DNA from: an uncultured bacterium
Lineage (GTDB): Bacteria; Krumholzibacteriota; Krumholzibacteriia; WVZY01; JAKEHA01
DNA length: 36,023 bases
Direction of reading: 5' to 3'
Assembly (NCBI GenBank): GCA_964500785.1
Contig: CAZCQM010000003.1
Span: 1-36,023, forward strand
The notes under the pieces were generated by a model. That model was not told the DNA's origin. It saw only the letters and a list, made by a program, of their open reading frames with translations, and ran no database searches. The position numbers and the translations under genes were made by a program. Below, in pieces: positions 1 to 36,023 of the stretch; positions within the stretch are counted from its first letter, which is position 1; every line of letters starts with the position of its first letter.

Positions 1-813
1 CATGCCGGAACCGTTGTCGCCGTAGATCGGCTTCGGCATGAAGGTCGCGGTCTTACCGTGCCGGCGCGCCACGTTGCGAACGACGTACTTGTAGACCAGC
101 AGCCGGTCGGCCATGTCGACAAGCTTCTCGAACTTGAGGTCGATCTCGGACTGTCCCGCCGTCGCCACCTCGTGGTGCTGCGCTTCCACCGCGATGCCGA
201 GGGCCATGATCTCGAGCATCATCTCGGAGCGGAGGTCGTGCATCGAGTCCGCCGGCGGAACCGGGAAGTAGCCCTCTTTGAAGCGCGGCTTGTAGGCCAG
301 ATTGGGGCGCTCGCGACGGCCCGAGTTCCACGAACCTTCCGACGAATCGATGTAGAAGAACGCCTGCTGCGGCTGCACCTCGAAGCGGACGTCGTCGAAG
401 ATGAAGAACTCGGCTTCGGGACCGAAGAAGATGTCGGTCGCGATGCCGGTGCTCTTGACGTAAGCCTCCGCCTTCATGGCGATGGCGCGAGGGTCGCGCG
501 TGTAGCGCTCCTTGGTAATCGGATCGAAGATGTTGCACACCAGCGACAAGGTCGGCTCCTTCATGAACGGGTCGATGAAGGCGGTGTTCGAATCGGGAAC
601 GACGATCATGTCGCTCTCGTTGATGCTCTTCCAGCCGCGGATGCTGGATCCGTCGAAGCCGAAGCCTTCTTCGAACGACGACTCTTCGAGCGCTGCTATG
701 GGGAGACTGAAATGCTGCCAGGTGCCGGGGAAATCGATGAACTTGAGGTCGAGCACGCGCGCACCCTTCTCGCGCGCGAACTTCAGGACCTCCTGCGGAG
801 TTCGCTTCTCCAT
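1..813 (-). CDS. glnA: Glutamine synthetase type I, N-terminal part (runs off the window start)
   Basis: Not in the ORF track. Manual translation from the ATG at 813 gives [36 protein letters not shown]...FDGSSIRGW...[11 protein letters not shown]...[13 protein letters not shown]...[17 protein letters not shown], with classic GSI motifs. SD AAGGAGG lies just upstream. Confidence 0.97.
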
Positions 814-888
814 CACACCACCCTCCTTGACGTGGGAATCGCGGGGACCGATCGAGCGTTGGCTGCCGGACGACCAACAAAAAAGGTA

Positions 889-917
889 CTTGTACGCTGC
901 GTGCGCAGGGGTGTCAA
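889..917 (-). promoter_or_regulatory. Putative sigma70 promoter for glnA
   Basis: TTGACA (917-912), 17 nt spacer, TACAAG (894-889). Confidence 0.5.
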
Positions 918-995
918 CGGCGATCCTGACGTCGCGGGAGAATGGCGGTGGACACGCCGGACGCGGGCGCCCGCAGCCCCGGGCGGCGCCTTGAC

Positions 996-2630
996 TTACG
1001 CGCCGGCGCGCGCCTCGAGTGCGACGAGGACGGGGCCGAGGGCGTCGAGGAGGTCGCCCGCCATGACGCCGCGGATGCCGCGGCCGCGGGCGGCGAGCTC
1101 TCCGGCCTCGCCGTGGAGGAAGCACGCAACGCACGTCGCATCCGTCACTTGCGCGGGTGTCAGGGAGCGCGGCGGCGGCCCGTGGCGAAGCGGAGCGGCC
1201 GCCTGGGCGATCAGCCCGCCCATCAGGCCCGTGAGCACGTCCCCGGTACCCCCGGTGGCGAGGGCGCTGTTGCCCGACGCGTTGACCCAGACCATCCCAT
1301 CCGGCCCGGCGATGAGCGTGGGCGCGCCCTTGAGGAGCACCGTCACGCCGAGACGCCGCGCCTCGTTGCGCGCGAAATCGACGCGGTCCAGCGGGTCGTG
1401 TGGTACGTCGCGGCCGGTGAGCCGCTTGACCTCGCCGTCGTGCGGCGTCACCGCGACCGGCGACGTCGCATCCGCGAGATCCGCGGCGCGCCCCTGGAAC
1501 GCCGTGATGCCGTCGGCGTCGAGGACGACGGGCCTGGGACAGTTCTGCACGAAGTCGCGGACGAAGGCGTCGGTGTCGTCGTTGCGCCCCATGCCGGGGC
1601 CGATCGCGACGGCATCCGCGCGTTCCAGATAGGGCGCGAGCACGCCGGCGGCTTCCGGCGATGCAGTTCCCTGCGCGGTCTGCGGCAGCGGCACGACGAT
1701 CGCTTCGCGCAGCGCGATCATCTCGCAGCGGATCGCTTCCGGCACCGCGAGGTACACCATGCCGCACCCGCTCCGGAGCGCCGCCTCGGCGGTGAGCAAC
1801 GCCGCGCCGCGGAACTGCTCGCTGCCCGCGACGACGAGCAGCGTGCCCGCATCGTACTTGTGGATGTCGGGCGCTCGCGCCGGCAGGCGCTCCGCGGCGC
1901 TGGACTCGTCGAGGAGCGTGAGTGCTCCCGCGTGCTTCTCGACGATCTCGGTCGGAAAGCCGATCTCGATGATGGCCAGCGCACCGACGTAGGCCTTGCC
2001 GGGGAAGAAGAGCAGGCCGGTCTTGGGCGCGCCGATGGTGAAGGTCTCGCTCGCGCGCACCGCCACACCCGGGACGTCGCCGGTCGAGCCGTTGACGCCG
2101 GACGGGATGTCGATGCTGACGACGGGAATCCCGTGCGCGCGCGCCTCGTTGATCGCGGTGATCATCTCTTCTGCGCGGCCGCGCGGCGCGCCGCTCACCC
2201 CGGTGCCGAGGAGGGCGTCGACGATGAGCGTGGCATCCTCCAGATCCTCCCGCACGCGGTCGGGCCAGTCGGGGCGGGTGGCGTCGAATTCGTGGTAGCC
2301 GGCCGGCTTCATGCCGGAGAGGCGCTGGTGGTTCTTGGACGCGTCCGGCGAGAGGTCGCCGGGCGGCTTCAGGAGGTGGATGGAGCACGCCCAGCCGACT
2401 TCGAGGAGCAGGCGCGCGACGACGAGTCCGTCGCCGCCGTTGTTACCGGGACCGACGAAGATGACCGCGCGGGGGCGCGACTCTCCGGCGAGCGGCGAGT
2501 CCGCGTATTGCGCGAGGATCGTCTTCGCCACCCCGCGCCCGGCGCGCTCCATGAGCTCGATCCCGGGCACGACGTGCGCGATCGTCTCGGCGTCGACTTC
2601 CTGCATCTGCCGGGCGGTCAGGACACGCAT
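996..2630 (-). CDS. nnr: Bifunctional NAD(P)H-hydrate epimerase/dehydratase (YjeF/Nnr)
   Basis: Epimerase motifs [24 protein letters not shown] and SIDIPSG; dehydratase motifs AIGPGMG, VLDADG, TPHDGE, LLKGAPT and [12 protein letters not shown]. Confidence 0.96.
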
Positions 2631-2644
2631 GGGACTTCACGTTC

Positions 2645-2673
2645 ATTGTAATCACGCGGGCACCCGTTGTCAT
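2645..2673 (-). promoter_or_regulatory. Putative sigma70 promoter for nnr (very short leader)
   Basis: ATGACA (2673-2668), 17 nt spacer, TACAAT (2650-2645), ending 14 nt before the ATG. Confidence 0.45.
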
Positions 2674-2829
2674 TCACGACCGTGTTGGAACGAACCCCGG
2701 TCCGGGCGGACGTCCGGAAACGGAGATGCGAATCGTCGGGTATTATCGTAACCTCTGGATTCGCAAGCCCGTACATCAGGGCGGACGCGCGCTCAGCAGA
2801 CACGTTCGTCAACCCACCCGAGGTGAACC

Positions 2830-3084
2830 ATGACCGAGAAGAAGCCCAGAACCGAAGAATTCGAAGTGAGCGGCGACCGGATCGTGGAGACGGTGAAGCG
2901 TCTCATGCACGAAGGCAACATCCGCCGCATCACGATCAAGGACTCCGAGGGCCGATCGTTGATCGAGATCCCGCTCACCCTCGGTGTCGTCGGCGCCGTC
3001 CTGGTTCCCGTGCTGGCGGCCGTCGGCGGGATAGCCGCACTCGTTACGAAGTGCACCATCGTTCTCGAGCGGATCGAAGAGTGA
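2830..3084 (+). CDS. DUF4342 domain small protein
   Basis: EEFEVSG..VETVKRLMHEGNIRRITIK...LIEIPLTLGVVGAVLVPVLAAVG.IAALVTKCTI matches this family; SD GAGGTG upstream. Confidence 0.88.
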   Translation: MTEKKPRTEEFEVSGDRIVETVKRLMHEGNIRRITIKDSEGRSLIEIPLTLGVVGAVLVPVLAAVGGIAALVTKCTIVLERIEE

Positions 3085-3310
3085 GCGCCCGCGCGAGGTG
3101 AGGTTTTTCGGCATCACCGTCTCGTACTGGGCGAGCCCGGAGGCCATCCGCAACTGGAAAGACCATGCGGAGCACATTGCGGCGCAGACGATGGGCATCG
3201 AGCGCTGGTACGAGCACTACGAGCTGCGCGTTGCCCGCGTGGAACGGAGCTACTCCGGTCCGGGCAACGGCTTGCATCCAACGGCCTGGGATGCGGCGGG
3301 GCCCCCGTGA
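3081..3310 (+). pseudogene. N-terminally truncated antibiotic biosynthesis monooxygenase (ABM/YqjZ-like) fragment
   Basis: FGITVSYWASPEAIRNWKDHAEHIAAQTMGIERWYEHYELRVARVERSY is the C-terminal half of YqjZ-type ABM proteins. The N-terminal YAVIF half is absent, and a residual S-A-R lies in another frame at 3084-3092. Confidence 0.65.
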
Positions 3311-3345
3311 GCCGAGCCGCAATCAGGATCGAGACAAGATCTCTT

Positions 3346-3374
3346 TTGACAGTCTCCCGCCCCGGTGCTATCGA
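3346..3374 (+). promoter_or_regulatory. Putative sigma70 promoter, likely leaderless transcript
   Basis: TTGACA (3346-3351), 17 nt spacer, TATCGA (3369-3374) with an extended -10 TG. GTG/ATG follow at 3380/3383 with no SD. Confidence 0.45.
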
Positions 3375-3382
3375 AAGCAGTG

Positions 3383-3901
3383 ATGCCACTGGTTTCGGCC
3401 CGGAATATCGAAGACCCCAAGATGGTCGTCGCCCCGCCGACCTGGGTGAGGATCGCGATCGGCGTCGCGCTCGTGGCGATCTTCGCCCTCATCGCCGTCC
3501 TGCCCATCGCCAGCTCCATCCTGAAGGTAGCCGCCCTCATCATCTACGGCGTCGTGCTGCTGGGGATCGCCAGGAACGCGCTCGTCGGCAGTCAGATGGC
3601 CACGATGCAGGCCAATGACGAAGGCGTGTACTTCCAGACCGACGACGCCAGTCGTTACCTTCTCGTTCCCTGGGACAACATCGGTGCGATAGAGAAGGTC
3701 GTGTTTCCGGTGAACAAGCGGGGCCTGCGCCTGGAAGTGACGGGTCCGTACCGCGACGTCGTCGAGACGACGGAACACGTCGGGAACGTCCAGGCCATCG
3801 AAGACCGGGTATTCATCTACACCATTCCTCAACTGAACGACCGGGACCGGTTGATCGACATGCTGCTCGCCTTCAAACGCGGTCATCAGCAAACCGCTTG
3901 A
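3383..3901 (+). CDS. Hypothetical membrane protein (two TM helices followed by a soluble beta-rich domain)
   Basis: ORF 3365-3901 with the likely start at ATG 3383; two hydrophobic segments, then EGVYF...LVPWDNIGAIE, reminiscent of bacterial PH-like domains. Confidence 0.7.
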   Translation: MPLVSARNIEDPKMVVAPPTWVRIAIGVALVAIFALIAVLPIASSILKVAALIIYGVVLLGIARNALVGSQMATMQANDEGVYFQTDDASRYLLVPWDNIGAIEKVVFPVNKRGLRLEVTGPYRDVVETTEHVGNVQAIEDRVFIYTIPQLNDRDRLIDMLLAFKRGHQQTA

Positions 3902-3950
3902 TGCGCGCGCGGTCGCGTCCCACCCCCGCTGCGCACCGAAAGGAACTCCC

Positions 3951-4610
3951 ATGTCGAAAGTTCGCGTTCTGAGCTTCGCCGTCTCCCTCGACGGCTATGG
4001 CGCCGGTCCCGACCAGGATCTCGCCAATCCGCTCGGTGTCCGCGGGCCGGAGCTGATGGAGTGGTTCTCCAACACGCGGGTATGGCGCGAGATGCAGGGC
4101 CAGGAGGGCGGCGAGACCGGCGTCGACAACCGCATGGCCGAGATGGGCTTCCACAACATCGGCGCGTGGATTCTCGGGCGCAACATGTTCGGCCCGATTC
4201 GCGGTCCCTGGCCCGACGAGAGCTGGAAAGGCTGGTGGGGCGACGAGCCGCCGTATCACGTCCCCACCTTCGTGTTGACGCATCACGCGCGGCCGCCGCT
4301 CGAGATGGCGGGCGGCACGGTGTTCCACTTCGTGACCGACGGCGTCGAGTCCGCGCTGAAGCAGGCGAAGGCGGCGGCGGGCGAGGGCGACGTCCGCATC
4401 GGCGGCGGCGTGTCGACGATTCGACAGTATCTCCAGGCGGGATCGATCGACGAGCTGCACCTCGCGATTCGGCCCGTCCCGATGGGATCCGGGGAGCACC
4501 TGTGGAATGGACTCGACGTGCGCGCGCTGGGTTACGAGGTCGCCGAGCACATCCCCGGCGAGCGCGCGATGCACGTCATCCTGCGGAGACGCGCGGACCG
4601 CACAGCCTGA
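3951..4610 (+). CDS. Dihydrofolate reductase family / RibD C-terminal domain protein
   Basis: SLDGYGAGP, ILGRNMF, VFHFVTDG, DVRIGGG and IDELHLAI motifs; SD AAGGA upstream. Confidence 0.92.
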   Translation: MSKVRVLSFAVSLDGYGAGPDQDLANPLGVRGPELMEWFSNTRVWREMQGQEGGETGVDNRMAEMGFHNIGAWILGRNMFGPIRGPWPDESWKGWWGDEPPYHVPTFVLTHHARPPLEMAGGTVFHFVTDGVESALKQAKAAAGEGDVRIGGGVSTIRQYLQAGSIDELHLAIRPVPMGSGEHLWNGLDVRALGYEVAEHIPGERAMHVILRRRADRTA

Positions 4611-4614
4611 CGCC

Positions 4615-5310
4615 CTACCGCGTCGTTTGCGGCGCGTTCAGCTTGTCCACGATGTCGACCAGCTCGTAGATGTCGTCGATGTCGTGGTCGGCGCCGCTCT
4701 CCTTGAACCCCTTCGTGTCTCCGTAGCGCGCGAACACCGTCACCATCCCGACCTTCCCCGCGCCCGTGATGTCGCGCTCGGGCCAGTCACCCACCATGAC
4801 CGCCTCGCTCGGATCCAGCTCGAAGTGATCCAGCGCGCGCCGGAACGGCTTGGGACTGGGCTTGCGCACGCCCGTGTCTTCGAAGGTCGTCACGTAGTCG
4901 AACATGTGATGGAGCTGGAGGTAGCACAGCCGGAGCCACGCTTCCATGCGCGGCGCGTCGGAGACCACGCCCAGCTTGATGCCGCGCTTCATCAGCTCGA
5001 TGAGCGTCACCTTGACGTGCGGGTAGAGGACGAGTGACGCCTCCTTGGCGCGCCGGTAGCCCACGATGCCGGCGGCCTGGATCTTGTAGTCCACCGCACC
5101 GATCATCTCCTCGAGCGCGTGGTCGAAGACGTTCTGGAACTCGATGCCCTCGCGGTCGTAGATGGCGTAGATCTTGTTCTTGATCTCCTCCGGGGAGAAG
5201 CGCAGGCCCGCGTCGACCATCGCGTCGACGGCGGCGTCGACGGCACTTTCCTTCATGCGCATGAAGTCGGTGAGCGTGTTGTCGAGATCGAAGATGACAG
5301 CTTTGATCAT
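4615..5310 (-). CDS. HAD-superfamily hydrolase (subfamily IA)
   Basis: Motif I FDLDNTL directly after ATG 5310; GVVSD, RKPSP and MVGDWPERDITGA. Confidence 0.93.
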   Translation of the reverse strand: MIKAVIFDLDNTLTDFMRMKESAVDAAVDAMVDAGLRFSPEEIKNKIYAIYDREGIEFQNVFDHALEEMIGAVDYKIQAAGIVGYRRAKEASLVLYPHVKVTLIELMKRGIKLGVVSDAPRMEAWLRLCYLQLHHMFDYVTTFEDTGVRKPSPKPFRRALDHFELDPSEAVMVGDWPERDITGAGKVGMVTVFARYGDTKGFKESGADHDIDDIYELVDIVDKLNAPQTTR

Positions 5311-5379
5311 GGTGTATACTCTCTTACCTGTAGGCGCGGCGTGGCCGCGCAAGTTGATGCCGGAGAGAGGTTTATTTTA

Positions 5380-6225
5380 GTGGAAGATAGCAGGCAGCGC
5401 AACACCCCGCACGATGTCTTCACGGCGGTGAACAACTACTTTCTGTTGTTCTTCTGCGCCAGCTGCGTCCTCTCGAGCATGTATATCCAGCAGCTCTTCC
5501 TGGTCGCTCAGCATTACCGCATGGGGATCGGGGCCTCGGCACTGCTGGGGATCATCCTCCCGGTCTATCTCCTCACCCACCGCTTCCCCTCCGGGGTGCG
5601 GGCCCAGCTCCGCATCGGCCGCCCGCACCTGCATCGCCTGGTCCTGGTCATCGTGGCCGCCCTGGCCGCGGTGGTGGTGGTGGATCAAATATACATCCTC
5701 ACGCAACACTTCAGCCCGGTTCCCGAGGACTACGCGGACGCGATCCGCGAGCTCAGGCCCACTTCGACGCTCCAGTTCATCGTGACGATTCTGGGGCTCT
5801 CGGTACTCGTGCCCGTCGCGGAGGAGGCGATCTTCCGCGGGCTGATCCAGCAGGTCTTCTCCCGCAACATGGGGCCGATCCTGGCCATCGCGCTGGCGGG
5901 CGCGACGTTCGGCGCGGTGCACCTCAACGCCCACCTCCTGATCAGCATCACGGTGTTCGGGTGGTTCCTGGGCTGGATGTACCATGCGACCGGCAATCTG
6001 CTGTACACCATCGTGGCTCACGGGATCTTCAACACGGTGGCGCTGGCGCAGCTCATCTGGGTGCCGGAATCCGAGGTGAGCGACCTGCCGATCTACCTGC
6101 AGGACGTCCGGATCGTGGTCGCGGCGACCGTCATCTTCATCTTCCTGCTCTTCAAAATGAGAGAGGGAGGTCCCGAGATGGAACCTCCCTACACCAGGAT
6201 GTCGCCGGAGCAGGCCGGCGAGTGA
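5380..6225 (+). CDS. CPBP/Abi (CAAX protease-like) intramembrane metalloprotease
   Basis: PVAEEAIFRG, FGAVH and IVAHGIFN motifs with many TM helices. Start reassigned to GTG 5380 (purine-rich GGAGAGAGG upstream; avoids overlapping the HAD gene). Confidence 0.9.
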   Translation: MEDSRQRNTPHDVFTAVNNYFLLFFCASCVLSSMYIQQLFLVAQHYRMGIGASALLGIILPVYLLTHRFPSGVRAQLRIGRPHLHRLVLVIVAALAAVVVVDQIYILTQHFSPVPEDYADAIRELRPTSTLQFIVTILGLSVLVPVAEEAIFRGLIQQVFSRNMGPILAIALAGATFGAVHLNAHLLISITVFGWFLGWMYHATGNLLYTIVAHGIFNTVALAQLIWVPESEVSDLPIYLQDVRIVVAATVIFIFLLFKMREGGPEMEPPYTRMSPEQAGE

Positions 6226-6417
6226 CTACTTGACGGACGTACTGATGTCGCGTCCGACGCTGATCTCCCCGTTGTCGATTCGGATATTGAACCCACACTC
6301 CGGGTTGCTGCACACCCACGCTTTGTACATGATGGGCGCGCCGTCGCGACCGTAGTCCGACAAGGGTAACAGTATGCCTTTGTTACATTTCTGGCATCCG
6401 GGGAACGCTTTCTCCAT
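6226..6417 (-). CDS. Small putative zinc-ribbon protein (63 aa)
   Basis: CQKC...CSNPEC cysteine pairs; protein-like composition; its own promoter and SD upstream. Confidence 0.8.
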   Translation of the reverse strand: MEKAFPGCQKCNKGILLPLSDYGRDGAPIMYKAWVCSNPECGFNIRIDNGEISVGRDISTSVK

Positions 6418-6536
6418 ATCCGCACCGCGCGTGAATGCCGTGCGCGCGGCCTCGTCACCTCCCTTTCACCGGTTCCGGCGCCGGCGCGAGTCTTAACTCA
6501 CAACGAATCAAGATGTTGCAACCGCGCCGAAACGAC
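6418..6536 (-). promoter_or_regulatory. Structured ~120 nt 5' leader with a hairpin separating SD from ATG
   Basis: Stems CGGCGCG/CGCGCCG, TCTTGATTC/GAGTTAAGA and CCGCGCG/CGCGCGG; SD AAAGGGAGGTG at 6466-6456. Confidence 0.5.
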
Positions 6537-6542
6537 CTGCGA

Positions 6543-6572
6543 ATTATCTCCGTGTCCCGGAACGGGTGTCAA
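6543..6572 (-). promoter_or_regulatory. Putative sigma70 promoter for the zinc-ribbon gene
   Basis: TTGACA (6572-6567), 18 nt spacer, GATAAT (6548-6543). Confidence 0.6.
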
Positions 6573-6696
6573 GCGCTATGTCGGCAACCCCGTGGCGGAG
6601 GACCCGCCGGCGTGGTCATGTCCTGCCTCCCCGGTCCGGACCTGCGTGAACCGCCCCGGGTTCTTCGTGGACTCACGCCGGCGTATATCGCGCCCG

Positions 6697-7182
6697 TCAC
6701 AGCAGGCGTTTCACCACGAAGATGCCGACCATCGCGAACATGATGGCGAGCTTGCCCAGTGTGCCGATGATGAAGCCGATCCACGCGGCGACCCCGGCGC
6801 GGCCCGCCTGCATCACTGAGCGCCGCGCGAGCAGCTCGCCCACCACCGCGCCGACGAACGGCCCCAGCAGGATCCCCGCCACGCCGAAGAACACGCCGAC
6901 CAGCGTGCCGATCGCCGCGCCCCAGATGGCGAGGCGGCTCGCCCCCACGCGCTGGACGCCGAGCATGCTCGCGATCAGGTCGACGATATAGGCGAACCCC
7001 ATCAGGACCCCGATGATCACGAGCGTCCACAGGCCGACGTACTGGAAGTGCTCCGCCCACGCCGCCACCACCAGCCCCGCGAAGACGAGCGGCGCCCCGG
7101 GCAGCACGGGCGCGATGACGCCGACGAAGCCCGCGACCACGAGGATCGCGGCCAGCGCCCACAACAGGATGGTCTGGGTCAT
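6697..7182 (-). CDS. DUF456 (YqgC-like) membrane protein
   Basis: GVIAPVLPGAPL, GASRLAIWGAAIG and ILLGPFVGAVVGEL motifs. Confidence 0.9.
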   Translation of the reverse strand: MTQTILLWALAAILVVAGFVGVIAPVLPGAPLVFAGLVVAAWAEHFQYVGLWTLVIIGVLMGFAYIVDLIASMLGVQRVGASRLAIWGAAIGTLVGVFFGVAGILLGPFVGAVVGELLARRSVMQAGRAGVAAWIGFIIGTLGKLAIMFAMVGIFVVKRLL

Positions 7183-7206
7183 GCGCGGAGCTTACCGCAT
7201 CTGCGG

Positions 7207-8475
7207 TCAGGTCTTGAGCTTCTTCTTCTTCGCCGCCGGGAAGAGGACGTTGTTGAGGATGAGCCGGTAGCCCGGCGAATTGACGTGCAGCGAGAGGTCG
7301 GTGGGCGGATCCCCGACCTGGTGCTGGTAGTCCTCGGGATCGTGGCCGCCGAGGAACGTGAACGTCCCGCGGCCGATGTTGCCGTGCAGGTACTTCACCT
7401 CGCCGTGCACCGCGTCCTCGCCCAGGATGACGACGTTCTTCTTCACCAGCGCTTTCTTGAAGCCGGTGGTCTGACCGAGGAAGCCCTTCACGTAGCTCAC
7501 GTGGTCCTGGGTGAGCATGGCGGGCACCGGGTCGTACTTGGCGGAGAACTCGAACAGGGTGAAGTAGTCCGCGTCGCTCCCGCGCGCGGCGGCGTAGTCG
7601 CTGGTGTCGATGTCCGAGAACTCGTAGACCAGCGGACTGGTGATGAGCGTGAAGCCCGTGAACGCGAAGCAGCGGCTGTAGTCGAGCTTGCTCTGGTAGC
7701 CGGGCGTGATCCCGTCGTGGTCGAACTCCTGCGCGACGATGTCGACGTCATGCGCGGCGAGCGCGATGTCGTAGGTGTCGCACGCGGAGCACATCGCGAA
7801 CATGAAGCCGCCGTTCATGACGTAGTCGCGGATCTTCTCGGCGACCGCCTTCTTCTCGTCGGAAACCTTCGAGAAGCCGAGCTTGCGCGCGCGCTCCTCG
7901 GAGTCGCGCTGGTCGGCCTGGTACCAGTCCGTGTAGCGATAGGCCCCGTAGAACTTGCCGTACTGGCCGGTGAAGTCCTCGTGGTGGAGGTGGAGCCAGT
8001 CGTAGTTCGAGAGATCCCCCGCCAGCACCTGCTCGTCGAAGACGCGGTCGTAGGGAATTTCCGCGTACTCCATGGCCAGCATCACGGCGTCGTCCCACGG
8101 CTGCTTGACCGGTGGCACGTAGACCGCGACCCTCGGCGCCTTCTCCAGGCGGACGCTCTCCATGTTGTTCTTCGCGATGGTCGCCTGGATCTGCGCCACG
8201 TCGGAGCCCGACACCTCCTCGAACTTCACGTTCTTCAGTCGGGCGTCGAGGATGATGTCCTGTGTCGCGGGCATCAGGAAGCTCCCGCCGCGATAGTTCA
8301 ACAGCCAGTCCACGACGTGGCCGTTGGCCAGCGCGTGGTAGGCCAGCCCGTACGCTTTCAGGTGATTGGTCTGCGACAGATCCATGGGGATGAGGAGCTG
8401 CTGGGCGCCCGAGGCGCCGGCCAGGGCGGCCACCAGCAGAACGGCGGCGATGATGATGGACAACCTACGGTGCAT
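7207..8475 (-). CDS. Secreted conserved protein with a class I glutamine-amidotransferase-like domain (family often labelled 'asparagine synthetase B' in FCB genomes)
   Basis: Signal peptide; LLIPMD..QTNHLKAYG, WLLNYRGGSF, YDWLHLHHEDFTGQYGKFY, FAMCSA, GGHDPEDYQH and SPGYRLILNNVLFPAA. No AsnB N-terminal Cys or synthetase PP-loop. Confidence 0.75.
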   Translation of the reverse strand: MHRRLSIIIAAVLLVAALAGASGAQQLLIPMDLSQTNHLKAYGLAYHALANGHVVDWLLNYRGGSFLMPATQDIILDARLKNVKFEEVSGSDVAQIQATIAKNNMESVRLEKAPRVAVYVPPVKQPWDDAVMLAMEYAEIPYDRVFDEQVLAGDLSNYDWLHLHHEDFTGQYGKFYGAYRYTDWYQADQRDSEERARKLGFSKVSDEKKAVAEKIRDYVMNGGFMFAMCSACDTYDIALAAHDVDIVAQEFDHDGITPGYQSKLDYSRCFAFTGFTLITSPLVYEFSDIDTSDYAAARGSDADYFTLFEFSAKYDPVPAMLTQDHVSYVKGFLGQTTGFKKALVKKNVVILGEDAVHGEVKYLHGNIGRGTFTFLGGHDPEDYQHQVGDPPTDLSLHVNSPGYRLILNNVLFPAAKKKKLKT

Positions 8476-10372
8476 AGGACTCTCCCACGATCGACTTGAC
8501 GCGCTTTACATCGCGCCGGACGTCGTCGAGCATGGCGTACTCCGGGTACGACAGCAGGACCTGCTCGTACTCGTGCAGCGCCTTCTCATAGTTTCCCATC
8601 CCCGATTCGTACACGCGCCCGATGTCGCGCTGCACTTCCGGGCACCCCTCGTCGGAGGGATAATCGTGCAGGAACTGGCGCAGTGTCGCCAGCGCGGCAT
8701 CGTAGCTGCCCTGGTCGAAAAGGACCAGACCCAGCCGGTGCAACGCGCGCGGGCGGATGGGGTCGTCGACCACGCGTCCCACGATGGTCCGAAGCCGCGA
8801 GACGACCACGGTCGTGTCGCCCCGCATGTCCGCCTTCATCGCGGCGACGATGTCGTCGAGCGACGATGATTTATACATCATTCCTTCCTCGAAGATCCAC
8901 GCCGCGTCGATGGCGTCGTTGGTGTAGAGCGAGGCGGGGGCGGCTTCGGCGAGCGCGGTCAGCGTGTCGCGCGCCGCGGTGTAGTTCTTCTTCGTCGCCA
9001 GATAGATGCCGGTGTAGTACCAGCCCGCCTGCGCCAGCTCGGGATTGTCGGCGCGCGAGAGTGCGGCGAGATACCGATCCGCGTCGGCGGTGCGGTCGGT
9101 GCCGATGTAGACCGCGGCGATGCGCGACGCGAACGTGCCGCCCAGTCGCCGCGCGTTCACCGCACCGGACTTGTAGGCCGCCAGCGCGTCGTCGGGTCGC
9201 TTGAGCTTGCGCAGCAGGACGTCGCCTCTCTCGATGTACGCCTGCTCCGCGAGATCGGACCCCGGGTAGCGGCGCGAGATGTCCTCGTACGCCTGCACGG
9301 CCCGCTCCAGGTAGGCGGCGCGGTCGGCGGGTGCGATGGCCGGGTTGGCCCCCGACCCGTAGGCGACGTAGACCTGGGCGAGGATCCAGCGGGCACGGTC
9401 GATGCCGGGGGCGTTGGCGTGGTCGTTCACGAACGCCTCCGACGCGCGCAGCGCCAGGTCGAGGTGGCGCGCCTGCTCGGTGCGCGGCAGCGACGCCACG
9501 CGGTTCATCGCGTCCTCGGCCAGCGCGAGCAGCGTTCCGCCGTCGGACTCCCGGCCGCTCTCGGCGCGCAGCGCCATGTCGAGCGACTTCTCCAACAGCC
9601 CGCGCTCCAGGAAATGGGCGGCGAGCACGTCCATGGCCGCGTGTCCCTCGGCGCCGCCGCGATCGGCACGCGTGGTGAGATACGCCACCATCTCGTCCTG
9701 ATCGTTCCCGGCGTCGCGTAGCGCCTCCAGCATTTTCGAACGCACCACGCGGAAGCCGCGCGGCTCGGCGACCACGAACGACAGGTACTCGTCCAGCGCC
9801 CGCTTCGTGTCGCCCGTCTGCTTGTACAGGCTCGCGATCTCGAGCGTGAGGCTCTGGTTCTTCTGGCTCCGGTTGCGCCCGCTCTCCAGCACGGCGATGG
9901 CCTGGTCGGCGCGCCCCAGATCGCGCAGCGCGTCGGAGACGATCTTGTACGACGCGACGCTGTACTTGTTGGCTTCGAGCACGCCGTTGAACACGCGCAT
10001 CGCGTCGTCTTCCCGGCCCTCGGAGAAGTAGATCGAGCCCAGCGCCTTGCCGGCATCGAGGTTCAGCGGGTTTGCCTGCAGCGCGGCGCGGTAGTAGAAC
10101 ACGGCGGAGTCGGCCTTTCCCACCACCTGCATGCCGTATCCCAGGCGGGAGAGGATGTCGTCGCGGCCGGGGAAGCGCGCGTTGAGCTGGCGCAGCAACG
10201 CCACTCCCGCCTCGGGATTCACCGAGAGCAGGCGTGAGGCTTCCAGGATGTCGGCGCTCACCGTCAGGGGATCGTTGCCCAGGGGACGCCGCATCCGCGA
10301 CTCCTGGGCCGACGCCAGAGAAACGGCCGCCGCGAACGCGAGCGCCGTGCAGACCAGCAGGCGGGCCCTCAC
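8465..10372 (-). CDS. Periplasmic tetratricopeptide-repeat protein
   Basis: Signal peptide (AVSLASA) and many TPR-like repeats ending ...YP (e.g. ALHRLGLVLFDQGSYDAALATLRQFLHDYP). Overlaps the downstream gene by 11 nt. Confidence 0.88.
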   Translation of the reverse strand: MRARLLVCTALAFAAAVSLASAQESRMRRPLGNDPLTVSADILEASRLLSVNPEAGVALLRQLNARFPGRDDILSRLGYGMQVVGKADSAVFYYRAALQANPLNLDAGKALGSIYFSEGREDDAMRVFNGVLEANKYSVASYKIVSDALRDLGRADQAIAVLESGRNRSQKNQSLTLEIASLYKQTGDTKRALDEYLSFVVAEPRGFRVVRSKMLEALRDAGNDQDEMVAYLTTRADRGGAEGHAAMDVLAAHFLERGLLEKSLDMALRAESGRESDGGTLLALAEDAMNRVASLPRTEQARHLDLALRASEAFVNDHANAPGIDRARWILAQVYVAYGSGANPAIAPADRAAYLERAVQAYEDISRRYPGSDLAEQAYIERGDVLLRKLKRPDDALAAYKSGAVNARRLGGTFASRIAAVYIGTDRTADADRYLAALSRADNPELAQAGWYYTGIYLATKKNYTAARDTLTALAEAAPASLYTNDAIDAAWIFEEGMMYKSSSLDDIVAAMKADMRGDTTVVVSRLRTIVGRVVDDPIRPRALHRLGLVLFDQGSYDAALATLRQFLHDYPSDEGCPEVQRDIGRVYESGMGNYEKALHEYEQVLLSYPEYAMLDDVRRDVKRVKSIVGESYAP

Positions 10373-10373
10373 G

Positions 10374-13300
10374 TCACGGGCTCCGCGGGGCGCTCTCGAC
10401 GGGAGATTCGTCCGCCAGCGCGCGGAAGTACATGCGGATCAGATCTTCGAATTCGCCCGGGGCCTTGAGCTGCATGGCGCGCTGGATCTCGTCGCGCAGT
10501 GTCCTGGCGTCCACGCCCTCGGGGCTGCGGCCCAGCGCCCTGGAGAAGATGTCTTCGGCGGTGACGCTCTCGCGCTCCTTCTCGTAGTCGCGCGTGTGCA
10601 CGGAACGGGACGCGTCGAGCATGCGGCTCAGGATGCGCTGCTGCTGGTTGACGAGGTCGTCGCTGATGTTGCCCTGCTCGAGCTGTTTGCTCACGGCCTC
10701 CATGTCCTCGATGGCCCGGTCCAGGCGGCCCAGCGGTTTGCCCTGGTCCTTCATCGAATTCTGAATCTGTTTGGCGATCTCCTGCAGCGAACGCTGCTGG
10801 CCCGCGAGGCGATCGAGCTGCGCCTGACGCTGCTGGCGGAGCATCTCCTCGGCCATGTGCATCTGCAGCATCTGCTGGGTCTCCTGAATGATGTTCTGCT
10901 GCGTCGGGATCATCGACTGCAGCATTTGCTGCGCGGTCGGCTGGCCCTGCCCGTTCATTCCCGACTGGCACGACTTGGCGGTGCGCAGCATCTCGATGGT
11001 CGCCTTGTTCAGCGACTCGACGGCGTTGCGCGCGTGCACCGTCGACATGTAGGGCTTGTCCTGTTCGAGAAAGAGCATGGAGCTCTGCATGCGCGTGATG
11101 GCCTCGCCCAGCGCTTGCATCAACGGACGCGGCACCGACAGCGACATGTTCCCCATCTTCGTGATCTCGTCGGCGATGTTCTGCGTGGCCTGCAGCTGGC
11201 TCAGCTGCTGCTCCGCGGCGCTTCCCGTCTCGCTTTCGTTCTGGTCCGTCGACGGCGCCTGGAGCCCCTCGGCCAGCGCTTCCTGGCGGAACGACAGGTC
11301 CAGCGTCTGGCGCGCGTATTTCTGGAGGTTCAGGGCCATCTTCGAGTTCATGTTCTGACTCATCGCCTGCTGCGCCTGCATGGCGCGGCGGAACAGGCTC
11401 ACCATCTTCTCCATCGCCTGCTGCTGATTCTGCATGGCCTGCTGCCGCTGCTGCTGCTGCAGGTTCCGGGCGGCGTCGCGCATGTCTTTCTGCGGTCCCT
11501 GCTGGGACTTCATCTCCTGCGACATCTGCTGCATCTGCTGCTGCGCCTGCTGATCGTCGAGCTCGTTGGCGACCTGCTCCGCCGACTTCTGCATCTCGTC
11601 CGCCTGCCGGGCCAGCTCCTCCTGTCGCTCCGACAGCTCGTTCATCTTGCCGGAGTCCTTCGGTGACGTCTGGCTCGTCTCCTCATTGAGGTCGGCCTGC
11701 TTCTCCATGAGGTCCTGGGCCTTGCGCACCATTTCCTCCATGCGCTGCTCCTTCTGGAGCTGTCGCAGCAGACTCTCCGTGCGCTCCAGGCGCTCGAGCA
11801 TGTCCTTCGTGTTGAGCTCCATCTTCTCCAGCGCCTGGCGCACGTCGTCGGGGTTCATCTTCTCCATCGCCTTGCGCAGCTCTTCCATGTACTTCTGCAG
11901 CTCGGGCGAATTGACTTCGTCGAGAAGCTTGCGGATCTCCTCCATCTTCTCGCCGATCTGCTGGGTGGTCATCTCGTTCTCGGACAGCTCCTGCATCGTC
12001 TTGTCGAGCGACTCTTTGACGTCGCTGAGCTTGTCCTGGACGGCCTTCTGCGTTTCGATGGCGCGGTCGAACTCTTTCTTCTGCGACCACTCCATCTTCT
12101 CGGTCTTGAGATACTCGCGCGAGATCTTCTCCAGCTGCTCGCTCAACTCCCGGCTGTCTTCGATGGCGGCCTTGAGCGTGTCGTCCCGGTGTGTCTCCTC
12201 GTGCTTCGCGTTGTCGTAGAGCTCAGACATGGTGGGAACCGTCACGCGGAAGATCTTGCTGCGCGCAATACCGGGGCCGGTGACCACATTGTTGTCCGCC
12301 ACCTCGACGAAATACTCCACCGAGTTCCCGGGGAACAGCGTCATGTCCGAGAGGTCCCAGTGATACGCGACCGCCATTTCCTTGCGGTTGTGCGAATCGC
12401 CGAGTGAGATGGCGGCCTTGCGGTAATCGGTGGCGTCCGCTTTGCGGAAGTAGAGCGTGGCGCGCGCCACACCGTAGTCGTCCGACGCGACGAACCCGAT
12501 GTCGAGCTGCTGCGTGCGCGGCATGGCGGCGTCGGCGCCGGGCTGGATCACGTCGACCGTCGGCGGGCGGTCCTTGAAGACCTCGATGGTGTAGGAGAGC
12601 GGATCGCGCGTCGAAAACCCCAGGGAATCTTCGAGCAGGACGCGGTAGCTGCCGTCCTTGAGCGCGGCGAATTCGAACCCGAGGTCGCGCCCGGTATGCT
12701 CGACGGGCTTCTTGTCCTTGCCGTCGAACTCGACCCACGCCTCGCGCAACGGATTGTTGCTGCGCGCCTGCACGCGCACCTTCGAACCCTCCAGAGCCTG
12801 GACGTTGCCCGCGTTGTCCGCGAGCGTCGTCGCCGGCTCCTTCGTGTACGCGGGCGGCGTCACCGTAACGCGCACGTCGGTCAGGATGGGCTCGTGGACC
12901 ACCGTGATGGTGTAGCTCTCGGTCTTGTAGTCGCCCGACTTGAAGAAGTACTGCGTCGTGTTCCGGATGTCGTGGAACGTGTAGTTGTAGCGATCGAAGG
13001 CGGCGTCGGCGCTCGGATCGCGGCGCACGAGCGTCGTGGGCTCGTTCTTCCAGAAATCGCTGGAAAGGTTGAACGCGATCTCGACCGGCATGTCGGTCTC
13101 GCCGAGGTCGATGCCGCTCACCGTCACGTCGTTTCCCGCCAGCACAGTGATGTCTCCGGGTTCCGCGTGGATATTGGGGCCGTGGGGCAGCGAAGCCACC
13201 TGCCGCGGCGACACCACGCGGCGGCCCGCGTCGGTGACCACGTTCGGATCGAAGACGGCGATGCCGAGCAGCGCGACCAGGCCGACCAGCGCCAGCGGAA

Positions 13301-13757
13301 CGACCGCGAGGTGCCGGCGGTCCAGGAAGAGCGCGCGCACGCGCAGACCCGAGAGCTTCTCGACGGCCTGGCGAATGACCTCGCGGATCAGCTCCGGCGA
13401 GTAGCGGCGCGCCGCGGTCTCGTCGCGGCTGAACTCGAAGCCGGCGCGGACCAGCTCCTTGAGGTCCTCGCGCCGTTCGATCTCGGAAGCGAGGTGGTCG
13501 ATCCGCGGCAGCCGCGCCAGCGGCCAGACCACGAAGTAACCGAACGCGGCGACGATCAGCGCGATGGCGATGCGTGCGACCCACGTGGCCACGGCGAGGC
13601 TCGGCCCGTGGACGAGTGCGGTCCACACCACCAGCGCGAGCAGCACCCAGGATGCGGCGGCCAGCACCGCCACCAGTCCCGCGCCCGCATGGAGCGCGGC
13701 GGTCCGGAGCAGAATCGAGCGCAGGTACCTGCGAAGGCTGTCGTTCCCGGATGCCAT
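10374..13757 (-). CDS. DUF4175-like membrane-anchored protein with Ig-like domains and a long coiled coil
   Basis: Three N-terminal TM segments; VTPPAYT, DRPPTV, SDDYGV and YFVEVADN..GP motifs; Q/E/M-rich coiled coil; QQRILSRMLDA...R and YFRAL near the C-terminus. Confidence 0.8.
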   Translation of the reverse strand: MASGNDSLRRYLRSILLRTAALHAGAGLVAVLAAASWVLLALVVWTALVHGPSLAVATWVARIAIALIVAAFGYFVVWPLARLPRIDHLASEIERREDLKELVRAGFEFSRDETAARRYSPELIREVIRQAVEKLSGLRVRALFLDRRHLAVVPLALVGLVALLGIAVFDPNVVTDAGRRVVSPRQVASLPHGPNIHAEPGDITVLAGNDVTVSGIDLGETDMPVEIAFNLSSDFWKNEPTTLVRRDPSADAAFDRYNYTFHDIRNTTQYFFKSGDYKTESYTITVVHEPILTDVRVTVTPPAYTKEPATTLADNAGNVQALEGSKVRVQARSNNPLREAWVEFDGKDKKPVEHTGRDLGFEFAALKDGSYRVLLEDSLGFSTRDPLSYTIEVFKDRPPTVDVIQPGADAAMPRTQQLDIGFVASDDYGVARATLYFRKADATDYRKAAISLGDSHNRKEMAVAYHWDLSDMTLFPGNSVEYFVEVADNNVVTGPGIARSKIFRVTVPTMSELYDNAKHEETHRDDTLKAAIEDSRELSEQLEKISREYLKTEKMEWSQKKEFDRAIETQKAVQDKLSDVKESLDKTMQELSENEMTTQQIGEKMEEIRKLLDEVNSPELQKYMEELRKAMEKMNPDDVRQALEKMELNTKDMLERLERTESLLRQLQKEQRMEEMVRKAQDLMEKQADLNEETSQTSPKDSGKMNELSERQEELARQADEMQKSAEQVANELDDQQAQQQMQQMSQEMKSQQGPQKDMRDAARNLQQQQRQQAMQNQQQAMEKMVSLFRRAMQAQQAMSQNMNSKMALNLQKYARQTLDLSFRQEALAEGLQAPSTDQNESETGSAAEQQLSQLQATQNIADEITKMGNMSLSVPRPLMQALGEAITRMQSSMLFLEQDKPYMSTVHARNAVESLNKATIEMLRTAKSCQSGMNGQGQPTAQQMLQSMIPTQQNIIQETQQMLQMHMAEEMLRQQRQAQLDRLAGQQRSLQEIAKQIQNSMKDQGKPLGRLDRAIEDMEAVSKQLEQGNISDDLVNQQQRILSRMLDASRSVHTRDYEKERESVTAEDIFSRALGRSPEGVDARTLRDEIQRAMQLKAPGEFEDLIRMYFRALADESPVESAPRSP

Positions 13758-13774
13758 GCGTTCCCTTTCGACCG

Positions 13775-14482
13775 CTACATCAGCACGCGGCTGGTGATGG
13801 CGTACATGAGGACGTTGACCGCCATCTCCATGGCCTGTTCCCGCTTCTCGGGCGGGTCGTGGTGGACTTCGGGATCGGCGAGGCCGTCGCCGATATCCGA
13901 TTCATACACATAATAGAGCACGACGCGCCCGTTGACCGTGACCCCGAACCCCTGGGGGCGCTTGCCGTCGTGCTTGTGGATCTTGGGCAGCCCCGGAAGG
14001 TCGTAGAAACAATGGTAGATGGGATGGTCGTTGGGCAGCTCCTCGAACGGCTTGTCGGGGAAGAGATCGTGCACCATCGCGTGCACGGAGTCGTTCATCC
14101 CGTAGCTGTCGTTGATGAAGAGGAACCCGCCGTCTTCGAGGTACGCGCGCAGGATGTCGCGCTGCTCGGGCGAGAACCGGATGGTGCCGTGACCGGTGAC
14201 GTACAGGAAGGGATACGCGCGCAGGTTCTCGTCTTCCAGCGACACGACCTTCTGATCGCGGGCGGTCTTGATGCCCGTGCGGCGCTCGAACTCGACCAGC
14301 CAGTTGGGGACCGACGACGGGTTGTTGTACCAGTCGCCCCCGCCGGGATACTTGAGCCGCGCGATCTGCACACCATACTCTTCGGCCGGGTCGCCGGCCG
14401 CCATCTGACCGCGGGCCTCCCCTGAGACCATCAGCGCGGCCAGGAGCCCCATCATCGCCACTGTCGCTCGACCCATCCGCAT
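13775..14482 (-). CDS. DUF4159 domain secreted protein
   Basis: IARLKYPGGGDWY, YPFLYVTGHG, YLEDGGFLFIND.YG, HPIY, GLPKIHKHDG, DIGDG and A..MAVN motifs. Start reassigned to ATG 14482 (14476 is an alternative) ahead of a signal peptide. Confidence 0.9.
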   Translation of the reverse strand: MRMGRATVAMMGLLAALMVSGEARGQMAAGDPAEEYGVQIARLKYPGGGDWYNNPSSVPNWLVEFERRTGIKTARDQKVVSLEDENLRAYPFLYVTGHGTIRFSPEQRDILRAYLEDGGFLFINDSYGMNDSVHAMVHDLFPDKPFEELPNDHPIYHCFYDLPGLPKIHKHDGKRPQGFGVTVNGRVVLYYVYESDIGDGLADPEVHHDPPEKREQAMEMAVNVLMYAITSRVLM

Positions 14483-14548
14483 GGATAACTCCGTGAGTTC
14501 AATTATAGTTAACGGTCTCGCCGGTTGCAAACGCCGCCTCGCCGGACT

Positions 14549-14564
14549 TGCACGTTGCGTGCCC
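14549..14564 (-). promoter_or_regulatory. Putative sigma54 (-24/-12) promoter for the DUF4159 operon
   Basis: GGGCACGCAACGTGCA has GG-N10-GC spacing; consensus is TGGCACG-N4-TTGCW. Confidence 0.55.
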
Positions 14565-14659
14565 CCCATCGGGGAACGACGGGGAATCCTCCGCAATGGA
14601 CCTTCGGGTCCCGTACTCGGGCTCCCGGTCATCGGTTGCAAGAAATCCCGTGCGGCCCC

Positions 14660-14676
14660 TGTCCAACCTTTTGACA
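14660..14676. promoter_or_regulatory. Palindromic TGTC-N9-GACA site, possible enhancer (UAS)
   Basis: TGTCCAACCTTTTGACA, about 130 bp upstream of the inferred sigma54 start site. Confidence 0.4.
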
Positions 14677-14732
14677 GATAGAAACGGGACTCCGGCGAGA
14701 GCCGGCGGCCACCAGGCCCGGGAGGTAATGAC

Positions 14733-15929
14733 ATGAAACGATACTCGCTTACGCTGATGCTCGCACCGCTCCTGCTCATCGGAGCCGGATGCGCCAGCTA
14801 TGACCGCGAGCTCCTCGGCGACCCCAAGCCGATCGCCCTGCAATCAACCGAGTCGGACTACGACGAGCCCGCCTCGTACGACATCGACCAGCCGGCCGCG
14901 TACGACTACGACCCGCCCGCGCCGGTCGAGAACGAACCGGCCATGGGAGCCACCGCCGGCGCCGTCGTGTCCTACACGTCCTACCGACCCGCCCGGCGCG
15001 TCGTCGCGGTCGATCCGAGGGACATGTTCGTGGACCTCACCTTCTGGGGTACGTGGTACCACCTGGATGGTTTCGGCTCGGTATGGCGCCCCTCGCTCGT
15101 GCTGGGCTGGCGCCCGTTCGAGAACGGCCGGTGGGTCCACACGACATACGGCTGGATGTTCGAATCCTACGACACGTTCGGATGGATCACGTATCACTAC
15201 GGGAACTGGTTCTACAGCAACAGGCTGGGCTGGGTCTGGGTTCCCGGGTACGAATGGGTCGCGTGCAATTGCGATTGGATGCGGATTGACGATATTATCT
15301 TCTGGGCACCGCTGCCGCCGGTGGGTTATGTCTGCCCGCGGCCGTGGGAGCCACGCGGTGGCGACTGGTGGATCGGTGTGCGCGGCCGCAATTTCGAGGA
15401 CGACCACATCGGCAACTATCGGGTCCCGCCGGTGAAGTTCAAGTCCGAACGCCGCAAGGCGGAAGTGATCCACCGGGGCCCGGATACGAAGTACGTCGAG
15501 ACGATCACCCGCCGTCCCGTGAAGACGATTTCGGTCGATCTCCAGGTGCGCGAGGTTCGCGGGCGGAAGATCACGCGGGTGAAGATGCCCTCGGATCGGA
15601 CCAAACCGCCGCGGTACACGCCGGCGCCGATCCGGGCACCGCAGCCGACCCCGCAGCCGGTGGTCCGCAAGGGGACGCAGCCCCGCGTGACGCAGCCGCC
15701 GTCCGGATCGAGCGGAGGAACGGTCTCGCGCCCGGCGCCGGTCAAGAAACAGCCGGCGCCCGTCGAGAGGAAGTCGACGCCGTCGACGTCGAAGTCGCGC
15801 GGTTCGTCGGACTCCGGCAAGGCGACGCCCGCGAAGGCGAAATCGAAAGGATCCTCGTCCTCGAAGGGTAGCTCGGGGTCGAAATCGAAGAATGAAGGAG
15901 GAAAGGCGAAGCCCGCCAAGAACCGGTAG
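14733..15929 (+). CDS. DUF6600-like lipoprotein with a Pro- and Lys/Ser-rich tail
   Basis: SD GGAGGT; lipobox GAGC; WGTW..., WRP, GRWV.T.YGW, GWITYHYGNW, GWVWVPG.EW and WAPLPP. Confidence 0.82.
   Translation: MKRYSLTLMLAPLLLIGAGCASYDRELLGDPKPIALQSTESDYDEPASYDIDQPAAYDYDPPAPVENEPAMGATAGAVVSYTSYRPARRVVAVDPRDMFVDLTFWGTWYHLDGFGSVWRPSLVLGWRPFENGRWVHTTYGWMFESYDTFGWITYHYGNWFYSNRLGWVWVPGYEWVACNCDWMRIDDIIFWAPLPPVGYVCPRPWEPRGGDWWIGVRGRNFEDDHIGNYRVPPVKFKSERRKAEVIHRGPDTKYVETITRRPVKTISVDLQVREVRGRKITRVKMPSDRTKPPRYTPAPIRAPQPTPQPVVRKGTQPRVTQPPSGSSGGTVSRPAPVKKQPAPVERKSTPSTSKSRGSSDSGKATPAKAKSKGSSSSKGSSGSKSKNEGGKAKPAKNR
14853..14924 (+). repeat. Three degenerate 24-nt in-frame tandem repeats
   Basis: Encode SDYDEPAS / YDIDQPAA / YDYDPPAP. 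Confidence 0.6.
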
Positions 15930-15944
15930 GATAGTCTGGATGCC

Positions 15945-17012
15945 ATGATCGAACGACGTCTCGCATTGATTCTGCTCGCGATGCTCGTCATCGCCGCCGG
16001 GTGCTCGGGGTACGACCGCGAGCTGCTTGGCGACCCGGAGTTCGCGCCCGCGCCGGCCGCCCAGGGGCCGGCGGCGGCGCAGCCGGAGGTCGAAGGCGCC
16101 TACAACGAAACCCCGGCGGACTCGCTGGCGATGTTCGACGACCTCGGCCCCTACGGGAGCTGGTACGACCTGCGGCCGTTCGGGCCGGTGTGGCGCCCGA
16201 CCGTCGTTTCGAGCTGGCAGCCGATGCAGAGCGGCTACTGGGTGTGGACGGCGTACGGCTGGATGTGGGCCTCCTACGACCCGTTCGGCTGGGCGACGTA
16301 TCACTACGGCTACTGGGTCAACGACTTCACGCTGGGGTGGGTGTGGGTGCCGGGGTACGACTGGGCGCCCGTGCGCTGCGACTGGATGACGGTCGGCGAC
16401 TACGTGTGCTGGGCGCCGCTCCCGCCGCCGGGCCACGGCTGGCACGATCCGTGGGCCGACAACGGCTACGACTACTGGACCGTCGTTCCGGCGACCAAGT
16501 TCCGCGACCCGGAGGCGACGCGTTACCGCGTGTCACCCGAGAAGTTCAAGTCGTCCTACCACGCGGGCGACGTCGTGCGGCGTGCGCCCGACACCTACTA
16601 CGTGCAGCGCGAGACGCACAACTCGCTCGACCCGGTACCGGTTCAGATCGACAAGGAGCAGTTCGGACGCCACGAGCTGCGGCGCGTCATCATTCCGGGG
16701 ATGAAGCAGACCCGCGGCGAAGGCGGTCTGCCCTACGAAACGCCCGCGCCGCTGGGTCTGCCACTCACATCTCCCGGCGTGGGCAACGCGGGCGGAAGCG
16801 GCGGCTCCTCGTCACCGGGACCGCAGACGAAGCCGGTCGAACGCAAGAAGACGGAGCCGCGGAAGTACAAGGCCAAGGACTCGGGGAAGAAGTCCGGCAA
16901 CTCGAAGGGCGAGTCGAAGGACAACGGCAACGACGGCGGGAAGTCCAAGGACAACAACTCGGGCAAGAGCGGCAAGGGCTCCTCGGGCGAGGCAAAGAAG
17001 AAGAAGGGGTAG
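15945..17012 (+). CDS. DUF6600-like lipoprotein, paralog of the preceding gene
   Basis: Lipobox AAGC followed by the same YDRELLGDP; L.PYGSW, WRP, GWATYHYGYW, WVWVPG.DWAP and WAPLPP; Lys/Gly/Ser-rich tail. Confidence 0.85.
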   Translation: MIERRLALILLAMLVIAAGCSGYDRELLGDPEFAPAPAAQGPAAAQPEVEGAYNETPADSLAMFDDLGPYGSWYDLRPFGPVWRPTVVSSWQPMQSGYWVWTAYGWMWASYDPFGWATYHYGYWVNDFTLGWVWVPGYDWAPVRCDWMTVGDYVCWAPLPPPGHGWHDPWADNGYDYWTVVPATKFRDPEATRYRVSPEKFKSSYHAGDVVRRAPDTYYVQRETHNSLDPVPVQIDKEQFGRHELRRVIIPGMKQTRGEGGLPYETPAPLGLPLTSPGVGNAGGSGGSSSPGPQTKPVERKKTEPRKYKAKDSGKKSGNSKGESKDNGNDGGKSKDNNSGKSGKGSSGEAKKKKG

Positions 17013-17018
17013 CGGCCG

Positions 17019-20000
17019 TCAGGCCCGTCGCAGCGTCAGCGTCGCTTCCGCGCCCTTTCCGCCGGCCACATTCTCGATGGTCACGTCACCGCCCATCTGG
17101 CGCGAGAGTGAGCGGCAGATCGCGAGTCCCAGCCCCGTCCCCGTCGTCTTGGTGGAGAAGTAGGGCTCGAAGAGCCGTCGCGCGGCTTCGCCGTCCAGCC
17201 CGGGACCGGTGTCGCGGAACACGACGCGGACCACCGGCACACCGTCCTCCGTCGCCTCCGAGCACCCGACCCGCAGCTCTCCCCCTTGCGGTCCCATCGC
17301 CTCGAGCGCGTTCTCGATCAGGTTCGTGCAGATCTTGCGCACCGCCTCCGCGTCGATCAGCACGCGCGCGTCCGCCACGCCGTTGTCGTAGTGCACGCGC
17401 ACGCCCGAGGCGTTGTTCTCGTAGGGGGTCACGATCTGGCGGACGAGCGGGTCGATCTCCTCGGCCTTGACCTCGAGCTGCTGCATGCGCCCGAAGCTCG
17501 AGAACTCGCCCGCGATGCGCTTGAGCACATCCACCTGATGGATGATCGTCTCGGTGCCCTCGTTGAAGATGCGCTCGAACTCCTCGGGCTTCTGCACGTA
17601 CGCGCGGCGCATGAACTGCGTGGAGATGCGGATGGGGGTCAGCGGGTTCTTGATCTCGTGCGCGATCTGCCGCGCCATCTCCACCCACGCCGAGAGCTTC
17701 TTGGACTGGATCAGCTCGGTGAGATCCTCGAACACGAGCACGGTCCCGAAGGGGCGCCCTTCGGTCTCGAGATGCGTGCGCATGAACTTGACCGTGCCGC
17801 GTCCACCCTCGGTCTCCACCTCGATCTCGCCCGAGTCGAATCCGGGGCGCGCCGAGGCGCTCGCATCGAGCAGCGAGAAGATGCGTTGTGCGCGGCCGGA
17901 GCCGGCGAGCTCGGCTCCGGTGCGCCCGATCGCGTCCGTGGAGTTCACGCCGGTGATGCGCTCGGCGGCGGAGTTCACCGTGCGCACGCGCCCTTCGGCG
18001 TCGGTGCTGATGACCCCGGCGCCGATGCTCTCCAGGATCGCTTCGAGGTACCGGCGTCGCTCTTCGAGCGCGCGTTGCGACTCGGCGATGCGCTGCGTCA
18101 TCTCGTTGAAGGCGACCGCGACGATGCCCACCTCGTCGGCGCGTTCCTCGCGCAGGCGGACGTTGAAATCCCCCTGGCTGATGCGGCGCGTGCCCGCCAC
18201 CAGCTCGCGCAGCGGCTCGAACACACCCCGCGCCACCACCAGGCCGAGCGCGATGGTGGCCGCGAGCAGCAACGCGAATAGTCCCAGGATTACCGACGTC
18301 GCGCGCTGCACCTCCAGCGAGTACGACTCGGGGCGGAACAACAGCGGCACCGCGAGTGCCGCACGCGTGGGGTCGGGAGCGAGGACGGTCGAATCGGCCG
18401 CGATGCTGCGCCAGTGGTCCACGGGGAGGTACGCCACCTGGAAGTTGTAGCTGCCCGCGCGTTCGGTGCCGAGCGAGCGCTCCGATCCCAGCAGCGACAC
18501 CTCGACGAACGCCTCCGCGTTCATGGTGGCACTGATGAACCCGCCGGCGAGCAATCCCTCGCGGCTCGACGCCACCAGCTCGCCGTCGACGTACACGTTG
18601 ACGTCGGAACCCACCTGCTCGGCGATCTCGGCCAGCAGATCGGAATCGATCGCGCGACCGTAGTAGAGGTAATACCCGCCGACCCACCCGTCGCGCGTGA
18701 CGCGCAGCGGCGCGCTGAACACCCCGACGTACGACATGCCGTCGATGGTGCACACGGCGAGATCCTCGGTGGACGCATCCGCGATCGATCCCACCACGGG
18801 TGCCATCAACGTACCCGGATCCGGCAGCGTGGCGTCGTCGAAGAGGGCCGCGACGCGGTGCCCGCCCAGCCGCTTCACGGGCGGCGCGTCGGCGGCGACC
18901 AGCCGGGTGAGGTCGGCGCGGCTCAAATAGAACTGGAGCTCGCCGTGCAGGATGTTGACGAACGCCTTGCGCGCGCTGAACGCCTTTACGGAGGCTTCGT
19001 CGCGGCTTTCCTCGACGAAACGCCCCTTGATGAAGTCCACCGAGAACAGCCCCAGAATGACCACCGGCGCGAGCGCCACCACCAGGAACGACGCGAGCAG
19101 CTTCTGCTGGAAGCCCAGGCGGCGCCCCGGCGTCAGCGAGGGCAGGATGCGACTGAAGCGCGGCATGGCCCCGAGAATCAGCACCGCCACGATCAGCACC
19201 AGCGAGTAGAACAGGTAGAGCGACAGCAGCGTGGACCAGCGCAACAGGTGCCGCGCGGGAGACGGGACCGCAAAGCCCGCGAGCAGCTGGCCCTGCTGCT
19301 CGTCCGTGTCGAGCGCCACGACGCGGTAGTTGCGCCGGGACGAGCGCAGCAGCGGCCACTGGCGGTCCTTCGCGCGTTCCAGAACGAGTGGGCTCACACG
19401 CGTCCCCACCGCAAGCTGCTCCGACGACGATTCGGTGACGCGCCGGTTGCGATCCACGCGCGCCAGCAGCAGCGCTTCCGGCTCTTCCACGCGCGGGGCG
19501 ACCCCGCCCTCCTGCACGTTGCGCAGGACTTCCGGTGTTCGCGGCCCGGTGCGCGCCGCCAGCTCGAGGCTCCCGAAGAAGAAGGGGACGTCGATGATCA
19601 CCTTGCCGAGCAGCCGGCCCGGCGACGCCGCCCTCTCGTAGATGTCGTTCTCTTCGACGTTGAGGATGCCGCGGTAGAAACGCACCACGCCCTGCGGCGT
19701 CGAGCGGGTGAGGTCGAGCACCGCCCACTGCTCTCCGTCGGGCGTGTCGGTGCGCTCGCCGCCTTCGGTGATGCGCGCGCGGTAGGGCATGTCGACGGCG
19801 AACTGGCTGATGACGCTGTCCGCGGCGTCGACCACGTGGATAGCGCAACTGTACCCGAGCAGGCTGAAGGGACTGTCGGCCCACAGGTCGAACGCGAGGC
19901 GCTCGATGCCGACCGACGGATTGCGCATGGCCTGGCGGATGTCGTGCCGCTGCGCGTACTCGCCGAGGACGTCTTCCAGGATCACGACCTTCCAGTTGTC

Positions 20001-22028
20001 GCCGGGATTGCTGATCTCGCCCGACTTCTCGAGCACGAAGCTCTTGCGCAGCTCGTCGTAGTCGCGGTTGAGGTAGACGTACGCGGAGGCCGACGACACC
20101 ACCACCAGGCAGAAGGCGACGATCCCGAACGAGACCAGGTCCTCGCGCCGGACCACGCGCGGCGCGACGATCACGAACAACACGATCAACGCCGAGAGGC
20201 CGACGGGGTCCCAGCGGTGCATCACCATCCCCGCCACCATGACCAACGCGAACGCGGCCAGGTTCGTGCGTCCGCCGCGGGCGTTGCCGGTCGCGCGCAG
20301 CAATCCCCAGATCAAGAACGCCGCGGCCAGGACGATCCCCGTCACCATCAGAAAGATGCCGACGTGCAGCACAATGACGCTCACGTCGGTGAGGGTCATG
20401 CTGTCGCCCAGAAGGCGCGGGTTGGCGTTGACCACGACGGTGTTGGTCAACCGGCGCACCAGCTCGCACGCGCCGATCAGAACCCCGGCGATCGCGACCG
20501 CTTCGACCGCCATCACCCACGCCGGCGCGCGGCGGCGCGCGCCGGGCTGCGCCGTATCCAGCCAGTCGCGCACGATGCGAACCAGCCCGTAGATCAACAC
20601 GACGAAGAAGACGGCGGTCACCGCGAGATCCAGCGTACTGCGCAGGAGCCCGCCCAGCGTCGGGGTGGCGAAGACGGACGGATCGAGGAGGCGCGCGTGC
20701 GTCCACGCGCCGCGCGAGGCGAACGAGAGCAGGGAGTACCGGAGTGCCACCATGAAGGCGGCGAAGAGACCCACCCGCGCCAGCGTGGCGCGTCCCGTGC
20801 TCGCGGCCGGGATCCAGCGCATCAGCTGGACGAACATGGCGAACAGGGCGAGCAGTGCCAGCACCCGCGCCGTCGCCGCCTGGCGCGCCGATCGAACCTG
20901 GAGGTAGTGCGAGAACGGATGCCCGACGGCGGTGACGTTGATCAGCGGATTGCCGACGTGACTGCGAACCAGCACGCGCCCCTGCATGCCGCTGGCCGCC
21001 GTTCCGACGATCTCACCCTGCGGCTCGACGTTCTTCGGGAAATCGAAGTAGGTCATCACCGAGTCGCGCCGGGTGGGCGCCGGCTCACCGCCCGCCGTCG
21101 TGTCGCCGGCGGCGGGTTCGTCTCGGCGGCCGGCGGCGGCGTCCAGCATGCGCACGCGCCGCGCCGCTTCCTGCGCCGCCTGTTCGCGCAGCCTCGGGAG
21201 CCGCTCGGGGAGGTTTCCGGTCGCAGGGTAGTAGTCGAAGCTGACGCGCGCCACCGATCCACTGGGAATGTGGTCGGCGAGGCTCGAGCTCTTGAGGAAG
21301 CGGTTGTTGACGCGGTAGTCCACTTCGAGCGGCATGTCGACCAGGAGCGCACCCGCGGGCGATCCATCGGCGGCGGCGACGGGAACGATCTGCGAGAGGA
21401 TGTGGTAGAGCGAGACGCTGCGCGTGTAGACGAGGTCCGTCCCGTTGGCGATGAACATGCGGTCGAGGAGCGATACCGACTGCGGCCAGCCCGCCCACGC
21501 CACCCGTTCGCCGGTCTCGTCGAAATACTGGAGACCGATCGCGGTTCCCGACGCGAGTGACTTGCCGTGGGCCGCGGATTGCGCCAGCGAGTCGAGCAGC
21601 GCGAAGGCCGCGGTGCGATCGCCGGGGTCGATGTCGCGCAGGCGGTCCGTCGCGCGCGCACCGAGGGCGGTGGAGAGGTCCTCGAGCCGGCGGAGCTGGA
21701 TCCCCGCCTCGCGGAGGGTTTCGGCGACGTGCACGGACGACTCGCGCCGCCAGTGCTGCTCGGTGCGCGGGTCGTTGCGCGGGGGCAGCTCGAGGAACGC
21801 CAGCGAGACCGCCGTCAGCGTGATCGCGGTCCAGAGGGCGGGACTCGACCGGACGCCCGCGCGCGCGGCGCGGAGCAGCCCGCCCGCCGCGATGAGCAGC
21901 ACCGCGATCGCCCACGCCGGCATCCACGCCAGCCAGGGGCTGGCGGCGAGGGAGTGAAAGAACAACCCCGCCCACGCGCCGGCGAGGCACGTGATCGCGA
22001 TGATAAGAAGAAGGCGATGGGTCCGCAT
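17019..22028 (-). CDS. Large multi-TM sensor histidine kinase (NtrY-like HAMP-PAS-HisKA-HATPase core)
   Basis: HAMP (PLRELVAGTRRISQGDF...DEVG...FNEM); PAS (ILESIGAGVISTD.EGRV..VNSAAE); H-box MARQIAHEIKNPLTP; N-box NLIENA; DTGPG; LFEPYFSTK; GTGLGLAI. Confidence 0.93.
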   Translation of the reverse strand: MRTHRLLLIIAITCLAGAWAGLFFHSLAASPWLAWMPAWAIAVLLIAAGGLLRAARAGVRSSPALWTAITLTAVSLAFLELPPRNDPRTEQHWRRESSVHVAETLREAGIQLRRLEDLSTALGARATDRLRDIDPGDRTAAFALLDSLAQSAAHGKSLASGTAIGLQYFDETGERVAWAGWPQSVSLLDRMFIANGTDLVYTRSVSLYHILSQIVPVAAADGSPAGALLVDMPLEVDYRVNNRFLKSSSLADHIPSGSVARVSFDYYPATGNLPERLPRLREQAAQEAARRVRMLDAAAGRRDEPAAGDTTAGGEPAPTRRDSVMTYFDFPKNVEPQGEIVGTAASGMQGRVLVRSHVGNPLINVTAVGHPFSHYLQVRSARQAATARVLALLALFAMFVQLMRWIPAASTGRATLARVGLFAAFMVALRYSLLSFASRGAWTHARLLDPSVFATPTLGGLLRSTLDLAVTAVFFVVLIYGLVRIVRDWLDTAQPGARRRAPAWVMAVEAVAIAGVLIGACELVRRLTNTVVVNANPRLLGDSMTLTDVSVIVLHVGIFLMVTGIVLAAAFLIWGLLRATGNARGGRTNLAAFALVMVAGMVMHRWDPVGLSALIVLFVIVAPRVVRREDLVSFGIVAFCLVVVSSASAYVYLNRDYDELRKSFVLEKSGEISNPGDNWKVVILEDVLGEYAQRHDIRQAMRNPSVGIERLAFDLWADSPFSLLGYSCAIHVVDAADSVISQFAVDMPYRARITEGGERTDTPDGEQWAVLDLTRSTPQGVVRFYRGILNVEENDIYERAASPGRLLGKVIIDVPFFFGSLELAARTGPRTPEVLRNVQEGGVAPRVEEPEALLLARVDRNRRVTESSSEQLAVGTRVSPLVLERAKDRQWPLLRSSRRNYRVVALDTDEQQGQLLAGFAVPSPARHLLRWSTLLSLYLFYSLVLIVAVLILGAMPRFSRILPSLTPGRRLGFQQKLLASFLVVALAPVVILGLFSVDFIKGRFVEESRDEASVKAFSARKAFVNILHGELQFYLSRADLTRLVAADAPPVKRLGGHRVAALFDDATLPDPGTLMAPVVGSIADASTEDLAVCTIDGMSYVGVFSAPLRVTRDGWVGGYYLYYGRAIDSDLLAEIAEQVGSDVNVYVDGELVASSREGLLAGGFISATMNAEAFVEVSLLGSERSLGTERAGSYNFQVAYLPVDHWRSIAADSTVLAPDPTRAALAVPLLFRPESYSLEVQRATSVILGLFALLLAATIALGLVVARGVFEPLRELVAGTRRISQGDFNVRLREERADEVGIVAVAFNEMTQRIAESQRALEERRRYLEAILESIGAGVISTDAEGRVRTVNSAAERITGVNSTDAIGRTGAELAGSGRAQRIFSLLDASASARPGFDSGEIEVETEGGRGTVKFMRTHLETEGRPFGTVLVFEDLTELIQSKKLSAWVEMARQIAHEIKNPLTPIRISTQFMRRAYVQKPEEFERIFNEGTETIIHQVDVLKRIAGEFSSFGRMQQLEVKAEEIDPLVRQIVTPYENNASGVRVHYDNGVADARVLIDAEAVRKICTNLIENALEAMGPQGGELRVGCSEATEDGVPVVRVVFRDTGPGLDGEAARRLFEPYFSTKTTGTGLGLAICRSLSRQMGGDVTIENVAGGKGAEATLTLRRA

Positions 22029-22056
22029 CCTGGGTCACCGGTCAGCCGGCGCGGAC

Positions 22057-22065
22057 AGCATAGCA
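22057..22065 (-). promoter_or_regulatory. Putative extended -10 promoter for the kinase
   Basis: TGcTATGCT in the intergenic gap, about 28 nt before the ATG. Confidence 0.4.
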
Positions 22066-22096
22066 CGACGCGGGGCGCGTCGAACGGGTGGGACCG

Positions 22097-22669
22097 TCAC
22101 CGGATCGACTTGATCTCGTCCACCACCCACCGCGGATGGTCATCGTCGGTTTCCAGGTGCAGGGAGACGTACACCTTGTCCTTGAAGAGGCGGCCGTCGT
22201 CGGTCTTCTGGTACTGGCGCTCCGCGATGGCGAACGACTGCCCGTCCTCGTCGGTCGGCTTTCGGAACTGCGTGAACTCGAACTTCTTGGTGGTGGTGTA
22301 GCGGAAGAGGTCCTTGAGCAGGTAGTAGCTCTGGTTGCGGGAGAAGCTGCCGCCCGACGGCCCCGTCCCCTCGAGCGAGATCGCCACCTTCTGCGAGCCG
22401 AAGTGGCGCAGGATCACGTCGACGTTGCGGGAGTTCCAGCCCCGTTCGATGTCGGCGAAGACGTCCATCGGCCCGTCCCCGGTCTTGCGGTTCCGTGCCT
22501 CCGGGGGCAACGCCTCGTCGGTCGCGCGGACGATGCTGTCGGCCGACGCAATCGGGCCATCAATCGATCTTGCATGCACTTGCGCCGCCCCGGGCAGCCA
22601 GAACACAACCACCCCGGCCAGGAGCGCGGCGCCCATCGCCGGCAGGAATCTGCAAGTACGGGTCCCCAT
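22097..22669 (-). CDS. Secreted DUF4783-like (NTF2-like) protein
   Basis: Signal peptide; IERGWNSRNVDVILRHF...VAISL...FSRNQSYYLLKDLF...F.F...WVVDEI resembles DUF4783. Confidence 0.65.
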   Translation of the reverse strand: MGTRTCRFLPAMGAALLAGVVVFWLPGAAQVHARSIDGPIASADSIVRATDEALPPEARNRKTGDGPMDVFADIERGWNSRNVDVILRHFGSQKVAISLEGTGPSGGSFSRNQSYYLLKDLFRYTTTKKFEFTQFRKPTDEDGQSFAIAERQYQKTDDGRLFKDKVYVSLHLETDDDHPRWVVDEIKSIR

Positions 22670-22695
22670 GGTGTGGACCTAAATAGTGGCATGAT

Positions 22696-22711
22696 TGCAA
22701 GGCACGTGCCC
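22696..22711 (-). promoter_or_regulatory. Putative sigma54 (-24/-12) promoter
   Basis: GGGCACGTGCCTTGCA, one mismatch from TGGCACG-N4-TTGCA; lies 26 nt upstream of ATG 22669. Confidence 0.75.
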
Positions 22712-22762
22712 CGCCGGTCCCCGTTGTGGGGTAACGAGTTACGGGCGACGGCCGTGCGAATA

Positions 22763-22802
22763 TGTCCCCGATTGGGGACGGCGGTGTCTATGGAAGGGGA
22801 CA
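22763..22802. promoter_or_regulatory. Two tandem 18-bp palindromic enhancer-like sites
   Basis: TGTCCCCGATTGGGGACG (22763-22780) and TGTCTATGGAAGGGGACA (22785-22802); centres 22 bp apart. Confidence 0.6.
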
Positions 22803-22917
22803 AAGGGGCGCTCCCGCGCGGGTGGCATCGAGGCGGGGCCCCCGCGAGGCGCAGCCGCGGGGTGGCGAGATGACAGGACCCGCGCGGCCACCGAGAAGAG
22901 ACTGTGCGAGAGGAGGG

Positions 22918-23820
22918 CTATTTGACCTTCTTCGGCTTGCGGTGCTGCCACTCGATCAGCACCGGCGCCGCGATGAAGATCGAGGAGTAGGTCCCGACGA
23001 CGACGCCCACGGTGAGCGTCAGGGCGAAGTCGCGGATGACCTCGCCGCCGAAGGCGAGCAGCGCGACCAGAGCAAGGAGCGTGGTCCCGGCCGTGATGAC
23101 GGTTCGGGAGAGCGTCTCGTTGATCGACGAGTTCACCAGCGCATCGAAGTTCTCGCGCCGCCGCACCGCCAGATTTTCGCGGATCCGGTCGAAGACGACG
23201 ATGGTGTCGTTGAGCGAATACCCCACGATCGTGAGCAGGGCCGCGATCACCGGGAGCGAGATCTCCATGTCCATGAAGGAGAAGAACGCCAGCGTGAACA
23301 ATACGTCGTGCGCGGTGGCGATGATCGACGCCACGGCGAAACGGAAGTCGAACCGCCAACCGACGTAGATGAGAATCCCGATCAGCGAGTAGATCACCGC
23401 CCAGAACGCCGCGGTGCGAAGCTCCGAGCCGATCTTGGGGCCGACGGATTCGACGCGCCGGATGTCCACCGTTTGACCGCCGATGCCGGTCGAGACGGCG
23501 TGCTTGATGACGAGCGCCACCGAATCGGGGGCGACGTCGGTGCTCTTGACCTTGATGAGAAAGTCATCCGCCTCACCGAAGCGCGTGATCTCCGCGCCCG
23601 GATAGCCGGCTTTCGACACCACCGAGCGGATCTCCGACACCGGGAGGGGCTTCTCCACCCCGATCTCCACCAGCGCACCGCCGGCGAAATCGATCGAGGA
23701 CCTGAACCCGCGGTGGAGGCCGATAGAGATGATCCCCGCCGCCAGGATGATGGCCGAGACGAGCATCGTCCGGCGACGAACGCCGGCGAAATCGAAATTC
23801 GTGCTTCCGAAAAACTGCAT
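22918..23820 (-). CDS. secF: Protein translocase subunit SecF
   Basis: IDFAGG, ESVGPKIGSEL, HDV, LTIVGYSLNDTIVVFDRIREN, SINETLSRT and GTYSSIFIA. Confidence 0.98.
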   Translation of the reverse strand: MQFFGSTNFDFAGVRRRTMLVSAIILAAGIISIGLHRGFRSSIDFAGGALVEIGVEKPLPVSEIRSVVSKAGYPGAEITRFGEADDFLIKVKSTDVAPDSVALVIKHAVSTGIGGQTVDIRRVESVGPKIGSELRTAAFWAVIYSLIGILIYVGWRFDFRFAVASIIATAHDVLFTLAFFSFMDMEISLPVIAALLTIVGYSLNDTIVVFDRIRENLAVRRRENFDALVNSSINETLSRTVITAGTTLLALVALLAFGGEVIRDFALTLTVGVVVGTYSSIFIAAPVLIEWQHRKPKKVK

Positions 23821-23836
23821 GACCGCTTTCCCCCGA

Positions 23837-25531
23837 CTAGATGCTCAGGCGCTCCATGTGGCGCCGGGCGGTGATGAGGTCGTAGACGACGCGCGTTACG
23901 AAGAGCGCCGTGAACATACTGGCCAGGATTCCCACGGTGAGCGTGGTCGCAAAGCCCTTGATGGGTCCGGTCCCGAACTGCCACAGAACGAACGCCGTGA
24001 TCAGCGTGGTCACGTTGGCGTCGAGAATCGTGGAGAACGCCTTGTCGTAACCGGCCTCGATGGAGGCGCGCACCGTCTTGGCGTGACGCACTTCTTCGCG
24101 GATGCGCTCGAAGATCAGCACGTTGGCGTCCACCGCCATGCCGATGGTGAGGATCAATCCCGCGATGCCGGGCATGGTGAGCGTGGCGCGCAGCGTCGCC
24201 ATCACGGCCAGGATCATGACCATGCACAGCACGAGCGCCCCGCACGCGAGGATGCCGGAGAGCCGGTAATAGATAATCATGAACACCAGCACCAGGACGA
24301 ATCCGGCGCCGGCGGCCTTCTTGCCCGAATCGATGGAGTCGCGGCCCAGCGTCGGACCCACCGTGCGCTCCTCGACGATCGAGACCGGCGCCGGCAGCGC
24401 ACCCGCGCGGAGCACGATGGCCAGGTCGCCCGCCTCCTCGTCGGAGCCGATGCCGGTGATGCGACCCTCGCCGCCCGGGATTTTGCTCTGGACGACGGGC
24501 GCCGAGCGCACCTTTCCGTCGAGCACGATGGCGATGCGACGGCCGATGTTCTCGCCGGTGAAGCGTGAAAAGATGATGGCGCCCTGGCGGTTAAGCCGGA
24601 AGCCGACGTTGAGGTGGCTGGGATCCTCGGGGTCGGGACGCGTCGTCGCGTCGACGAGCGTGCTGCCGTCGAGGGTTGCCTTCTTCTCGACCAGGTAGAG
24701 CAGCTTGCCCGTGCCGCCGCCCTGGATGGGCCGGTCCTCGAAGCTCCAGAGGAACTGCGAGTTGGCGGGAATGGCGCGCTGGGCCTGCTCGGTGTGCAGC
24801 AAGAGATCGACGGTCTCGACACGCCGCGAATCCACCACGACGCCGCCGTCGAAGTACGTCACCAGCAGCGACGTGAAGGGACGATCTCCGGACGCCTCGG
24901 GCAGCGGGACGTTGGCCTCACCCTGCTGGCCCGGCATCGCCGGCAGCAGCGAATCCACCGCCGCGGTGTCGACGCCGGCGGGCGTCGTGCCCGCGACCTG
25001 CGACTCTTCCGGGGTCTTGCCGACGCCCGAGGTGTCGACGACCGTGCCCGTGACCTTGACCCCGTAGAGGTTGCGGTCGAGGGCGGTCAGCACGCGTCGT
25101 ACTTCGTCCTGTTCGCGGACGAGTCGGAACTCGAGCCGGGCGGTCTGGTTCAGGATGCGGTGCGCGCGGTCGACGTCCTGGAGCCCCGGCAGCTCGACGA
25201 TGATGCGCCGGGTGCCCTGCTTCTGAATCGTGGGCTCGGCGACGCCGAACTGGTCGATACGGTTGCGGTAGATCTTGATGACGCGGTCGACGACGTCCTT
25301 CTTGGCGTTCTCGTCCAGCTTGGAATCGTCGACCTGCATGACGAGGTGAACGCCGCCCTGGAGGTCGAGACCGAGTTTGATGGCCTTGTCGATGTACTTG
25401 TCGCGCTGTTCACTCGTCAACCGGGCCTTGGCATCGGCGCTCAACGTGTAGAAGCGCACGCTGGGCAGGAGCGCCCAGACGCAGTAGCCGATGACCCCAA
25501 GAATGACGACCAGCTTCCAACGGGTCTTCAT
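23837..25531 (-). CDS. secD: Protein translocase subunit SecD
   Basis: KLGLDLQGG, RIDQFGVAEP.IQ, IIVELPG, IAIVLDG, LRAGALPAP, VGPTLG, GMAVDANVLIFERIREE and ILDANVTT. Confidence 0.98.
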   Translation of the reverse strand: MKTRWKLVVILGVIGYCVWALLPSVRFYTLSADAKARLTSEQRDKYIDKAIKLGLDLQGGVHLVMQVDDSKLDENAKKDVVDRVIKIYRNRIDQFGVAEPTIQKQGTRRIIVELPGLQDVDRAHRILNQTARLEFRLVREQDEVRRVLTALDRNLYGVKVTGTVVDTSGVGKTPEESQVAGTTPAGVDTAAVDSLLPAMPGQQGEANVPLPEASGDRPFTSLLVTYFDGGVVVDSRRVETVDLLLHTEQAQRAIPANSQFLWSFEDRPIQGGGTGKLLYLVEKKATLDGSTLVDATTRPDPEDPSHLNVGFRLNRQGAIIFSRFTGENIGRRIAIVLDGKVRSAPVVQSKIPGGEGRITGIGSDEEAGDLAIVLRAGALPAPVSIVEERTVGPTLGRDSIDSGKKAAGAGFVLVLVFMIIYYRLSGILACGALVLCMVMILAVMATLRATLTMPGIAGLILTIGMAVDANVLIFERIREEVRHAKTVRASIEAGYDKAFSTILDANVTTLITAFVLWQFGTGPIKGFATTLTVGILASMFTALFVTRVVYDLITARRHMERLSI

Positions 25532-25647
25532 CAGTACCTCTGACGTGATCTGTTTCGGGCGGACTCACACCCTCCCCAGGGTGATGCCGTTAAGTTTGGC
25601 GCCAGGAAATCCACGCGGGAGGGCGGTCGGGTCGGAAATAAGAGGGC

Positions 25648-25675
25648 ATTATACACGAACGGGTTGCGGGGTCAA
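25648..25675 (-). promoter_or_regulatory. Putative sigma70 promoter for secDF
   Basis: TTGACC (25675-25670), 16 nt spacer, TATAAT (25653-25648). Confidence 0.65.
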
Positions 25676-25710
25676 GGGGGCTGCGGACGGACCCGGCGGA
25701 CCCGGTCCGC

Positions 25711-26442
25711 CTAGACCCGCCCCAGCAGGTGGAGCATGTCCCGGACGGCCCGGTCGAGGCCCGTGAACACGGCGCGGGCGAGGATCGAGTGGCCGATATT
25801 GACCTCTTCCAGGTAGGGAATCTCCAGCATCCGGGTCACGTTGTGGTAGTCCAGCCCGTGGCCGGCGTGGACGCGCATGCCGAGGTGCCGGATGGCGTTG
25901 GCGGCATCCTTGAGCGCCCGGACCTCGTCCTCGACCTGGTGGCGCGGCGCGTTGGCGAAGGCCCCGGTGTGCATCTCGACGGCGTCGAAGCGGAAACGCG
26001 CGGCTTCCTGGATCTGGTTCAGGTCGGGGTCGAGGAAGGCGGTGACGAGGATCCCCGCGTCCTTGAGCGTCGCGACCAGCTCGCCCATGCTCGCCGAGGC
26101 GTCGACCAGGTTGAGGCCGCCCTCGGTGGTGATCTCCTCGCGCTTCTCGGGAACGATGCAGACCGCGTTGGGGCGGATCGCCAGCGCGATCTCCTGCATT
26201 TCGGCCGTGGCCGCCATCTCCATATTCAGGGCGGTCTTGACCACCTCTCGGATCAGGCGCACGTCGCGGTTCTGGATGTGCCGGCGATCCTCGCGCAGGT
26301 GGACGGTGATCTGGTCGGCGCCCGCCATCTCGGCCGCGGCGGCCGCGGAGACGGGGTCGGGCTCGACGGTCTTGCGCACCTCGCGCAGGGTCGCCACGTG
26401 GTCGACGTTCACTCCGAGTCGAATCAGCGGTCGTTCGGTCAT
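25711..26442 (-). CDS. pdxJ: Pyridoxine 5'-phosphate synthase
   Basis: LGVNVDHVATLR, ITVHLREDRRHI, VPEKREEITTEGGL, EMHTG, HAGHGL and EVNIGHSI. Start at ATG 26442, overlapping the upstream stop (ATGA). Confidence 0.98.
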   Translation of the reverse strand: MTERPLIRLGVNVDHVATLREVRKTVEPDPVSAAAAAEMAGADQITVHLREDRRHIQNRDVRLIREVVKTALNMEMAATAEMQEIALAIRPNAVCIVPEKREEITTEGGLNLVDASASMGELVATLKDAGILVTAFLDPDLNQIQEAARFRFDAVEMHTGAFANAPRHQVEDEVRALKDAANAIRHLGMRVHAGHGLDYHNVTRMLEIPYLEEVNIGHSILARAVFTGLDRAVRDMLHLLGRV

Positions 26443-27647
26443 GGGGTCTCCTGCGGGGTCGCGGACGGCGAGGCGTCCATCAGTTCGCACACCGTCACCA
26501 GCTCCACGCCGGCGCGTTCGAAGGCGCCGGTACTCTCGCGGAGCGCTTCCAGCGTCCACGGGTGCGGGTGGCCGATGCCGATCGCCGACCCGTGGGCTTT
26601 CGCCAGCCGAATGAGCTCGCGGATGCGGTCCTCCACGTCCTCGCGGCGGTCGGTGGCATCGTCCAGAAACAGACTGTTGGACGCCGAGCGCATACCCGCG
26701 GCCACCGCCGCATTATAGGCGACCGACTTCGGGGACGTCAAAGAATCGAGGAAGAAAACGCCGTAGGGCTTGAGAGTGGCACACACGGCGTCCATGACGC
26801 GGGCGTCGGTGGTGGCGAGCGACCCCTGGTGGTTGTTGACCCCGTCCACGCCGGGCAGGCTCTCCATGTACTCGCCGACCAGGGAGCGGATCTCGGCGTC
26901 GCTCATCGCCGTGCGAACGACTTCGAAATCCTCGCGGGCGGGCTCGGCGGGCTCCATGGGCAGGTGGAGCATCACGCAGCGGTGCGCCTGGCGCGCCTCG
27001 CGGTAGACGGCCTGCGACGCGCGCAGCTCGGGGAGAATCGACACGGTGAGCGGCATGGGCAGCGCGATGATCTCCGCGGGGACGCCGCCTTTGGTGTAGC
27101 CGAAGTCGTCGATCACGATGGCGACGCGCGGCAGCGGCGGCGCGCGCCGGAGCGCCTCCGCCGCGACGTGCGGCGCGAGGCGGCGGATGGTGATGCGGTG
27201 CGTGTCGCGCGTGTTGGTGCCGACGTTGAAGACGAGCGTGCGCCCGCCGTCGATCTGTTCGGCGCGGCGCACGCGCGCGCCGGCCAGGCGGACGGCGCCG
27301 GTGAGCGCCACGTTGACGAGGAGCAGGTCGGTGGACTCGTCGCAGGGGATGTCCCAGCGGACGGGTTTGCCCGCGCCGCCCGCGTCGTGGACGCGGATGC
27401 GCCGCCGCAGGCCGCTCGCCTCCAGCGAGTGCTTGAGCGCGATGCCGATGTCGGTCTGGATGCGCGGGTACGCACTTTCGACGCCGTGGTCGACGAGAAA
27501 GACGCCGCCGCGCGTGGTCTGGAGGAAGCGGACCGACGCCACCCCCACGACGGCGAGGATCGCGAGGACGGCGACGAGCCCCTTGAAGGCGCGGGAGGCG
27601 GGGGCGGTCGCCGAAGGACGTTTTCGCTTGGAGCGGGTGCGCGGCAT
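26439..27647 (-). CDS. Divergent polysaccharide deacetylase (YibQ family), membrane-anchored
   Basis: VAIVIDDFG, MLHLPMEP, GVNNHQGS, FFLDSLT, FLDD and AIGIGHP; N-terminal TM anchor. Confidence 0.92.
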   Translation of the reverse strand: MPRTRSKRKRPSATAPASRAFKGLVAVLAILAVVGVASVRFLQTTRGGVFLVDHGVESAYPRIQTDIGIALKHSLEASGLRRRIRVHDAGGAGKPVRWDIPCDESTDLLLVNVALTGAVRLAGARVRRAEQIDGGRTLVFNVGTNTRDTHRITIRRLAPHVAAEALRRAPPLPRVAIVIDDFGYTKGGVPAEIIALPMPLTVSILPELRASQAVYREARQAHRCVMLHLPMEPAEPAREDFEVVRTAMSDAEIRSLVGEYMESLPGVDGVNNHQGSLATTDARVMDAVCATLKPYGVFFLDSLTSPKSVAYNAAVAAGMRSASNSLFLDDATDRREDVEDRIRELIRLAKAHGSAIGIGHPHPWTLEALRESTGAFERAGVELVTVCELMDASPSATPQETP

Positions 27648-27677
27648 GACGGGGCGGTGTGGCGATCCGCCGCGCGG

Positions 27678-27706
27678 AGCCTATCGAGCGCCCCCGGAGG
27701 TGTCAA
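27678..27706 (-). promoter_or_regulatory. Putative sigma70 promoter for the YibQ-like gene and pdxJ
   Basis: TTGACA (27706-27701), 17 nt spacer, TAGGCT (27683-27678). Confidence 0.6.
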
Positions 27707-27716
27707 GGACGCGGCG

Positions 27717-28385
27717 TCAGTCGCGGTAGAGCGCCTTGACCATCCCCCAGGTCGTTTCCTGCGACGACGCGGCGGGCGTCACGGCGCGGGCCACGCTCGT
27801 CCCCAGGTCGTGCAGCTCGACCAGGCGCCACTGCGGCTCGCTGTCGGTGCCGATGTTGCGGACGATGAACCGAGCTTGCGATCCCGCGGCCGGCTGGTAC
27901 TGGATGTCGGGCTCGACGTCGATGTTGAAGTAGTAGCCCACCGTCGCCTCATTCAACATCTCACCGGGGTACCCCGGCAACGTGGTGTCGGTCCAGTCGA
28001 CACCGTTCTCGAACTGCAGGTCGAACTCGATGCGCTTGCACCGGTTCGATCCCGCGTAGTTGGGATCGAACATGCGCGAGTTGTAGAGGATGTCGTCCGC
28101 GCGCCCCCACGAATCCGGAATGCCGCCGCCGACGTCGCCGGTTGCCAGGAAGAACACGAAGTCGGCGTCGAGCAGCTCGTCGTACTTGGCGATGTTGCGC
28201 CGGTTGTACGCGACCTCGACGTTGTTGAGCACGGCTTCCTTCGTGTCCAGGGTTTGGAACGACGGACCGGGCGGCACCGGCGGCGCGACCGGCTCGTTCT
28301 TCGGGTCCGAGCACGACGCGAGCGCGGCGAGAGCCAGGATCGCGCCGATCGTCATGGCACGGAATCGCCAGGGAGCTCGTCTCAT
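27717..28385 (-). CDS. Hypothetical lipoprotein: one copy of the array domain plus a C-terminal TWG motif
   Basis: Lipobox LASC; EAVLNN..AYN.R....YDELLD.DF.F...WG...F...WRLVE..D; ends ETTWGMVKALYRD. ATGA overlap with the upstream gene. Confidence 0.85.
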   Translation of the reverse strand: MRRAPWRFRAMTIGAILALAALASCSDPKNEPVAPPVPPGPSFQTLDTKEAVLNNVEVAYNRRNIAKYDELLDADFVFFLATGDVGGGIPDSWGRADDILYNSRMFDPNYAGSNRCKRIEFDLQFENGVDWTDTTLPGYPGEMLNEATVGYYFNIDVEPDIQYQPAAGSQARFIVRNIGTDSEPQWRLVELHDLGTSVARAVTPAASSQETTWGMVKALYRD

Positions 28386-29602
28386 GATCGGTACAGGGCT
28401 TTGACGCGGCCCCAGGTGCTCTGCTGGACCGCCGCCGGGGCGTCGCCCGCGGCGGCATCGATGTATTGCGAGCCCAGGTCGCGCATCTCGACCAGGCGCC
28501 AGTGGGGATCCGCATCGGTTCCGGCGTTGCGGACGGTGACGTAGGCCCGGGACCCCGGCGGTGGAAGGAGCCGGGTATCGGGCACGATGTCGATCTGGAA
28601 GTCATAGAACACCGTCGTCGTGTACCACGTTTCGTCCGGGTGCGACGACGGCGCAAACGAGACCCACAGCACGCCCTCCTCGAACTGCAGGTCGAAGCGG
28701 ATATTCGTGCAGCGATTGGGACCGATGTAGCTCATGTCGAACATGCGCGAGTTGTAGAGCACGTCCTCCGCGTACCCCCACTGCTCGGGCAGCCCGTTGC
28801 CGATGTCGCCCACGCTCAGGTAGAACGTGAATTCGGGGTCGAGGAGCGCCTCGTATCTCGTGATGTCGCGCTTGTTGTACGCCGCTTCGACGTTGTTGAG
28901 GACCGCTTCCCTGGTCGTGAGAGGAATGACCGCCGGAGCGCCGTCGCGATAGAGTCCCTTCACCGCGCCGAACGTCGCATCCGTGAGCGACGGCGGATGC
29001 GGCGGATGGGGCGGAAGGTTGGGCAGAACGCCGTCGGTCCATTCGACCAGCCGGAAGTCGGGGTCCGACTGCGTTCCGACGTTGCGAACGGCGATGTCGG
29101 CGTACGCCCCGGCCGGCGGCACGTACCGCTCGCCGGACTCGACGTCGATGCTGAAGGAATAGAGCAACCGGGCGGAGAACCAGATCTCACCCGGGTGCGA
29201 CGGCGGATTGAACGCGTCCCACTGCACGCCGTACTCGAACGGGATGTCCAGGTCGATGTGCGTGCAGCGGTTCGGGCCCTCGTAGGCGGGATCGAGCAGG
29301 CGGCTGCCGTAGATGGCGTCGGTCGTGTGCCCCCACTGATCGGGCAGCCCCTCCGCCACGTCGCCGGCGAACGCGTGGAAGGTGAAGTCGGCGTCGAGGA
29401 GGCGGTCGTATTCCTGGAGATTGCGGGTGTTGCAGGCGACCTGGAGGTTGTTCAGGACGGCGTCGGGCGTGCTCAACGGCCGGAACTCATTCGGCGGCGG
29501 GCACGGATCGCACTCGGGGGGAACCGCCTCGTCCCCGCAGGAGATCACTCCCGACAGGAAGCCGAACGCGAGCGCGCACGAAAGAACGATCGAGCGGCGC
29601 AT
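28382..29602 (-). CDS. Hypothetical lipoprotein: two tandem copies of the array domain, with internal and terminal TWG-like motifs
   Basis: Lipobox VISC; duplicated domain; internal ATFGAVKGLYRD and terminal STWGRVKALYRS. Confidence 0.87.
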   Translation of the reverse strand: MRRSIVLSCALAFGFLSGVISCGDEAVPPECDPCPPPNEFRPLSTPDAVLNNLQVACNTRNLQEYDRLLDADFTFHAFAGDVAEGLPDQWGHTTDAIYGSRLLDPAYEGPNRCTHIDLDIPFEYGVQWDAFNPPSHPGEIWFSARLLYSFSIDVESGERYVPPAGAYADIAVRNVGTQSDPDFRLVEWTDGVLPNLPPHPPHPPSLTDATFGAVKGLYRDGAPAVIPLTTREAVLNNVEAAYNKRDITRYEALLDPEFTFYLSVGDIGNGLPEQWGYAEDVLYNSRMFDMSYIGPNRCTNIRFDLQFEEGVLWVSFAPSSHPDETWYTTTVFYDFQIDIVPDTRLLPPPGSRAYVTVRNAGTDADPHWRLVEMRDLGSQYIDAAAGDAPAAVQQSTWGRVKALYRS

Positions 29603-29700
29603 AGCTGGATTCTCCCCTCGTTAGAAGGTCCGTCTGCGCGGCTTCGACCCCTCACCCGGGGGCAGCTCTCTACAGTGGCAGCTTCGGCCCGGGCACTCGA

Positions 29701-30288
29701 TCAGGCGCCGAGGTCGCGGAATTCAACCAGCTTCCATTCAGGCGCCGCATCCGTGCCGACGTTGCGCACGGTGAACTGGGCCTGCGACCCCGCCGCGGGC
29801 TGATACTGCGTATCGGGCTCGACGTCGATGTTGAAGTAGTAGACCACGACCGCCAGGTACCACGTTTCATTGGGATAGTCCTGGGGCACAACCGGGATCC
29901 ACTGGACCCCGTCCTCGAACTTGAGGTCGAACTCGATCCGCTTGCACTTGGGGTACTGCGGCCCCGGATCCTGGCTGAAGAGCAGACCCGTCAACCGAAC
30001 CTCCTCCGCGCGTCCCCACTGCTCGGGGATCTGCCCGCCAACGTCGCCTGGCGCCAGGAAGAAGGTGAAGTCGGTATCGAGCAGCTCGTCGTACGTCGTG
30101 ATGTCACGCTTGTTGTACGCGTACTGAATATTGTTGAGGACTGCTTCTCTGGTCGTCCGCGGCAGCTTGGTGTACGTCTGTGGCGGCGCAACGACATCGG
30201 GTGGGGCCGGCTTCGGGTCGAAGATGCACGACGCCGACAGCATCGCGAGAGTGAGTAGCCCGCATAGAAGAAAACTTCTCTTCAGCAT
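29701..30288 (-). CDS. Hypothetical lipoprotein: one copy of the array domain, no TWG tail
   Basis: Lipobox SASC-IFDP; same domain; stops at WKLVEFRDLGA. Confidence 0.87.
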   Translation of the reverse strand: MLKRSFLLCGLLTLAMLSASCIFDPKPAPPDVVAPPQTYTKLPRTTREAVLNNIQYAYNKRDITTYDELLDTDFTFFLAPGDVGGQIPEQWGRAEEVRLTGLLFSQDPGPQYPKCKRIEFDLKFEDGVQWIPVVPQDYPNETWYLAVVVYYFNIDVEPDTQYQPAAGSQAQFTVRNVGTDAAPEWKLVEFRDLGA

Positions 30289-30329
30289 AGGGTGCAGATC
30301 CTTTCCGCGAGACGGGTCGCTCGGGCTTT

Positions 30330-30359
30330 ATAATACACCAGTTGAGCCATTAACGTCAA
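30330..30359 (-). promoter_or_regulatory. Putative sigma70 promoter for the lipoprotein array
   Basis: TTGACG (30359-30354), 18 nt spacer, TATTAT (30335-30330) in an AT-rich gap. Confidence 0.55.
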
Positions 30360-30416
30360 GCCATCAAATAAGTTACCATGAATTCCCATCCTGCTAACCT
30401 TCCGTTGCGAGCCATC

Positions 30417-31022
30417 TTACGGGCTCAGGCGGCTTCGCAGGATGCCGCGCAGGTAGCCCCAGGTCGTGTACCCGGCCACCGTTTCCACTTCGTTCCAGAA
30501 CGTGACGCGCCAGTTGCCGTTCTCCAGCCGCACATCGATCTCGGCGACGCCGCGGTAGCTCAGCGTATCCGTCGGGGCCGACTTGTTGACGATCTCCAGC
30601 GCGTAGGGCGATCGGAAACGTACGAACGTGCTCTTCTGAATGAGAGGCGGCTCGAGACGAAAGTCCACCTTGATCGTCTTCGCGTCCGAAAGCATCAGGT
30701 CGAGCGCATCGATCTCCACCTGCTTCCCCCACCCGTCGAACACCCCGGTCCCGATGAAGTTCTGGTCCAGCGAGTCCTGGAGCGTGGGAGAGAAGATGAA
30801 ATTGGTGCTGATGGCGCGCTCGTAGTTCGCGTCGGTCAGGCTCTCGTTGAGCGACTTCCTCATGGCGAGGAACGGCTTGTCGGGCGAGTCCAGCGTGACC
30901 TGGTCCTGCCCCGCCTGCCCCGGTGGCTGCGCCTCCCGCGTGTCGAACAGGCACGCGGGAAGGAGTGCCGGAACCAGCACCAGCACGACGCCCACCAGAA
31001 TTCTGCGTGACGCGATCATCAT
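30417..31022 (-). CDS. Hypothetical lipoprotein, divergent member of the same domain family
   Basis: Lipobox LPAC-LFDTRE..PP; NYERAISTNFIFSP...WGKQVE...WRVTFWNE; ends TTWGYLRGILRSRLSP. Confidence 0.82.
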   Translation of the reverse strand: MMIASRRILVGVVLVLVPALLPACLFDTREAQPPGQAGQDQVTLDSPDKPFLAMRKSLNESLTDANYERAISTNFIFSPTLQDSLDQNFIGTGVFDGWGKQVEIDALDLMLSDAKTIKVDFRLEPPLIQKSTFVRFRSPYALEIVNKSAPTDTLSYRGVAEIDVRLENGNWRVTFWNEVETVAGYTTWGYLRGILRSRLSP

Positions 31023-31027
31023 GGTTC

Positions 31028-32959
31028 CTAGAACGGGTAATTGAACTCCGAGCGCATATCCCAGTAGTCCTTCTCGGCGTCGCTGCCGAATCGGCTGAAT
31101 CGCTTCACCTTGCCCAGCTGGAAGCGGAGCGTCCGGTTCTGCCCCCAGTCGTACTGCCCCCGCGTCCCCACCTGGATCGACCCGTCCGGCGTCCTGCTCT
31201 CATCGCCGGTTTCGACGTCCCGGTCCCAGAAGTTGTTGTACTGGTACTCCGAGTACACGCCGACGTGATCGGTGATGTTGTAGTCCATGTGGAGCAGCAT
31301 GCGATCGCGCCGATCTTTGCGTGCGACGTTCAGGAGATCCTCGCCGCCCGGTCCGATGGGGAGGTAGGACCCGCTGTCGTGCAGTGTGAGTCCGTAGTCC
31401 AACCGGAATCGAATATGGTTGCTCGGGCTGTAGTTGAGCTGATTCGTGAGCGTGATGTTGCGGTCCAGGAAGTTGTCTTCCGGCTGATACACGAAATCCG
31501 TGTACTCGATGGCGAGTCCGTAGGTCTGCGTGATCGACAGACGCGGGTTCATCGTGTAGGTGAATCCGGGACGCAGCTCCCACAGCTGGCGCGAGCGGTT
31601 GTTGGTCGACTGGCTCGCGTCGATGTTGACGAAATCGGTGGCCGTGTAGGCGAGAGCGATGTTCGTCGCGACCTTCTTGAAGACGCTGGAATTGATCCGG
31701 AGGTTGACCGTCGTGTCCAGCTGGTCGCGATCGCGCGGGTTGGCCTCGTAGTCCAGATAGAAGGACTGCAGGAGCTGCATACTTCCGCTCAGATCGACGG
31801 ACATGGTCCGGGTCAGCGGGTGCCGGAGCCCGACGCTCACGCGCTTCCTCTTGTCCTTCGTACTCGCGATCGACTGCGGACCGAGGTCGCGCAGGTTGTT
31901 GCGGTTCTCGAACTGCACGGTGGCCGACGTCCGCCACGGCATGACGTACGACACGTTACCCCGCACGCCGTCTCCAACCGTTCGGCTGAAACGCGTCGTC
32001 TGTACCAGGTAGTCGAATTGCTGTTCGTCGTGCGTCGCAACGAGCCGGATGGAGAGTGCCTTCAACGGCTGGGAGTTGAACGAAATCATCGTGGAGCGGG
32101 TGTCGCGCGTTTCGGTTTCCGGCTGGACGTTTTCCGCACCGGCCAGCTGCCCGCCCAGCGCACCGATCGCCTGGTCCAGGTAGTAACGCACGCCATGGTA
32201 GCGGTTGTAGTCGACACGGACGTCGATGCTGTCGCTCAGTTCCACGCGGACCGCGCTGGACAGCGAGTCCTCGCCGCTTCCGAGACCCGTGTACAGGGTG
32301 CCTGCGCTTTCCGATTGATCGCTCGACTGCGCGTAGGCACCGCGTGCCTGGACGACGACACGGTCTCCGATCAGGTTGTAGCCGAGCCCGCCGTTGGCGC
32401 TACCTGCGAGGGACTGGTCGTTCTTGTACGTGCGCTGGCTCTCCAGCACGTTTCCGCTCAGGGATCCGTCCAGGCGCAGGTCGTGGAGCGTTCGCTGCAT
32501 GGTGGCTCCCGCCTGCAGCGTCCGGTCGTTGAGAATGAAGTCCTGGGTCGTTCCCCCGACTGCGATCGAGCGGTTGAACACCCGGCTGTCGTTGTACGTC
32601 AGGCCGCCCCGGATGTCGTAGCGGAAGGTGTGGATAATCCCGAACGAGAGGCGCTTGTTGTCCTCGAAGCGGTTCTGCAGGCGATAGTCCTTCTCGTCCT
32701 TGGACACGCCGAAGTTGACCATGGGCCCGTACGGCGTAAGAATAGAGGCGCGGAATTCGTTCATCATGCCCACGTTCGACACGTTACCCGTGATTCGGTT
32801 GATGTACGTTGGGGAGAACCGGTAGCCGGCGGTGGCGGGTACTAACGAATCCGGCATCTCCATCGAGGTGAAGAGCGAATCGGTCTGCGCAGACGCCGCC
32901 GTCGCCGCGAGCATCCCCGCCGCGACCAGCAACCATCCTGCGATGCGCCTCGCCTTCAT
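31028..32959 (-). CDS. Putative outer-membrane beta-barrel protein of unknown family
   Basis: Signal peptide (ATAASA); alternating amphipathic beta-strand pattern throughout; C-terminal MRSEFNYPF, typical of BAM substrates. ATG at 32959. Confidence 0.8.
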   Translation of the reverse strand: MKARRIAGWLLVAAGMLAATAASAQTDSLFTSMEMPDSLVPATAGYRFSPTYINRITGNVSNVGMMNEFRASILTPYGPMVNFGVSKDEKDYRLQNRFEDNKRLSFGIIHTFRYDIRGGLTYNDSRVFNRSIAVGGTTQDFILNDRTLQAGATMQRTLHDLRLDGSLSGNVLESQRTYKNDQSLAGSANGGLGYNLIGDRVVVQARGAYAQSSDQSESAGTLYTGLGSGEDSLSSAVRVELSDSIDVRVDYNRYHGVRYYLDQAIGALGGQLAGAENVQPETETRDTRSTMISFNSQPLKALSIRLVATHDEQQFDYLVQTTRFSRTVGDGVRGNVSYVMPWRTSATVQFENRNNLRDLGPQSIASTKDKRKRVSVGLRHPLTRTMSVDLSGSMQLLQSFYLDYEANPRDRDQLDTTVNLRINSSVFKKVATNIALAYTATDFVNIDASQSTNNRSRQLWELRPGFTYTMNPRLSITQTYGLAIEYTDFVYQPEDNFLDRNITLTNQLNYSPSNHIRFRLDYGLTLHDSGSYLPIGPGGEDLLNVARKDRRDRMLLHMDYNITDHVGVYSEYQYNNFWDRDVETGDESRTPDGSIQVGTRGQYDWGQNRTLRFQLGKVKRFSRFGSDAEKDYWDMRSEFNYPF

Positions 32960-32983
32960 CAACCCGTCCGACTCCGCTACGAA

Positions 32984-33832
32984 TCACGCACCCGCCGCCA
33001 CGACGCCGCGCGCCAGCAGCACGAACTGTTCCTTCGACAACGTCTCCGGCCGGCTCATCAGATCCACGCCCGCGTCGGCTGCGACGCGCGAGAGGACGTC
33101 CTCCGGCAGGGAATAGAAGGCGCGCAGGGTGTTGTGGACCGTTTTCCGTCGCTGCTGGAACAGGTTTCTGACCAGCGACACGAATGCGCTCAACTCCTCC
33201 GCCGTCACCGCCGGGCTCGCCAGCGGCACGAAACTCAGCACGATGGACGATACCCGGGGCCGGGGTTGAAAGGAGCCGGGTGCAACCTTCGTGACAACCT
33301 CGATGTCGTATAAGCTCTGTAGAATCACGCTGGTAATTCCATACACCCGGCTCCCCGGTCCCGATGCAATACGCTCGCCCACCTCGCGCTGAACCATGAT
33401 CACGGCTCGCCCGATCCGGTCGATCCCGTCGACGAGATAGCCGAACAGCACGTCCCGTGTCAGGTGGTACGGTATGTTCCCGATCAACGTGCACCGCTCG
33501 AACCCCCTCGACACCGCCAGCTCACCCAGGGTGACCCGGGTGAAATCGGCCGAAATCACTTCGACCCGACGGCGCTCGTCGGTGGCGCGTCCCAGGCGCC
33601 GGTCGAATTCGTCGTCCAGCTCGCGGACCAGCCGCCGGTCGAGCTCGAGCGCCAGCAGCCGCGCGCCGCGCGCGGCGACGTCCATCGTCAGCATGCCGTG
33701 GCCCGGTCCCAACTCCACGACGACGTCGTCGGCGTCAATACGGGCGGCGTCGACGATCTTCGCGGCAATGCCGCGGTCGTGAAGAAAGTTCTGGCCGAAG
33801 CGCTTCTTGGGGCGAAAGCGGCCTGCGTTCAA
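32984..33832 (-). CDS. rsmA: 16S rRNA m6,2A dimethyltransferase (KsgA)
   Basis: PKKRFGQNFL, VVELGPGHG.LT, ELD, IGNIPYHLT, MVQREV.ERI, F.PRPRV.S, FQQRRKT..N and RPETLS; TTG start. Confidence 0.96.
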   Translation of the reverse strand: MNAGRFRPKKRFGQNFLHDRGIAAKIVDAARIDADDVVVELGPGHGMLTMDVAARGARLLALELDRRLVRELDDEFDRRLGRATDERRRVEVISADFTRVTLGELAVSRGFERCTLIGNIPYHLTRDVLFGYLVDGIDRIGRAVIMVQREVGERIASGPGSRVYGITSVILQSLYDIEVVTKVAPGSFQPRPRVSSIVLSFVPLASPAVTAEELSAFVSLVRNLFQQRRKTVHNTLRAFYSLPEDVLSRVAADAGVDLMSRPETLSKEQFVLLARGVVAAGA

Positions 33833-33910
33833 GGGACGAACCGTGTTTCCAGAATCGCGCTGTCGCGCGCATCGTCAGGGGGACGACGATTGGTCGGTAA
33901 CAGTGGAGAG

Positions 33911-33950
33911 AAAAAACCTCCTGGCCATGCCAGTTGGGGAATCTCGGAGG
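33911..33950 (-). terminator. Terminator-like hairpin plus U6 tract within the rsmA leader
   Basis: CCTCC...CTGGC-ATG-GCCAGGAGG-TTTTTT on the minus strand. Confidence 0.4.
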
Positions 33951-33966
33951 CGCTACTTCGAAGCCC

Positions 33967-33996
33967 AGTATAGCCCAGATCCGCGGCGTCCGTCAA
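33967..33996 (-). promoter_or_regulatory. Putative sigma70 promoter for the rsmA operon
   Basis: TTGACG (33996-33991), 18 nt spacer, TATACT (33972-33967). Confidence 0.6.
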
Positions 33997-34042
33997 GGGA
34001 GTGCCCCGTCCGTATGGGGGCGCGCCGGGCGCCGGGGTTGTG

Positions 34043-34048
34043 TATAAT
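34043..34048 (+). promoter_or_regulatory. Putative -10 element for the thioredoxin-TPR gene
   Basis: Perfect TATAAT in a GC-rich context, 29 nt before the ATG; no clear -35. Confidence 0.45.
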
Positions 34049-34077
34049 AGTGCCTCAACACGGACAGGGGGACCCAA

Positions 34078-35145
34078 ATGTTGCGCAAGATTTCCGGTAC
34101 GCTGCTCATCGCCGCCCTTTGCCTCACGCCCGGAATCGCCGCGGCGGAGATCGCCTGGCACCAGGAGCCGTTCGATCAGCTGCTGAAGACGGCCAAAGCA
34201 CAGGACAAACCCATCTTCATCGATTTTTATACGACCTGGTGCGGGCCCTGCAAGATGCTCGACGCCAAAACCTACCCCGACGCCGCGGTTGAGAAGCTGC
34301 TCAATTCCATGCTCCCGGCCAAGTACGACGCGGAGAAGGAGCCGTGGATCGCGCTGGCGAAGACGTACAAGATCCACGCTTATCCCACGCTGCTCATCAT
34401 CGGCCCCGACGGGAAGGAAGTCGGGCGGGAGATCGGCTATCTGCCCCCGAAGGACTTCGTCGACGAGATCGGCGGCCTGGCGAAGGGCGCCGGCACCGTC
34501 GCGACCCTCGAGGAGAAGCTCAAGGCGAACCCGGACGACTTCGATCTCCTGGTAACCCTCGGCACCAAGCACGCGGAAGCGGGTCACGCCGACCGGGCCA
34601 CCGAGCTGCTCAAGAAGGCGATGGCGCTGGACCCGAAGAACGAGAAGGGCCGTTATCCGGAAATCCTCTACACCCTGGGCGAGGCCAACTACAACGCCGA
34701 CCGGTGGGCCGCGGCCAAGACGTACTTCACGCGCCTGACGGCCGAGTACCCCGGGTCGGATGTCTACCGCGACGGCATGGCCCGCCTGGCCAAGACACAG
34801 TTCAAGCTCGGCGACGCCGACGCGGCCGTCGCCACCTACTGGACGATCACGAAGGACCGGCAGGACGACGACAAGGCGCTCAACGCCTTCGCGTGGTTCT
34901 GCTCACAGGCGAAGATCGGTCTCGACAAGGCGCTTCCCGCCGCCGAGAAGGCCGCGCGGCTGTCGAACCGGGACCCGGGCATCCTCGACACGCTGGCGGA
35001 AGTGCACTTCGCGATGGGGAACTACGACAAGGCGATCGAGGTGGAGACGGAAGCCGCGGGGAAGCAGCCCGACGACAAGTACTTCAAGGATCAGATCGAG
35101 AAGTACCGCAAGGCGAAGGCCGACGCCGACCACGCCGCCAACTGA
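34078..35145 (+). CDS. Exported thioredoxin-fold protein fused to TPR repeats
   Basis: Signal peptide; KPIFIDFYTTWCGPCKML; cis-Pro loop AYPTLLII; C-terminal TPRs (ILDTLAEVHFAMGNYDKAIE). Confidence 0.92.
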   Translation: MLRKISGTLLIAALCLTPGIAAAEIAWHQEPFDQLLKTAKAQDKPIFIDFYTTWCGPCKMLDAKTYPDAAVEKLLNSMLPAKYDAEKEPWIALAKTYKIHAYPTLLIIGPDGKEVGREIGYLPPKDFVDEIGGLAKGAGTVATLEEKLKANPDDFDLLVTLGTKHAEAGHADRATELLKKAMALDPKNEKGRYPEILYTLGEANYNADRWAAAKTYFTRLTAEYPGSDVYRDGMARLAKTQFKLGDADAAVATYWTITKDRQDDDKALNAFAWFCSQAKIGLDKALPAAEKAARLSNRDPGILDTLAEVHFAMGNYDKAIEVETEAAGKQPDDKYFKDQIEKYRKAKADADHAAN

Positions 35146-35164
35146 GACAAAGCAAGGGCGCTCT

Positions 35165-36023
35165 CTAGGCAGCCAGCTCGAGGATCTTCGGACACAGCGA
35201 CGGGATCTTGTCTTCGTAGGTGTCGAGCGTGACGCCGAACGTCGACGTGAACGCCGACGAGTCGCACACGTTGTCCTCGAGCAGCAGGTACAGCTCCTCC
35301 AGCGTCAGCGGGAACGAGCGGAAGCGCTGCGCGAACTTGACCATCGGCTTCGCGAAGCGTGACGACACCGGCATGATGTTCGGCCACACACCGTAGTGGC
35401 GCGCCACCTTGTGCATGATGTCGATGAACGCCATCCGCTCTGGACCGCCCGCCTCGTAGACCTTCCCCTGCGTCTCCGGCATCGTAACGGCGTGCGCCAT
35501 CGGGCCCACCAGGTTGTGCAGCGACAGCGGCTGCAGAAGCGCCTTTCCGCCGTCGATGACGGGGACGACCGGTCGGTGCACCAGATCGGCCACGAGCGGG
35601 TGGAACTCGTCGCCCACGCCGAACACGATCGACGGCCGGAAGATGCTCCAGCGCATGCCGCTCTTGCGAACGATCTCCTCGGCCTCGAACTTGGTGCGGT
35701 GGTACCGGGACCGCGCGTCGGGCCGCGCGCCGATGGCGCTCAAATAGATGGCCCGCGGGACCTTCGCCCGTCGCGCGGCATCGAACACCGCATAGGCCGC
35801 CTCGGTGTGCATGGCCTCGTAGGTGATGCCCCGCTGCGGATCTTCGCGGCGGATGCCGACCAGGTGGATGACGGCGTCGCAGCCGTTCACCGCGCGCAGG
35901 CAGGCGTGCGTGTCCAGAACGTCGCCCGTGATGACCTCGAATCCTTCGCGCGGATCGACCTTGCCGGCACTCTGCTGTCGAACGAGCAGCCGTACGTGGT
36001 GGCCATGCGCCTTCAACTCGGCG
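35165..36023 (-). CDS. NAD(P)-dependent epimerase/dehydratase, NDUFA9-like atypical SDR (N-terminus outside the window)
   Basis: GH.VRLLVR, GDV, DAVIHLVGI, YLSAIGA, YHRTK..AE, FRPSIVFG, LQP and YEAGGPE. Confidence 0.9.
   Translation of the reverse strand, partial: AELKAHGHHVRLLVRQQSAGKVDPREGFEVITGDVLDTHACLRAVNGCDAVIHLVGIRREDPQRGITYEAMHTEAAYAVFDAARRAKVPRAIYLSAIGARPDARSRYHRTKFEAEEIVRKSGMRWSIFRPSIVFGVGDEFHPLVADLVHRPVVPVIDGGKALLQPLSLHNLVGPMAHAVTMPETQGKVYEAGGPERMAFIDIMHKVARHYGVWPNIMPVSSRFAKPMVKFAQRFRSFPLTLEELYLLLEDNVCDSSAFTSTFGVTLDTYEDKIPSLCPKILELAA

Follow-up and report, generated by a model that had tools for sequence, protein, structure and literature searches.

Can a short peptide at the end of a lipoprotein serve as an address that unrelated exported proteins share? 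The question is raised by a stretch of 36,023 nucleotides from an uncultured bacterium of the Krumholzibacteriota (the window, by which we mean the whole of this stretch), in which lipoprotein genes lie beside a gene for an outer-membrane beta-barrel (Table 1). An earlier note, made from the letters alone, had proposed that a C-terminal motif beginning with TWG acts as a sorting or docking signal and that the barrel is its receptor. Our analysis indicates that the TWG tail probably acts as a tag, for addressing or docking, of a kind not described before.

Table 1. Lipoprotein genes, TWG elements and barrel gene of the window (positions are those of the window).
Feature	Position	Strand	Basis
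NTF2-like lipoprotein, 222 aa, lipobox LASC, variable linker, canonical tail	27717..28385	-	ORF, Foldseek, AF2
Canonical tail TWGMVKALYRD	27720..27752	-	translation; profile 30.4 bits, 1 residue from stop
Lipoprotein, 406 aa, two NTF2-like domains, TWG element after each	28382..29602	-	ORF; two BLAST segments to the 222-aa protein
Canonical tail TWGRVKALYRS	28385..28417	-	profile 35.8 bits, 1 residue from stop
Internal degenerate element TFGAVKGLYR after domain 1 of the 406-aa protein	28946..28975	-	profile, only 8.6 bits
NTF2-like lipoprotein, 195 aa, no linker or tail, ends ..EFRDLGA	29701..30288	-	ORF; BLAST
NTF2-like lipoprotein, 201 aa, conserved partner gene of the barrel, family's own TWG-like end	30417..31022	-	ORF, family comparison
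Diverged element TWGYLRGILRSRLSP	30420..30464	-	translation; 20.5 bits; family consensus [ST][WS]GxLRGx..
Outer-membrane beta-barrel, 644 aa, signal peptide, ends ..SEFNYPF; a neighbour, not shown to be part of the tag system	31028..32962	-	

Three proteins of the window had been credited with the motif. Translation confirms the coordinates given. Two of them, the 222-aa and 406-aa proteins, have canonical ends (QETTWGMVKALYRD and QQSTWGRVKALYRS, respectively), and in both the Ala/Pro/Ser-rich linker that had been reported does stand between the last strand (..DLG) and the motif. The length and the sequence of this linker vary over 24 tail-bearing homologues; two of the 26 members of the 222-aa family lack the tail, and the other 24 carry it after the variable linker. 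The third protein, of 201 aa, ends in TTWGYLRGILRSRLSP. Because its element scores 20.5 bits, against 28.0-39.4 bits for the strong set described below, this example is weak; it is a diverged variant conserved in its own family, not a canonical copy. When the 201-aa family is compared with the 222-aa family by hhalign, the TWG elements are aligned (probability 99.1, E 8e-19). For the 222-aa protein itself, a Foldseek search against the PDB returns 179 matches at E<=0.001, headed by NTF2-like proteins. The 195-aa paralog lacks the motif, as had been noted, and the gene at its position is tail-less in 13/13 related genomes. The internal element of the 406-aa protein is a copy that was overlooked in the earlier note, and an internal TWG element is kept in all three tandem proteins, that is, in the 406-aa protein and two homologues.

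The search of the whole genome that had been suggested yields 31 strong copies, all at C-termini: in this genome, which is 87.6% complete, a profile of the tail finds 31 matches of 28.0-39.4 bits, each 0-5 residues from the stop. Below this set lie the 201-aa protein of the window, one score of 14.5 bits, and noise of at most 11.5 bits. The consensus is P-V-x-V-[EQ]-x-[ST]-T-W-G-x-[VI]-K-[AS]-L-Y-R followed by 0-7 residues, or about 17 residues in total. Across 30 tails, no variation is seen at W, G, K and R, and T, L and Y occur in at least 90%; most tails end exactly at the Arg, and the remainder add 1-5 further residues. A regular expression for the tail has 27 matches in the called genes and 33 in six-frame ORFs of this genome, where the chance expectation in the crude gene calls is 0.05 (in 50 residue shuffles the mean was 0.02, and no shuffle had more than 1 match). 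A DNA pattern of the tail has 27 matches in this genome and none in four controls. The third codon positions of the tails are free to vary while the first and second are fixed, and thus the conservation acts at the level of the protein and does not reflect a DNA repeat. No Pfam or NCBIfam model covers the tail, and our literature searches found no description of it.

Once their last 22 residues are removed, the 32 tail-bearing proteins fall into 18 groups that BLAST does not link, with folds that include NTF2-like, beta-sandwich, beta-helix and NHL propeller. The earlier description of the tail as a detachable module without a transmembrane segment, unlike LPXTG, PEP-CTERM or the T9SS CTD, is borne out. 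A signal-peptide-like N-terminus is present in 30/32 carriers, compared with 701/2,435 crude gene calls (Fisher p 1e-14; the rule is crude and positive for 29% of all genes), so that the expected enrichment on exported proteins is found. Only 10 residues follow the T, K and R among them, and they form no transmembrane helix; the basic residues are a single terminal R and one K four residues earlier, with no basic cluster. Nor do the tails resemble an outer-membrane beta-signal, in which an aromatic residue at the terminus closes an alternating hydrophobic strand: their last residue is R, or polar residues follow the R, and their carriers are small soluble folds. The neighbouring barrel itself ends in ..YPF. 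The neighbours of the tail genes include no recurrent gene family except large proteins linked via T9SS CTDs.

The tail is universal within the phylum of Krumholzibacteriia-like genomes (200/201 genomes, with from 1 to at least 44 matches per genome and at least about 3,280 altogether), where phylogenetic profiling therefore offers no contrast. It also occurs in other lineages, with 16-66 matches in each of five out of five genomes, and in 12/12 genomes of one small phylum; it is absent from all five control genomes. These other lineages include Eisenbacteria and allied groups, in agreement with the statement in the earlier note that similar tails occur in related candidate phyla. In other genomes, 15 matches were inspected, and each is separated from the stop by 0-7 residues.

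What do homologues of the carriers have in place of the tail? Two of the 34 tail proteins scanned with NCBIfam, on which this line of evidence rests, belong to choice-of-anchor families: one matches choice-of-anchor W (NF041928) at 194.8 bits against a cut-off of 45, and one matches choice-of-anchor V (NF041895) at 82.3 bits against a cut-off of 42. Among the best 150 representatives of the homologues of the V carrier, between 35 (strict) and 43 (loose) end in a TWG tail. Of 105 such homologues that were scanned, 34 have FlgD_ig or Por_Secre_tail and four have Dockerin_1; judged by eye, one further end is PEP-CTERM-like and one is a transmembrane segment with RRR. The 34 CTD forms contain no TWG core. 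For the W carrier, the homologues listed have TWG-type tails in 120/120 cases, and no alternative ends occur among them. Thus the TWG tail occupies a slot that is filled elsewhere by a T9SS CTD, a dockerin or a PEP-CTERM-like signal. This alternation on homologous passengers supports a sorting or anchoring tag, the first part of the original proposal; the second part, a dedicated receptor in the barrel, gains no such support.

The exchange with CTDs suggests that the tail might be a minimal alternative to the CTD, read by a PorV-like shuttle, SprA or PorU, or that it holds proteins on T9SS-anchored partners. The genome does have SprA and PorU above cut-off beside a PorV-like barrel, together with 92 CTD-model matches at E<=0.001, and SprA is present in 7/7 other tail-bearing genomes tested. 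Moreover, tail and CTD are mutually exclusive on the same passenger, and both close with hydrophobic residues and then a basic one. Against this, the tail is without the CTD fold of some 70 residues, and no CTD protein of the genome has a tail (there is no strong internal profile match, and none in the 84 CTD ends listed); the pattern TWG..Y, 5-15 residues, PNPF is found in 0 stretches of the species genome collection. T9SS is also present in a tail-less genome, G206, and it is common in Bacteroidota, where no such tail is known, and so the co-occurrence of tail and T9SS is not specific. We consider a role of T9SS in reading the tail to be unlikely.

A second explanation concerns the neighbours of the tail genes. 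The tail might be recognised or processed by secreted gingipain-like C25 peptidases (paralogs of PorU, cutting after basic residues), and it would then label their substrates or partners; most tails do stop exactly at Arg. After a run of five tail genes in tandem (C10:11600-15245) comes, 23 bases on and on the same strand, a gene whose product of 1417 aa has Propeptide_C25, Peptidase_C25 and a FlgD_ig CTD; on C8, another tail gene has a second C25 peptidase at a distance of 1.9 kb. Of five related loci that are informative, three show the tandem arrangement again, including one from another family (41% identity), but it is absent at the other two, and two of the three conserved cases are from the same genus, for which shared descent suffices. 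Most tail genes have no C25 neighbour at all. Furthermore, since the flanks of tail genes make up about 8% of the genome (a rough estimate) and there are about six C25-like genes, two C25 neighbours are weakly above chance. We regard a protease handle as very improbable.

The barrel of the window invites the proposal that it is a dedicated receptor or translocon for tailed proteins. It adjoins three TWG-type lipoprotein genes, its conserved partner lipoprotein has a TWG-like end, and it is found wherever tails are found: in 185/201 genomes of the phylum and in G201-G205, G212 and G214, where it was detected with a profile or a protein query. The last residue of its orthologues is F or L. It matches no Pfam family and has no solved relative; its look-alikes are unnamed proteins of Bacteroidota and Ignavibacteriota. 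However, a conserved module accounts for this adjacency. It consists of rsmA, the barrel, NTF2-like lipoprotein A, NTF2-like lipoprotein B and a deacetylase, with the barrel and the lipoproteins as fixed members, and it occurs throughout the phylum and in allied lineages. The 201-aa partner of the barrel is conserved across several phyla, the second-type lipoprotein gene comes next, without a tail, in 22/23 more distant loci, and canonical tails are found inside the module in one order only. G206, the genome without tails, likewise has the two lipoproteins of the module (201-type and second type), on a contig that starts just upstream and leaves the barrel out of view. Finally, the barrel is single-copy, and none of the other 29 tail genes adjoins a relative of it. 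The claim that the adjacent barrel is the receptor is therefore not upheld; we would give such a role very little credence.

The predicted structures differ between carriers. In the AF2 model of a carrier of unrelated fold, the tail is a free helix (residues 177-184) with a pLDDT of about 50 after a domain above 90. In contrast, the tail of the 222-aa protein is modelled with high confidence (pLDDT ~96), as though packed or docked on the NTF2-like domain. Given this value and the internal copies in 3/3 tandem proteins, the tail may serve, in the window's NTF2-like family, as a structural helix for which a free C-terminus is unnecessary. The earlier note had named as the contrary case a motif confined to one family and packed on its domain; the first half of this is false, while the second agrees with our reading of the model of the window's family.

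The models also bear on the question of whether the tail is simply a lipid-binding anchor, that is, an interfacial amphipathic helix, with a W, V, L and Y face and with K and R, lying on the membrane surface without any receptor. The C-terminal helices of PBP5/6-type carboxypeptidases act as membrane-surface anchors of this type. In both AF2 models the segment W..L is predicted to be helical, and the Trp and Tyr with Lys and Arg, the lack of a transmembrane segment, and the flexible linker ahead of the tail would all suit such a role. The amphipathic character proposed in the earlier note is modest: the hydrophobic moment, 0.38 at 100 degrees, ranks only at the 71st percentile when compared with random 10-mers of the proteome. 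Ten residues would make a very short anchor, and the helix of the NTF2-like family, as modelled, appears to lie on protein instead of being free. T, W, G, K, Y and R are near-invariant over several phyla, beyond the usual demands of lipid binding, which argues for recognition by a protein. We therefore hold a purely lipid-binding tail to be improbable, if somewhat less so than the alternatives above.

Perhaps the helix, if docked as we read it, is instead a clue to the receptor. The NTF2-like lipoproteins of the barrel module and the TWG helix might form a cognate docking pair, in cis in the lipoproteins that bear the element and in trans through capture by the tail-less paralog (29701-30288). 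The helix of the 201-aa, 222-aa and 406-aa lipoproteins would sit on its own NTF2-like domain, and the tail-less paralog would offer the same site empty, capturing the free TWG helices of dozens of exported proteins and tethering this cargo to a lipid-anchored receptor beside the outer-membrane barrel. This would be a helix-in-cone system of anchoring or hand-over without a known counterpart, but we think it unlikely, about as much so as a tail read by T9SS.

The reading we prefer, and believe to be reasonably likely, is that the TWG tail is a modular C-terminal tag for localisation or anchoring, borne by Sec-exported proteins in Krumholzibacteriia-like bacteria and in allied uncultured lineages of the FCB group. 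After export, the tail would form a short helix on a flexible tether, and a receptor protein of the envelope would bind it non-covalently. The receptor would then retain the cargo or hand it on, in the manner of a docking module and without intramembrane cleavage by a sortase. What is new here is the choice-of-anchor evidence, the phylum-wide presence in Krumholzibacteriia-like genomes, the homologous element in the lipoprotein beside the barrel, and the contrast between the AF2 models. A tag of this kind would sharpen the annotation of thousands of "hypothetical" exported proteins, and, for lineages that only metagenomes have revealed, it would delimit the proteome of the surface or envelope.

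How does the tag compare with known systems? In 10.1101/2023.06.07.544157, the small C-terminal sorting signals all contain a membrane-spanning segment and have a sortase-like enzyme as reader, and the cognate processing enzyme strictly co-occurs with the signal. Of seven attributes listed there for such signals, the TWG tag has five: a position at the extreme C-terminus, many copies per genome, a signature motif, signal peptides on the carriers, and carriers without other homology. It does not have the other two, a strongly hydrophobic segment of transmembrane length and a terminal cluster of two to five basic residues. Such tripartite signals (LPXTG/sortase, PEP-CTERM/exosortase, PGF-CTERM/archaeosortase, GlyGly-CTERM/rhombosortase and MYXO-CTERM/myxosortase) share with the tag the C-terminal position, the copy number, the invariant motif and the unrelated exported carriers, and some TWG carriers have homologues with PEP-CTERM-like or transmembrane-type ends. 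The tag nevertheless differs from these tripartite signals in its want of a hydrophobic transmembrane segment and an Arg cluster, in its end at ..KALYR, and in its length of about 17 residues. Without the transmembrane helix and Arg cluster of the described signals, a sortase-like mechanism cannot be assumed, and we found no candidate for an intramembrane processing enzyme. A tag of 17 residues that lacks a transmembrane segment, and that occurs on tens of proteins per genome in several uncultured phyla, implies an undescribed reader and an undescribed route of localisation.

In the same group of bacteria, the T9SS type A CTD (TIGR04183 and PF18962; here in a FlgD_ig-like form) can stand at the C-terminus of homologous passengers where others have the tail. 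Like the CTD, the TWG tail occurs only in genomes with T9SS as far as tested, whereas T9SS exists without tails (G206). The CTD, however, is a folded beta-sandwich of about 70-80 residues, and the tail, a helix of 10 residues carried by a linker, has no sequence match to it; TIGR04183, PF18962 and PF13860 have no match in the tail proteins scanned (29 with Pfam, 34 with NCBIfam). The passengers differ in size as well: the tailed proteins of this genome have 134-478 aa, while open frames with CTD matches mostly have from several hundred to 3,411 codons. PBP5/6-type anchors share with the tag a short C-terminal helix on an exported protein, without a transmembrane segment, but the TWG tail is far more strongly conserved in sequence, shorter, and modestly amphipathic. 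The dockerins of dockerin-cohesin systems have repeats and calcium-binding loops that are absent from the tail, and we found no cohesin-like receptor or scaffold. Yet dockerin and tail are both small C-terminal modules on a linker, borne by diverse secreted passengers, and Dockerin_1 stands in the very same slot in 4/105 homologues; by analogy, we think that docking of the dockerin type is the mechanism that the TWG tail most resembles.

Five minus-strand genes in the same orientation lie within positions 27717-32962 of the window, and their products are collected in the table below. The earlier note had read three copies of a motif of the form T-W-G-x-[VL]-[KR]-[AG]-[LI]-[YL]-R at or near the C-termini of these products. 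Translation of those positions agrees with the reading, and the observation is confirmed; its range reaches far outside the window. We refer to the roughly 17-residue C-terminal peptide as the TWG tail, and to a protein that ends in it as a tail protein or carrier. The 195-, 222- and 406-aa proteins are paralogs, the last made up of a tandem of two domains. For this domain Pfam offers DUF4440 and SnoaL_2 alone, both below threshold. An AlphaFold model of the 222-aa protein (mean pLDDT 89.3) returns 179 Foldseek matches at E<=0.001 with NTF2-like proteins on top, and on the strength of this model the domain of the window lipoproteins is NTF2-like.

Features of the window discussed in the text
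Feature	Position	Strand	Description
644-aa protein (barrel)	31028..32962	-	signal peptide; end ..SEFNYPF, typical of outer-membrane barrel
201-aa lipoprotein	30417..31022	-	end TWGYLRGILRSRLSP
195-aa lipoprotein	29701..30288	-	end ..EFRDLGA
406-aa lipoprotein	28382..29602	-	end ..STWGRVKALYRS
222-aa lipoprotein	27717..28385	-	end ..TTWGMVKALYRD
TFGAVKGLYR, degenerate fourth TWG copy	28946-28975	-	after domain 1 of 406-aa protein
Conserved module (loci L262-L300)	26439-33832		rsmA, ~640-700-aa barrel, 201-type lipoprotein, tail-less NTF2-like lipoprotein(s), PF04748

Across the whole genome from which the window comes (G000; 3.27 Mb in 394 contigs, 87.6% complete), a regular expression for the motif finds 33 matches in six-frame open reading frames and 27 in crude gene calls, against 0.05 expected by composition and a mean of 0.02 over 50 shuffles. 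A profile built from the last 18 residues gives 31 matches of 28.0-39.4 bits, all situated 0-5 residues before a stop, and no strong internal match. Beneath these lie the 201-aa window protein at 20.5 bits and a match at 14.5 bits, with noise reaching no higher than 11.5 bits. By SecD, the closest relatives of G000 (82% identity) are MAGs that carry the titles Candidatus Latescibacteria and Candidatus Krumholzibacteriia. The extended consensus reads P-V-x-V-[EQ]-x-S-T-W-G-x-V-K-[AS]-L-Y-R. Because third codon positions vary freely, conservation acts on the peptide and not on the DNA, and we can rule out a DNA repeat or mobile element in place of a peptide. A stop-codon oddity, or read-through into a C-terminal domain (CTD, about 70 residues) of the T9SS (type IX secretion system), is ruled out as well, by ordinary stop usage (TAG in 16 of 32 tail genes versus 41% genome-wide) and by the downstream frames, in which the in-frame sequence past the tail-gene stops encodes nothing CTD-like. 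At one locus (L101, C295:739-2175), opposite-strand open reading frames overlapping by about 1.4 kb both have TWG-type ends, TWGHLKALYRE and ATLGGVKALYRDRR; the most likely reading is a divergent gene pair, each gene of about 220 aa, with open upstream shadow frames in GC-rich DNA.

When the last 22 residues are removed, the 32 tail proteins of the genome fall into 18 groups with no BLAST link between them: a group of 12, a group of 3, the pair from the window, and 15 singletons. Under a lax rule, a signal-peptide-like N-terminus is present in 30 of the 32, versus 701 of 2,435 crude gene calls (Fisher p 1e-14). The check that the earlier note had proposed, a motif search of the whole genome combined with a test for signal-peptide enrichment, comes out in favor of its reading, with 18 unlinked groups and 30 exported-like proteins among 32. 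Pfam recognises almost none of the 25 tail proteins submitted to it, the exceptions being one beta-helix and one NHL propeller; the largest tail-protein family is a beta-sandwich in its model. A cysteine lies 6-16 residues ahead of the tail threonine in 18 of 31 tails, which hints that a disulfide may pin the start of the linker.

The tail is widespread outside this genome too. Its profile matches 200 of the 201 sampled genomes of the phylum (by which we mean Krumholzibacteriia-like genomes), in all nine families, with about 3,280 matches; the counts are floors, because no more than 44 candidates per genome were scored. In the species collection, a degenerate nucleotide pattern that encodes TWGx[VI]K[AS]LYR and a stop finds at least 130 stretches. 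All 80 matches listed are metagenome-assembled genomes (MAGs), with titles naming Eisenbacteria/Eiseniibacteriota, Krumholzibacteriia, Latescibacteria/Latescibacterota, Gemmatimonadota, Fibrobacteraceae, or simply "bacterium". Five genomes outside the phylum yield 16-66 profile matches apiece; one of them sits in a small phylum in which 12 of 12 genomes match. All 15 of the matches inspected abroad end 0-7 residues from a stop, even where the open frame is long or where no more than part of the profile is matched. The profile finds nothing in five control genomes (a Bacteroidota-titled MAG, a Nitrospinota MAG, Trichlorobacter, Labilithrix and a Verrucomicrobiae MAG), and a looser DNA pattern with 27 matches in G000 has none in four of these five.

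An unexpected link joins the tail to the NTF2-like lipoproteins of the window's conserved module. For the 222-aa protein, the model leaves the linker uncertain (pLDDT <50 at 201-205) and gives the tail very high confidence: the mean pLDDT is 96 over 211-220, and the prediction has a strand over 208-210 followed by a helix over 213-218, which we read as packed on the predicted NTF2-like domain. In the unrelated beta-sandwich family, the same helix (177-184) is modelled as free, since its pLDDT is about 50 after a domain above 90. The internal TWG element after domain 1 is kept in three of three tandem proteins, which fits a structural role within the NTF2-like family. Of the three motif examples in the earlier note, those of the 222- and 406-aa proteins stand as TWG tails, and the third, in the 201-aa protein, is a homologous, family-specific variant: the family of this protein (201-type) aligns with the 222-aa family across both TWG elements (hhalign probability 99.1, E 8e-19), and its C-terminus across phyla reads [ST]-[WS]-G-x-L-R-G-x.., where near-invariance applies to G, L and R. 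In 13 of 13 related genomes, the gene that occupies the place of the 195-aa paralog has no tail, and the NTF2-like lipoprotein genes that follow the 201-type gene (second-type) are tail-less elsewhere, save in one genome of this genus. These patterns suggest, short of showing it, that the TWG helix may have its natural partners in the NTF2-like lipoproteins, with the tail-less members as candidates for binding it in trans.

The earlier note had also put forward the adjacent barrel as a candidate receptor for the tag, and this proposal finds no support. The barrel is present in one copy in G000, and no relative of it is found near the genome's other tail genes. Of the phylum's 201 genomes it occurs in 185, and of the 125 good-quality ones in 121. 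Across the phylum the genes around it keep one order: rsmA, the barrel, the 201-type lipoprotein, at least one second-type lipoprotein, and a Polysacc_deac_2 gene, whose polysaccharide deacetylase is divergent. The mature N-terminus of the 201-type protein is C-L-F-x-[PT]-R. At 23 of 23 more distant loci, including those of Eisenbacteria- and Fibrobacteraceae-titled genomes, the 201-type gene follows the barrel, and a second-type gene comes next in 22 of the 23. The order is the same in four genomes of another tail-bearing phylum, and the module is partly present in a Bacteroidota-titled MAG. Profiling tail against barrel, which the earlier note had suggested, is uninformative within the phylum, because both are near-universal there. 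In the comparison across phyla, a genome devoid of tails (G206) has the module too: the 201-type and second-type pair is seen there, on a contig that begins just upstream, with the barrel out of view; the module must therefore have some other, older function. A conserved envelope module thus accounts for the proximity of barrel and tail genes in the window, and this proximity gives no ground for taking the barrel as the reader of the tag.

We find no Pfam family in 27 members of the barrel family and no match to solved chains; the 201-type family likewise has no Pfam family and no solved relative. The look-alikes that the ESM Atlas gives for the barrel are all unnamed; they measure about 625-641 aa and come from Bacteroidota and Ignavibacteriota. 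Because PF04453 (LptD) is not found in G000, an LptD/LptE-like role is conceivable for the barrel and lipoprotein, as is some other barrel-plug unit.

A conserved neighbor of the tail genes might instead read the tag. Among 144 such neighbors, the sole recurrence consists of large proteins linked by their T9SS CTDs, and we reject this candidate. Two of the loci contain a C25 peptidase. At C10:7324-15245 (L248), five paralogous tail genes stand in tandem, and 23 bases after them, on the same strand, comes a gene whose 1417-aa product combines Propeptide_C25 and Peptidase_C25 with a FlgD_ig CTD; this layout is kept in three of five informative related loci, one of them from another family at 41% identity. 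At C8:8640-16147 (L249), the genes that come after a tail gene encode a DsbD_N-domain protein, an AhpC/TSA redoxin and a 1574-aa protein with Peptidase_C25, FG-GAP, fn3 and a CTD. Such neighborhoods could reflect processing at the terminal arginine, or shared ancestry alone.

The T9SS itself is well represented in G000, which has SprA and an above-cut-off PorU adjoining a PorV-like barrel. The CTD model TIGR04183 gives 92 matches and FlgD_ig 96, both at E<=0.001, a very large T9SS secretome for a 3.27-Mb genome. These CTDs are uniform in sequence (PNPFNP...SGVYFYRL...TRKMVLLK), and a P-T-G-V-G linker motif often stands ahead of them. Since SprA is found in eight of eight further genomes tested, the tail-less one among them, the T9SS forms a background common to these genomes and does not discriminate as a partner. 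Of the 84 CTD ends listed for G000, none has a TWG element before it.

No Pfam or NCBIfam model covers the TWG tail, and our search of the literature on sorting and C-terminal signals in Krumholzibacteria and Eisenbacteria, or on the written forms of the motif, found no relevant description. A preprint by Haft (10.1101/2023.06.07.544157) lists seven attributes of small C-terminal sorting signals. Five of those listed there apply to the tail: a C-terminal position, many copies per genome, signature residues that do not vary, carriers that bear signal peptides, and carriers that are unrelated to one another. It differs in lacking the other two, a transmembrane helix and an arginine cluster.

Two tail carriers exceed the curated NCBIfam thresholds of choice-of-anchor domains, one scoring 194.8 bits for W (cut-off 45) and the other 82.3 for V (cut-off 42), and an NHL carrier is similar to the PEP-CTERM protein ScyF, at a score below its cut-off. 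According to another source (10.1101/2023.03.06.531300), bacterial carriers of choice-of-anchor A are surface proteins with alternative C-terminal anchoring signals. The choice-of-anchor carriers are new evidence for reading the tail as a module for sorting or anchoring. All 120 homologues listed for the W carrier have a TWG-type end (93 by regular expression, 27 variants by eye), which shows conservation of the tail and not alternation. In P0148-P0297, homologues of the tail protein from C257, the V passenger frequently matches PF02014, the Reeler domain, and several of these homologues have a repeated ..GK[TA].N.[VL].[IL]NF[QK] module at the C-terminal end.

A full phmmer scan of 1.84 billion representatives with the V carrier gives 3,876 matches at E<=0.001. 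Among the best 150 of the 3,876, between 35 (strict regular expression) and 43 (loose) have a TWG-type end. Among 105 others of these 150, each of at most 620 residues and scanned for domains, 34 have a FlgD_ig or Por_Secre_tail T9SS domain and four have Dockerin_1. By eye, one of the 150 has a PEP-CTERM-like end and one a transmembrane segment with an RRR end. The TWG core is absent from all 34 CTD-bearing homologues, and the pattern TWG..Y, 5-15 residues, PNPF finds no stretch in the species collection, so that a TWG element directly ahead of a T9SS CTD is ruled out here, for one spacing and one CTD motif in the latter case. The tail therefore fills, on the same passenger, the slot of recognised sorting and docking modules, to the exclusion of the T9SS CTD. 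The proposal that the motif is a modular sorting or docking tag is thus supported and strengthened by homologues whose different C-termini share a single slot.
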